Translations under genes and position numbers: made by a program | Shown here: positions 1-43,828 of the stretch, one piece after another | Layout: every line of letters starts with the position of its first letter | Numbering within the stretch: the stretch's first letter is position 1 | Assembly: GCA_027488595.1 (NCBI GenBank) | Contig: JAIYBI010000240.1 | Coordinates: forward strand, 1-43,828 | Source: Opitutaceae bacterium | GTDB lineage: Bacteria > Verrucomicrobiota > Verrucomicrobiia > Opitutales > Opitutaceae | DNA: 43,828 nt | Direction: 5' to 3' | The notes under the pieces: generated by a model | The model's input: only the letters and a program-made list of their open reading frames with translations | What the model was told of the DNA's origin: nothing | Database searches by the model: none

Positions 1-100
1 AGGTGTTACGGGCGGAGGGTTGAGATGTTCTGACTCAAGCGCCGGTCGTTTCAGCTTTAGGGCTGGTCGCAGGCGGGCGGCGACCCAAGCTTCATGGCGT

Positions 101-1009
101 ATGACGATTCTGCCTTTCGCCTCCTTCGGCCGCAGCTTGTTGCTTGCCGGCCTTGTCGCCGCCGTAATCCCGGTTCTTCACGCCCAGTCGGCATCCACGA
201 GTGACGCCTCGCCGCCCAAGAGTTTTGCGGAGTCGCTGGGTCGGGCCGGGATTAAAGTGATCGCCGGTCCGGCGACCTATGCCCTCGGCGATGTCGCCGA
301 GATCAAGTTGCCCGCCGGTTATCACGCGGTGGAAGCCGCATCGCTCAAGGACTACTACAAGCTCACGCAAAATCTCTACAGCGGCAACGAGCGCGGCGTC
401 GTTATCGGGCCGACGGACTGGGTGCTCGTTTTTGATTACGATGCCAGCGGCTACGTGAAAGATGACGAGAAGAACAATCTCGACGCCGACAAGCTCATGG
501 CGTCCATGGTTGAGAGCCAGAAGGAAGGAAACAAAGAGCGCGTGAAGCAGGGCTGGGACGAAATGAAATTCGCCGGATGGGCCAACCAGCCGCGCTATGA
601 TACCAAGACCAATAATCTCACTTGGGCGATCAATCTGACCAGCTCCTCCGACGGGCATAAATCAGTCTTTCTCAATGAGAGCATCCGCCTGCTCGGCCGC
701 GGAGGTGTGATGAACGTCACCCTCGTTACTGACCCTTCCGAATATCCGAGGGACAGCGCGACCGTATCGAATCTTTTGTCACAGAATTTCAACTACGTCG
801 AAGGCCAGCGCTACGCCGAGTTCAAGAAAGGCGACAAGGTCGCCGAGTATGGCCTTGCCGCCCTCGTTCTGGGTGGTGCCGGCGCGGCGGCCTTCAAAAT
901 GGGATTCTTCGAGAAATTCTGGAAACTCCTCGTGGTCGGCGGCGCGGCGGCGGCGGCGGCCATCAAGAAACTATGGAACAAGATAACCGGTAGGAACCCG
1001 GACGTTTAA
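101..1009 (+). CDS. DUF2167 family membrane-anchored protein
   Basis: Signal-peptide-like N-terminus from ATG 101. Motifs GYVKDDE..LDADKL, GWA..PRYD, RLLGRGGV, G.RYAEFKKGDKVAEYGLAALVLGG and a C-terminal TM match DUF2167. Confidence 0.85.
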   Translation: MTILPFASFGRSLLLAGLVAAVIPVLHAQSASTSDASPPKSFAESLGRAGIKVIAGPATYALGDVAEIKLPAGYHAVEAASLKDYYKLTQNLYSGNERGVVIGPTDWVLVFDYDASGYVKDDEKNNLDADKLMASMVESQKEGNKERVKQGWDEMKFAGWANQPRYDTKTNNLTWAINLTSSSDGHKSVFLNESIRLLGRGGVMNVTLVTDPSEYPRDSATVSNLLSQNFNYVEGQRYAEFKKGDKVAEYGLAALVLGGAGAAAFKMGFFEKFWKLLVVGGAAAAAAIKKLWNKITGRNPDV

Positions 1010-1022
1010 GTCCCTCCTCTGT

Positions 1023-2267
1023 ATGTCTGAATGGTGGTCCGTCGTCGCCGTCTTTTGGACGCTCTATCTGGTAGACGGAGTGTTTTTCGGGCGACGGGAG
1101 CGTCTTTTTTTATCCTCGTGGCGTGGCGAGTGGCGCTGGCGTTTCTGGCGGCGGGCGCGAGTGACGCAGTCGCCGCGCACCGCCCACCTCGCGCAGGCGA
1201 GCTGGCACATTTCGCCGCCCTTTCCCTGGGCCTACACGCTCGCGCTTGATGATCTGCCGGCGAGCTTCGCAGCCGAAGGCTTTACCAACTGGCCCGGCGC
1301 CGCCACGTCCCGCCCGCCGCCAATCCCGGATAGCCCGTCTGCGGCGTCTTGGGGAACAGCCGTGAAGATCGGCACCGACGGCCCGTGGATCACGCTTGGT
1401 GGAAGTCGCTTCGCGCCGGTGACGAACGCCCTCGATGGGCGTGCCTTGCGGGAGTTAATCGAGCGACTGGCCGCGCTTGATCCGGGCCGGCGCGAGAGCG
1501 AAATCAATACTTGGCACACGCGTCGTTTCTCCGTCCTGCGCGCGCGCCGTCGTTTGGGCGCCGGAATGGCGCGGACGCGGGGGCTGGTGTGGATGAATAC
1601 GCTGCAATTCGCCGGCTGGATTGCGTTGTCGGTGGCTCTGGTGCGCGGGATTTTTGATCCGGGCCTGCCATTTGGTTCGGCCGGTTCGTGGCGCTGGCTG
1701 GAGCCGGAGCAGATTCGTTGGTGGGCCGTGTGCGGCTGGCTGTTTTTGATGCATTTTGTGGTGCTTGGCGTGGCGTGGCGGCTGCATGGGAAGCTCCATC
1801 CGCTCCGCACGAGTGAGCGCGCCAACCTGATTTTTAGCGCCTTGCTGCTGCCAGCGCAGGCGATGCGATTACGGGCGGCGTTGTTGGGACCTCTGGCGCA
1901 GGGGATCGCTCCGCTGGCCGCGACGCTGGCCGCCGGCACTCCCGAAACGGCGCGCGTGGCGGCGGCTTCGACACTCCGTGACCTCGAGTTTCCCGTGCGT
2001 CCTACCGGCATTTCCGAGACGGTATCGGGCTTCGCTGATTCGGCGGCCGGCCTGATCCGTCCGGCGGTGGAGAAGGCGCTGGCTGATGCAGCCAAGGATG
2101 GTGTCGCCGGCTTGAGCGCGGCTGAGTTACTGGCACCGCCTGCGAACCTTGGAGCCGGCGTTTGCGCCTATTGCCCGCGTTGCGGCGACGGATTCCTCCG
2201 CGCGGACGGCCAATGTCCGCAGGGCGTTAAGTTACGGCCCCTTGATCGCTTCAATGCCGTGTTGTAG
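1023..2267 (+). CDS. Hypothetical multi-pass membrane protein with C-terminal Cys cluster (YCPRC...CP)
   Basis: 414-aa ORF 13 bp after the DUF2167 gene, with several hydrophobic segments and a zinc-ribbon-like C-terminus. Confidence 0.65.
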   Translation: MSEWWSVVAVFWTLYLVDGVFFGRRERLFLSSWRGEWRWRFWRRARVTQSPRTAHLAQASWHISPPFPWAYTLALDDLPASFAAEGFTNWPGAATSRPPPIPDSPSAASWGTAVKIGTDGPWITLGGSRFAPVTNALDGRALRELIERLAALDPGRRESEINTWHTRRFSVLRARRRLGAGMARTRGLVWMNTLQFAGWIALSVALVRGIFDPGLPFGSAGSWRWLEPEQIRWWAVCGWLFLMHFVVLGVAWRLHGKLHPLRTSERANLIFSALLLPAQAMRLRAALLGPLAQGIAPLAATLAAGTPETARVAAASTLRDLEFPVRPTGISETVSGFADSAAGLIRPAVEKALADAAKDGVAGLSAAELLAPPANLGAGVCAYCPRCGDGFLRADGQCPQGVKLRPLDRFNAVL

Positions 2268-2297
2268 TTGCAGTTCACGACCGAGGGGCATGCGGTC

Positions 2298-2954
2298 TTA
2301 TCCACGCGCCGCATCCACCCATTGCGCCAACCATTCTCCGAGGGCCGGCACGCCATTCACAATAGTTGCGCTCGAATCCTCAGTGTTTCGGGTGAAAAGC
2401 CGGAATGTCCGCCCTGCGCCCGCATCGCTCAGTTCGGTGGTGTCGTTTTGCACCACCGCATCCACTCCGCCGCGTGCCAGGAGTTTGCCCACCGCCGCCG
2501 CTCGCTCGTTGGGGCCGGCGCCGGTCGTGAGTTTGAAGCCGACCACCCGCACCGGCTTCGGCGACCAGCTACGCAACTGCGGCAGGAGCTTCGGGGTCGG
2601 CACGAGGTGGATCGTCATCCCGTCCGCGTCGGAGCCCAGCTTCTCTGACGTCGCCGTCGCCGGCCGGTAGTCCGACACCGCCGCCGCGTGGATCACCGCA
2701 TCGAAAGTCCCGGTGCCCAGCGCCTTGCGCAGTCGCTCGCCTAGGTGCTCGGTCGAACCGAACACAATGCAGTTCACGCCGCTTGCCGCCACCGGTCGCA
2801 CCGCGCCCTCACCGTGCAGCAAGGTCACCCGATGCCCCGCCGCGGCCAGGCGTTCCGCCAGTGCCGCGCCGGTCGAGCCAGAACTGATGTTCGACAAAAA
2901 CCGCACCGAATCAATCGGCTCGCGGGTGGCCCCCGCCGTCAGTAGAATGTTCAT
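2298..2954 (-). CDS. coaB: Phosphopantothenoylcysteine synthetase (stand-alone CoaB/DFP domain)
   Basis: ILLTAGATREPIDSVRFLSNISSGSTG, IHAAAVSDY, PTPKLL and VVGFKL motifs. Start is ATG 2954 or TTG 2966. Confidence 0.88.
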   Translation of the reverse strand: MNILLTAGATREPIDSVRFLSNISSGSTGAALAERLAAAGHRVTLLHGEGAVRPVAASGVNCIVFGSTEHLGERLRKALGTGTFDAVIHAAAVSDYRPATATSEKLGSDADGMTIHLVPTPKLLPQLRSWSPKPVRVVGFKLTTGAGPNERAAAVGKLLARGGVDAVVQNDTTELSDAGAGRTFRLFTRNTEDSSATIVNGVPALGEWLAQWVDAARG

Positions 2955-2969
2955 TTTATCAGGCAAAGG

Positions 2970-3081
2970 TTAACCACGGATGGAGACGGATTCACACGGA
3001 TTAAAGACCCATCCAGAATGAAACCTGAGAGGTGTTTTATCTCCGCCCGATCCGTGTTCATCCGTGTCCATCCGTGGTTAA
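2970..3081. repeat. Palindromic intergenic repeat, family A (3x CACGGAT-type 10-mers per arm)
   Basis: TTAACCACGGATGGAGACGGATTCACACGGAT ... ATCCGTGTTCATCCGTGTCCATCCGTGGTTAA. The same family recurs at 18723 and 22716. Confidence 0.85.
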
Positions 3082-3113
3082 AAGAATCCGTTTCCGATGC
3101 GCGTGTTCGTCGC

Positions 3114-3668
3114 TCAGGCGATTTTCGGCCCCAGCTCGGCCAATACGCGGGTCAGAATCTTTTCGGGATCAAGCAAGCGTCCCGCGCCTTCTTCGCCACA
3201 GGCCAGCGACCCTTCGTCGGTCGGCAGCACCTGCACGCCGAGGCCCGCCAATTTTTGCAACGAGGCCTGCGTAATGGGATGCTGATACATCGCAACGTTC
3301 ATTGCCGGCGCGATCCACCATGGTTTTTTCTTCAACTCCCAAGCAAGGAACAGCGTCCCCACCGGATCATCCGCCAGTCCACCCGCGAGCCGGTTGATGG
3401 TGTTCGCCGTCGCGGGTGCGACCAGCGCCAGATCAGCCCAGCGCGCGAGATCAATGTGATCCATCGCCTTACCCGGCTCCCAAAGATCGGTGAACACCGA
3501 CTGTCCCGTGAGTCCTTCGAGGGTCGCCTTACCAATAAACTGCAGCGCCGACGATGTCGCCACGGTGCGAACCTCCACCCCTGCCTGCACCAGACGCGAG
3601 ATGACAAAGCAGGCCTTGTAACAGGCGATGGAGCCGCTGAGCAAAAACAGGACGCGGGGCTTGTTCAT
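3114..3668 (-). CDS. coaC: Phosphopantothenoylcysteine decarboxylase (HFCD flavoprotein)
   Basis: SGSIACYKA, HIDLARWAD, APATANTI, APAMN..MY and LACGEEGAGR motifs. Confidence 0.92.
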   Translation of the reverse strand: MNKPRVLFLLSGSIACYKACFVISRLVQAGVEVRTVATSSALQFIGKATLEGLTGQSVFTDLWEPGKAMDHIDLARWADLALVAPATANTINRLAGGLADDPVGTLFLAWELKKKPWWIAPAMNVAMYQHPITQASLQKLAGLGVQVLPTDEGSLACGEEGAGRLLDPEKILTRVLAELGPKIA

Positions 3669-3683
3669 GGGAAAAATTCAGGA

Positions 3684-4472
3684 TCAGTAACTCTCTTTGT
3701 TGTTTGGAAACGTGCCCTCGCTGACCGCGCGGGCATAAGCTTCGAGCCCGGCGGAAACCGTTTTATTCCCGTCGGCGAACTGTCGCACGAACTTCGCGCC
3801 GAAGCCGGGGTTGAGCCCCAGCATATCGTGAAACACGAGCACTTGTCCGTCGGTGTGCGGTCCCGCGCCGATGCCGATCACCGGCACCGTGAGCGCTTCG
3901 GTCACTGCTTTGCCCAAGGCCGCCGGCACGCACTCGATCACCAAACCCGACACGCCCGCCGCCTCAAGCGCCTTGGCCTGACGCAGTAAATCCGTGGACG
4001 CTGCGTCGCCTCGCCCCTGCACCTTGTAGCCGCCGAGCGCCTGCACGGATTGCGGAGTGAGGCCGACATGCCCGATCACGGGCACACCCGATTGCACGAG
4101 GTGGCGGATCACGTCCTCATGCCCGTCCACCCCCTCGATTTTCACTGCGTGGGCCCCGGCGCGAAGCAGCAGGGATGCGCACTCCACAGCTGGGACGATT
4201 CCCTTGCGCGCTGCCAAAAACGGAAAGTCCGCCACCAAAAATTTCGCCCCGCCGAGCCCGCGCGCGACGGCGAAAGTATGACGAGCCATGATCTCGGGCG
4301 TGGCCGAGAAGGTCGTCGCCTCGCCGTCCACAACCGTGGCGACACTATCGCCAACCAGCACGCAATCCACGAGAGAGTCGGCCAGAAACCGCGCCTCCCA
4401 ATGCGTGTAAGCGGTGGACATGCTGATCGGCGCCTTACCCTTGCGCGCCTTGAATTCGATAACGCTTTTCAT
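3684..4472 (-). CDS. panB: 3-methyl-2-oxobutanoate hydroxymethyltransferase
   Basis: LVGDS, AVKIEG, GHVGLTPQS, GGYKVQGR and IGIGAG..TDGQVLV.HDMLG motifs. ATG 4472 preferred. Confidence 0.95.
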   Translation of the reverse strand: MKSVIEFKARKGKAPISMSTAYTHWEARFLADSLVDCVLVGDSVATVVDGEATTFSATPEIMARHTFAVARGLGGAKFLVADFPFLAARKGIVPAVECASLLLRAGAHAVKIEGVDGHEDVIRHLVQSGVPVIGHVGLTPQSVQALGGYKVQGRGDAASTDLLRQAKALEAAGVSGLVIECVPAALGKAVTEALTVPVIGIGAGPHTDGQVLVFHDMLGLNPGFGAKFVRQFADGNKTVSAGLEAYARAVSEGTFPNNKESY

Positions 4473-4543
4473 CGTGAATGAAGGCTTACACTGCCTTAAA
4501 TCCACGCCGAGGGCACCATAATTTTGCCTGCCCCCGGACACTC

Positions 4544-5347
4544 CTATCTGACACTTGGAGACGGCGCTGACTCCACCGGTTCCGGTCTGGACTGCGGCTG
4601 CTCGAGCCGCACCTCGAAATCCATGCTCTCCCGGTCCGCACCGAGTGTGGGCGTGACCTTGAGTCGCAAAGTGCCCGCCTCAATCACCGAGCTTACGCCT
4701 GTCGGCACTCTGACTCCGGGATAGTTCAACCCGCGCACCCCTGACGCAGTTTCTAGCGCACCCAGCACCGCCGCCTGTTCCTCCGCGGCCCAGACTTCGC
4801 CGTGTTGCAGGGTGTTGGCCGCATTAGTCGTCAGATTTTCGAGCCCCACCGCCTTTCCGGTCTCGTCGGATAACATACGGAAGGTGCTCGCGATGTTCAC
4901 CACATCCGCGCCGTCCACCCGCTCCACCGTTGGCTGCACGAAGGCATACAGGCGCGTGCCGTCCGGCAGTTTGTAGCCGCCTGTCACCACCACCTCGCCC
5001 GACTTCAAGTCCGCCCGCAACGCCGAGCTCATCACATCACTCGTCATCGGCCGCCGCAGCTCGTCGAGGTCCTCGCGTGTTTGAGTCAGGGTGAGATCGG
5101 TTTTCGCGCGCCGCGCCCGCTCCTCGGCCAGTTGCGCAGTCAACTCGGCGTTCTTGCGCGTCAACTCCTCCAACTCCGCCACGGTGGGTCCGGTCGGCAC
5201 CACCGGCGCCGGTGCCGGAACAAACTCCCGCACCACAATCGGCGATCCTGCCGTCGCGAGCCTGCTGCCATCGAGAAGCCGATAGGTGGCCAGGCTCGCC
5301 AAAGCAGCTCCGAGCGCCCCAACCAGAGTGTAGCTTAAGAGTTTCAA
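4544..5347 (-). CDS. Hypothetical protein: N-terminal TM, coiled coil, secretin-like beta motifs
   Basis: ORF directly upstream of panB with a hydrophobic N-terminus and a heptad-rich segment. Start uncertain (TTG 5347 versus 5404). Confidence 0.6.
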   Translation of the reverse strand: MKLLSYTLVGALGAALASLATYRLLDGSRLATAGSPIVVREFVPAPAPVVPTGPTVAELEELTRKNAELTAQLAEERARRAKTDLTLTQTREDLDELRRPMTSDVMSSALRADLKSGEVVVTGGYKLPDGTRLYAFVQPTVERVDGADVVNIASTFRMLSDETGKAVGLENLTTNAANTLQHGEVWAAEEQAAVLGALETASGVRGLNYPGVRVPTGVSSVIEAGTLRLKVTPTLGADRESMDFEVRLEQPQSRPEPVESAPSPSVR

Positions 5348-5449
5348 TAGCGTAGTCTTCGTGCGAGCCAAAGGAGCAACGCACCCGCTGACAACTCCCC
5401 GCATGCGGCAGGCTGGCGTATTTCACCGCCATGCCCCAACGTCCCGCAC

Positions 5450-6943
5450 ATGCCCCGACGTTTTCTTCTGGCACTCGACCAAGGCACGACCTCTTCGCGC
5501 GCCCTTGTCTTCGACCTCGACGGTCATCCCGTCGCCTCCGCCCAACGCGAATTCGCCCAGCATTACCCGCAACCCGGCCACGTTGAGCACGATCCCGAGG
5601 ATCTCTGGAACACCCAGCACGACTGCGCCGCCGAAGCCCTCGCCCGGGCGAAAATCTCCGCCGCCGATCTCGCCGCCGTCGGCATCGCCAACCAGCGCGA
5701 AACCACCCTGCTTTGGGATCGTCGCACCGGCAAGCCCCTCCATCGCGCCATCGTCTGGCAGGATCGCCGCACCGCCGACACCTGCGCCCGCCTGCGCGCC
5801 GAGGGCGCCGAGCCGCTCGTCACCCGAAAAACCGGCCTGCGCCTCGACCCCTACTTCTCCGCCACCAAACTCGCCTGGCTGCTCGACCACACTCCCGGCG
5901 CTCGCGCCGCCGCCGCACGCGGCGAGCTTGCCTTCGGCACGGTGGACACCTGGCTGCTCTGGAAACTCACCGGTGGCCGCGTGCACGCCACCGATGCTTC
6001 GAACGCCGCCCGCACGCTCCTCTTTAGTCTTCATACCGGCACTTGGTACAATGAGCTGCTCCGTCTCTTTGACATCCCGCCCTCCGTGCTGCCCGAAATC
6101 CGCGACACCGCCGGTTTCTTCGGCGAAGTGGCCCCCGGCCTGCCCGCGGCAGGCGTCCCCATCACCGCCCTCGTCGGCGACCAGCAGGCCGCCCTCTTTG
6201 GACAGGCCTGCCTCTCGCCCGGCTCCGCCAAGGCCACCTACGGCACCGGCTGTTTTCTCCTGCTCAACCCCGGCGCCCAGATCGTCGCCTCGACCAACAA
6301 CCTCCTTTCCACCGTCGCCTGGCGTATTGGCGGAAAAACTACATTCGCTCTCGAAGGCTCCGTCTTCGTAGCCGGTGCGGTCGTGCAATGGCTGCGCGAT
6401 GAGCTCAACCTCGTGGACAGCGCGTCCGACCTCGATGCCCTGGCCGCTTCCGTGTCCGACACAGGCGGAGCCTACCTCGTGCCCGCTTTCGCCGGGCTCG
6501 GCGCGCCGCATTGGGATCCCTATGCGCGCGGCGCACTGGTCGGCCTCACCCGCGGCACCAACCGAGCGCACATTTGCCGCGCCGCGCTGGAGTCCATCGC
6601 TTTTCAAACCGCCGAACTCATCACTGCGATGGAGGCCGACGCCGGACTCCGCCTCGCCGAGCTGCGCGTAGATGGCGGCGTGAGCCGCAGTGCGCCCCTG
6701 CTGCAAATGCAGGCGGATTTTCTGGGCCGCCCCGTCGTGCGCCCCGAGGTCGTCGAGACCACCGCGCTTGGCGCCGCCGCCCTCGCCGGGGTCGGAGCGG
6801 GCGTGATCGCCCCCGCGCAGTTCGCCGCCCGCTGGGCGCAGGACCTTCGTGTTGAACCCAGCATGGATGACACCACCCGCGCCGCGCAACTCGCCGGCTG
6901 GGTCCGCGCCGTTTCCCGCTCCCGTGATTGGGCCAAGCCATGA
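5450..6943 (+). CDS. glpK: Glycerol kinase
   Basis: [48 protein letters not shown] and ALEGS motifs. Confidence 0.97.
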
Positions 6944-8481
6944 ATCGTTCCCTCATGACGCAACGCCTGCGAACGGGGGAGGTTTTCGACCTGCTCATCA
7001 TTGGCGGCGGAGCCACGGGCCTCGGCACCGCGCTGGATGCGGCGGCGCGCGGCTACTCGGTCGCGCTGCTCGAACGCGGTGACTTCGCCTGCGGCACGTC
7101 CAGCCGCTCGACCAAACTCGTCCACGGCGGCGTGCGCTACCTGCGCCAGGGCAACATCAGCCTCGTGCGCTCCTCCCTGCGCGAGCGTGGCCGCCTCGCG
7201 CGCAATGCCCCTCATCGCGTGCGCGATCTCGCCTTCGTGATCCCGGCCTACGGCGCAACCGACCGGCTTTTTTACGGCATCGGCCTAAAACTCTACGAAG
7301 CCCTCGCCGGCGCACTCTCGCTCGGGCCCTCGCGGGTGCTCGACCGCGCCGCCACGCTTGCCCGCCTGCCGAACGTCGAGTCAGCCGGACTGCGTGGCGG
7401 CGTGCTCTACCACGACGCCCAGTTCGACGACGCCCGCCTCGCCCTCACCCTCGCCCGCAGCGCGGCGGATCGGGGCGCGGTCCTGCTCAATCACGCCGAG
7501 GTCACGGGCTTCGTCCTCGAGAGCGGCCGGGTTGCCGGTGTCGAGGCGCGAGATTCCATCTCCGGCGGCGAGTTTTCCGTGCGCGCCCGCGTGGTCATCA
7601 ATGCCACCGGTGTATTTGTGGATGAACTACGCCGACGCGAAGACTCCGCCGTCGCGCCGCTGGTCGCCGTGAGCCAGGGCATTCACCTTGTGCTTCCGCG
7701 CCGCTTTCTGCCCGGCGACGCCGCGCTCATGGTGCCGAAAACCGACGACGGTCGCGTGCTTTTCGCCGTGCCCTGGCATGATTGCGTCATCGTCGGCACC
7801 ACCGATACGCCGCGACCGGAGGCGGAGTCGGAGCCGCGTGCGTTGCCCGAGGAACTCGCCTTCGTGCTGGCCCACGCCCGGCGCTACCTCGCGGAGGATC
7901 CGACCCCCGCCGACGTGTTGAGTGTGTTTGCCGGCCAACGTCCCTTGGTTCGCGGCAGGGTGGGCACCGCCACCGCCCGTCTTTCACGGGAACACGCATT
8001 TGAGGTCGGCAGCGGCGGTGTGCTCACCGTGACCGGCGGCAAATGGACCACTTACCGCGAGATGGCCGAACAGGTGGTTGATCTCGCCGCCCGGCTCGGC
8101 AGCCTGCCCCGCCGCCCTTCGTCCACCGCTGAACTACGGCTGCACGGCGCAGGCGAAAACACCCGCACCGTTTACGGCAATGACGAGGCGGCGGTGTTCG
8201 CCTCCGGTGCGGCTACGCGCCTGCACCCGCGCCTGCCCTACACCGAAGCGGAAGTGCGCTGGGCCGCCCGTGAGGAACTCGCGGAGACCGTGGAGGACGT
8301 CCTCGCCCGCCGCACCCGCGCCTTGATCCTCGACGCCCTCGCGGCGGCCGAGTGTGCGCCGCGCGTGGCGGCGATTCTAGCCGAAGAGCTCGGCCGCGAT
8401 GGCGCGTGGGCGACGGAGCAAGTTGCGGCGTTTAGCGCGCTGGCGGCGGGGTATGCGTTCCCAGCGGAACATCCAAAGTGA
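6940..8481 (+). CDS. glpD: FAD-dependent glycerol-3-phosphate dehydrogenase
   Basis: [32 protein letters not shown] and GGKWTTYR motifs. ATGA overlap with glpK. Confidence 0.95.
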
Positions 8482-8775
8482 CCTTTTATGAGGCCGGGCG
8501 GCGGCGCGTTTCCCAGCTATCGGATCGTGAAGGAGGCCTCGTAGCGGATAAGCTTTTACCCGGCCTCGACCGACGGGGAAGGGAAGGTCTTTGGAGTTTC
8601 AGCAATCTTCGATAAAACCCGATCACCACGATTGCCAACTCGGGCTTTTGACGGTGCCGACTGTGCAACTCCTCCAAGTTGGCCATGTGGTGGAATCTGT
8701 CGCTATTCCCGTTTTGCGGCATTACAGTGGTGCGGCTCGCATCGGCACCCAACAGTTAAAATCCTCCTTCCTCCC

Positions 8776-9069
8776 ATGGCTCGTCCTTATCGCCGCCGCG
8801 CGGTCTCCGCTTTCACCCCCGCTTACAGCCATGATCCGTTGGAGCGCATAGACTCTATCGCAGGGGTAAACTCGGACCGCTCGCGTTGGTCGCTCACGCA
8901 GGCAGCGGCGATTGCGGCGATCGAGGCCGGCACGGATGAGTTTTTCGTCACCGCCGACGGTCAAGCCGTCAAGCTGGCCGTGCTCATGGTGCGCGACCAG
9001 AAATACCTCGGCACCGAGCGCGAGAAATCCCACCCGGACGATCTGATGAATCTGCTGCGCGGCAAGTGA
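8776..9069 (+). CDS. DUF3892-like small protein
   Basis: Pattern 'P.ERI..I.G.N.D..RW.LT...AI..IE.G...F.V...KYL.T...PD.L.NL' resembles DUF3892. ATG 8776. Confidence 0.7.
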   Translation: MARPYRRRAVSAFTPAYSHDPLERIDSIAGVNSDRSRWSLTQAAAIAAIEAGTDEFFVTADGQAVKLAVLMVRDQKYLGTEREKSHPDDLMNLLRGK

Positions 9070-9090
9070 GGCGACGCGGTCCGGCCACCA

Positions 9091-9804
9091 CTATCTGGGC
9101 CAAACGCCGGCTTCGGGCAGGTGAATCCAGCCTTCGCGCCGGGCGGTGATGCGCTGCGACGGTTGGGGATGAGGGGTCTGTCCAAGCGCGGCGGCGCGGG
9201 TGGTGAGCGACGCGATCAAGGCATCGAAGGCGTGATCGGTTTGCGCGCAGGAGGCGTCCACCTGCAAGGCGGGCATCGCTTGGCGGAGCTCGGCGAGCAA
9301 GGCGCGGCGGGTGGCGATGGCGGCTTTTTCCGGGCCTTTGTAGCTGCGGCAGCGCAGGCCCCATTGTTTGAGACTGCCGGCTGGATAGACTTCGAAAAAC
9401 CGTCCGTCACCACCGCTGCGATCGGTGACGCCGTGGCGCGCGAGCAGCGCCATCGCGCGCATGGCGGGCAGGCCGATGCGATCGGTGGAGACGCTCAGCG
9501 GCGTGAGTTTGGTGAGCGCATGGACCTCGATGTCGGTGAGGCGGAGGCGGAGGGATTTTTGAAATTCGCGATCATCCCACGTCGTCGCGGTCCAGTTGCC
9601 CACGGCGGTGACGAAGGCGAGCGGCCAGCCGAGGGGCGCATCAATGCCGATGGCGTCAGCCTCGCGGACCAGGGCGTCGAGCGCGGTGTCGTCGCACTGG
9701 GTGGCGGCGGTGCGGACGATGACATTGCCGGGGTCGCGCCAGTCAATGAGACATGCGGCGGTGTCCTTTGGCTGGGAGGACAGATCAATGCCGAGGGTGA
9801 GCAT
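9091..9804 (-). CDS. DUF429 family protein (predicted RNase H-fold nuclease)
   Basis: LGIDLS, IGIDAPLGWP, R.TD, EVYPA, DHAFDALIA and EGWIHLP motifs. Confidence 0.85.
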   Translation of the reverse strand: MLTLGIDLSSQPKDTAACLIDWRDPGNVIVRTAATQCDDTALDALVREADAIGIDAPLGWPLAFVTAVGNWTATTWDDREFQKSLRLRLTDIEVHALTKLTPLSVSTDRIGLPAMRAMALLARHGVTDRSGGDGRFFEVYPAGSLKQWGLRCRSYKGPEKAAIATRRALLAELRQAMPALQVDASCAQTDHAFDALIASLTTRAAALGQTPHPQPSQRITARREGWIHLPEAGVWPR

Positions 9805-9822
9805 ACTGCGGCGTGTGCCTGC

Positions 9823-10863
9823 TCACGCCGAATAGGCGGGGCCGAGGCCGAGGTCGCGCAGGGCGGTGCGGAAGGCGACGGAGAAGCGGTCGCTGCGGAT
9901 GTGGAACTCTTCGCTCAGGTCGACCGGTAGATCCTCGGGCCGCTGGCTTTCGACGATGGGTTTGTCCTCGGCGAGGATTTTACGTTCCCAGGCGAGCAGG
10001 TCCTCGGCGGGGACGTGGTGATCGTAGTTGCGGGCGATGAAGAAGAATATCCGCGTTTTGCGGCGGGACACGGGCGTGGGGGCGTCGAAGATGCAGTGGC
10101 GTTTGCCGCCCTCGTATTCGACGACCAAGCGGCAGGCGAGCGGGAGGTGGAGGTCATAGGTCATCCAGCGCTGAATGGTGCTGGAGCCGGAGAAACCGGT
10201 GGCGGTGGCATCGGGGTTGGCGGCGAGGTAGGGGTAGGCAACGCGAAAACCGCCCGGCGTTTTAACGACGTCGTAGGGCGCGACCTCGGGTTGGGCGCGG
10301 TTGCCGAAGGTGCCGACGTGGATCCAGGAAAAGTGGCCGACATCAATGAAGTTCTCCAACTGGCGGCCGGGTGTGCAGTCCCACTCGGGCGGCGGATCGT
10401 GCATCATGCGGTAGGCCGGGTCGGAGAGTTCGGGCCAGTCGGGCAGGGCGGGCGCGGTGTCGGCGGCGGGGTCGAGGCAGACCCAGACGAGGCCGAGGCG
10501 TTCGATGCTGGCGACAGTGGAGAGGCAGAGTTTTTTCGGGACAGGGAGATCGGGCTGGGCGGGGATGGCGGTGCAGCGGCCGTCGGCTCCGTATCGAAAA
10601 CCATGATACGCACAGACCAGTTCGTCGCCCTCCTGCCAGCCGTGGCGGAGCGGCACGCCGCGGTGGATGCAAAGATCGCGCGCGACGACGACCTGGCGGC
10701 CGGTGGTGCGGTAGGCGATGAGGGGTTCGTCGAGGAGAGTGCGGGCGAGGGGTTTGCCGGCGTCGAGCTCGTCGGAATAGGCGATGGGATACCAGTGGCG
10801 GGCGAGGGCGCGCCACTCGGCCTCGGGGAAAGTGTTGTGCCGGGGGAGAGAGATGGCGGGCAT
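9823..10863 (-). CDS. Rieske non-heme iron oxygenase alpha subunit (VanA/NdmA-like demethylase clade)
   Basis: Rieske ligands CIH...CAYH; mononuclear-iron motif ENFIDVGHFSWIH...EDKPIVESQ. Confidence 0.88.
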   Translation of the reverse strand: MPAISLPRHNTFPEAEWRALARHWYPIAYSDELDAGKPLARTLLDEPLIAYRTTGRQVVVARDLCIHRGVPLRHGWQEGDELVCAYHGFRYGADGRCTAIPAQPDLPVPKKLCLSTVASIERLGLVWVCLDPAADTAPALPDWPELSDPAYRMMHDPPPEWDCTPGRQLENFIDVGHFSWIHVGTFGNRAQPEVAPYDVVKTPGGFRVAYPYLAANPDATATGFSGSSTIQRWMTYDLHLPLACRLVVEYEGGKRHCIFDAPTPVSRRKTRIFFFIARNYDHHVPAEDLLAWERKILAEDKPIVESQRPEDLPVDLSEEFHIRSDRFSVAFRTALRDLGLGPAYSA

Positions 10864-10876
10864 GGTGACGGTGGCC

Positions 10877-11896
10877 TCAGGCGGCGCAGGCGACTTCGGC
10901 GCCGATGCGGGCGAGGTCGGCGAGGTGGGCGCGTTTGACGTGGTCGGGCAGAAGCGCGGCGCGGAAGCCGTTTGCCGCTACCCGAACCAATTCAGCGCGG
11001 GAGAAACCGAGGTGGTGGTGGAGGGCGTGGTATTCGTCGGTGAGGGTGTTGCCGAAGAAGAAGGGGTCGTCGGAGTTTACCGTGACAGAGACGCCGGCAT
11101 CGAAGAGGCGGCGGATGGGGTGAGCGGCGAGGGTGGGCACGCCCTTGACGGCGAGCTTGAGGTTGCTGATGGGGCAGACGTCGAGGGTGATGTCGTCGCG
11201 CAGGAGGCGGGCGACGGTGGCGGGGGACTCGATGGAGCGCACGCCGTGCTCGATGCGCGTGACCTGAAGCCGGTCGAGGATGAGATCCACGAAGCTCGCG
11301 GGCATGAACTCGCCGGCGTGGGCCTTGGTGAACTTGCCGGCGGCGCGGGCGCGAGCCCAAATGGCGTCGGTCCACGGTTCGACGGGCAGATCCTCGGGAC
11401 CGTGGAGATCAATGCCGTCGAGCTCGGGCCAGGTGAGGGAGTCGTCAATCAACTCGCGACCGACGCCGGTGTAGTCGTTGTGGGACATGCCGGCGAAGAC
11501 GCGCAGCTCGAGGCCGCGGGGGGCGGCGGCACGGATGGCGCGGATCACCTCCGGGCCGGATTCGCGGAGGAAGGCGAGGGCGGGCAGGTGAAAACTCGTC
11601 TCGACGTAGCGGCAGCCTTGGGCGGCGCAGCGGGCGAGCACGATTTTGGCGGCTTCGTGGTAGCGTTCGGCAGAGGTGAAAAAGGCGGCGCAATACTCGA
11701 GGTAAAGCCGCATGAACTGGTCGAAACTCTGGTAGCGGAAATCGTCGGCCCAAAAAGGCGGAGGCGCGGCGTATTTGACCGGGTCGAGCTTTTGCAGGAG
11801 CTCGAAAGGGCAGGCGCCCTCGAGGTGGAGGTGGGTCTCGGTCTTGGGCAGCGCGAGGATGAAACGGTGAAGGGCGTCGTCTTGCGGGCTGAGCAT
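10877..11896 (-). CDS. Adenosine/adenine deaminase family amidohydrolase (COG1816), substrate uncertain
   Basis: PKTETHLHLEG, AHAGE, RIEHG, CPISN and NSDDP motifs. The real start is ATG 11896, not 12565. Confidence 0.88.
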   Translation of the reverse strand: MLSPQDDALHRFILALPKTETHLHLEGACPFELLQKLDPVKYAAPPPFWADDFRYQSFDQFMRLYLEYCAAFFTSAERYHEAAKIVLARCAAQGCRYVETSFHLPALAFLRESGPEVIRAIRAAAPRGLELRVFAGMSHNDYTGVGRELIDDSLTWPELDGIDLHGPEDLPVEPWTDAIWARARAAGKFTKAHAGEFMPASFVDLILDRLQVTRIEHGVRSIESPATVARLLRDDITLDVCPISNLKLAVKGVPTLAAHPIRRLFDAGVSVTVNSDDPFFFGNTLTDEYHALHHHLGFSRAELVRVAANGFRAALLPDHVKRAHLADLARIGAEVACAA

Positions 11897-11922
11897 GGCG
11901 GGAGCGCGCGGCGCGGCGGGTT

Positions 11923-13161
11923 TTAGGCGGCGGTCTGGCCGGCGGCTTTGTAGACGGCGTGGGCCTCGGCGACGCCGTCGGAAGGGAGGGTCATGCCGTG
12001 GAGGCGGAGGGCGGCGGCGACACAGGCGAGGGTTTGCAGGATGAATTCCTTGCGGGAGTTGTAGCCCATGTTGCCGATGCGCCAGATGACGCCGACGAGC
12101 GGGCCGAAAGAGGTGCCGATCTCGATGCCGAAATCGAGCAGCAAGGTGCGCCGCACCGCCTCGCCGTCCACTTCCTTGGGGATGTAGACGCCGGTGACGT
12201 TGAGCATCTTGTTGGGCAGATCGCCGAAGAGGCGGAGGCCCATCGCGCGCAGGCCGGCCATCATGGCTTCGCTGCCGATGCGGTGGCGTTCGATGGACTC
12301 GGTGAGACCCTCTTCGAGGACGATGCGGGCGCACTCGCGGGCGCAGTAGAGCATCGAGGTGGCCTCGGTGTGGTGGTTGAGGCCGGTCTCCCAATAGGCC
12401 ATGATCATCGCGAGGTCGAAGTAGTTGCTCGGGATGCGCGGGCCGGTGCCCGGGACGAAGCCCTTGGGCTGGATGCCGGCCTCGATGTGCCAGCGCTCCT
12501 TGAGGCGCGCGGCGACGGCGTCGGTGAAGGTAATGGGTGAAACGCCGGACGGGCCACCGAGGCATTTTTGGAGGCCGACGGAGACGGCGTCGAGTTGCCA
12601 GGCGTCCACCGGGAGGGCGTTGCCGCAGATGGAGGCGGTGGCGTCCACGTAGGAAATGACGCCGTGGGCGCGGCAGATTTTTCCGATGCGATCAAGGGGC
12701 TGGCACATCGTGGTGGAGGTGTCGCCCTGGCAGATGGCCAGTAGTTTGGGCCGGTGTTGCACGATGGCGGCCTCGACGGCTTCGGGGGTGAAGACGGTGC
12801 CCCACTCGGTCTCGATGGTGCGGACATCGGCGCCGCAGCGGGAGGCGATCTCGCAGAGCAGGTGGCCGAAACGGCCGAAGACCGGCACGAGCACGACATC
12901 GCCGGGGATGATGAGGGAAACGAGGATGGCCTCGATGCCGGCGCGCGAGGTGCCGTCAATGAGGAGCGTCCACTTATTTTCGGTGACGAAAATCTGGCGG
13001 AAGAGCACCTGCGTCTCGCGCATGTTTTCGCGGAAGGCGGGATCGTATTGGCCGAGGAGCTGGGCGGACATGGCGCGCAAGACGCGCGGGTCGGCGTTGA
13101 TCGGGCCGGGCCCCATGAGCAAACGGGGAGGCGGGTTGATGGGGGCGAAGGTGGTGGGCAT
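11923..13161 (-). CDS. pucG: (S)-ureidoglycine-glyoxylate aminotransferase (class V PLP)
   Basis: RLLMGPGP, DGTSRAGIEA, GDTSTT, GLQKCLGGPSG, SNYFDL, LNHHTEATSM and EIGTSFGPL motifs; purine-cluster context. Confidence 0.9.
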   Translation of the reverse strand: MPTTFAPINPPPRLLMGPGPINADPRVLRAMSAQLLGQYDPAFRENMRETQVLFRQIFVTENKWTLLIDGTSRAGIEAILVSLIIPGDVVLVPVFGRFGHLLCEIASRCGADVRTIETEWGTVFTPEAVEAAIVQHRPKLLAICQGDTSTTMCQPLDRIGKICRAHGVISYVDATASICGNALPVDAWQLDAVSVGLQKCLGGPSGVSPITFTDAVAARLKERWHIEAGIQPKGFVPGTGPRIPSNYFDLAMIMAYWETGLNHHTEATSMLYCARECARIVLEEGLTESIERHRIGSEAMMAGLRAMGLRLFGDLPNKMLNVTGVYIPKEVDGEAVRRTLLLDFGIEIGTSFGPLVGVIWRIGNMGYNSRKEFILQTLACVAAALRLHGMTLPSDGVAEAHAVYKAAGQTAA

Positions 13162-13194
13162 GGCGGCGGGGCGGAGCGGGCGTAGACTTGAGGG

Positions 13195-13243
13195 CTGAGA
13201 CCTGAAACCTGAGTTTGGAAGACGGAGGACGGAGAACGGAAAC
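13195..13243. repeat. Short heptamer tandem repeats (CTGAGAC/CTGAAAC; GACGGAG x2-3)
   Basis: ctgagac ctgaaac ctgagtt ... gacggag gacggag aacggaa in the pucG-uricase spacer. Confidence 0.55.
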
Positions 13244-13256
13244 GATGCGGCGCGGG

Positions 13257-14105
13257 TTAGCGTTTCACGGTGGCGGAGATGTCGCCGTGGGGGTTGGGCG
13301 CGGGGTAGAAGATGACGTTGTCGTTGGCCATTCCGAAGCGTTTCAGGTCGTAGGCGAAATAGTGGAGGTTGGGCAGGCGCAAGGAGACGGTGTCCAGTTC
13401 GGGGACTTTTTCCAGTGCGAGGGTGGCCATTTGGAAAAGAGTTTCCTGGACGGCGCGGCTGTAGGGGTTGGCGAATTTATCGAGGAAGGAGGCCCGCACG
13501 GCGGCGTTGGCGGCGTTAAAATCGTAGCCCTCGGCGACGGCGGCGTAGTGCCAGCTCGCGCAGAGCCGCGTGGCCATGATGCGATCGGTGACCTCGGGCA
13601 AAGTCGTGAACTCGCACTTGGGAAAACCGATGAAACCGGAGCCGGTGGACTTGAGGATCTCGAACTCCTTCAGGCCGGAAGTGACAGCGGGCGGGCCGGC
13701 GCGGGTGGCGCGGATGAGGGCGGTGCCGATTCCGTCGCCGGTGCGTTGGAAAGAGTGGGGGTGCGGGGTGCCGTTAACGTCGAGGCGGCCCCAGGGTTTC
13801 TCCTGCAACTCGATCGTGATGCCGTGGAAGCTCGGATACTTGATCAAAAAGTGACGGGCGAGGCGCAGGCCAAAAGTCTCGATGCCATCGGTGGTAAGGT
13901 GATCGCGAGCGAGGGCGTAGATGGTGTTTTTGATCGTATCGGTGGGAACAGTGGTGCGGTTGTCGCCTTCCAGAAAGGCGCAGTCGAAATCACCGGAGGC
14001 GAGGGCAGAGACCTCGATTTCTTTGACGGTGTGGATGTCGCCCTCGCGGAAAACCTTGAGGAGACCGACGGCGGATTTGCCATACTGGCTGTGCACGAGA
14101 TGCAT
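13257..14105 (-). CDS. pucL: Cofactor-independent urate oxidase (uricase)
   Basis: YGK, GDN..VPTDTIKNT, LKSTGSGF.GF, TTLPE..DRI, SRAVQ.TL, LPNLH and PHG.I motifs. ATG 14105. Confidence 0.93.
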   Translation of the reverse strand: MHLVHSQYGKSAVGLLKVFREGDIHTVKEIEVSALASGDFDCAFLEGDNRTTVPTDTIKNTIYALARDHLTTDGIETFGLRLARHFLIKYPSFHGITIELQEKPWGRLDVNGTPHPHSFQRTGDGIGTALIRATRAGPPAVTSGLKEFEILKSTGSGFIGFPKCEFTTLPEVTDRIMATRLCASWHYAAVAEGYDFNAANAAVRASFLDKFANPYSRAVQETLFQMATLALEKVPELDTVSLRLPNLHYFAYDLKRFGMANDNVIFYPAPNPHGDISATVKR

Positions 14106-14128
14106 GGGAGAAGGGATAGGTGGTGGGT

Positions 14129-14144
14129 TGGAACGAAACTCGCT
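14129..14144 (+). promoter_or_regulatory. Putative sigma54 -24/-12 promoter for the uraD-uraH-allC-allB-add arm
   Basis: TGGAACGAAACTCGCT has GG-N10-GC spacing (consensus TGGCACGNNNNTTGCW). Confidence 0.55.
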
Positions 14145-14162
14145 AAGTGAGTCCTCCCGGTC

Positions 14163-14178
14163 TGCAAGTATCGGGCCG
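14163..14178 (-). promoter_or_regulatory. Putative sigma54 -24/-12 promoter for the uricase arm
   Basis: Reverse complement CGGCCCGATACTTGCA has GG-N10-GC with TTGCA. Confidence 0.6.
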
Positions 14179-14185
14179 TTTTCCC

Positions 14186-14701
14186 ATGCCCTCTCATCTT
14201 TCCGCTTTGAACGTCCTGCCCGCCGCCGAGTTTGTGCGGGTGGCCGGGCCCTTGTTCGAGCATTCGCCGTGGATCGCGGAGCGCGCCGCCTCCGCACGGC
14301 CCTTTGCCACCCTGGAGGCGATGCATGGCGCGCTGGTGTCGGCAGTTGCCGCCGCGAGTGAGTCGGAGCAGGTCGGGCTCATCGCCGCGCACCCCGATCT
14401 CGCGGGCAAACTTGCGGTCTCCGGCTTGCTTACCGCCGAAAGCACTGCGGAGCAGAAAACCGCCCGCCTCGACCGGCTCTCGCCGGCTGACTTTGCGCGC
14501 ATCACCGCTCTAAACGACGCCTACCGCGCCAAGTTCGGGTTCCCCTTCGTGATCTGCGTGCGCGACCATACCCAGGCCGGTATCTTCGAGGCCTTTGAAC
14601 AACGCGTCGCCAACTCGCGCGACGCCGAGATTAAAACCGCCCTCGCCCAGATCGCCCGCATCGCTTGGCATCGGCTCCAGGATCTCGTCACCGCCGCCTA
14701 G
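14186..14701 (+). CDS. uraD: OHCU decarboxylase
   Basis: FEHSPWIA, LIAAHPDLAG, ESTAEQ, Y..KFGFPFVICVR and EI..AL.QI.RIA..RL motifs. Confidence 0.94.
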   Translation: MPSHLSALNVLPAAEFVRVAGPLFEHSPWIAERAASARPFATLEAMHGALVSAVAAASESEQVGLIAAHPDLAGKLAVSGLLTAESTAEQKTARLDRLSPADFARITALNDAYRAKFGFPFVICVRDHTQAGIFEAFEQRVANSRDAEIKTALAQIARIAWHRLQDLVTAA

Positions 14702-14740
14702 TTTCCACGTTTTTCCTCACCCGCAAACCCCTTCCCGACC

Positions 14741-15112
14741 GTGCCCGCAAAACTCAGCACTCACGTTCTCGACACCATGCATGGCCGCCCCGCCGTCGGC
14801 GTCGCGCTTGCGCTCTACCGCCTCGACGCCGCGCCGGACGGCTGGTGTCTGCTCGTCGAAACCACCACGAACGCCGACGGCCGCACCGATGCGCCCTTGC
14901 TGACCGGCGAAGCGCTGGTCGCGGGCGTTTACGAGCTGCGTTTTCAAATCGGCGCCTACTTCGCCAAACTCGGAGTGACGAAGTCGGCTCCGGACGCGCC
15001 CGCGTTTTTGGACGTCGTGCCAATTCGTTTTGGCGTCGCCGATGCCGGTGCCGCCTATCATGTGCCGCTGCTGGCCACGCCCTGGAGCTACGGCACCTAT
15101 CGCGGGAGTTAA
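14741..15112 (+). CDS. uraH: 5-hydroxyisourate hydrolase
   Basis: LSTHVLD...GRPA, TNADGR, YHVPLL and the C-terminal YRGS signature. Confidence 0.96.
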   Translation: MPAKLSTHVLDTMHGRPAVGVALALYRLDAAPDGWCLLVETTTNADGRTDAPLLTGEALVAGVYELRFQIGAYFAKLGVTKSAPDAPAFLDVVPIRFGVADAGAAYHVPLLATPWSYGTYRGS

Positions 15113-15118
15113 ACCACC

Positions 15119-16372
15119 ATGCGTTCGCTCGACCCCATCATCACGGAGCGGTTGCACGCGCGCGTCTCCGAGCTCGGCGGCATCAGCGAAGAAACCGGGC
15201 GCCTCACGCGTTCGTTTTTTTCCGACGCGATGACGCAGGTTCACTTTCGCTTCGCCGAGTGGGCGGAGGACGCCGGACTCAGTTTCACAATTGATGCGGC
15301 GGATAACCTCCGTCTGCGCTGGACCGCGCCTGCCGCAGATGGCGTGACGCGTCCGCTGCTCGTGATTGGTTCACACCTCGACACCGTGCGCGATGCGGGC
15401 CGCTACGACGGGCCGCTCGGCGTGCTCACCGGCCTCGCCTGCATTGAGCAACTTCAAGCTTGGGGCGAAGCGCCGCCTTTCGACATCGAGCTTGTCGGGT
15501 TTTCCGACGAGGAGGGCCTGCGTTTTCAAACCGCTTACCTTGGCAGTGCCTACTACGCCGGCGTTTTCCCGGAGACATGGCTTTCGTTGCGCGACGCCGC
15601 CGGCCACACGCTCGGCGAGGTGCTCGCGAGTCGCGGGCGCTCCGCCGCCGAGGTGCTGGCGGCGCAGCGTGCGCCCGAAAATCTCTGCGGCTACCTCGAA
15701 CTCCACATCGAGCAGGGCCCGCAGCTCGAGGCCGATGCCTGCGCAGTCGGCGTGGTCTCCGCGATCGCCGCGCAAACGCGGGCGCGCCTCGTGTTTTCCG
15801 GAAAGGCCGGGCACGCCGGCACGACTCCGATGGAGCTCCGCCAAGACGCGCTCTGCGCCGCCGCCGAGGCGGTTCTCGCCATCGAGGCCTACGCCCGCGC
15901 CACGCCGGGACTGCGCGCCACGGTGGGCCAACTCGCCGTCGTTCCCGGAGCGAGCAACGTCATCCCCGCCGAGGCCACACTCACGCTCGACATCCGTCAT
16001 CAGGCGGACATGAGCCTCGCCGCCGCCGTAGCCGAGCTCGAAAGCAACACTCGCAGCCACGCCGCCGCGCGCGGCATCGCGCTGCGCTGGGAGTTTTTGC
16101 AGCAGGGCAAGGCGGTGCCTATGGATGCCGCGCTTACCGAACACTTGAAAGCGGCTGCCGTTGCGCGGCAGGGCAACGCGCCGGTGCTCGTCAGCGGCGC
16201 GGGGCACGATGCCGCCGTCATCAGCCGCATCGCGCCGGTGGCGATGATCTTCGTCCGCAACCGCGACGGCCTCAGTCACCATCCCGACGAATACGTCGCC
16301 CCCGCCGACGCCGAGCTCGGGCTCGCCGTGCTTGCCGATGCGGTGTGCCGCTACGCTGCCTCCACTCCATGA
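15119..16372 (+). CDS. allC: Allantoate amidohydrolase (M20 family)
   Basis: GSHLDTV, YDGPLGV, EEGLRF, ELHIEQGP, GHAGTTPM and SGAGHDA motifs; cluster context. Confidence 0.87.
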   Translation: MRSLDPIITERLHARVSELGGISEETGRLTRSFFSDAMTQVHFRFAEWAEDAGLSFTIDAADNLRLRWTAPAADGVTRPLLVIGSHLDTVRDAGRYDGPLGVLTGLACIEQLQAWGEAPPFDIELVGFSDEEGLRFQTAYLGSAYYAGVFPETWLSLRDAAGHTLGEVLASRGRSAAEVLAAQRAPENLCGYLELHIEQGPQLEADACAVGVVSAIAAQTRARLVFSGKAGHAGTTPMELRQDALCAAAEAVLAIEAYARATPGLRATVGQLAVVPGASNVIPAEATLTLDIRHQADMSLAAAVAELESNTRSHAAARGIALRWEFLQQGKAVPMDAALTEHLKAAAVARQGNAPVLVSGAGHDAAVISRIAPVAMIFVRNRDGLSHHPDEYVAPADAELGLAVLADAVCRYAASTP

Positions 16373-17682
16373 GCAGTCGCCTTGATACGCTTCTTCGCGC
16401 GGTCACCGTGCTCACACCGGAGGGTCCGCTGGTTGCCGACCTGGGCATCGCCGAAGGCAAGGTCGCCGCTCTCGCGCCGGCTCTGCTCAACGTTTCCGCC
16501 CGCGAGGAAATCTACGCTCCCGGGGCGATGCTGGTGCCGGGCATGATTGATTCGCACGTGCATTTTAACGAGCCGGGCCGCGCCGCGTGGGAAGGTTTCG
16601 CCACCGGCACGGCCGCCGCGGCGGCCGGCGGAGTGACGATGATTTTCGACATGCCGCTCAACTCCACGCCGGCGACGGTGACGCCCGAGGCGTTTCACGC
16701 CAAACAGGCGGCGGCGACCGCGAGCGCAGTCATCAAGACGCGCTTCTGGGGCGGATTGGTGCCGGGCAATCTCGACCAACTCGCCGCGCTCCACGCCTGC
16801 GGCGTCATCGGCTACAAGGCGTTTATGTCGAATAGCGGCATTGATGACTTCGCCCGCTCGGACCTCGCCACCCTGCGCGCCGGCATGAAGATCATCGCCG
16901 GTCTGCCCGGCATGTGCCTGGCGGTTCACGCCGAAGACGAGGACCTCACTGCGAAGCTGGGTGCAGAAGCGAAAGCGGCGGCGCGATTCGCTCCGCGCGA
17001 TTTTGCCGCGTCGCGGCCGATCGAGGCCGAGCTGCGCGCCATCCGCGACGTGCTCGAACTCGCGGGCGAGACCGGTTGCCCGCTGCACATTGTCCATGTA
17101 AGCTGCGCGGAGGGACTGGCGTTGGTGAGTGCGGCGAAGGCGCGGGGCGTAAACGTCACCGCCGAGACCTGCCCGCACTACCTGACGTTGACGGTGGACG
17201 ACCTCGAAACGCTCGGCGCGCTCTCCAAATGCGCGCCGCCGCTGCGGGAGTTGGCAGACCGCGAGGCGCTCTGGGCCGCGGTTGCGCGCGGCGAGGTGGA
17301 TACCATCGGGTCCGACCACTCGCCCTGTCCGCCGGCCATGAAAACCGAAAAACCTTTCGCCGAAGCGTGGGGAGGTATCAGCGGCGTGCAGCACTCCGTG
17401 CCACTGCTTTACACCGAGGCGGAAGCGCGCGGGTTGCCCTTTTCCCGCATGGCGGAGCTGATCGGCGCGGCACCGGCTCGCCGGTTTCACTTGGGGGCGG
17501 ATGCAGGCGTGATTCGCGTCGGTGGCGCGGCTGATCTCTGCCTGCTCACACCGGCGCGGGGCGCGTCCATCACCCGCGAGAGCCTGCGCGACCGGCATCG
17601 CCACTCGCCCTACGTCGGGCGGCCGCTTGCCTGGTCGGTGAGCCGGACCTGGGTGGACGGGCGTGACGTTTTTCGGGCTTGA
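16369..17682 (+). CDS. allB: Allantoinase
   Basis: PGMIDSHVHFNEPGR..WEGF, DMPLNS.P, VHAE, ETCPHYL, KCAPPLR and SDHSP motifs. ATGA overlap with allC. Confidence 0.93.
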   Translation: MSSRLDTLLRAVTVLTPEGPLVADLGIAEGKVAALAPALLNVSAREEIYAPGAMLVPGMIDSHVHFNEPGRAAWEGFATGTAAAAAGGVTMIFDMPLNSTPATVTPEAFHAKQAAATASAVIKTRFWGGLVPGNLDQLAALHACGVIGYKAFMSNSGIDDFARSDLATLRAGMKIIAGLPGMCLAVHAEDEDLTAKLGAEAKAAARFAPRDFAASRPIEAELRAIRDVLELAGETGCPLHIVHVSCAEGLALVSAAKARGVNVTAETCPHYLTLTVDDLETLGALSKCAPPLRELADREALWAAVARGEVDTIGSDHSPCPPAMKTEKPFAEAWGGISGVQHSVPLLYTEAEARGLPFSRMAELIGAAPARRFHLGADAGVIRVGGAADLCLLTPARGASITRESLRDRHRHSPYVGRPLAWSVSRTWVDGRDVFRA

Positions 17683-17701
17683 AGAAACGTATCCAAATCC
17701 A

Positions 17702-18694
17702 ATGACACCCGGCCTTCCGCTTGTTGATCTGCATCGCCATCTCGACGGCAACGTCCGCCTTGCCACCATCCTCGACCTCGGCGCGCGCCACGGGGTAAAG
17801 CTGCCGGCGGACGAGATCGAGACGCTTCGTCCGCACGTTCAAGTGATGGGGCACATGCCGGATTTGCCCTCGTGGCTGGCGAAGTTGCACTGGATGACCG
17901 CGGTGCTGGCTGACCTCGACGCCTGCCGTCGCATCGCGCGCGAGAACGTGGAAGACGCCGCCCGCGAAGGGCTGCACTACATTGAGCTGCGTTTCAGTCC
18001 GGCGTTCATGGCGCAGCCCCACGGGCTCGATCCGCACGACGTGGTGCAGGCGGTCGCCGCCGGCATAGCGGAAGGGGCGGCCGCGACGGGAATAAAAGTT
18101 AACCTGATCGGCATTCTGAGTCGCACCTATGGCCCTGAGGCCTGCGCGGTGGAGCTCGATGCCCTGCTTGCTGGGCGGCAACATCTGGTGGCGGTGGACC
18201 TGGCGGGCGACGAGAAACTCTGGCCCGCGCACCACTTTATCCGGCACTTCGCGCGTGCTCGCGATGAAGGGCTCGCCGTGACGATTCATGCCGGCGAAGG
18301 CGACGGGGTGGCGAGTGTGTGGAGCGCGCTGCGCGACCTCGGCGCGACGCGGATCGGCCACGGCGTGCGGGCGATTGATGATCCTGCGCTGCTCGATCAC
18401 CTTCGCGAGCGGCGCATCGGACTCGAACTCAACATCACCAGTAACGTGCAGACGAATACGGTGGCGAGTTACGCGGCGCATCCGCTGCGGGAGTTTCTCG
18501 ATCTCGGCCTGCTGGCGACGATCAACACCGACGACCCCGTGATCAGCGGGATTGATCTCGCGCATGAGTTTCGCGTTGCTGCGCCGGCCGCGCGACTTTC
18601 AGCGGCGCACATCGCGCAGGCGCAGCGCAACGCCGTGGAGATTGCGTTTCTTTCGGAGTCGGAGAAGGCGGCGTTGCTGGCGCTCGGCCGCTGA
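17702..18694 (+). CDS. add: Adenosine deaminase (E. coli Add type)
   Basis: DLHRHLDGN, ELRFSP, LIGILSRT, DLAGDE, HAGE, TSNVQT and NTDDP motifs. Confidence 0.92.
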   Translation: MTPGLPLVDLHRHLDGNVRLATILDLGARHGVKLPADEIETLRPHVQVMGHMPDLPSWLAKLHWMTAVLADLDACRRIARENVEDAAREGLHYIELRFSPAFMAQPHGLDPHDVVQAVAAGIAEGAAATGIKVNLIGILSRTYGPEACAVELDALLAGRQHLVAVDLAGDEKLWPAHHFIRHFARARDEGLAVTIHAGEGDGVASVWSALRDLGATRIGHGVRAIDDPALLDHLRERRIGLELNITSNVQTNTVASYAAHPLREFLDLGLLATINTDDPVISGIDLAHEFRVAAPAARLSAAHIAQAQRNAVEIAFLSESEKAALLALGR

Positions 18695-18722
18695 TGGAGG
18701 CGAATGATTTTTGATCCGGCAG

Positions 18723-18864
18723 TTAACACCACGGATGGACACGGATGAACACGGATAGCAGTGATTTGAAATCGGATAAGGAGTGACCCGGCGGGTGGGT
18801 AGATTCAGCTCCTTGATTTTTCTGTATCAGACCCGATCCGTGCCAATCTGTGGAATCCGTGGTT
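18723..18864. repeat. Palindromic intergenic repeat, family A
   Basis: CCACGGATGGACACGGATGAACACGGAT ... ATCCGTGCCAATCTGTGGAATCCGTGG. Confidence 0.82.
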
Positions 18865-18904
18865 GGTTTGAACTGCCGATTCTCGGATGATGGGTCGGGC
18901 ACGG

Positions 18905-19327
18905 TCAGAGAAACCCGGCGTCGCGCTGGTCGCACAGAAACTGGCCGGGACTACGAACCATCAGATTATAAACTTGGCCACCGATGACTTTACGGAAATC
19001 GGCCTCGTCGAGAGTGAGGAGCACGTTGGCTTCGGCTCCGAGGGCGGATAGCAGGACGGGGCGATCCTTGGCTTTGGGGAAGACCAGCACATTATCGAAG
19101 GCGAGTTCGATAGGGACAAGGGTGAGGCAGGGAAGCAAGGTGGCCCGCCAATAAGGTGCGGCCTTTGGGCCGAGTTTGCGGACGTTGCGCTCGGTCTCCT
19201 CAACGCAGTAGGCGGACGAGAGAAGCTGCCAGTTGAGCGAGCTGGCGTGTTGAAAGACGAAACGAGAAGCACCCTTGGCGGAACCGGCGGCGGCGAGCAG
19301 GACGCTTGTGTCGAGGAAGAGCTTCAC
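18905..19327 (-). CDS. PIN-domain toxin (type II TA)
   Basis: KLFLDTSVL, E, KDRPVL and LLTLD..DF acidic PIN residues. GTGA overlap with the upstream antitoxin. Confidence 0.85.
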   Translation of the reverse strand: MKLFLDTSVLLAAAGSAKGASRFVFQHASSLNWQLLSSAYCVEETERNVRKLGPKAAPYWRATLLPCLTLVPIELAFDNVLVFPKAKDRPVLLSALGAEANVLLTLDEADFRKVIGGQVYNLMVRSPGQFLCDQRDAGFL

Positions 19328-19578
19328 TTTTTGGGCTTCACCTTGGGCTTACGGGTGAACGCGCTCATCTCGGCCTCGTCGCGCGCGATCCAGCGTGCAA
19401 GCTGATCGCGCGGGAGGTCACGCACGGGGACGGCGGCGGCGGCTTGTAGAAACAGCCCTCCATCACGCTCCTCGACGATGACCAGCGGGCTGGAAATGCC
19501 ATCGAGTCCTAGTTTCCGACGGAGCGAGGGAGGCAGGGTGAGGCCGCCGCGTTTGCTGATAGGAAGTGTGAGTGTCAT
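19324..19578 (-). CDS. AbrB/MazE/SpoVT-family antitoxin
   Basis: ISKRGGLTLPPSLRRKLGL...VIVEERDGGLFL swapped-hairpin motif. Confidence 0.85.
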   Translation of the reverse strand: MTLTLPISKRGGLTLPPSLRRKLGLDGISSPLVIVEERDGGLFLQAAAAVPVRDLPRDQLARWIARDEAEMSAFTRKPKVKPKK

Positions 19579-19620
19579 GCTGCAATGCTGCATTGCAGCA
19601 AAGCGCCCGGCAAGCGCTTT
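19578..19620 (-). promoter_or_regulatory. Putative TA operator palindromes over a leaderless promoter
   Basis: Perfect IR TGCTGCAATG-ctg-CATTGCAGCA (19578-19600) and IR AAAGCGC-N7-GCGCTTT (19600-19620). Minus strand reads TTGCCG-N17-CAGCAT-N6-ATG. Confidence 0.6.
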
Positions 19621-19640
19621 GCGGGGATAGAGGATGGTCT

Positions 19641-19726
19641 GTAGCCCGGTGTCTTAGACCCGCCCCCGCCGGTTTGAATCCGGTTACCGCTGGTTATTCG
19701 CGGCGGTCCCAGTGGTCCCGACCTAC
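19641..19726. repeat. Possible GTAG-type REP doublet (REPIN-like)
   Basis: GTAG+CCCGGTGTCTTAGACCCGCC on the plus strand and GTAG+GTCGGGACCACTGGGACCGCC on the minus strand. The right end overlaps the mocA stop codon. Confidence 0.45.
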
Positions 19727-20322
19727 CCCAAGGCCAGGAGGGCGGTGTAGTCGGCGAGCGAGTCCACGTCGTGGCGCGCGGCGGGAAGCGGGTGGAGGAA
19801 AACCTCTTGAGGATGGCTGCGCGCCAACTGTCGCGCGCCGGCGTCGCCGGTGAGTGTGAGCAGGGCGGCGAAGTGTTGTTTGAGAAAAATCGCCGGCGGG
19901 CCGCGCGAGCCGTCGCCGTAGTCGCAGAGGGCGACGGTTTTGCCTGCCGCAGTCATGCCGGTTTGAAGTTCGAGCAGGTGCCGCCCTTCGATCAAGGGTT
20001 GGTCGGCGAGGAGCACGCAGACGGCGTCGGTCTCCGGGGCGCGTTCGAGCACTGCCGTCAGCCCGCAGGCGAGCGAGCCGCCCATGCCCTCGGCCCAGGC
20101 GGCGTGCACGACGTCCGCGATGCCCGCGACGGCGGGGCGGGCTTGCAGCGCCGCAGCGTGGGCGCCGAGCACGCGCACGACGGGCGATAATCCGGCGGCG
20201 AGCGCGGCGCGGGCGACGCGATCTACGAAGGTGACGCCGCCCAAGGTGGCGAGCGCCTTGGGTCCTTCGCCCTGCCAGCGTGAACCTGCGCCGGCGGCTA
20301 GGATGATCGCGGCGACAGGCAT
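19723..20322 (-). CDS. mocA: MocA/MobA-like NTP transferase (molybdenum cofactor cytidylyltransferase)
   Basis: IILAAGAGSR...K, W.EGMGGSL, LADQP, GD.GAR and DVD motifs; adjacent to xdhC. Confidence 0.82.
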   Translation of the reverse strand: MPVAAIILAAGAGSRWQGEGPKALATLGGVTFVDRVARAALAAGLSPVVRVLGAHAAALQARPAVAGIADVVHAAWAEGMGGSLACGLTAVLERAPETDAVCVLLADQPLIEGRHLLELQTGMTAAGKTVALCDYGDGSRGPPAIFLKQHFAALLTLTGDAGARQLARSHPQEVFLHPLPAARHDVDSLADYTALLALG

Positions 20323-20325
20323 CGC

Positions 20326-21264
20326 TTAGGCGCCGGCGTGGATGGCGGCGGATTTGAGGCGGAGGGAGCCGCCGTCATGGTTTTGCCAATACGCGTGGAT
20401 TTCGGCGACGATTGCGAGGGCGATGGCCTCCGGCGTGTCGGCTCCGATATCGAGCCCCACGGGGGCGTGCAGGGTGTCGGGCGGCGGGCCCTCGGCGAAG
20501 AGGCCGGCCTCGCCGAGCTCGCGGAAAATCTCCTCCCGGCGGCGGCGCGAGCCGAGCAGGCCGACGTAACCGTAGGGCTCACGCAAAGCGTGGCGCAGGT
20601 AGGCGGTGTCGCGGCCAAGGTGGTGCGTCATGATGAGCAAGGCGGTGCGGGCGTCGGGCGGGAAGCGGGTCGCGACGGCCTCGGGCGGGCAGGCGTGGAG
20701 TTGTTCGCCGGCCACGGGGAGCAGATCGCGGAGGGTGGCGGGGTCGGCGGCGAGGCGGTGGATTTCCCAACCGAGCAAGGAGGCCTGGCGGCAGACGGCC
20801 TCGGCGTCGCGGGCAGCGCCGGCCACGAGCAGGCGCGGACGGGGCGGGATTGTTTCGCAAAAGACGGCGGAGGGGGCGGCGGAGTGGGTGTTCGCGGCGG
20901 AGTAGTGGGTTTCCCAGGTGAAAGTCTGGCGCGAGGCGAGGCCGGCGCGGAGGGTTTCGAGGGCGGTGGCGGAGATCGGCTCAACCCAGATATCGAGGGT
21001 GCCGGCGCAGCCGAAGTGGGGGCGGGTATCAATCTGGAGCCGCTCGTTGCGGCCGGTTTGGAGAACTCGCCGGGCGACGGCCGCGACACCGTCTTCGAGG
21101 CAGCCGCCGCTCAGGCTGCCGGTGAACTCGCGGTCGAGATTTACCAGCAGGCGTGCGCCGGGCTGGCGGTAGCTGGAGCCGGTGCGTCCGACCAAGGTGG
21201 CGAGGGCGAGGGGTTGGCCGGGGTGTTGGTCGGCGAAGGCGAGGAGGCGGGGCCAGTCGTTCAT
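20326..21264 (-). CDS. xdhC: XdhC/CoxI family molybdoenzyme maturation factor
   Basis: ATLV...GSSYRQPGA, GSLSGGCLE, GC.G, MTH...D, YVGLLGSRRR and APVGLDIGA.TPE.IALAI motifs. Confidence 0.92.
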   Translation of the reverse strand: MNDWPRLLAFADQHPGQPLALATLVGRTGSSYRQPGARLLVNLDREFTGSLSGGCLEDGVAAVARRVLQTGRNERLQIDTRPHFGCAGTLDIWVEPISATALETLRAGLASRQTFTWETHYSAANTHSAAPSAVFCETIPPRPRLLVAGAARDAEAVCRQASLLGWEIHRLAADPATLRDLLPVAGEQLHACPPEAVATRFPPDARTALLIMTHHLGRDTAYLRHALREPYGYVGLLGSRRRREEIFRELGEAGLFAEGPPPDTLHAPVGLDIGADTPEAIALAIVAEIHAYWQNHDGGSLRLKSAAIHAGA

Positions 21265-21363
21265 GTGCGGACTGATAGCTTGAGCCCTGCCAGATGGGAG
21301 GAGAAAAAGCCGGGGCGCGGGAACGGCCTTGCGGTGGGGCGGCGGAGCGATGCAGTTGAAGGC

Positions 21364-21831
21364 ATGAAGGTCATGTTTAATCCCAAGGAATACGCCCGCC
21401 TGCTCGAACTCGCCTCGCTTGGCATGCACACGGTGGCGGGATCGCGTCCGCCGGAGGAAGAGAACCCGGCTCTGAAACGTTACGAAGAATTGTTTCAAAA
21501 ACTACTGGAGCTGGCGACCCCGCTCGGGTGCGCGGATTACGTGACGGTGGCGAGCAACGGGCAGTTAAAGCCCTCGGAGAAAATCACCGAAGACGAGCGC
21601 CTGCGGAAGATCGAAGGCGACGCGGCGAACGATCTTTTTTGGCACGAGCTGGTGGCGCGTTTGTCGGATCGCGACCTCGCGGCCGAGCAAGGGCGCGGCT
21701 TTGCGGAGGGCAAGGACGGTCCGCCGATTGATGCGGATGCGCGGCTCAAGCAGATCGAGGACGCGTATTGGGAGGAGTTCGAGAAGAACGACCTCGCGCA
21801 CTTCATCCTACTCAAAGGAAACAAAGGGTGA
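21364..21831 (+). CDS. Hypothetical acidic helical protein
   Basis: 155-aa ORF from ATG 21364 with FWHELV.RL..RD and Y..EF motifs. Its stop overlaps the DUF4202 start (GTGA). Confidence 0.7.
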   Translation: MKVMFNPKEYARLLELASLGMHTVAGSRPPEEENPALKRYEELFQKLLELATPLGCADYVTVASNGQLKPSEKITEDERLRKIEGDAANDLFWHELVARLSDRDLAAEQGRGFAEGKDGPPIDADARLKQIEDAYWEEFEKNDLAHFILLKGNKG

Positions 21832-22433
21832 GCACGGCGGAGCAGGGTGGGGCGGGCGCGTATGCGCGGGCGCGGGTGGCGATTGATGCGGCGCACGCGG
21901 CGGATCCGGTGCGGGCGCCGGACGGACGCGCGGCGGAGCTGGTCTATGCCGAGCGCATGGAGGCGTGGGTGGTGCGGCTGGTGCCGGAGGCGGGCGAACT
22001 GCTGCGGCTGGCGGCGCGTTGCCAGCATCTCGAACGCTGGACCTCGCCGCGCTCAAGTTATCCGGAAGGCAAGGTGGCGTATCTCTCGTGGCGGCGTGCG
22101 CTCTATGTGCAGCAGGCGGAGCGGGCGCGTGGGATCTTGATCGCGGCCGGAGTGCCGGAGGCCGAGGCGGCGGAGGTGGCGACGTGGGTATCCAAGACCG
22201 GGCTCAAAACAAACGCCGGCACGCAGGCCTTGGAGGACGCGGCGTGCCTGGTGTTTTTAGAGAATGAGATCGCGGGCTTCGCGGCGGAACATGCTCACTA
22301 TCCGGAGGAGAAATTCGTGGATATTCTGAGGAAAACCTGGCGCAAGATGAGCGCAGGCGCGCAGGCCGAGGCGCTCCGCTTGGAGCTGCCGCCGGCGATC
22401 GCTGCGCTGGTTCGCACGGCCTTGGGCGGGTGA
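21828..22433 (+). CDS. DUF4202 family protein
   Basis: IDAAH..DP, ELVYA.RM, LAARCQHLERW...RS.YP, QALEDAACLVFLE and ILRKTWRKMS motifs. Confidence 0.88.
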   Translation: MSTAEQGGAGAYARARVAIDAAHAADPVRAPDGRAAELVYAERMEAWVVRLVPEAGELLRLAARCQHLERWTSPRSSYPEGKVAYLSWRRALYVQQAERARGILIAAGVPEAEAAEVATWVSKTGLKTNAGTQALEDAACLVFLENEIAGFAAEHAHYPEEKFVDILRKTWRKMSAGAQAEALRLELPPAIAALVRTALGG

Positions 22434-22451
22434 GACGGGCGCCCTAAATTG

Positions 22452-22627
22452 GTCACAGAGTGCACGGAGCTCCGACACGGAGTTCACCGAGCGATTAGCT
22501 TCCCGGACACACTGGATGATTTCAGCTCCTTAAATCCGTCCAGGCGGGCTGGATTTCTAAACAAGAGCTTCAGACAAGACCGCTCCTCTGCGGCCTCTGT
22601 GTCGGCGCTCCGGCTTGGCTCTGTGTC
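22452..22627. repeat. About 176-bp MITE/REP-like element, family B (copy 1)
   Basis: Begins GTCACAGAGTGCACGGAGCTCCGACACGGAG and ends GGCTCTGTGTC. Homologous to 24242-24418. Confidence 0.8.
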
Positions 22628-22715
22628 AATCCGCCCCCGCCAAGGTCGGACGAGAGACAGTGATCCATCCCAACTACCCTATGGTTTTAGACTAGGGGAC
22701 ACCTAAAAGAATGAG

Positions 22716-22797
22716 TTAACCACGGATGGACACAGATGAACACGGATTAAAACCGCCCCATCTCCATCCGTGTCCATCCGTGATTATCCGTGGTTAA
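22716..22797. repeat. Palindromic intergenic repeat, family A
   Basis: TTAACCACGGATGGACACAGATGAACACGGAT ... ATCCGTGTCCATCCGTGATTATCCGTGGTTAA. Confidence 0.85.
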
Positions 22798-22897
22798 AAT
22801 CTGAAAGCTCGGGGGATCTGGTGTGACTCACGTTACGATTGGGTGTCCTGGTGGAGTTGAGTTGAGCAAACACCGGCGCCAAACAATGCTCCGGTGC

Positions 22898-24175
22898 ATG
22901 GCGCACCCCGTTCATGTCTCGATCGCCACCTTTGTTGAGCACGCCGAGACGCTTGACGCTGCGACGCCCCTGACGGTGGCGCAGCCCGAGTTTAACCGCC
23001 GCAAAAGGCACTTCTTTGGCGTGCTGCGACAGGGGCGGTTCGTGGGCATCGCCAGCGGGCATCAGATCAGTCAGGCACTCGGTTCCCAGTTTGGCCACGC
23101 GCTCTTCGGTCGCGCCTTGTTGCAAGACCACTTGATGGCGAACGCGCTCGTGGTCCCGCCGGACCTTCCGCTCACCGACCTCGTGCAACTCGCCTCGATT
23201 CGGGAGAACGCCGACTTTTATGATGACATTGCGGTGGTGACCGAAGACCGGCGTTTTGTCGGGCTGATCCCGATGCACCGGGTGGTGCGGCTGCAAACTT
23301 CCCTGTTGCTCGACAACCTCGCCGAAGTGCGCACCAAAAGCGCGGAACTCGCAGCCCGAAACCGGCAGATGGAGGACGATCTGCGCATGGCCCGCGAGGT
23401 CCAGCTCGCGATTTTACCTGATCACCCGCACCGCCTTTTTCATGGCGGACGCAGCCTTACCACTTCCCATTTCTATGAAGCATCCGAACACATCGGGGGC
23501 GATTTTTTCGCCGTGCTCCAGCCCGCCCCGGATAAGCTCGGTCTGTTCGTTTGTGACGTGATGGGCCACGGGGTCCGCTCCGCGCTCATCACCACCCACA
23601 TCAGCGCCTTGGTGCAGGAGTCGCACGGCGCCGCGCTCGACCCCGGCCGGTTTCTGAGCGGCCTGAATCACGGTCTGCAACCCATTCTTCAAAGCGCCGG
23701 CAAACTCATTTTTGTGACTGCGGCCTACGCGCTGATTGATCTCTCGCAAGGCGAAGTGCGCTACGCCCAGGCCGGCCATCCGCGCGGACTTCTCTGGCGT
23801 GCCGCCGACAACGCCGCCGCGCCGGTGCCGATCGAGGCCGATGCGGAGGGCCCGGCCCTTGGCCTGTTCAACGACCTCGACTACACCGCGTCGCAGTTTG
23901 GTTTTTCCACCGGCGATACCCTGCTCCTTTACACCGATGGCCTCGCGGAAGCGATGGCAGCGGACGAGACCGAGTTCGGCACGGAACAAATCCAGCGATC
24001 CTTTGTGCGCGCCATGACTGCGGGAGATCCGGACCCTGCGGCCAAGGTGGCTGGAGCCGCGCGCGCCCACGCGGTTGACGGACGATTCACGGATGACGCT
24101 TGTATCCTGGTGGCAACGCTCCGTGACGATGCCACCCGTTTGAACTCGGACAGTGCGGAAAGCCAATCCGGCTAG
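22898..24175 (+). CDS. CBS-domain + SpoIIE/RsbU-type PP2C phosphatase
   Basis: N-terminal CBS-like pair, coiled coil 'DLRMAREVQ', and GGDFF, DVMGHG, AGHP, YTDGL and DD motifs. Confidence 0.88.
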   Translation: MAHPVHVSIATFVEHAETLDAATPLTVAQPEFNRRKRHFFGVLRQGRFVGIASGHQISQALGSQFGHALFGRALLQDHLMANALVVPPDLPLTDLVQLASIRENADFYDDIAVVTEDRRFVGLIPMHRVVRLQTSLLLDNLAEVRTKSAELAARNRQMEDDLRMAREVQLAILPDHPHRLFHGGRSLTTSHFYEASEHIGGDFFAVLQPAPDKLGLFVCDVMGHGVRSALITTHISALVQESHGAALDPGRFLSGLNHGLQPILQSAGKLIFVTAAYALIDLSQGEVRYAQAGHPRGLLWRAADNAAAPVPIEADAEGPALGLFNDLDYTASQFGFSTGDTLLLYTDGLAEAMAADETEFGTEQIQRSFVRAMTAGDPDPAAKVAGAARAHAVDGRFTDDACILVATLRDDATRLNSDSAESQSG

Positions 24176-24241
24176 GGTGTCGAGCGGGGCTACTCTAATG
24201 GACAGGTTGAAGCTATGTTCACGAAGAGAGTCCTGGAACTA

Positions 24242-24418
24242 GTCACAGAGTGCACAGAGCTCCGACACGGAGGGCACAGAGTAAACAGTTTCCCTGGATA
24301 ATTTCATCGCTGGAAATCCTGCGAACGTGGTGGGATTGCGCCTGAACTTTGAACGAGCTTTCTGACAAGACCTCTCCTCTGTGACCTCTGTGTCTGCGCT
24401 CCAGCTCGGCTCTGTGAC
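24242..24418. repeat. About 177-bp MITE/REP-like element, family B (copy 2)
   Basis: GTCACAGAG...CTCTGTGAC terminal inverted repeats; interior similar to copy 1. Confidence 0.8.
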
Positions 24419-24650
24419 GAATCAGCACTCTAAAGATCGGGTCATAAACTCAGAACTCAATCTTGCGGAAAGCTCCATAACTCCAACACCGTAATCAGCA
24501 TGAACTCCGGACCGAACCAGCCCCGCGCCGCGGGCGAAATGACATCGGGGAGTCTTGCACCGACCGGACGCAGACCGGGAATCTGCCGGCATCACCCTTT
24601 GCAATGGAACAGCTCCGTTTAACTTCCATAAAATCAACATTTCTCGGCCT

Positions 24651-24705
24651 GACCCCTTTGGCTTGGTCGGACCCCTTTGGCTTGGTCGACCCCTTTGGCT
24701 TGGTC
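24651..24705. repeat. Tandem 18-mer GACCCCTTTGGCTTGGTC x3
   Basis: Copies at 24651, 24670 and 24688, flanked by the direct repeat AAATCAACATT at 24631 and 24711. Confidence 0.9.
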
Positions 24706-24725
24706 TCCTTAAATCAACATTGAGT

Positions 24726-25217
24726 ATGGGTGCCGCGGAGAATTCGAAAATCAATTACAGTGGAATACAATATCCGGTCATTTGGATCGGAGAAAAGGAC
24801 GTTCGTGCGTTTGTCGATCTGGAACACTTGCGCACATGCGATTCAGGCGACTTTCGTCCCGGATATCGGAAGCGTGGTTGCATTGTGGATCGCAGCCTCA
24901 CTCACCGGACCGTGAGGTCTGTGCATGTCGTGGGCCATATTCCTCCCTTTTGGGGCTATCGGCTGCCGGGAACGAGGATATTGCTCCTCGATTACGACTT
25001 CACGGGCGAAGCGGCTCCTATCACGCTGGAGGAGCTGAAATCGATGATCGTCCAAGCGGACCGCGCCAGCGGAATGTATGTGGGCATGGCCCAGAGCCCC
25101 CGCAGCTACGAGGCCTCGATCCGAAGATTGAACAGTTTTGACGCGGTGGTGAAAGAATACCGCATCGGTCCGAAACGCGGCTGGCTGAGAAAGATTTGGG
25201 CGGGGCCGTTCGACTAA
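24726..25217 (+). CDS. Hypothetical protein (orphan, lower GC)
   Basis: 163-aa ORF from ATG 24726 with protein-like composition and atypical codon usage. Confidence 0.6.
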   Translation: MGAAENSKINYSGIQYPVIWIGEKDVRAFVDLEHLRTCDSGDFRPGYRKRGCIVDRSLTHRTVRSVHVVGHIPPFWGYRLPGTRILLLDYDFTGEAAPITLEELKSMIVQADRASGMYVGMAQSPRSYEASIRRLNSFDAVVKEYRIGPKRGWLRKIWAGPFD

Positions 25218-25224
25218 AGTGAGG

Positions 25225-25263
25225 GCGATCCAAATGGGGTCACCGCGATCCAAATGGGGTCAC
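25225..25263. repeat. Tandem 19-mer GCGATCCAAATGGGGTCAC x2
   Basis: Copies at 25225 and 25245. The core is an inverted counterpart of the 24651 repeat. Confidence 0.85.
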
Positions 25264-25416
25264 GCCGCTACATGCTAGATTTGAACAGCGCGATGAGGGA
25301 CAGATTGAGTTTGTTGGCTCGAAAAAACTACAACCGGAATTCAGCCGGAAGGCCGAGCCGGAGAGATCGAGGCGTTGTTCGTTGATTCTCTCCCAAATCA
25401 CCTCCCTGCCGGCCAC

Positions 25417-25824
25417 TCACCCGTGAAACTCGCCCTTCGGCGAGACGAAGGGCACGCGATAGACTGAGAAATCCCGGTGGTCGGTCGTGAGCACCACCGC
25501 ACCCTTGTGGCGGCGGGCGAGGAGGACTGCGCAGGCGTCGGCGTAGTCCATGCGTCGTTCCCACTTCCGCATCTCCGCCAGCACGGCCACCGGAGCCGGG
25601 TCTTCGACGTGCATGCGCTCCACGATTTTTTCTAGAAACTCCAAGGCCCGTGGTCCATTTTGCAGGATATGGGTCGCCTCTGCGATGGCTGCGCTGTTGA
25701 CTATGAAGGGACTTACGCGACTCAGCATTTTCTCCATCGTCCAGCGATGGTGTGGGTCGGAGATGTCAGCCGCGGCCTTGAGCGGTCCGGCATCAAGTAT
25801 TATGATCGGCGAGGTAGCGGGCAC
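25417..25824 (-). CDS. PIN-domain (VapC-like) toxin
   Basis: IILDAGPL.A..D..D.HH.W, AE, MDYADA and LTTDHRDFSVYR motifs. GTG 25824 is the likely start. Confidence 0.85.
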   Translation of the reverse strand: MPATSPIIILDAGPLKAAADISDPHHRWTMEKMLSRVSPFIVNSAAIAEATHILQNGPRALEFLEKIVERMHVEDPAPVAVLAEMRKWERRMDYADACAVLLARRHKGAVVLTTDHRDFSVYRVPFVSPKGEFHG

Positions 25825-25996
25825 GGAGGATTTCGCTGCGTGGGCGCGGGTCAGGAGGCAAGGAAACGCACCCAAACAGATGCTCCAAGCCGGCGAAGGG
25901 ATTTCCCGGCGCGGCTTTGATGCCGTGAGCGGGGAGTTTTTTCGTCACGCGCCGACGAGCTGGCTTTTTCGGGCTAAGCTTGGTCGCGGTTGGCAT
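25793..25996 (-). CDS. Putative small antitoxin
   Basis: 67-aa basic ORF overlapping the PIN gene start. Preceded on the minus strand by TTGTCA-N16-CACCGT-N7-ATG. Confidence 0.6.
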   Translation of the reverse strand: MPTATKLSPKKPARRRVTKKLPAHGIKAAPGNPFAGLEHLFGCVSLPPDPRPRSEILRARYLADHNT

Positions 25997-26151
25997 GCGG
26001 TAAACGGTGCTGAAATCAGCGGCGGTGACAAGCCGACAGGTGCGGAGCATCGGCACATTTCTGCAGAGGTGCAATAAGGGACAGGTTAACTTTAACGCTC
26101 GGAGCGGTTGGGGCGCGGCCGACACGGAGGTCGGGCCCTCCCTTGCGGACA

Positions 26152-26184
26152 TAAAAAGGCCCGGCTCCCTTGCGGGGGCCGGGC
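26152..26184 (-). terminator. Rho-independent terminator after the EF-hand protein gene
   Basis: Hairpin GCCCGGCTCCC-TTGC-GGGGGCCGGGC followed by a T-run on the minus strand. Confidence 0.75.
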
Positions 26185-26212
26185 TGGTGGGGGCGGTGCG
26201 GGTGGCGGCGAT

Positions 26213-28345
26213 TTAGGCGGTTGGCACGAAGGGCCAGACTTTTGCATACCAGGCGAAGGCGGCGGCGGCCACGATGAGGATCAACAAGGTGACGAGCAGG
26301 GTGGAGCGTTTGCGGCGGGCGGCTTCCTTGTCCACGTAGGGATCGTTGAGGTCGAGCTTGCTGCCCTTAGGGAGGACTGCGCGCTCGGTGAGTTTGGTGC
26401 CGAAGGGGATGTTGATTTTGACGCGGCCGTTGATGGCCCAGCCGTTGGCTTCGAGAATGGGGCCGAGGTTGCGCTGGCGGAGTTTGAGCCAGGCGATCGC
26501 CATCGAGGGACCGGAGATGATAAGAATGATGCCCAACACTCCGAGCGGCATGTAAACGCCGAGACCGAGGAAGCCCGCGATGAGTCCGCCGAGCACGGTG
26601 CCCAAGGCACCTGCGGCGACGCCGAGGGCGGCGATGACGCCGACGTCGAACTTCTTGGGGGGAGTGGCGGCGGCGGCGGATTTATCGGCGTTGGCGGTCT
26701 TTTCGGCGGCGGCGGCGAGTTTGGCGTTGCTCTCGGCATCGGCGGCGGCGGCGCGCTTGGCGGCCTGCTCCTCGATCATACGCACAAACTTTTTGTAGGG
26801 GGAGAAGAAGGCCTGGCGGACGCTGATGGGGTTGTCCACGATGGCGGTGATGGCGGCGTCCCAGTCGCGGCCCTGGCGGTCGTAGAAAATGCCGTTGCGG
26901 CCGACGAAGAGGAAGTCGCTATCGCCCTGGGTAAAGCAGGCGGCGATCTTGCGCGGGGCGCAGCCGGCGCGGGTGAGGTCGCAGTAGGCGATGTAGGCCT
27001 TGCTCATGGCGGCGAGCGGGGCGGGGCCGGCGACGCCGATGCAGAACTCGGTGGAGCGGTTGTCGAGATAGAGTGTGCCGGCCTGGAAGGTCGCGGAGTA
27101 GGAGGGGGAGTAAAAGTCGAAGAAGTTGACGAAGTTGTGCAGCAGGGCGCGGAAGTCGCGGGTGTAGCGGAGGATTTTTTCGACCGAGGCGATGGCCGTG
27201 AACTCGGGCTCGAGGGATTTATCCTTGGTGATGAGGGCGGCGAGCTCGGCCTGCTGGTTGGCGGCGAGGATGGCTTTGACGCGATCAAGGCCGAGGGGCT
27301 CGACGGCGGCGCCGGCTTTGGCCCCACTCCAGGCGGCGAAGGCGGCGACTTTGGCCTTGAGGGCGGTCCACTCGGGCTCGGTGAGCTCGGTCTTGGCGGC
27401 GCCGAAAACGGGGGTGACTGCGGCGGCGTGCAGGGTGGCGAGGGCGGCGGCCCAGGCGGGGTTGACGGCGGCGAGGAGCGGGAGGGGCTGGCTGGCGGCG
27501 ATGCGGGCGAGGGGGAAGCCGGCGACCTCGGCGGCGGTGATGGAGAGATCCTTGGCGGCGAGGGCGAGATACTCGGTCTCGGAGCGGTTCAAGGCGGCGA
27601 GGGCGCGGGCATCGTAGGCGGCGAGGCGGGTGCGGGAGAAGTAGTCGTCCACCTTGGCGGAGACGGCATTCACGGCGGCAAGGGCGGCGGCGGTGCCGGC
27701 ACCGAGGGTAAGCACATCGGCGGAGGCGCCGGTGGCGCTCCAGGCGGCGAAGGCGGTGGCGTCGGCGTAGAAGGAGTCGATGCGGGCCTGATCAATGCCG
27801 GAGGCGCCGGAACGGTCGGTCACGCCGCCGTGGGTGGAGATGATTTGCGCGACGAGAAGCTTGAGGTCGGCGGCCTCGGCGGAGTCGGCGGTGATGATGC
27901 CGTCGCCGTTGAAGTGGGTGGAGGCAAAGAGGCGGACGGTGTCGGAGGCCTCGGCGAGGGTGATGGCGGAGGCGTCGGCCTTGCCGAGGGAGGCGAGGAT
28001 GCGTTTGGCGGAGGCGTGGGCGGCGAGGCCCTCGGGCTTGGCGGTGTTGAAGGCGGAGAGGGCGACGGAGTCGGAGTCTTTGAGGAGGACGCCGAGGTCG
28101 TTGAGGACAAGGGCGGACCAATCGATGGCTGAGAGGAGCTCGGGGACGCGGATGCGGCCGTCGTTGTCGGTATCGATGAGGGCGAGGGTTTTCTCGTCGA
28201 GCTCAAGGCCCTTAACCGGGCAGGAGAGGGCGACCCAGAGCTTCTGGTCGAGATGCTTGAGGTTGGCGAGGTCGGCGCCGGTTTCGAGAGCGACTTGGTC
28301 GAGGCCGCCGATGCGGTAGAATTTCCAGGTGTGGGGGGAGTTCAT
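26213..28345 (-). CDS. Conserved hypothetical membrane protein with EF-hand loop
   Basis: WKF.R.GG.DQV, LDQKLWVALSCP, EF-hand-like DTDNDGRIRVPE, GRNGIFYDR.G.DWDA, two C-terminal TMs, and LR.RNLGP.L.ANGWAIN. Confidence 0.8.
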   Translation of the reverse strand: MNSPHTWKFYRIGGLDQVALETGADLANLKHLDQKLWVALSCPVKGLELDEKTLALIDTDNDGRIRVPELLSAIDWSALVLNDLGVLLKDSDSVALSAFNTAKPEGLAAHASAKRILASLGKADASAITLAEASDTVRLFASTHFNGDGIITADSAEAADLKLLVAQIISTHGGVTDRSGASGIDQARIDSFYADATAFAAWSATGASADVLTLGAGTAAALAAVNAVSAKVDDYFSRTRLAAYDARALAALNRSETEYLALAAKDLSITAAEVAGFPLARIAASQPLPLLAAVNPAWAAALATLHAAAVTPVFGAAKTELTEPEWTALKAKVAAFAAWSGAKAGAAVEPLGLDRVKAILAANQQAELAALITKDKSLEPEFTAIASVEKILRYTRDFRALLHNFVNFFDFYSPSYSATFQAGTLYLDNRSTEFCIGVAGPAPLAAMSKAYIAYCDLTRAGCAPRKIAACFTQGDSDFLFVGRNGIFYDRQGRDWDAAITAIVDNPISVRQAFFSPYKKFVRMIEEQAAKRAAAADAESNAKLAAAAEKTANADKSAAAATPPKKFDVGVIAALGVAAGALGTVLGGLIAGFLGLGVYMPLGVLGIILIISGPSMAIAWLKLRQRNLGPILEANGWAINGRVKINIPFGTKLTERAVLPKGSKLDLNDPYVDKEAARRKRSTLLVTLLILIVAAAAFAWYAKVWPFVPTA

Positions 28346-28382
28346 GCGATGGTTTTGAGTGAAAGTTGAAGCCCTTGGCAAA

Positions 28383-28844
28383 TCACTGGCGTGATGAATG
28401 CGGGCCGCAGGTTTGGAGATATGCAGTGAAGGTCAAAGCTAAGAGTAAAAAGCGGGTGAAAACATCTAAGCCCGTGATTTTGCCGCCGGTGCCGAAGCAG
28501 CCGCAGGAAATGTCGAGCCCGCGCGCCCAGGCGGTGCTTTGAGCGAGCAGGAAGAGGGCCGAGAGCAAGGTGGCGAGCAACCACGCACCCTGGCGGAGGC
28601 GCGGGCGCGGCAGGAGCAGGGCGACGGCGGTGACGAGTTCTAGCCAAGGGAGGAAGTGGCCGACGAGTGCGGAGCCGGGCGGGGGGAGCAGACGGTAGTT
28701 GTGCACGGCGACGCTGAAGGCGGCGGGGTCGAGGAGCTTGGGCCAAGCGGCAAGGATGAAGAGGGCGGCCACGCCGAGGCGGGCGCCGGCGGCGAGCAGC
28801 GGCACGAGGCGGAAGGGCCGGAGTGAAGGCGGCGTGGGGCTCAT
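28383..28844 (-). CDS. MauE/DoxX family redox-associated membrane protein
   Basis: F..AA..K..DP..F...V.NY.LLP, LPWLE and RGLDISCGCFG motifs. Confidence 0.88.
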   Translation of the reverse strand: MSPTPPSLRPFRLVPLLAAGARLGVAALFILAAWPKLLDPAAFSVAVHNYRLLPPPGSALVGHFLPWLELVTAVALLLPRPRLRQGAWLLATLLSALFLLAQSTAWARGLDISCGCFGTGGKITGLDVFTRFLLLALTFTAYLQTCGPHSSRQ

Positions 28845-29320
28845 GGGCTCGAGCTCCAAGCCTCCCAGCCGCCGCTGAGCGCGAAGACCGAGTCGGTGCC
28901 GAGCTCGCGGCGGAGGCGGGCGGCGATCTGGGTGCTGGTTTGGCAGGAGGATGAATCGCAATAAACCACGATGACGCCGTCGGGCGTCCAGCGATCGAGC
29001 AGCGCGGGGAGGAGTTGTTCCCATTCGGCTTCGGTGAGGCGGAGGGCGGAGGGGATATGGCCGGTGGCGAAGGCGGCGGGGGTGCGGGCATCCACCCAAA
29101 GGGCGTTTTGAAAACGCGGATCGCGGCGCGCGGTGGCGACGGAGACGGCGTGGGCGGCTGCATCGGCCGGAGCGGTGGCCGGGCCGCTTGAGACGGCGGA
29201 TGCGGGCGAAGGGACGGTGAACGGATGCCAGAGCAGGGAGACGGCGGCGAGCAGGCCGGCGACGGCGGCGAGTTGGGCGGCGGGCCGGAGCGAAGGGCGA
29301 AAATCAACGCACGCGCACAT
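28841..29320 (-). CDS. Rhodanese-like domain protein with N-terminal TM
   Basis: WVDAR....F..GHIPSA, VVYCDSSSC..S and LSGGWEAW motifs. Start uncertain. Confidence 0.85.
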   Translation of the reverse strand: MCACVDFRPSLRPAAQLAAVAGLLAAVSLLWHPFTVPSPASAVSSGPATAPADAAAHAVSVATARRDPRFQNALWVDARTPAAFATGHIPSALRLTEAEWEQLLPALLDRWTPDGVIVVYCDSSSCQTSTQIAARLRRELGTDSVFALSGGWEAWSSSP

Positions 29321-29984
29321 AGATGGTTCGGGTGAGCTCCTCGTTGGAGGGCAGCAGGACGACGACGCTCACGACGGCCCGGGTGGGACGGTCGGTGGCC
29401 GCGGGAGTAATCTCGACCCGCGTGGAGGCCGGATCGTCCGGCGCGGCGGCGGGGAGAAGGCGGACGGCGAAAGCGGGGTCGGAACTGGTGGCGCGAAGGA
29501 CGCGCGCGCCGGCGGTGGGATCGAGAGTGAGCCGGGCGTTTTGCGCGGTGGCTGGGCCGTGGAGCGGCCATTGGAAGAAGCGCGGCGCGAGGGTGAGCCA
29601 CTCGGCGATGGTGACTTTGAGGGTGATGGGGTAGGGCTCGCGGCCGGGCTCGTCGGTGGTGATGAAGAGGACCTGTTCCTTTAGGCCGACTGCGCCCTCG
29701 GCGGCGAAGGTCACGCTGAGAACGCCATCCTGGCCGGGTTGGTAGAGGATTTGGTCCGTCTTGCCAGTCGTGCAACCGCAGGAGGCGCGAACCTCGATGA
29801 CGCGGACGGGGGTGGGGCCGGAGTTTTTAAAGGTGAAACGGGTGGCGAGGGATTCCTGGCCGGGGGCGAGAGTGCCGGAGAACTCCTGGGTTGCCCATTT
29901 GAGTTCTGCGCGGGCGTGCGCAATGCCGGCGGCGAGTAAAATCGCGAGAGTTGCAACGAAGGCGGGCGACGGGCGGCTGAACAT
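29304..29984 (-). CDS. DUF1573 (Ig-like) secreted protein
   Basis: Signal peptide, then F.FKN.G..PV....V.ASCGCT...Y.PG..G. Confidence 0.85.
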   Translation of the reverse strand: MFSRPSPAFVATLAILLAAGIAHARAELKWATQEFSGTLAPGQESLATRFTFKNSGPTPVRVIEVRASCGCTTGKTDQILYQPGQDGVLSVTFAAEGAVGLKEQVLFITTDEPGREPYPITLKVTIAEWLTLAPRFFQWPLHGPATAQNARLTLDPTAGARVLRATSSDPAFAVRLLPAAAPDDPASTRVEITPAATDRPTRAVVSVVVLLPSNEELTRTIYVRVR

Positions 29985-30050
29985 GATCGAAGATCGAGCC
30001 AAGACGAAGAGGCGAAGGGCGGCAAGCCGACGGACGGCGCGATCGAGGGC

Positions 30051-30088
30051 GAAAAAAAACCGCCGGCCCTTGGGGGACCGGCGGTTTT
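30051..30088 (-). terminator. Rho-independent terminator (possibly bidirectional)
   Basis: AAAAAAAACCGCCGG-CCCTTGGGGGA-CCGGCGGTTTT just downstream of the 30103..31194 gene. Confidence 0.8.
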
Positions 30089-30102
30089 CGAGTGAGAGCG
30101 GA

Positions 30103-31194
30103 TTACTTGGTCACGCCGAGGGCGGCGAGGGTCTCGTAGGTGAGACCGCCCTGGGGCAGGTTGTTGGCGGCCTGGAAGGAAGCGACGGCCTGCTGCGTGG
30201 ATTTGCCGTAGACGCCGTCAACCGCGCCGACGTTGAAGTTGCGGGAGTTGAGCTGGCTCTGGACATTGGCGATGACATCGGGGGTGACGTTCGTCGCGCA
30301 AAGGATGCGGCGCCACTCCATCTTGCTTCTGCCGGCGGCGACCTGGCGGGTGACGGTGCCGTATTCGGCGGGGATCACCTTCTTGTCCACGCGGGCGGGG
30401 CTGGTGACCTTTTGAACCTGCACCATTTTGTATTCGGCGGGGATCTGGATGGTTTTCACCTGGGCGGGCTGGTCAACGACGGTGCGCTTGACGGTCTCGT
30501 AGACGGCGGGAATCTGTTCCTCGCGGGTGGTGGCGGCGGAGACGAGCACGTTGCGGCTCACGGTGTCGTAGACAGCGGGGTCGGTGACATAGCACATGAT
30601 CTCGCCGGTCTCGCCTTCGAGTTTCTGGAGGGAGTCCGCACCCTTCTTCCAGTAGCTGCGCTCGGGCTTCACAAGAACGCGCTCGGTGCGGGTCTCGTAG
30701 ACGGCGGCGACGGGGATCTGGCGGGTGTAGGCGGGGGATTTGAGGACGCGCTCCTCGATCTCTTTATAGGTGGCGGGAATGATTTCCTGACGCTCGCTGG
30801 CGCCGCGAACCATGACGCGTTCCTCGACGGTGCTGAGCACGGCGGGAACCTCGATCAGCTCGAAACCCTCTTCGCGTTTCACGACGCGCTCGGTGACGGA
30901 CTCCATGGCGGGAGTCACGAGGACGCGGGTGTAGCACTCGCCGGGTTTGGCGTTGGGCGGGAACAGGGCGTTGTTGTCGGCGGCGGGGGCGGCCACCGGG
31001 CGGGTGGGCGCGACGGCGGGCGCGGGCTCGGCCGGGGCGGCCTCGGCGGCGGGGGCGGTGGTTTCCTTGTGCTTTAGGGAGCGGAAGTGCCGCATGATAT
31101 TCGGGTCAACCTGAGCGAACAGGCTGCCGGCACCGGCGAAAGCCAGGGCGAGGACGAGGGATGCTTTGAGAGCAGGGCTGGACAGGGTTTTCAT
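30103..31194 (-). CDS. Secreted protein with PAxY-repeat stalk and C-terminal peptidoglycan-binding domain
   Basis: Signal peptide, PPNAKPGECY, repeated PA.Y.TV...V, and C-terminal VQ..L....F..G.VDG.YG..T..AV..FQ....L. Confidence 0.82.
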   Translation of the reverse strand: MKTLSSPALKASLVLALAFAGAGSLFAQVDPNIMRHFRSLKHKETTAPAAEAAPAEPAPAVAPTRPVAAPAADNNALFPPNAKPGECYTRVLVTPAMESVTERVVKREEGFELIEVPAVLSTVEERVMVRGASERQEIIPATYKEIEERVLKSPAYTRQIPVAAVYETRTERVLVKPERSYWKKGADSLQKLEGETGEIMCYVTDPAVYDTVSRNVLVSAATTREEQIPAVYETVKRTVVDQPAQVKTIQIPAEYKMVQVQKVTSPARVDKKVIPAEYGTVTRQVAAGRSKMEWRRILCATNVTPDVIANVQSQLNSRNFNVGAVDGVYGKSTQQAVASFQAANNLPQGGLTYETLAALGVTK

Positions 31195-31400
31195 TGGCAG
31201 GGTGTTTAAGGGTTATGAATCGTTTCGATAGTGCCCTAAACTACTCCGCTAAAGCAAGTAAAAATACTGTAATTACATTCTTAACGTCTTATTGAATAGC
31301 TGTTTAATAATTATTTATTGTCGCAATTAAACTGCACGGGGCGCCGATTTCTTATCAGATGTCGAGGCGAGCGGGAGGCGATTTACCTCGTGGCGGAGCG
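31195..31400. promoter_or_regulatory. AT-rich intergenic/promoter region upstream of the PG-binding protein gene
   Basis: Strikingly AT-rich tract in a GC-rich genome. Candidate minus-strand TTGCTT-N18-CACTAT. Confidence 0.4.
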
Positions 31401-31407
31401 ACAAAAA

Positions 31408-32169
31408 TCAACGCGGCGGGCGCGGGCCTTTTACGACGCGAGTGTCGCAAAGGTAGTCGTGCAGCGTGCGTTTTTCGTCGTCGAAGGCGGCCATGACGTA
31501 GCCGGAGAGGAAGAGTATCCAGCTGAGTTGCTCGCCGAAGTAGCGCAGGATGATTTTCCCTGCGCCGACGGGCGATCCATCGGCCCGAACCACGCGCAAG
31601 CCGAGGATACGTTTGCCGGGTGTCGCTTCAAAGCGGCGGATGAAATACACCGAGAACCAGATGGCGATTCCGGCGTTTACGACCGACATGATGCCTTGGG
31701 CGCGCAAAAAGCCCCGCCAGTCGGGCGGCACTGGGATGGCGCCGTCGTAGAAAAGGGCTGAGAATGCCTCGGCGAGCAGCAGTCCGATGCCGACCAGCAG
31801 GATGAAATCAATCATCTTGGCGGCGAAGCGCGCCCAGAATCCGCCGAATGGGGGGTGTGCGGTCCGCGGAGCGGCCTGCGTGGCGCGTTCGCGTGCCGCG
31901 GCCCTCTCCTCGGCCCAAGCGCGGAGTTCCTCGGCGTGAGTGGCATTGGCGGCACTCGTCTCACCGGCGGCCGGGAGGGGCGGAGGCATCGCGGGCAGCG
32001 ACGGCGGAACCTCCAACTCGGCGACATCCCCGGCGCGGCGCCAGTCGCTCAGGCCCGGGCGCCAGACCAGCGTGCCGGCCTGCACCATGCCGTCGCGGAT
32101 GCGTTCATCCAGCGTCTCCCGTTCAACCGGGCCGATGCGTTGACCTTCCTGCACGAAATACCATTTCAT
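31408..32169 (-). CDS. GYF_2 + RDD family membrane protein
   Basis: WY....G...GP....L......TLVW..G...W (GYF_2), plus GFW.RF.A..ID, TPGK..LGL.V and R.LHD....T.V (RDD). Confidence 0.9.
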   Translation of the reverse strand: MKWYFVQEGQRIGPVERETLDERIRDGMVQAGTLVWRPGLSDWRRAGDVAELEVPPSLPAMPPPLPAAGETSAANATHAEELRAWAEERAAARERATQAAPRTAHPPFGGFWARFAAKMIDFILLVGIGLLLAEAFSALFYDGAIPVPPDWRGFLRAQGIMSVVNAGIAIWFSVYFIRRFEATPGKRILGLRVVRADGSPVGAGKIILRYFGEQLSWILFLSGYVMAAFDDEKRTLHDYLCDTRVVKGPRPPR

Positions 32170-32283
32170 GTCCCGCACCGTGCCGGTCCGTGCGGCCAAG
32201 GCAACCGTGCAACGCGGCACCCGCTTGCAACGCATCCCGGCCTCGCCATGCGACGGCGGGACGGCCAACTTCGCGTCCCGACC

Positions 32284-33927
32284 ATGCGTGCATCCTCTCT
32301 TGTCCGCCCTGCCCTTGTCCTGTTGACGGGACTCGTTTTCGCCCTGTTCGCGACCGCCTGCCGGCCTCGCGAAACCCCCGTCGAAGCGGCGCGGGCGACG
32401 CAGACGCTGTTGTTGGGCAACGGCGCCGAGCCCGGCGACCTCGACCCGCAGCTCGCCACCGCGTTCACCGAGTTTAACATCATCATCGCGCTCGGCGAGG
32501 GGCTCACCGCGATTGACGAAGCCACCGGCGAACCGGTGCCGGCGGCGGCCGCGGGTTGGAGTGTATCCGCTGACGGACTACGTTACACCTTTCACCTCCG
32601 GCCCGAGGGACGCTGGTCGAATGGCGAGCCGCTCACGGCCGCTGATTTTGTTTTTTCTTACGAGCGCATCCTTCGGCCCGCCCTCGCCTCGGAATACGCC
32701 TACATGCTGTTCCCGATTCGCGGCGCCGAGGCTTTCAACACCGGTAAATCCACCGATTTCGGCACCGTGGGCGTAAGCGCGCCCGATGCACGCACGCTCG
32801 TCATCGAGCTTGCCTCTCCCACGCCTTATTTGCTGGCCGTCGCCGCTCACCAGGCCTGGTTTCCGGTGCATCCGCCGACGATTTTGAAGGCCGGTAAAAT
32901 AGACCAGCGCGGCACGGGTTGGACGCGACCGGAGAACTACGTCGGCAACGGCCCCTACCGCCTCGCGGTCTGGGCGCCCAACGACCGCATCGAGGTCGTG
33001 CGCCAGCCCCACCACTACTCGGACCCCGCCGTCGGGCCCAAGCGCGTCATCTTTTTTCCTACCGACAACATCCCCGCCGACGAGGCCGCCTACCGCGCCG
33101 GTCAGCGTCACGCCACTTACGACCTGTTGCCGGATCGCATCGCCGGATACCGGGCCGAGAAACCGTCGCCCCTGCGGGTGGATCCGCTGTTGGAGACCTA
33201 TTATCTGCGCTTCAACGTCACGCGTCCGCCCCTCGCCGATGTGCGCGTGCGCCGAGCCCTCGCCCTCGCGATTGATCGCGAGGCGATCGCCGCCTCGGTG
33301 CTGCAAGGCTCGCGCGTTGCCGCCTTCAATTATACCCCGCCCGGCACCGGCGGTTACGCGTGCGAGGCCCGGCAACCCCACGATCCCGCCGCCGCGCGCG
33401 AGTTGCTCGCCGCCGCCGGCTTCCCGAAGGGCGAGGGCTTCCCCCGGTTGGAACTCCTGCTCAACACCGATGCGATCAACACCACCATCCTCTCCGCCGT
33501 GCAGGCGATATGGAAACGCGAGCTCGGCATCGAGGTCACGCTCGTGGCCCAGGATTTCCGCGTTTATCTGGATTCGATGAAGGGCCTGCGCTACGACATC
33601 GCCCGTGCCCGCTGGATCGGAGACTACAACGACCCCAATACCTACCTCGACATGTTCCTGACCGGCGGTGGCAACAACCAGACCGGCTGGAGTTCCGCCG
33701 CCTATGATGCGCTCATCGCCCGCGCCGCCACCACCGCCGACCCGAACGCACGGTTTGCGGTCTTTCAGCAGGCCGAGCGACTCCTTCTCGAAGAGGCTCC
33801 CATCGCGCCGATTTTTTTCGGCGCCCGCACCCATCTGCTGCATCCCGATGTGGGCAGCTGGCACCCGTCCCTGCTCGGCGTGCGCCGTTACCAGACGCTG
33901 ACCTTGGCTCCCGGCCTCGGCCGATGA
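32284..33927 (+). CDS. oppA: Peptide ABC transporter substrate-binding lipoprotein (OppA family)
   Basis: Lipobox-like ATAC, EP..LDP, YTFHLR....WSNG.PLTA.DF, VGNGPY, RVRRAL.LAID and WIGDY.DP motifs. Confidence 0.88.
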   Translation: MRASSLVRPALVLLTGLVFALFATACRPRETPVEAARATQTLLLGNGAEPGDLDPQLATAFTEFNIIIALGEGLTAIDEATGEPVPAAAAGWSVSADGLRYTFHLRPEGRWSNGEPLTAADFVFSYERILRPALASEYAYMLFPIRGAEAFNTGKSTDFGTVGVSAPDARTLVIELASPTPYLLAVAAHQAWFPVHPPTILKAGKIDQRGTGWTRPENYVGNGPYRLAVWAPNDRIEVVRQPHHYSDPAVGPKRVIFFPTDNIPADEAAYRAGQRHATYDLLPDRIAGYRAEKPSPLRVDPLLETYYLRFNVTRPPLADVRVRRALALAIDREAIAASVLQGSRVAAFNYTPPGTGGYACEARQPHDPAAARELLAAAGFPKGEGFPRLELLLNTDAINTTILSAVQAIWKRELGIEVTLVAQDFRVYLDSMKGLRYDIARARWIGDYNDPNTYLDMFLTGGGNNQTGWSSAAYDALIARAATTADPNARFAVFQQAERLLLEEAPIAPIFFGARTHLLHPDVGSWHPSLLGVRRYQTLTLAPGLGR

Positions 33928-34004
33928 AAAAGATTTGTAACACCAATCTCACCGAGGCCTTGACCCGCCAATGCCGTGCCCTACCAGTTAGCGTCTCCCC
34001 AACT

Positions 34005-36923
34005 ATGACGCTGCCTCGCAGATCCGTCTCCGGTCCCCTGTATTTCCGTCCAAAGCTCGCTCTTGCGTTGCTTGCCCTTTTGGGAACCGTCCCCGCCTTC
34101 GCCCAAGTTACCATTCCGATCGCGAACCAGCTCGCCGAGGTTGAACTCAACCTCAAGGCCAAGAAACCCGCCGACGCCGCCAACCTGTTGGATGAGATAA
34201 TCAAGCGCGCCCAAGCCGGCGAAGCCCTTCCTTCGGGTCTCACTTTGGAGCGCCTGCTGCTCACCGCCGCCAACACCAATTTCCAATCGCAGCTCTACCC
34301 CCGCGCCGCCGAGCTCGGCGCCCTCATCGAAAAGCTCGACTCCGTCGGGCCGGCCGCCCTGGCCGAGGCCCGCATGATCCGCGGCCTCTCTCTCGCCCTT
34401 CAGCAGAAATATGCCGAGGCCATTCCGATTTTCAAAGCCGCCGAGGAGTCCATCACCTTCCGCGACAAGGCACTGCTTTACGGCGCGATGTCCGCCAACC
34501 AGGCCGGCCAGCTCCCAGTCGCCATCGAGACCTACAACCGCCTCCTCGCCACCTCCGCCCGCGATCGCGACTGGGCCGACGCCGCCCTCGCCTTGGTTGA
34601 TCTTCATGTGCGCGCCGGCAACGTTGCCGACGCCCGGCGCGGCCTTGGCCTTCTCCGTGGCAACCTCGCCCTGGTGGATAATCTCGCGGGGCTCAACATC
34701 CTCTCCCTCCAGCTCGGTGACGCCCTCATGAAAGCGGGCGACAATGCCGGTGCCCTCGCCGCCTTCCGCACCATCACCACGCGCGACGACCTCATCTCCG
34801 AACAGAAGAAGCGCAACGCCGGCCTTGAGCGCGCCCTCGCCCGCCTTCAGGCCATCACCCGCCCCTCCGCCACCGACTCCGACGCCATCCGCCGCCTCAA
34901 CTCCCGCCTCGAGCAAGCCAAGGCCTCCCTCGAGCAGATCGAGAAACTCCCCGGCTACGACGCCACCCTCCGCTACCGCCTCGCCTACACCTTCCAGGAG
35001 CGCGGCGGCGCGTGGGAGGCCGCCCTTCTCTACGAAGACCTGCTGGCCAACCACCCCGAATCAGCCGAGCGCGAGAACGCCTTCTTCGGGCTCGTCCGTT
35101 GCTACGCCGACACCGGCCGCTTCGAGAAAGTCCGCGAGTCCGTTGACCGCTTCACCCGCGCCTTTCCCGGTTCCAAGTTCGGCCCGCAGGCCCTTTACCT
35201 CGCCGCCATGGCGGCCGGCTCCCGCAACGACCTCGAGGGCCAGCTCACCTTCCTCGGCTTGGCGACGGACAACTACGCCGCCGGGGAACTCACCGAGCCG
35301 ATGCGCCTGATGCGCGCCAACGCCCTTTTTTCACTCAACCGCTACGCCGAGGCCAAGGAAACCGTCGTCGCCTACGCCAAGGATTTTCCCCAGGGCAAAT
35401 TCATTGAGGAGGCCCGCTACCTTGCCGCCATGGCCGATCTCGCCGAAGGCCGCTCCGGCGAGGCCGAGAAACAGATCATCGTCTACCTGAAAGACTTTCC
35501 CGAGGGCCGCTTCGTGCCCGACGCCCGCTACCGGCTCGCCGCCACCGCGTATTCGCGTGAGGACTACAAGACCTGCGCCGAGCTTTGTGTGAAGTGGCTC
35601 GCCGACTATCCCTCCGAGCAGCCCCAGCGCGGAGAGATCCACTCCCTCCACGCCGACGCGCTCGCCGGCCTCGGCAATATTTCCGAAGCCATCGTCGCCT
35701 ACCATGAGGCCCTGAACCTGCCGCTCTCCGACGAGCAGCTCGGCTACGTGCTCGACGAGCTCAACCGACACTACCAGGCCCGGCGCGAGTTCGACGCCGC
35801 CGTCGCCATGTGGGAGCAGTTCGCCGCCGAGAAACCCGACCACCCCTTCGTCATCAACGCCGCCTACTGGATCAGCCGCATCCGCAGCAAGGAGGGCAAG
35901 TTTGACGAGGCCCTCGAACTCGTCTCCCAAATCACCCGCCGCTACGTCAACGACCCCTCACGCGGCGATGTCGAGCGCCTCCTCGTCGAGATGGCCGCCA
36001 CCCTCGCCCGCCCGCCTCGCGTCAAGAAGGGCGAGCCCAAACCCGAGCCCATCCCCGAGGAGACCCTTTTCGCGCGCGTCAACCAGCTCATCCTCGTCGG
36101 CGACACCCGCAATAATCCCACCGCCCGGGCCCGTGCTTTGTTTGTCCAATCCGAGATCGCCTCCCTGCGCAAAAACGACGCGCTGCGCGACCAGCTCCTT
36201 GGCAAGATCGCGTCGAACTACGCGCCCGACCAACTGCCCCCAGGCATTCTCGGCAAGGTTGGCGACGCCATGCTCGCCCTCGGCCAGCCCGAGGTGGCCA
36301 AAAAGTTCTACGAGCAAATCATCACGGCGCACCCCAAGTCTGTTTTCGCCGACTTCGGTTACGTCGGCCTCGGTGACATCGCGCTGCTCGATGGCAATGG
36401 TGACGAGGCCCTCAACCGCTATAACGCCGCCATTGATGTTGCCGGCGCCCGCTTCAAGTTAAAGGAGGCGACGCTCGGCCGTGCACGCGCCTTCGCCCTC
36501 CTTGGCAAACTCGACTCCGCCCGCGAACTCTTCGAGCAGGTCGCCGGCAATCGTTCCTGGCGCGGCGAGGCCACCGCCGAGGCCCTTTACAATCTCGGCG
36601 AAATCGCCATCCGCCGCGGCACCCCGGACGATCTCGCCAAGGCTCAGGCGCATTACCAACGCGTTTACCTCTCCTATAAACGCTTTCCCGCCTGGGTTGC
36701 GAAGGCCTACATCCGCTCCGCCGAGACGTTTATCAAGCTGGGCCAGAAACAGGAAGCCAGCAACACCCTCGAACGCATGCTTACCTTCCGCGACCAGCTT
36801 CAATCTTACCCCGAATGGAAGGCCGCCTTGGATCTGAAAGCCACCGCCGGACTTCCCGCCGCCGCCTTCCCTCCCGAGCCTGCGGCTCCCGTCACCGCTG
36901 CCCCGACCCCCGCGAAATCATGA
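34005..36923 (+). CDS. Large exported tetratricopeptide-repeat protein
   Basis: Signal peptide ending AFA-Q, many TPR/CpoB-like helices (..FP.S...P.ALY, YP.....), and YQRVYL.Y...WVAKAY. Start uncertain. Confidence 0.85.
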   Translation: MTLPRRSVSGPLYFRPKLALALLALLGTVPAFAQVTIPIANQLAEVELNLKAKKPADAANLLDEIIKRAQAGEALPSGLTLERLLLTAANTNFQSQLYPRAAELGALIEKLDSVGPAALAEARMIRGLSLALQQKYAEAIPIFKAAEESITFRDKALLYGAMSANQAGQLPVAIETYNRLLATSARDRDWADAALALVDLHVRAGNVADARRGLGLLRGNLALVDNLAGLNILSLQLGDALMKAGDNAGALAAFRTITTRDDLISEQKKRNAGLERALARLQAITRPSATDSDAIRRLNSRLEQAKASLEQIEKLPGYDATLRYRLAYTFQERGGAWEAALLYEDLLANHPESAERENAFFGLVRCYADTGRFEKVRESVDRFTRAFPGSKFGPQALYLAAMAAGSRNDLEGQLTFLGLATDNYAAGELTEPMRLMRANALFSLNRYAEAKETVVAYAKDFPQGKFIEEARYLAAMADLAEGRSGEAEKQIIVYLKDFPEGRFVPDARYRLAATAYSREDYKTCAELCVKWLADYPSEQPQRGEIHSLHADALAGLGNISEAIVAYHEALNLPLSDEQLGYVLDELNRHYQARREFDAAVAMWEQFAAEKPDHPFVINAAYWISRIRSKEGKFDEALELVSQITRRYVNDPSRGDVERLLVEMAATLARPPRVKKGEPKPEPIPEETLFARVNQLILVGDTRNNPTARARALFVQSEIASLRKNDALRDQLLGKIASNYAPDQLPPGILGKVGDAMLALGQPEVAKKFYEQIITAHPKSVFADFGYVGLGDIALLDGNGDEALNRYNAAIDVAGARFKLKEATLGRARAFALLGKLDSARELFEQVAGNRSWRGEATAEALYNLGEIAIRRGTPDDLAKAQAHYQRVYLSYKRFPAWVAKAYIRSAETFIKLGQKQEASNTLERMLTFRDQLQSYPEWKAALDLKATAGLPAAAFPPEPAAPVTAAPTPAKS

Positions 36924-37750
36924 GTTCCCCGCGCCACCGTCTTTTCCTTTCGTTGGTCATCGGTCAGTGTGCATTGGCCGTTCTGCCTGCCGCCTTTGCC
37001 CAGCGCTACATCCTCAAGGACAACACCGCCCTCGCCGCCTCCGAAGTCACCCTCGGCTCCGGCGCACTCGTGCAACAGGTCGCCATCCCCGGCGGCGGCT
37101 CGTTCGAGCGTCGTTATCCGCTTGCCGACGTCGCACGTCTCGAGTTCCCCGAGCCCGAAGCCCTCGACGAAGCGGAAAAGCTCGTGGCCGCCGGCTCCGG
37201 CGCGGATGCGCTGAAGCTCATCGAGCCCATCTACCGCCAGTTTGCGCCATTTTCCAAAGTGGTCGGTTCACACTGGCCCCGCGCCGCCCAGCTCCGCCTT
37301 CAGGCCCTCCTTCTCGGCACCGACAACAGCGCGATCACTTCTTCCGCCCGTGAGCTGATGCAGAGCGGCCTCGGCCCCGATGTCACGGGCACCGCCAAGC
37401 TCGCCCTTGCCCAGCTCGACGCCCGCGCCGGCAAGGAAGCCCTCGCAAACGTGATGCTCGAGCAAATCGTTCGCGAGGCGACTCCGGCCGTTCAGGCCCG
37501 CGCCTGGCTGCTGCGCGGCGACCTCGCCGCCGCCCGCACCGCACATGTCGAGGCGCTTGAGTGTTACCTGCGCATCCCCGCTTTTTTCGGCACCATTGAC
37601 GAGCTCATGCCCGCCGCGCTCCTCGGCGCAGCCCGCGCTTACCAGGGCTACGGCGATAGCAGCCGGGCCGAACGCTCCGCCCTCGATTTGATAGATAACT
37701 ATCCCGCCACCCTTCAGGCCGCCCAGGCCAAGAAGGAGTTTAATCTCTGA
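36920..37750 (+). CDS. Exported TPR-like protein
   Basis: ATGA overlap, signal peptide (AFA-Q), small beta N-domain, then TPR helices (ALECYLRIP, L...YP). Confidence 0.75.
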   Translation: MSSPRHRLFLSLVIGQCALAVLPAAFAQRYILKDNTALAASEVTLGSGALVQQVAIPGGGSFERRYPLADVARLEFPEPEALDEAEKLVAAGSGADALKLIEPIYRQFAPFSKVVGSHWPRAAQLRLQALLLGTDNSAITSSARELMQSGLGPDVTGTAKLALAQLDARAGKEALANVMLEQIVREATPAVQARAWLLRGDLAAARTAHVEALECYLRIPAFFGTIDELMPAALLGAARAYQGYGDSSRAERSALDLIDNYPATLQAAQAKKEFNL

Positions 37751-37819
37751 TTTGCTGTTTCGCTCTCCATCCTCTTCCACCCATCACCACCCGCTTCTCT
37801 TAAACTCAAAACTCAGCCC

Positions 37820-38611
37820 ATGAAACGCGTCCTCGCCCTTGTCTCACTCCTCGCCGCCTCGCCGCTTGCCTTGCTCGCCCAGGCCGCCGCTCCCGCCACC
37901 GTGAAGAAAGTCAGTCTTCTTCAGGAACTCTCCTCGCCCTTCATCCTCCCGCTCTGGGCCTGCTCCGGCCTTATCGTCTACCTTGTCATTGATCTCTATC
38001 TTAAGAGCGGTTCCAAGCAGTTCGTCCCCCCCGCGGATCTCGATATCCTTCGCACTTACTTCCGCGCCGGCGATTACCACGGGGCCTACGCCTGGACCGC
38101 CAAAAACACCGGCTCCGTCGCCGCTGTTGCTCACGCCGGCATCAAGCACGCCACCGGTGGCAAGACCGCATCCGAGGATGCCATGGGCGCCGCCATCATA
38201 GGCGAGAACTCGAAGTTCCAAAACAAGATCGCCTACCTCTCCGTCATCGGCGTCATCGCGCCCATGGTCGGCCTTACCGGCACCGTGGTCGGCATGATCC
38301 AGGCCTTCGCGGCGATGGGCGCCGCCGGTGCCGCCGACCCCTCCAAACTCTCCGGCGCCATCGGCCACGTGCTGCACGCCACCGCCGCCGGTCTCGCCGT
38401 CGCCATCCCGGCCTTCGTATTCTACTACCTCCTGCGCAACCGCGTCTCCCACCAGATCCACGAGCTCTCGCTCGCGATCAACGACCTTTTCCGTTGCTAC
38501 CCCTACGAGCACATGAAGGACGTCTCCTTCGAGGGTGGCGAACACGTCGCCGCCACCCCGAACTGGATCACCGGCGCCGCCCCCGTGGACGCTCCCGCCG
38601 CCCGGGCCTGA
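37820..38611 (+). CDS. exbB: MotA/TolQ/ExbB proton-channel protein
   Basis: IAPMVGLTGTVVGMIQAF and ATAAGLAVAIPA TM motifs. Confidence 0.92.
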   Translation: MKRVLALVSLLAASPLALLAQAAAPATVKKVSLLQELSSPFILPLWACSGLIVYLVIDLYLKSGSKQFVPPADLDILRTYFRAGDYHGAYAWTAKNTGSVAAVAHAGIKHATGGKTASEDAMGAAIIGENSKFQNKIAYLSVIGVIAPMVGLTGTVVGMIQAFAAMGAAGAADPSKLSGAIGHVLHATAAGLAVAIPAFVFYYLLRNRVSHQIHELSLAINDLFRCYPYEHMKDVSFEGGEHVAATPNWITGAAPVDAPAARA

Positions 38612-38665
38612 GTTGCGCGCCGCGCATCCCTTAAACTTCAACTTTAACCTCAACCCTTTACCAAC

Positions 38666-39091
38666 ATGGCAGGCGGTGGTGGCGGTGGCGACGGCGAGCC
38701 CGAATTTCAAATCGCGCCGATGATAGATGTTCTCCTGGTGCTGCTCATTTTTTTCATGAGCATCGCCACCTCGTCGGTGGCGCGCTACGATCCTGGCATC
38801 CAGGTGCCCGTCGCCACCGATGCGAATAAGAAAGAGGACTCCGAGGGCGAGCTGGTCTTCAACGTGGCTTGGAAGTCCGCCACCCTCACCGCGGTCACCA
38901 GCTTTGAGGAAGCCGTCGTGCAACCCGAAGACACGATTGGCACTCTTTCCGCCCGCAAAAAAGCCAATCCCCAGGTCCGCGTGCTCGTGCGCGCCGACGG
39001 CGAGACTCCCGTCCGCTACATCAACGCCATCGTCAACGCCGCCGCCCAGGCCGGCATCGTGGACGTCACCTTCGCCACCGTCGCACGTTAA
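38666..39091 (+). CDS. exbD: ExbD/TolR family protein (copy 1)
   Basis: IAPMIDVLLVLLIFFM with the conserved Asp, and VLVRAD. Confidence 0.92.
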   Translation: MAGGGGGGDGEPEFQIAPMIDVLLVLLIFFMSIATSSVARYDPGIQVPVATDANKKEDSEGELVFNVAWKSATLTAVTSFEEAVVQPEDTIGTLSARKKANPQVRVLVRADGETPVRYINAIVNAAAQAGIVDVTFATVAR

Positions 39092-39094
39092 AAA

Positions 39095-39136
39095 CCGATC
39101 GTTCCGATTAATCCGATCAGACCGATTCGCCCAATC
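39095..39136. repeat. 9-bp-period CCGAT tandem repeat (x5)
   Basis: ccgatcgtt ccgattaat ccgatcaga ccgattcgc ccaatc between the two exbD genes. Confidence 0.7.
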
Positions 39137-39144
39137 CCTTTTTC

Positions 39145-39591
39145 ATGAAACTCCCCGTCCAAGCCTCCAACCCCGACGTCGGTTTCCAGATCGCGCCCAT
39201 GATTGACGTGGTGTTCGTGATCCTCGTGTTTTTCATGTCTTTGGCCGCTCAGATCCGCATCGAGCAGATTCTCCAGACCAAGCTCCCCGGCATGTCGGTC
39301 GCCGGAACGCCCACCGAGTTTGTGGACGAGCAGATCCTTCAAGTTTCCGAGGATGGCGAGGTCACGCTCAATGACGAGGTTTACGACTCTCCCACCAGCC
39401 GTGATCTGCCCCAGCTCACCAGCACCCTCGGGCAGTTGAAGGCCTCCAGCGACGCCGCCAAATCCAAGCTCGTCGTCACTCTTATCAGCAACCCCGACTC
39501 GCCTTACTACCGCACCATTGACGTGCTCAACTCCCTCGCCCTTGCGGGTGTCACCAACGTGACTTTCACCGCCGACGCCGAAGAGCTGTAA
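39145..39591 (+). CDS. exbD: ExbD/TolR family protein (copy 2)
   Basis: IAPMIDVVFVILVFFM and Y...IDVLN.L..AG..NVTF. Confidence 0.92.
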   Translation: MKLPVQASNPDVGFQIAPMIDVVFVILVFFMSLAAQIRIEQILQTKLPGMSVAGTPTEFVDEQILQVSEDGEVTLNDEVYDSPTSRDLPQLTSTLGQLKASSDAAKSKLVVTLISNPDSPYYRTIDVLNSLALAGVTNVTFTADAEEL

Positions 39592-39612
39592 GCCCATCTT
39601 CACTCGTTCCCC

Positions 39613-41175
39613 ATGTCCGATCTTCCCGATTCCCCCGCGCCAGCCGACGAGACTCCGGCGCAGCACATCGCCGCCGTTCAGAAGAAGAAGAATTTCTACC
39701 TGCGCATCACCTCGAGCATGCCTCTGTTCATCACGGTGATCGTGCACGTCGTGTTCATCGGAGCGGCAGCCGCCATCGTGGTGCAGCAGGCCGGCGGCGG
39801 CAAAAAGAAGACCTTCGAGGCCAGCAATCAGTCGGAAAACGCCAACAAGCAGGTCGAGCACCGCCTTCAGGTTGCCCGCCGTGGCGGCGCGAGCAGCGCT
39901 TCCCAAAGCCCCGTCTCCGCCAACCGTATCTTTTCCACCTCGGAGAACGCCCTCCAAATGCCCGCCATGCCCGACCTGCCCTCGATGGGGGCGGGCGGCT
40001 TTGGCGGTTTCGGCGGCATGGGCTCGGGTGTCGGCCTCGGCGCCGGGTCCGGCATGTCCACTTCCCTCGGCGGCGGCACCGGCCTCGGCGGCCGCGGCTT
40101 CATGTCGCTCAGCTTTCTCGGCTCCACCACCCAGAACGTCCGCAATATCGTCTTTGTGGTGGATACCAGCGCCGAGATCATGGAGCCCCGCAAAGGCGGC
40201 TTCCGGGCCTTCTCGATCATCCGCGAGGAGATCATGCGCCTCGTCGGACGCCTCCCCCCGTCGTCCAAGTTCAATGTCATGCTTTTTGGATACAACTCTG
40301 GCGACGAGAATAACGCCGTTTCGTTAAACGCATTCAAACGCGAGCTCTCCCCCGCCACGAGCGATGTTAAAAAAGAGTTCTTTGAGTGGATGACGCCGGT
40401 CAACACCACGTTGGGCAGATTCGGCCCCACGTCAGCCGCCAGCCGTATCGTTCTCCGTGCCCAGCCTCTCCCGGAATCCGCTGGTGTGGACCCGCTCTTT
40501 CTTCCCCCCTACTGGGCTCGCGCTGTGCAAACCGCGCTCGAACAGCGGCCCGATACCATCTACGTCATCACCGCCAGCGGCGGCCGCCCGCGTAACCGGG
40601 TGAGCGAAGCAGTCTTGGCGACCCGCCGCACCGCAGAAGAAAAGGAAAAAGAGGACTTTGCCCAAGAGATGAAAAAGATCGGTCTAGATGCTGCTGCCGT
40701 CCGTGGCGCTCGCGATCGCGCTTTAGACAAGGCTTCTGCAGAGCTGGAAGCCCTCAACCGCAGGTTTGTAGCCGAGAAAAAGGATCCCGTCATCTTACGC
40801 ACAATCAGTGACCTTGAGCGGGCCGACGTCCAGGCGGCACTCAGGAAAAACGGTGCCAATCTCCGCTTCGACACCACCGGTTGGGCGGATAAGGATGGCA
40901 GACGCATCAACGTCCCTTCCACGTGGGTATCAACGGTGGAGGATGCCACCTGGAACGATTTTTACTCCCACTATGCACGCGTTCAGCGTGCGTTGGTGCC
41001 GGAGCGCCCGTCGCTGAACCTGTTCCTGTTTGTCGGCCCGGATGAGAAGCCAGCCGCTGCGATCACGAACCTGACCGCAGCCGCCAAGCGCAACGGCGGC
41101 AGCTTCCAACTCCTCACCACCAAGCGCCTCGAAGAGATCAAGGCCAAGGAAGACGCCGCCGCTGCGAAAAACTAG
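39613..41175 (+). CDS. Membrane-anchored protein: TonB/TolA-like TM, Gly/Pro linker, degenerate vWA-like domain
   Basis: TM with TVIVH, Gly-rich linker, and IVFVVDTS, FNVMLF, ALEQRPDTIYVIT and AAKRNGGSF vWA-like elements. Confidence 0.7.
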   Translation: MSDLPDSPAPADETPAQHIAAVQKKKNFYLRITSSMPLFITVIVHVVFIGAAAAIVVQQAGGGKKKTFEASNQSENANKQVEHRLQVARRGGASSASQSPVSANRIFSTSENALQMPAMPDLPSMGAGGFGGFGGMGSGVGLGAGSGMSTSLGGGTGLGGRGFMSLSFLGSTTQNVRNIVFVVDTSAEIMEPRKGGFRAFSIIREEIMRLVGRLPPSSKFNVMLFGYNSGDENNAVSLNAFKRELSPATSDVKKEFFEWMTPVNTTLGRFGPTSAASRIVLRAQPLPESAGVDPLFLPPYWARAVQTALEQRPDTIYVITASGGRPRNRVSEAVLATRRTAEEKEKEDFAQEMKKIGLDAAAVRGARDRALDKASAELEALNRRFVAEKKDPVILRTISDLERADVQAALRKNGANLRFDTTGWADKDGRRINVPSTWVSTVEDATWNDFYSHYARVQRALVPERPSLNLFLFVGPDEKPAAAITNLTAAAKRNGGSFQLLTTKRLEEIKAKEDAAAAKN

Positions 41176-41182
41176 TTTCATC

Positions 41183-41572
41183 ATGCCCGCCGTCACTCGC
41201 CTCCTTCACACCCGTTACCGCGTCAACGACCTCGCCGCTTCGGTGAAGTTTTACACCGAGGCTCTCGGCCTCACCGTCTCCCGCCGCCACACCTCGCCGC
41301 GGGGCGCGCAGCTCGTGTTTCTAACCACGCCGAACACCGCCGAGGAGATCGAGCTTTGCCAGATGCCCGCCGGCGCCGAGCCGGTGAAGGTGCAGTCTGA
41401 CCTCACCCACCTTGCCTTCGAGGTGGAGAACCTGGAGGCCTTCACCGCCGCGGCCGCCGCCAAGGGTTATCCGCTCTCCGACGGCCCCACCAAGACTGGC
41501 AGTGGCAGCATCATCGCCTTCCTTGACGCCCCCGAAGGCTACGAGATCGAGCTCATCCAAAAGGCCCGCTGA
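41183..41572 (+). CDS. gloA: VOC/lactoylglutathione lyase family protein
   Basis: LLHTR.RV.DL..S..FY...LG, IEL, HLAF.V and F...P.GY.IEL motifs. Confidence 0.8.
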   Translation: MPAVTRLLHTRYRVNDLAASVKFYTEALGLTVSRRHTSPRGAQLVFLTTPNTAEEIELCQMPAGAEPVKVQSDLTHLAFEVENLEAFTAAAAAKGYPLSDGPTKTGSGSIIAFLDAPEGYEIELIQKAR

Positions 41573-41635
41573 TTTGTCACACAATCCGCCGAATCGGGAC
41601 TTTGCGCCGATGCGGTGATAGCTTATCAGGGTCGG

Positions 41636-43198
41636 ATGCGTTTTATCCGAACACTGGGGTGTTGCGTTGGGTTGCTGGCGGTCGGCCTCGCCGGCTGCGC
41701 CAAGAAACCTGAGGAGGCGCCGCCATCAAAGACGCCCGCGATCCCCGTCAGTGCGCCACTCGTCGCCGCGCCGGAGCGCAGCGCGCATTTCGATGCGGTC
41801 AACCGCCACCTCGAACTCGGCGGCACGCTCTACGGTTATGTGGATATTGACGGCGACGTGCTGAAACTTGCCGCGGTGTTGCGCCAGTTTGTCGTGCAGG
41901 CGGCCGCCCAGCAACCGCAGGCCGCCGCGTTTATCCCGAAAGACTTTGGACCAATTTTTCAGGACCTCGGCCTTACCGATGTGACCGCGCTCGGCCTGAG
42001 CTCCGTGCAGGCGGCGGACGGAACCTTCCGCAACCGCGTATTCATCGCCACCCCGGGCGGGCGGCATGGTTTGCTCGCCGGGCTCGGCGGCCCTCCCGCG
42101 CCTTTTGCCGCCCCGCTGGTCGCGCCGGCGGATGCCGACTTCGTGTTTGAATCCGAGCTGGACACCCCGGCGGTGTATTCTGCCGTGCGGGCGGTGGTGG
42201 CGCGGCTGGTGGGCGAGCCGGCGGCGGGCTTTTTCGAGGCGAAACTCAAGGTGGCTGACCCGAAGACCGGCCTTGTTCCGCTGGATTTGATCAACGGCCT
42301 GAAGGGTCGGGTCTGCGTCGTCGCGAAGGCTGACGAGACGCGCACGTTTCAGCCCTCGCCCGAGCTTACCCTGCCCGCCTTCGACTTGCTGGTGCGCATC
42401 GAGGGCGTGGGCCGGGTCCTGGAGCCCGCGCTCGCCAAAGTGCCCGGTATCAAGAAAGCCACGACGCCCGCCGGCGTGACGATCTACACTTCGAACGATC
42501 CGGTGCCGAAAATCGAGTGGACGCCCGAGCTGCGCATTGAGGGCGATGTGCTCACCCTGGTCACCAGCGCGGCCTTCGGCGTGCCGGGCGGGGAAAAACT
42601 TTCGAGCAACCCGGCCTTTAAACAGGCGCTCGCCGCCCTCGGTGAAACAGGCAACGGGCTCACTTATGTCAGTCCTGCGCTGAGTTCACGTATCCAGCGA
42701 ATCGCGACTCTCAACCCCAGCCTCGACGCCAGCCAGCAGCAGACCCTCGCGTTCATTTTGACTCTGCTCCCGCGCGGCGATGCGCCGCTCGTCTCGGTGC
42801 GCCAGAACCTGCCCGACGGCGTGCTCATCCGCTCGCACTGGAGCGCTTCGCACAAGGCCAACCTGATGTTTGCCAACCCCGGCGTGGTGGTGACGACCGG
42901 CCTGGTGGCGGCGATGGCGATCCCGGCGTTTCAGAAGGTGCGCACGGCTTCGCAGCAAAAGGCGGTGATGAACAACATCCGCCAGCTCGCGGCGGCGGCG
43001 GATCAGTATTTTCTTGAGACCGGCAAGACCGTCTGCGGCTACCGTGACTTGGTCGGCAACGGACCCAACCAATACATCCGCGCCCTGAGCCCGGTGGCCG
43101 GCGAAGACTACACGAAGTTGCTCTTCCGGCAGGGTCAGCCGCAGATCACGGTCCTGATGCCCGATGGCAGCAAGGTGACTTACGACTGGAACAAGTGA
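41636..43198 (+). CDS. Lipoprotein with C-terminal type IV pilin-like domain
   Basis: Lipobox LAGC. C-terminal GLVAAMAIPAFQKVRTASQQKAVMNNIRQLAAAADQYFLE. Confidence 0.72.
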   Translation: MRFIRTLGCCVGLLAVGLAGCAKKPEEAPPSKTPAIPVSAPLVAAPERSAHFDAVNRHLELGGTLYGYVDIDGDVLKLAAVLRQFVVQAAAQQPQAAAFIPKDFGPIFQDLGLTDVTALGLSSVQAADGTFRNRVFIATPGGRHGLLAGLGGPPAPFAAPLVAPADADFVFESELDTPAVYSAVRAVVARLVGEPAAGFFEAKLKVADPKTGLVPLDLINGLKGRVCVVAKADETRTFQPSPELTLPAFDLLVRIEGVGRVLEPALAKVPGIKKATTPAGVTIYTSNDPVPKIEWTPELRIEGDVLTLVTSAAFGVPGGEKLSSNPAFKQALAALGETGNGLTYVSPALSSRIQRIATLNPSLDASQQQTLAFILTLLPRGDAPLVSVRQNLPDGVLIRSHWSASHKANLMFANPGVVVTTGLVAAMAIPAFQKVRTASQQKAVMNNIRQLAAAADQYFLETGKTVCGYRDLVGNGPNQYIRALSPVAGEDYTKLLFRQGQPQITVLMPDGSKVTYDWNK

Positions 43199-43238
43199 TG
43201 AAGTGCGGGCGGCGGGGTTGCGACCGCCGGTCACACGC

Positions 43239-43828
43239 TTACTTCTTCGACGGCGTGACGTTTTTGATCTTTTTCCCGCCGGGCGCGACTGTGGCGACGG
43301 CAGCGACGAGGGGTTCGTCCTTGCTGTATTTGTTAACCAGCAACTGCTGCACGATGGTGAAGAGACCGTTGATGGTGGAGTAGAGGGCGAGGGCGGAGGC
43401 GAAGTTGTAGCAGATGAGCGTGAAGACCCAGGGCATGATTTTCATGATCATGGCCTGCGGCCCCTCCATCGAGGTGGGCGTGGGGGTCAGCTTCATCTGG
43501 AAGAACATGGTGGCACCCATCAGCAGCGGCATGATGTTGAGCGGCAGTCCGAGGCCGGGCAGGTGCCAGATCGTGTCCGGCGCGGAAAGATCGTGGGCCC
43601 AGAGGAAACCCTGGAAACGGAGCTCGGCCGTGCCTTGGAGCATGGCGAAGAACCCGACGAAAAGCGGGATCGTAATGAGAATCGGGATACAGCCGCCGGC
43701 GGGGTTGACTTTGTGCTCCTTGAAGAGCGCAAGGGTGGCCTCGTTGAGCTTCTTGGGGTTGTCCTTATACTTCTCCTTGATCGCCTTCATGGGCTCGGCG
43801 AGCTTGGCCATATTATTCGCCGAGCGGG
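43239..43828 (-). CDS. yidC: Membrane protein insertase YidC (3' part; truncated by window edge)
   Basis: M.KL..P...IKEKY.D, LFKEHKVNP.GGC.P, ELR...FLW..DLS.PD and L.LY....LF.I.QQ motifs. Confidence 0.93.
   Translation of the reverse strand, partial: RSANNMAKLAEPMKAIKEKYKDNPKKLNEATLALFKEHKVNPAGGCIPILITIPLFVGFFAMLQGTAELRFQGFLWAHDLSAPDTIWHLPGLGLPLNIMPLLMGATMFFQMKLTPTPTSMEGPQAMIMKIMPWVFTLICYNFASALALYSTINGLFTIVQQLLVNKYSKDEPLVAAVATVAPGGKKIKNVTPSKK

What the first reader, a model, noticed from the sequence alone, without database searches (positions are those of the whole stretch)
9091..14105. Purine-catabolism operon extended by a Rieske oxygenase, an atypical deaminase and DUF429: possible pathway for methylated or modified purines
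Seen: uricase-pucG-deaminase-Rieske-DUF429 on one strand, with gaps of only 26, 13 and 18 bp between the last four genes. The Rieske protein has ENF.D..HF..IH and AEDKPIVESQ.P motifs. From memory these resemble the VanA/NdmA-B/SxtT clade, which includes methylxanthine N-demethylases. Canonical urate degradation needs no Rieske oxygenase. Inference: the cluster funnels N-methylated or otherwise modified purines (methylxanthines, modified RNA/DNA bases) into xanthine/urate for nitrogen. Alternatively it provides a Moco-independent hydroxylation like Klebsiella HpxDE.
Basis: partly seen in the sequence, partly recalled or inferred. Interest (0 to 1): 0.72.

Follow-up and report, generated by a model that had tools for sequence, protein, structure and literature searches.

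The report
HpxD-paralogue oxygenase paired with adenine-type deaminase
An uncharacterised iron-sulfur oxygenase travels with its own adenine-type deaminase and a purine-like transporter in Verrucomicrobia, and the pair likely turns a methylated or otherwise non-standard adenine into an ordinary purine that the neighbouring uric-acid genes can break down for nitrogen.

Summary
In detail: five same-strand genes, gaps of 95, 26, 13 and 18 bp, both motifs present. The Rieske protein is not NdmA/B (34%/28% identity; joint clade rejected, p-AU 0.0004) or VanA-like (25-28%). It is closer to Klebsiella HpxD (44%) but forms its own mainly Verrucomicrobia clade with a different pocket: Met234/Asp260/Glu293/Leu297, against Arg/Asn/Asn-Gln/Phe-Tyr in all 26 HpxD-like rows. 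Ten of 21 carrier genomes also hold an HpxD-like copy, once in the same operon. This genome also has a xanthine dehydrogenase operon. The conserved unit is deaminase + Rieske (16 of 19 genomes), often with an NCS2-like permease (10 of 19). Urate genes adjoin it in only 2 of 19. DUF429 is a bystander (0 of 19; a relative lost the island and kept it). Best reading (0.4): oxidative N-demethylation of a methylated adenine, coupled to deamination. Rivals: HpxD-like hydroxylation (0.27) and ring hydroxylation of an aminopurine (0.18). No reductase or formaldehyde gene is linked, and the substrate is untested. The scan earlier noted a similar reductase-less Rieske among purine deaminases in betaproteobacteria (e1-5074478); I could not match it by sequence.

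The parts
9823..10863 (-). Rieske non-haem iron monooxygenase (346 aa), paralogue of HpxD; core of the module
   Evidence: PF00355+PF19112; ligands C65/H67/C84/H87, D174, H177/H182/D300 invariant in 86 rows; 43.9% to HpxD, 34.4% to NdmA; own clade 99/97; model pLDDT 95, TM 0.80-0.83 to GxtA/SxtT/NdmA
10877..11896 (-). Adenine-type (ADA family, HxHxE) deaminase, Rieske-linked accessory paralogue; core of the module
   Evidence: PF00962; best PDB match 3ou8/3pan, listed as the Pa0148 entries from my recall; Rieske-linked clade SH-aLRT 96, apart from the near-universal family copy
11923..13161 (-). PucG/HpxJ-type ureidoglycine aminotransferase (name inferred from family and context)
   Evidence: PF00266; next to uricase in 4 other genomes
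13257..14105 (-). Cofactor-independent urate oxidase
   Evidence: TIGR03383 307.6 bits over cut-off 168.4
9091..9804 (-). DUF429 protein; same strand but a bystander, not part of the module
   Evidence: PF04250; in 0 of 19 Rieske-carrying loci; kept at 89% in G001, which lacks window 9889-21308
14189..14701 (+). OHCU decarboxylase UraD
   Evidence: TIGR03164 over cut-off
14741..15112 (+). HIU hydrolase UraH
   Evidence: TIGR02962 over cut-off
15119..16372 (+). Allantoate amidohydrolase
   Evidence: M20 family, NF006775 463 bits, just under cut-off 479
16369..17682 (+). Allantoinase AllB
   Evidence: TIGR03178 over cut-off
17663..18694 (+). Canonical adenosine deaminase (HxHxD)
   Evidence: TIGR01430 and NF006846 over cut-off
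19723..21498 (-). xdhC and mocA/pucB-type maturation genes for xanthine dehydrogenase
   Evidence: PF13478/PF02625 and PF12804; XDH structural genes on contig C505

Best explanation
The Rieske gene and the deaminase gene form a conserved Verrucomicrobia module, and the Rieske enzyme likely removes an N-methyl group from a methylated adenine-type base while the deaminase would remove the 6-amino group, so that an ordinary oxo-purine reaches xanthine dehydrogenase, uricase and the allantoin pathway. Shown: the gene pair, its conservation, intact catalytic residues, a clade apart from HpxD and NdmA/B, an acidic Arg-less pocket, and co-occurrence with HpxD-like paralogues and XDH. Inferred: import by an NCS2-like permease; O2-dependent hydroxylation of an N-methyl group with release of formaldehyde, as in NdmA/B; electrons from an unlinked ferredoxin or reductase; the exact base (1-, 3- or N6,N6-dimethyladenine from RNA or DNA turnover are my leading guesses); and the order of the two steps.
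For: (1) A deaminase lies directly upstream in 16 of 19 GTDB genomes (12 of the window's type, 4 of a 476-aa type) and in 4 of 5 metagenome loci with upstream sequence. In 5 of 7 divergent members (38-44%) the deaminase stays in the operon but in the reverse order (L113-115, L229, L230). (2) The Rieske-linked deaminases form their own clade (SH-aLRT 96), apart from the copy found in 231 of 261 family genomes. This genome already has AdeC-type and canonical ADA enzymes, so plain adenine deamination is covered. (3) At NdmA pocket positions F223/N250/N282/F286 (F223, N282, F286 named in passages of bioRxiv 10.1101/2021.12.17.472166; N250 added by me), this clade has M234 (41 of 41), D260 (33 of 41), E293 (41 of 41), L297 (36 of 41). 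All 26 HpxD-like rows have Arg and Asn at the first two. Hydrophobic 234 plus L297 resembles NdmB (F, Q289, L293). Carboxylates suit an amino or cationic purine (inference). (4) 10 of 21 carrier genomes also have an HpxD-like copy, usually beside a xanthine-permease homologue. In complete genome G155 both lie in one operon: this-clade Rieske, permease, HpxD-like Rieske (L107). 12 of 21 carry a Moco hydroxylase. This genome has an XDH operon, MoaC and MoeA. (5) A parallel module pairs a cytochrome P450 with a 65%-identical deaminase and the same permease family (own C398, G216, G196). (6) Deaminases of this COG act on N6-methylated adenines (Patl2390; passages of PMC13296781).
Against: No activity data exist. 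No FrmA/FdhA homologue was found in this 86%-complete genome, and the only hit in the Q-clade loci was a 24% match in L025, whereas the ndm cluster carries frmA. No reductase is linked in any locus, and PF00970 was found in only 2 of 5 carriers tested. The nearest characterised enzyme is HpxD, and NCBI names a 64% homologue HpxD. In G293, G297 and G307, uricase and UraD are present but neither a Moco hydroxylase nor an HpxD-like copy was found, which fits the HpxD-like rival; their completeness is not given. Pocket positions come from alignments, not model coordinates. Three of 19 genomes (L022, L024, L025), and G155, have no deaminase beside the Rieske gene.
Confidence: 0.4

Rival explanations
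1. HpxD-equivalent: the deaminase makes hypoxanthine from adenine and the Rieske enzyme hydroxylates hypoxanthine to xanthine (perhaps on to urate) without molybdenum, as a back-up to XDH or as one half of a two-paralogue split of the HpxD reactions.
For: HpxD is the closest characterised protein (43.9%, 275 bits). Q + sister + HpxD-like rows form one side of a branch against NdmA/B (SH-aLRT 97 and 95 in the quick trees; only 74/92 in the careful tree). An adenine deaminase directly upstream would supply hypoxanthine. Three carriers with uricase and UraD show no other candidate oxidase.
Against: Joint clades with proteobacterial HpxD (p-AU 0.00014) or with all HpxD-like rows (p-AU 0.03) are rejected. 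The invariant HpxD Arg/Asn pocket is replaced by Met/Asp/Glu. HpxD-like paralogues co-occur in 10 of 21 carriers. 11 of 21 carriers show no UraD.
Confidence: 0.27
2. Ring hydroxylase for an unmethylated aminopurine (adenine, guanine or 2,6-diaminopurine): C2 or C8 is hydroxylated first and the amino group is then removed, giving xanthine or urate directly.
For: An acidic pocket suits aminopurines; the nearest characterised relative hydroxylates purine ring carbons; no formaldehyde genes are needed, and none are linked; an 8-oxoguanine-deaminase-like gene sits in this genome's XDH operon.
Against: Standard deaminases for adenine and adenosine are already present, so the route would be redundant. 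The P450-deaminase parallel fits dealkylation at least as well.
Confidence: 0.18
3. Methylxanthine or methylurate N-demethylase of the caffeine (NdmA/B) type.
For: NdmA is the best sequence match in the PDB; both motifs and L297 resemble Ndm enzymes.
Against: The PDB search returned no HpxD entry, and HpxD itself hits SxtT/GxtA/NdmA first, so the NdmA hit is not diagnostic. Q+NdmA/B is rejected (p-AU 0.0004). No NdmD-, frmA- or gntR-like neighbours were seen. Methylxanthines have no amino group for the coupled deaminase.
Confidence: 0.07
4. Aromatic O-demethylase (VanA type, as many databases label it) that sits among purine genes by chance.
For: VanA_C domain; JGI labels 'vanillate O-demethylase'.
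Against: 25-28% identity to VanA-like outgroups; persistent purine neighbours across families.
Confidence: 0.03

Closest known systems
HpxD/HpxE, Moco-independent hypoxanthine/xanthine hydroxylase of Klebsiella (RefSeq-annotated copy, L038)
   Same: Same Rieske+VanA_C architecture, 43.9% identity, same broad branch, purine-catabolic context.
   Different: Separate clade (AU-rejected union); pocket Met234/Asp260/Glu293/Leu297 vs Arg233/Asn259/Asn292/Phe296; no HpxE reductase or HpxR regulator beside it; coupled to a deaminase; co-occurs with HpxD-like paralogues.
NdmA/NdmB methylxanthine N-demethylases (PDB 6ick/6icl; orthologues in L068 verified)
   Same: Same fold (TM 0.78-0.82); shared ENF-D and EDKP motifs; hydrophobic residue at the F223 site; Leu at the NdmB L293 site.
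   Different: 34%/28% identity; outside the clade; Glu instead of Asn/Gln; no NdmD, NdmC or formaldehyde genes.
SxtT/GxtA Rieske hydroxylases
   Same: Best structural matches (TM 0.81-0.83); act on amino-rich purine-like scaffolds (recalled).
   Different: About 30% identity; biosynthetic context; not placed in my trees, which had only a Nostoc relative as proxy.
cog1816 deaminases: Pa0148 adenine deaminase (PDB 3ou8/3pan; name recalled), Patl2390 cytokinin/N6-methyladenine deaminase
   Same: Same family, HxHxE motif, intact catalytic set.
   Different: 132 bits only; substrate-side segments differ (SFHLP vs FFDPQ); Patl2390 could not be fetched for comparison.

Membership tests
HpxD | Intact Rieske and mononuclear Fe ligands | tested here: met
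HpxD | Falls inside the HpxD clade | tested here: not met
   Separate clade 99/97; unions rejected, p-AU 0.00014 and 0.03
HpxD | Arg233/Asn259 pocket shared by all HpxD-like rows | tested here: not met
   26 of 26 HpxD-like rows vs M234 41 of 41 and D260 33 of 41 here; signature derived here, not from a paper
HpxD | Adjacent HpxE (PDR-type) reductase | tested here: not met
   None in the window or any homologous locus; one unlinked 26% homologue on C384
HpxD | Oxidises hypoxanthine and xanthine | not testable with these tools
   needs an assay
NdmA/NdmB | Clade with NdmA/NdmB | tested here: not met
   p-AU 0.00036
NdmA/NdmB | Pocket F168, F174, F223, L248, N/Q282, V285, F/L286 | tested here: inconclusive
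   F172, F178, M234, I258, E293, I296, L297: similar hydrophobic set, Glu in place of Asn/Gln
NdmA/NdmB | NdmD reductase and formaldehyde genes in the cluster | tested here: not met
VanA/DdmC O-demethylases | Sequence grouping and aromatic-catabolic context | tested here: not met
   25-28% identity; purine context
ADA-family (cog1816) deaminase | HxH, HxxE, H, DD catalytic set | tested here: met
Canonical adenosine deaminase (TIGR01430) | Score above curated cut-off | tested here: not met
   172.9 vs 216.55

The most novel reading that the evidence does not exclude
This is the type member of an undescribed family of oxygenase + deaminase + permease cassettes (Rieske or P450 as the interchangeable oxygenase) with which Verrucomicrobia strip methyl groups from modified adenine bases released by RNA and DNA turnover, giving a first enzymatic route for bacterial catabolism of free methyladenines such as 1-methyl- or N6,N6-dimethyladenine.
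Probability: 0.35. Interest if true: 0.78.

Novelty: new variant of a known kind. Interest (0 to 1): 0.55.

Why it matters
How bacteria recycle methylated purine bases is largely open. A 2026 paper (PMC13296781, abstract and passages) reports that E. coli handles N6-methyl- but not N6,N6-dimethyladenine, and names caffeine as the best-studied case. A two-gene cassette with a defined pocket signature makes the question directly testable with an auxotroph screen. It would also correct database labels (VanA, HpxD) for this clade and add an amino-purine-selective Rieske enzyme to a biocatalytically useful group. If it proves HpxD-like, it is still a second, reductase-less solution to Moco-free purine oxidation.

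Tried and rejected
NdmA as best PDB hit: rejected as diagnostic, since HpxD gives the same neighbours. DUF429 as a pathway member: rejected; it has a weak PADLOC candidate hit (PDC-S44, E 3e-11) and no PDB relative. Riboswitch: no Rfam match at gathering score in the window. Sigma-70 promoters and terminators: nothing above shuffles. Fused forms: none among longer proteins, which is weak evidence. Expression: no RNA holder listed. One search queried the antisense frame by mistake and is disregarded; one search replaces it. L037 (35%) was dropped from neighbourhood counts as outside the clade, L163 was assigned to the sister clade, and L023/L036 are one genome. G303's HpxD-like copy was dropped from the tree as a duplicate and is counted. 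The careful 89-row tree did not finish (one search shows the quick tree); a 43-row careful tree was used instead. Literature searches found no description of this clade or of a Rieske enzyme acting on methyladenines or methylguanines; the library omits most subscription papers. The primary HpxDE papers and the Pa0148 paper were not held, so HpxDE function is second-hand from passages of PMC7373994 and PMC13751858. PMC6281700 passages gave nothing usable. No supplements were read. No complex prediction was run, because no binding claim is made.
Full report
Observation. The five genes, the spacings (95, 26, 13, 18 bp) and both Rieske motifs are as described. Family scans confirm uricase, a class-V aminotransferase, an ADA-family deaminase, a Rieske+VanA_C oxygenase and DUF429. 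The divergent strand holds the rest of the aerobic pathway (uraD, uraH, allantoate amidohydrolase, allantoinase) and a canonical adenosine deaminase, followed by mocA and xdhC. Homologues place the organism among Opitutaceae-type Verrucomicrobia (record titles). The genome is 86% complete.

What the Rieske protein is. All cluster, bridge and iron ligands are intact. The model is confident (pLDDT 95) and matches GxtA, SxtT and NdmA at TM 0.80-0.83. NdmA is the best PDB sequence hit, but no HpxD entry came up and HpxD itself retrieves the same set. With references taken from annotated plasmids (HpxD; NdmA/NdmB orthologues verified), identities are 43.9% to HpxD, 34.4% to NdmA, 27.9% to NdmB and 25-28% to VanA-like proteins. 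In a 43-row careful tree the window protein lies in its own clade (99/97). Its sister (98/95) is an uncharacterised group that includes a Cupriavidus gene beside fdhA and rut-like genes. The HpxD-like rows form a separate clade (94/97). Unions with NdmA/B (p-AU 0.0004), with proteobacterial HpxD (0.00014) and with all HpxD-like rows (0.03) are rejected. The grouping of all three against NdmA/B is starred in two quick trees but only 74/92 in the careful one. So it is a paralogue of HpxD, not an orthologue, and not an Ndm enzyme.

Pocket. I mapped NdmA's substrate-contact residues (passages of bioRxiv 10.1101/2021.12.17.472166; N250 added by me as the next inward position) onto alignments. The clade has M234 (41 of 41 rows), D260 (33 of 41), E293 (41 of 41) and L297 (36 of 41) (the first 41 of 86 rows of A1, 53% identity or more). 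All 26 HpxD-like rows have Arg and Asn at the first two sites and Asn/Gln, Phe/Tyr at the others. Loss of the Arg and gain of two carboxylates suggests an amino-bearing or cationic purine. The hydrophobic 234 and L297 recall NdmB. This is inference from alignment; I had no model coordinates.

What travels with it. Among 19 GTDB genomes with close homologues (20 loci at 57-85%; one 35% locus dropped), a deaminase lies directly upstream in 16. A 520-570-aa membrane protein with no Pfam hit, which the Atlas groups with NCS2/uracil permeases (0.98-0.99), is adjacent in 10. pucG is adjacent in 2 (both same-genus contigs that end in it), and DUF429 in none. Four of 5 informative metagenome loci repeat the deaminase link. 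In Verrucomicrobiales the partner is a different 476-aa deaminase behind a TonB receptor and two NUP proteins. Five of 7 divergent members keep the deaminase in reversed order; three of these (one genus) face a uraD-uraH-allC-allB operon. The module is rare: 7 of 261 family genomes against UraD in 75 of 261, and 5 of 401 phylum genomes have any match at 1e-60. Six of the 7 family carriers have UraD, but kin are not independent. The window's operon is therefore a local joining of a conserved deaminase-Rieske module to the urate genes.

DUF429. Homologues occur in 19 of 261 family genomes; none of the 14 non-self loci examined had a Rieske or deaminase gene within 1.5 kb. G001 lacks window 9889-21308, keeps scraps of the Rieske gene and xdhC, and retains DUF429 at 89% identity in the same place. 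It is a bystander.

The deaminase. The catalytic set is intact and the nearest structures are 3ou8/3pan and 3rys (that 3ou8 is Pa0148 adenine deaminase is recalled). A paralogue at about 50-55% is present in 231 of 261 family genomes. The Rieske-linked copies form their own clade (SH-aLRT 96; L029 falls outside it). This genome also has AdeC-type, canonical ADA, 8-oxoguanine-deaminase-like and cytosine-deaminase-like enzymes. A 65% paralogue on C398 follows a cytochrome P450 and faces the same permease family, an arrangement repeated in G216 and G196.

Redundancy. Of 21 carrier genomes, 10 also have an HpxD-like copy, 12 a Moco-binding hydroxylase, 10 UraD and 4 uricase. In complete G155 the order is this-clade Rieske, permease, HpxD-like Rieske in one operon, inside a nucleobase-uptake island, with XDH elsewhere beside uraD. 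The window's genome has an XDH operon with an NCS2 permease, plus MoaC and MoeA, and no HpxD-like copy was found. Against my reading: G293, G297 and G307 have uricase and UraD but neither alternative oxidase was found; no FrmA/FdhA homologue was found in this genome; and no reductase is linked anywhere.

Mechanism and verdict. Most likely (0.4), the Rieske enzyme N-demethylates a methylated adenine-type base and the deaminase removes the 6-amino group, feeding hypoxanthine to XDH and the urate pathway, or to salvage where UraD is missing. Rivals are HpxD-like hydroxylation (0.27), aminopurine ring hydroxylation (0.18), methylxanthine demethylation (0.07) and a VanA-type bystander (0.03). It works like an Hpx/Ndm-type purine monooxygenase but fails the membership tests for both. 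Nine literature searches found no description of the clade. I read passages only of PMC7373994, PMC13751858, PMC13296781 (also its abstract), PMC12445004, PMC6281700 and the bioRxiv preprint; the primary HpxDE papers were not held. Sequence look-ups with the window protein and P0125 did not retrieve it, so whether it is the same clade is unknown, and it is not counted as support. Novelty: new variant of a known kind; interest 0.55.

Noticed in passing
G000:C398 12893-16383 (L057); L120/L221 (G216); L121 (G196): Cytochrome P450 directly followed by a deaminase 65% identical to the window's, facing the same NCS2-like permease family: a parallel oxygenase-deaminase cassette.
   Followed up: partly
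L043 6507-13590 (G016), L044 (G011), L226 (G460): TetR, TonB receptor, double SnoaL, two tandem sister-clade Rieske genes and an NMT1 ABC transporter. In G016/G011 the first copy has lost three of four Rieske ligands but keeps the Fe triad, which suggests an NdmA/B/C-like hetero-oligomer; in G460 both copies keep their ligands.
   Followed up: partly
L107 11126-12700; G000:C347 25020-26351: A 520-570-aa membrane family with no Pfam hit; the Atlas groups it with NCS2/uracil permeases; it recurs beside purine genes.
   Followed up: partly
G000:C385/C526; L125-L146: An uncharacterised ADA-family gene is near-universal in this family (231 of 261 genomes), in the loci I annotated usually beside an aminopeptidase-like gene; substrate unknown (aminodeoxyfutalosine is an untested guess from recall).
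   Followed up: no
window 14163-14178 (-): Sigma-54-like GG-N10-GC motif 73 bp before uricase, also in G011, not in 3 other uricase upstream regions; 48 of 2811 upstream regions match by chance; spotted by eye first; a sigma-54 gene is present. Weak hint of nitrogen control.
   Followed up: partly
L217 (G001:C3): Clean loss of the 11.4-kb purine island (window 9889-21308) with remnants of the Rieske gene and xdhC left behind.
   Followed up: yes
L113-L115 (G228, G097, G264): Divergent Rieske + deaminase followed by a Vut_1 family transporter (queuosine-precursor type, recalled), facing uraD-uraH-allC-allB, a 2OG-Fe(II) oxygenase and a CDA-type deaminase.
   Followed up: no
L031 111-1649; G000:C172 748-2352: A 512-534-aa protein with GTP cyclohydrolase II homology lies beside purine-uptake genes in two lineages.
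   Followed up: no
L040 7956-10379: A Paraburkholderia hpxD is followed by a rubredoxin and an FAD-dependent oxidoreductase instead of HpxE, a different electron chain for this family.
   Followed up: no
L041 7986-16996; L068 1-10757: One Pseudomonas putida plasmid carries an HpxD-like gene and hpxO beside ndmC/ndmD-like pieces; another carries ndmA and ndmB within an ndm-like cluster.
   Followed up: partly
window 8632-9069 (+), 18905-19593 (-): DUF3892 gene converging on DUF429; a PIN-domain gene with a small upstream ORF inside the purine island.
   Followed up: no
L026 7971-9024; L020 9026-10596: Frameshifted Rieske and permease copies in two MAGs; decay or assembly error not resolved.
   Followed up: no

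What the first reader, a model, noticed from the sequence alone, without database searches (positions are those of the whole stretch)
34005..41175. TPR-TPR-ExbB-ExbD-ExbD operon ending in a TonB-like anchor fused to a vWA domain: candidate uncharacterised PMF-driven envelope machine
Seen: six tightly packed co-directional genes. They encode two exported TPR proteins (ATGA-coupled), one ExbB/TolQ, two different ExbD/TolR paralogues that both keep the essential TM Asp (PMID), and a last protein with one N-terminal TM carrying T-x-x-x-H (TVIVH). That protein continues with a Pro/Gly-rich linker and a vWA-like domain. Established: S/T-xxx-H is the motor-coupling motif of TonB/TolA anchors, and heterodimeric ExbD pairs with TPR partners occur in non-transport motors such as Myxococcus AglRQS-Glt. 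No TonB C-terminal domain, TonB-dependent receptor, TolB or Pal is in the window. Inference: the motor pulls on periplasmic TPR scaffolds through a vWA 'grip' rather than on a TonB box. This could be a distinct energised system for envelope remodelling, secretion or surface motility.
Basis: partly seen in the sequence, partly recalled or inferred. Interest (0 to 1): 0.78.

Follow-up and report, generated by a model that had tools for sequence, protein, structure and literature searches.

The report
MUL1-like proton motor with vWA arm
Six adjacent genes encode a predicted proton-driven membrane motor, two likely exported scaffold proteins related to the Akkermansia mucin-uptake proteins Mul1A and Mul1B, and a TonB-like arm tipped with a von Willebrand A domain; this kind of operon was proposed from genomes in 2025, and it likely powers uptake of large sugar polymers.

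Summary
The six-gene operon is real and conserved: 30 of 49 related stretches keep the same gene order. It is not an undescribed kind. Williams-Jones et al. 2025 (PMC12204202) proposed 'vWA force transducers' behind TPR, tolQ-like and two tolR-like genes in PVC bacteria, function unknown. This scan also noted such operons on other DNA.

What adds value is a functional link. Five of the six genes are homologous to the Akkermansia locus that I identify, by gene counting, as MUL1, reported to import mucin. The genome also holds a MUL2-like pilin/PilM/secretin locus. A Mul2A-like gene occurs in 95 of 97 genomes carrying this operon's large TPR protein, against 32 of 157 non-Akkermansiaceae genomes lacking it (kin are not independent).

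Best reading: a dedicated proton motor that likely energises uptake of large glycans through the MUL2-type apparatus. It is also weakened: related arms carry PA14 or helical-toroid heads instead, and this vWA head lacks a canonical MIDAS.

The parts
34005..36923 (+). TPR1, 972-aa TPR scaffold with signal-like N-terminus; homologue of the Akkermansia 1077-aa protein identified as Mul1A (Amuc_0544)
   Evidence: Pfam/NCBIfam TPR and YbgF hits; hhalign to the A. muciniphila protein P0405 99.6%, 861 columns; profile-profile score 500, E 1.7e-57, against 252 and 45 for control TPRs; best hit of the MUL1-clade profile in this genome
36920..37750 (+). TPR2, 276 aa: signal-like N-terminus, small beta domain (29-75) and TPR helices; homologue of the protein identified as Mul1B (Amuc_0543)
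   Evidence: AF2 pLDDT 93; YbgF TPR Z 18.2; hhalign to the Mul1B clade 98.8%, E 6.7e-17, including the beta domain; a similar gene fills the TPR1-exbB gap in related loci
37820..38611 (+). ExbB/TolQ-type motor subunit; S49 in TM1, T155 and T188 in the pore
   Evidence: PF01618 E 2e-26; alignment to TolQ; shares a 97* branch with MUL1-type ExbB, apart from TonB- and Tol-linked ExbB (quick tree)
38666..39091 (+). ExbD1, TM Asp21
   Evidence: PF02472 E 2.4e-18; tree, where the ExbD1 rows fall in two groups
39145..39591 (+). ExbD2, TM Asp21
   Evidence: PF02472 E 1.9e-15; all 25 second-position ExbD, MUL1-type included, form one 97* branch (quick tree)
39613..41175 (+). TonB-like arm, 520 aa: TM 39-57 with T41-x3-H45, Gly/Ser linker 61-172, vWA head 178-520 with degenerate MIDAS and a helical insert
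   Evidence: H45 in 77 of 77 close and 82 of 90 diverse homologues; single copy in this genome

Best explanation
The six genes are predicted to build a dedicated proton-driven motor with a TonB-like vWA-tipped arm and two exported TPR scaffolds, which likely energises uptake of large glycans or glycoproteins across the outer membrane, probably together with a MUL2-type pilin/secretin apparatus encoded elsewhere. Steps: (1) Five ExbB enclose an ExbD1-ExbD2 heterodimer whose two Asp21 face the T155/T188 ring. The residues are shown; the stoichiometry is inferred from Ton/Tol structures. (2) The arm's TM docks on ExbB TM1 through T41/H45 and S49. The conservation and joint loss of these residues are shown; the docking is inferred. 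(3) A short motif after the TM (around the conserved F68) would bind the ExbD pair like a D-box, and the roughly 110-residue linker would carry the pull into the periplasm (inferred). (4) TPR1 and TPR2 would form a scaffold that holds glycan-degrading enzymes, as reported for Mul1A, and links the motor to the pilus/secretin (inferred). (5) The vWA head is one of several exchangeable tips (vWA, PA14, toroid; shown). It would engage the cargo or the scaffold without a canonical metal site; its ligand is unknown.
For: Homology to the locus identified as MUL1 holds for five genes. The identification rests on protein names, on the gene order GH2-mreB-rne-asnC-TPR-TPR-exbD-exbD-exbB and on published tags: Amuc_0539 galactosidase, 0540 MreB, 0543 Mul1B, 0544 Mul1A, 0546 biopolymer transporter. 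mul1A is called a mucin transport gene (PMC12570417), and nine CAZymes were reported to associate with Mul1A. This genome has a MUL2-like locus. A Mul2A-like gene is found in 95 of 97 genomes with a strong TPR1 match; outside the family that holds Akkermansia the counts are 87 of 89 against 32 of 157. Within the window's family they are 6 of 6 against 1 of 21. Stand-alone arm genes lie in GH5/GH38/GH92/GH125 clusters in 3 of 3 loci of one Rariglobus genome. Some related arms carry carbohydrate-binding PA14/GLEYA heads. ExbB TM1 Ser is kept in 45 of 46 window-type ExbB and in 0 of 10 MUL1-type; the arms read from genomes with the MUL1-type motor lack the His.
Against: Identity to the Akkermansia proteins is only 14-16%, and the gene order differs. 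The Akkermansia locus has no adjacent arm, and no vWA-headed arm of this family was found in 5 of 5 Akkermansia genomes searched. The primary MUL1 paper was not held, so its phenotype is taken second-hand. Amuc_0546 is reported higher in soy medium than on mucin. Mul2A does not imply the operon: 32 genomes outside that family have it without a strong TPR1 match, and none of the stretches fetched from six of them held the operon. Four genomes with the operon lacked a Mul2A match (G204, G496, G203, G140). PilM (256 of 301) and secretins (28 of 28) occur regardless. The Mul2A profile was built from operon-bearing genomes, and kin are not independent. Glycan enzymes near stand-alone arms versus near operons: 6 of 12 against 3 of 17, p = 0.11. 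The His/Ser loss is one evolutionary event, with His-less exceptions L077 and L089.
Confidence: 0.5

Rival explanations
1. The motor powers assembly, movement or secretion through the MUL2-type pilus/secretin, for example export or surface display of enzymes. Loss of polymer uptake would then be an indirect effect.
For: Same co-occurrence with Mul2A. Mul1A associates with CAZymes, some predicted to be outside the cell. Operon-bearing genomes of the window's family have more pilin N-termini (median 26.5 against 12; 3 genera against 12). Amuc_0543 is enriched in extracellular vesicles.
Against: ExbB/ExbD arms with this topology pull inward in Ton and Tol (PMC12905483 passages). Mul2A occurs without the operon.
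Confidence: 0.22
2. It is a Tol-like envelope-maintenance machine in which CpoB/BamD-like TPR proteins are moved by the arm.
For: Both TPR proteins resemble YbgF/CpoB and BamD. Operon flanks are mostly housekeeping genes.
Against: The genome has a separate tolQ-tolR-tolA-like locus, a PD40 protein and an OmpA/Pal-like protein. The operon was not found in 21 of 26 other genomes of the family. YbgF-like TPR similarity is generic.
Confidence: 0.12
3. It drives surface motility like Myxococcus Agl-Glt, as the 2025 paper speculated.
For: Heterodimeric TolR-like pair, TPR scaffolds and a vWA domain, all paralleled in Agl-Glt.
Against: In Agl-Glt the arms end in TonB-CTD-like domains and the vWA protein is a separate surface adhesin (title of a cited paper). 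No other conserved gene family travels with the operon. Akkermansia is non-motile (recalled, no call).
Confidence: 0.08
4. It is an ordinary Ton motor serving the genome's scattered TonB-dependent receptors.
For: The genome has 14 receptor matches over the Pfam cut-off. One of 17 operon loci had a receptor gene nearby, on the opposite strand.
Against: The arm has no TonB C-terminal domain. A canonical exbB-exbD-exbD-tonB locus exists on another contig, and its ExbB falls outside this operon's branch.
Confidence: 0.05

Closest known systems
vWA force transducers beside TolQR-like motors, Tichowtungia type (Williams-Jones et al. 2025, Mol Biol Evol, PMC12204202, section 8)
   Same: [quoted passage not shown]
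   Different: The section and legend read name one TPR gene; here two are conserved. This head has a degenerate MIDAS and a helical insert. The passages read make no link to MUL1 or to glycan uptake and suggest gliding.
Akkermansia muciniphila mucin utilization locus 1 (MUL1: Mul1A Amuc_0544, Mul1B Amuc_0543, ExbB/ExbD)
   Same: Homologous large TPR, small beta-domain TPR, ExbB and ExbD pair; a MUL2-like partner locus in the same genome.
   Different: Order exbB-exbD-exbD-TPR-TPR with no arm gene beside it. ExbB lacks the TM1 Ser, and the scattered arms lack the His and carry PA14 or toroid heads. Identity is 14-16%. The substrate here is unknown.
Ton (ExbB-ExbD-TonB) and Tol-Pal (TolQ-TolR-TolA)
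   Same: Motor residues (Asp, two Thr, TM1 Ser) and the first half of the SHLS motif.
   Different: vWA head instead of a TonB/TolA C-terminal domain; two different ExbD; no receptor, TolB or Pal conserved beside it.
Myxococcus Agl-Glt gliding machinery (PMC11761067)
   Same: Heterodimeric TolR-like pair and periplasmic TPR scaffolds gripped by a membrane-anchored arm in the published model.
   Different: GltG/GltJ end in TonB-CTD-like domains; no further conserved partner genes here.

Membership tests
vWA force transducers (Tichowtungia type, PMC12204202) | N-terminal TM with the SHLS Ser and His | tested here: met
   T41-x3-H45; His in 77 of 77 and 82 of 90 homologues. The Leu and last Ser positions are A52 and V56.
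vWA force transducers (Tichowtungia type, PMC12204202) | Disordered linker of about 100 residues | tested here: met
   Residues 61-172, pLDDT mostly <50, Gly/Ser-rich
vWA force transducers (Tichowtungia type, PMC12204202) | C-terminal vWA fold instead of TonB/TolA CTD | tested here: met
   VIA Z 15.4, rmsd 2.5, 163 aligned to ITIH1 vWA; the list is filled by vWA chains; no TonB_C hit
vWA force transducers (Tichowtungia type, PMC12204202) | Downstream of TPR, tolQ-like and two heterologous tolR-like genes | tested here: met
   Window; 30 of 49 related stretches
vWA force transducers (Tichowtungia type, PMC12204202) | Sequence homology to the Tichowtungia seed protein | tested here: inconclusive
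   No protein named Tichowtungia came up. The profile finds P0175, named VWFA protein of Kiritimatiella glycovorans, at E 1.9e-32; the supplement lists both organisms under Kiritimatiellota.
vWA force transducers (Tichowtungia type, PMC12204202) | Predicted docking of the TM His on the motor, and a motor box | not tested
   No complex was folded (tool not available). Indirect only: joint loss of ExbB Ser and arm His; F68 nearly invariant.
Akkermansia MUL1 | Mul1A homologue | tested here: met
   hhalign E 1.7e-57 over 904 columns; best hit of the Mul1A-clade profile in this genome, E 6.9e-25, next 0.0012. The identity of the Akkermansia gene with Amuc_0544 is inferred by gene counting.
Akkermansia MUL1 | Mul1B homologue | tested here: met
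   hhalign 98.8%, E 6.7e-17, including the N-terminal beta domain; controls align only in TPR parts. The Mul1B-clade HMM alone found no hit in this genome.
Akkermansia MUL1 | ExbB and ExbD of the same lineage | tested here: met
   ExbB 97* branch and ExbD2 97* branch, both quick trees on rows mostly chosen by TPR linkage; the ExbD1 rows are not one group
Akkermansia MUL1 | Same gene order (exbB-exbD-exbD-TPR-TPR, no arm) | tested here: not met
   The window has TPR-TPR-exbB-exbD-exbD-arm
Akkermansia MUL1 | Required for mucin or glycan import | not testable with these tools
   Needs mutants and labelled substrate
Ton system | TonB C-terminal domain on the arm | tested here: not met
   The head folds as vWA; no PF03544 or PF13103 hit
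Tol-Pal system | TolA CTD with tolB and pal in the locus | tested here: not met
   No such family conserved among 49 stretches; none in 80 of 172 flank genes scanned; a tolA-like locus lies elsewhere
Canonical metal-binding vWA | MIDAS (DxSxS ... T ... D) | tested here: not met
   DTSAE at 184-188 and ITAS at 319-322; DxSxS plus the last Asp in 0 of 77 close and 7 of 90 diverse homologues

The most novel reading that the evidence does not exclude
The 2025 'vWA force transducer' operons and Akkermansia MUL1 are one family: a proton-driven polymer-import machine spread across Verrucomicrobiota that works through the MUL2 pilus/secretin instead of SusC/D receptors. This operon shows the arm that MUL1 lacks, and scattered arm genes with swappable heads (vWA, PA14, toroid) set the substrate range.
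Probability: 0.4. Interest if true: 0.8.

Novelty: new member of a known kind. Interest (0 to 1): 0.5.

Why it matters
How Verrucomicrobiota take up mucin and complex algal or plant glycans is an open question. If this operon is the free-living counterpart of MUL1, it gives the unexplained 2025 transducer class a job. It also names the missing force-transmitting arm of the Akkermansia mucin importer as specific scattered genes that can be knocked out. And it argues against the published view that MUL1 is a gut- and mucin-specific adaptation (PMC13174399). As a gene arrangement alone it is already in print and common.

Tried and rejected
Expression: no RNA holder listed. Davey et al. 2023, the primary MUL1 paper: not held. 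Supplements: no annotation of Amuc_0540-0544 in PMC11790493 (7 of 19 files not searched) and none of Amuc_0542-0547 in PMC8079684; bioRxiv supplements are closed and may list the Mul1A-associated enzymes. No solved relative of TPR1 beyond generic TPR proteins, and Foldseek gave only weak hits for both models. The Atlas search with homologue P0109 returned unnamed Verrucomicrobiota and vWA clusters only. The promoter and terminator scan was at chance level. Secretin number and PilM presence do not track the operon. Enrichment of glycan enzymes beside stand-alone arms was not significant (p = 0.11, with different E cut-offs). PATR repeats are also higher in operon-bearing genomes (median 68 against 17.5), so lifestyle or lineage may confound the pilin count. 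The idea that Mul2A-positive, operon-negative genomes hide a diverged operon was not borne out at the 8 stretches fetched from six of them, which held a three-gene exbB-exbD-TPR paralogue or lone TPR genes. Neighbouring SBP5, glyoxalase, RDD/GYF and pilin-like genes were rejected as parts because they are not conserved beyond near kin. The careful ExbB tree did not finish; only quick trees are cited. A print link between MUL1 and the vWA transducers was not found.


Full report
Observation. The six genes lie on the + strand at the stated coordinates, with an ATGA overlap and gaps of 69, 54, 53 and 21 bp. Named close relatives are Opitutaceae and other Verrucomicrobiota. Family scans give TPR repeats for 34005-36923, MotA/ExbB for 37820-38611, ExbD for both small genes, and only a sub-threshold vWA hit (E 0.004) for 39613-41175. 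An AlphaFold model of the last protein is confident over residues 178-520, and its structural matches are vWA domains (ITIH1, Z 15.4, rmsd 2.5, 163 aligned). The second gene folds as a small beta domain plus TPR helices. ExbB T155/T188 align with TolQ T145/T178, which a review calls essential (PMC12905483, passages).

Conservation. The arm family was found in 97 of 301 genomes of the phylum and in 5 of 26 other genomes of the window's family. Of 49 fetched stretches, 30 show TPR1, exbB, exbD, exbD and arm in this order (two of them are the same sequence), 15 hold a stand-alone arm, 2 are cut by contig ends, 1 is rearranged and 1 was an extension without a hit. A TPR2-like gene fills the gap before exbB. 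No other family travels with the operon beyond near kin. Among 80 of 172 called flank genes from 17 loci there was one TonB-dependent receptor, on the opposite strand, and no TolB or Pal. The window's genome has separate exbB-exbD-exbD-tonB and tolQ-tolR-tolA-like loci, 14 receptor matches over the cut-off, a PD40 protein and an OmpA/Pal-like protein. This motor is therefore most simply read as dedicated to its own arm.

Prior description. Williams-Jones et al. [quoted passage not shown] They model the His docking on the motor, report no phenotype and speculate on gliding. The window meets every sequence-level feature I could test. I could not align it to the Tichowtungia protein itself; the nearest named link is a Kiritimatiella glycovorans VWFA protein (E 1.9e-32). 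The scan's index lists 118 earlier findings with these words in at least 113 genomes.

Link to Akkermansia MUL1. I recalled that MUL1 has TPR and ExbB/ExbD genes and tested it. Stretches whose proteins are named Akkermansia carry exbB-exbD-exbD-TPR(1077/1078 aa)-TPR(343-354 aa) next to GH2, mreB, rne and asnC genes. Published tags place a galactosidase at Amuc_0539 (PMC11790493, supplement head rows), MreB at 0540 and a biopolymer transporter at 0546 (PMC11480725, passages), Mul1A at 0544 (PMC12570417, passages), and Mul1B at 0543 with ExbD/B as expected MUL1 parts (PMC13174399, supplement passages). Counting genes makes the two TPR genes Mul1A and Mul1B; this step is inferred. The TPR1 profile aligns to the Mul1A clade over 904 columns (score 500, E 1.7e-57), against 252 and 45 for control TPR proteins from other ExbB loci, and the Mul1A-clade profile's best hit in this genome is TPR1 (E 6.9e-25, next 0.0012). 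TPR2 aligns to the Mul1B clade including the beta domain (98.8%, E 6.7e-17), although the Mul1B-clade HMM alone found no hit in the genome. In quick trees, MUL1-type ExbB share a 97* branch with the window's ExbB, apart from TonB- and Tol-linked ExbB (62 rows). All 25 second-position ExbD form one 97* branch, while the first-position ExbD split in two (57 rows). Davey et al. 2023 was not held. Its results reach me through others: mul1A is called a mucin transport gene, and pili, intracellular 'mucinosomes' and nine Mul1A-associated CAZymes are reported (bioRxiv 10.1101/2024.03.27.586211, passages). PMC13174399 (first part of the main text) reports no MUL1 synteny in aquatic Akkermansiaceae. 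I found the exbB-exbD-exbD-TPR order in three other genera of the same family code, habitat unknown (L091, L096, L109).

The arm is modular. Akkermansia has no arm beside this locus. In 5 of 5 genomes there are scattered genes with a weakly related TM and linker (E 1e-3 to 4e-7) whose heads are PA14/GLEYA or alpha/alpha-toroid; such heads also occur beside window-type operons (L095, L097, L102). The TM1 Ser of ExbB, which contacts the SHLS Ser and His in Ton and Tol structures, is kept in 45 of 46 window-type ExbB and in 0 of 10 MUL1-type (of 60 rows, 4 from other loci were set aside). The arms read from genomes with the MUL1-type motor lack the His, whereas arms from two genomes of that family that have the window-type operon keep it. 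This is one event, with two His-less exceptions (L077, L089), but it fits the docking model and points to those scattered genes as the missing MUL1 arms. It also weakens the idea that vWA is the obligatory grip on the TPR proteins.

Outer-membrane partner. Earlier scan notes on Planctomycetota suggested secretins, so I tested MUL2. An Akkermansia stretch was confirmed as MUL2 by matches to PDB Amuc_1102 and Amuc_1100. The window's genome has a homologous PilM-like to secretin run on contig C554 (29% identity) and a Mul2A-like gene on C274. PilM (256 of 301) and secretins (28 of 28) are near-universal and uninformative; Mul2A is not. In the window's family it was found in 6 of 6 operon-bearing genomes and 1 of 21 others. 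Across 301 genomes of the class it was found in 95 of 97 with a TPR1 match at E <= 1e-50. Leaving out the 55 genomes of the family that holds Akkermansia, whose Mul1A scores low, the counts are 87 of 89 against 32 of 157. Caveats: TPR1 is a proxy for the operon; one search scored only two candidates per genome (a re-test of 32 negatives found none missed); the Mul2A profile came from operon-bearing genomes; kin are not independent. The relation is one-way, and 4 of 13 further operon-bearing genomes had no Mul2A match.

Glycan context. Three stand-alone arms of one Rariglobus genome sit among GH5, GH38, GH92, GH125 and acetylesterase genes. In a wider set the contrast was 6 of 12 stand-alone loci (104 of 152 genes scanned) against 3 of 17 operon loci, p = 0.11. 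This is a hint only. Amuc_0546 is reported higher in soy than in mucin medium, which does not fit a mucin-induced importer.

Mechanism and verdict. Shown: the genes, their order, the folds, the conserved motor residues, homology to the Akkermansia locus, head swapping, and co-occurrence with Mul2A. Inferred: 5:2 stoichiometry, TM docking, D-box-like binding, a TPR1-TPR2 scaffold, coupling to the MUL2 apparatus, and glycan import as the job (0.5). The rivals are energised secretion or pilus work (0.22), envelope upkeep (0.12), gliding (0.08; Agl-Glt model from PMC11761067 passages) and an ordinary Ton role (0.05). The vWA-TPR contact is open because no complex could be folded. The operon is a new member of a kind already proposed in print. 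The MUL1 link was not found in print, but earlier scan notes made it for other genomes; a search of those notes for the Mul2A co-occurrence returned nothing. Interest 0.5.

Noticed in passing
window 31984-33927 (+): Peptide-type ABC solute-binding protein (SBP_bac_5) directly upstream on the same strand; kept nearby only in near relatives.
   Followed up: partly
window 41183-41572 (+): Glyoxalase I-like gene 7 bp after the arm; also near it in 7 related stretches.
   Followed up: partly
window 41636-43198 (+): 520-aa protein without a Pfam hit, with a lipoprotein-like N-terminus and a pilin/GspG-like segment near its C-terminus (residues 417-464, weak NCBIfam hits).
   Followed up: no
window 26213-28345 (-): 710-aa protein with only a weak EF-hand hit, a long helical body and C-terminal TM segments; a similar gene is in L004.
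   Followed up: no
window 30103-31194 (-): Exported protein with repeated Val/Glu/Lys-rich segments and a C-terminal peptidoglycan-binding domain.
   Followed up: no
L066:5329-7830 (-): An arm fused to an N-terminal Ser/Thr protein kinase domain and placed upstream of TPR1; a kinase gene also lies next to the operon in L076.
   Followed up: partly
L058:4228-17893: One locus with three arms (two single-vWA, one 781 aa) and two TPR1 copies; L057 has two tandem arms; L007 has a second arm copy that is split across frames.
   Followed up: no
L116, L117, L017, L195, L198-L202: A second widespread three-gene module, exbB-exbD-large TPR (810-1035 aa), distantly related to TPR1, present in Akkermansia, in this genome (C312) and in genomes without the operon.
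   Followed up: partly
L093, L097: Operons with three ExbD genes instead of two.
   Followed up: no
L151:4739-9883 (-): In an operon-negative genome of the window's family, the PilM-secretin locus is shorter and diverged (secretin ORF 664 aa from ATG against 933-937; PilM about 21% identical), and no Mul2A-like gene was found in that genome.
   Followed up: partly
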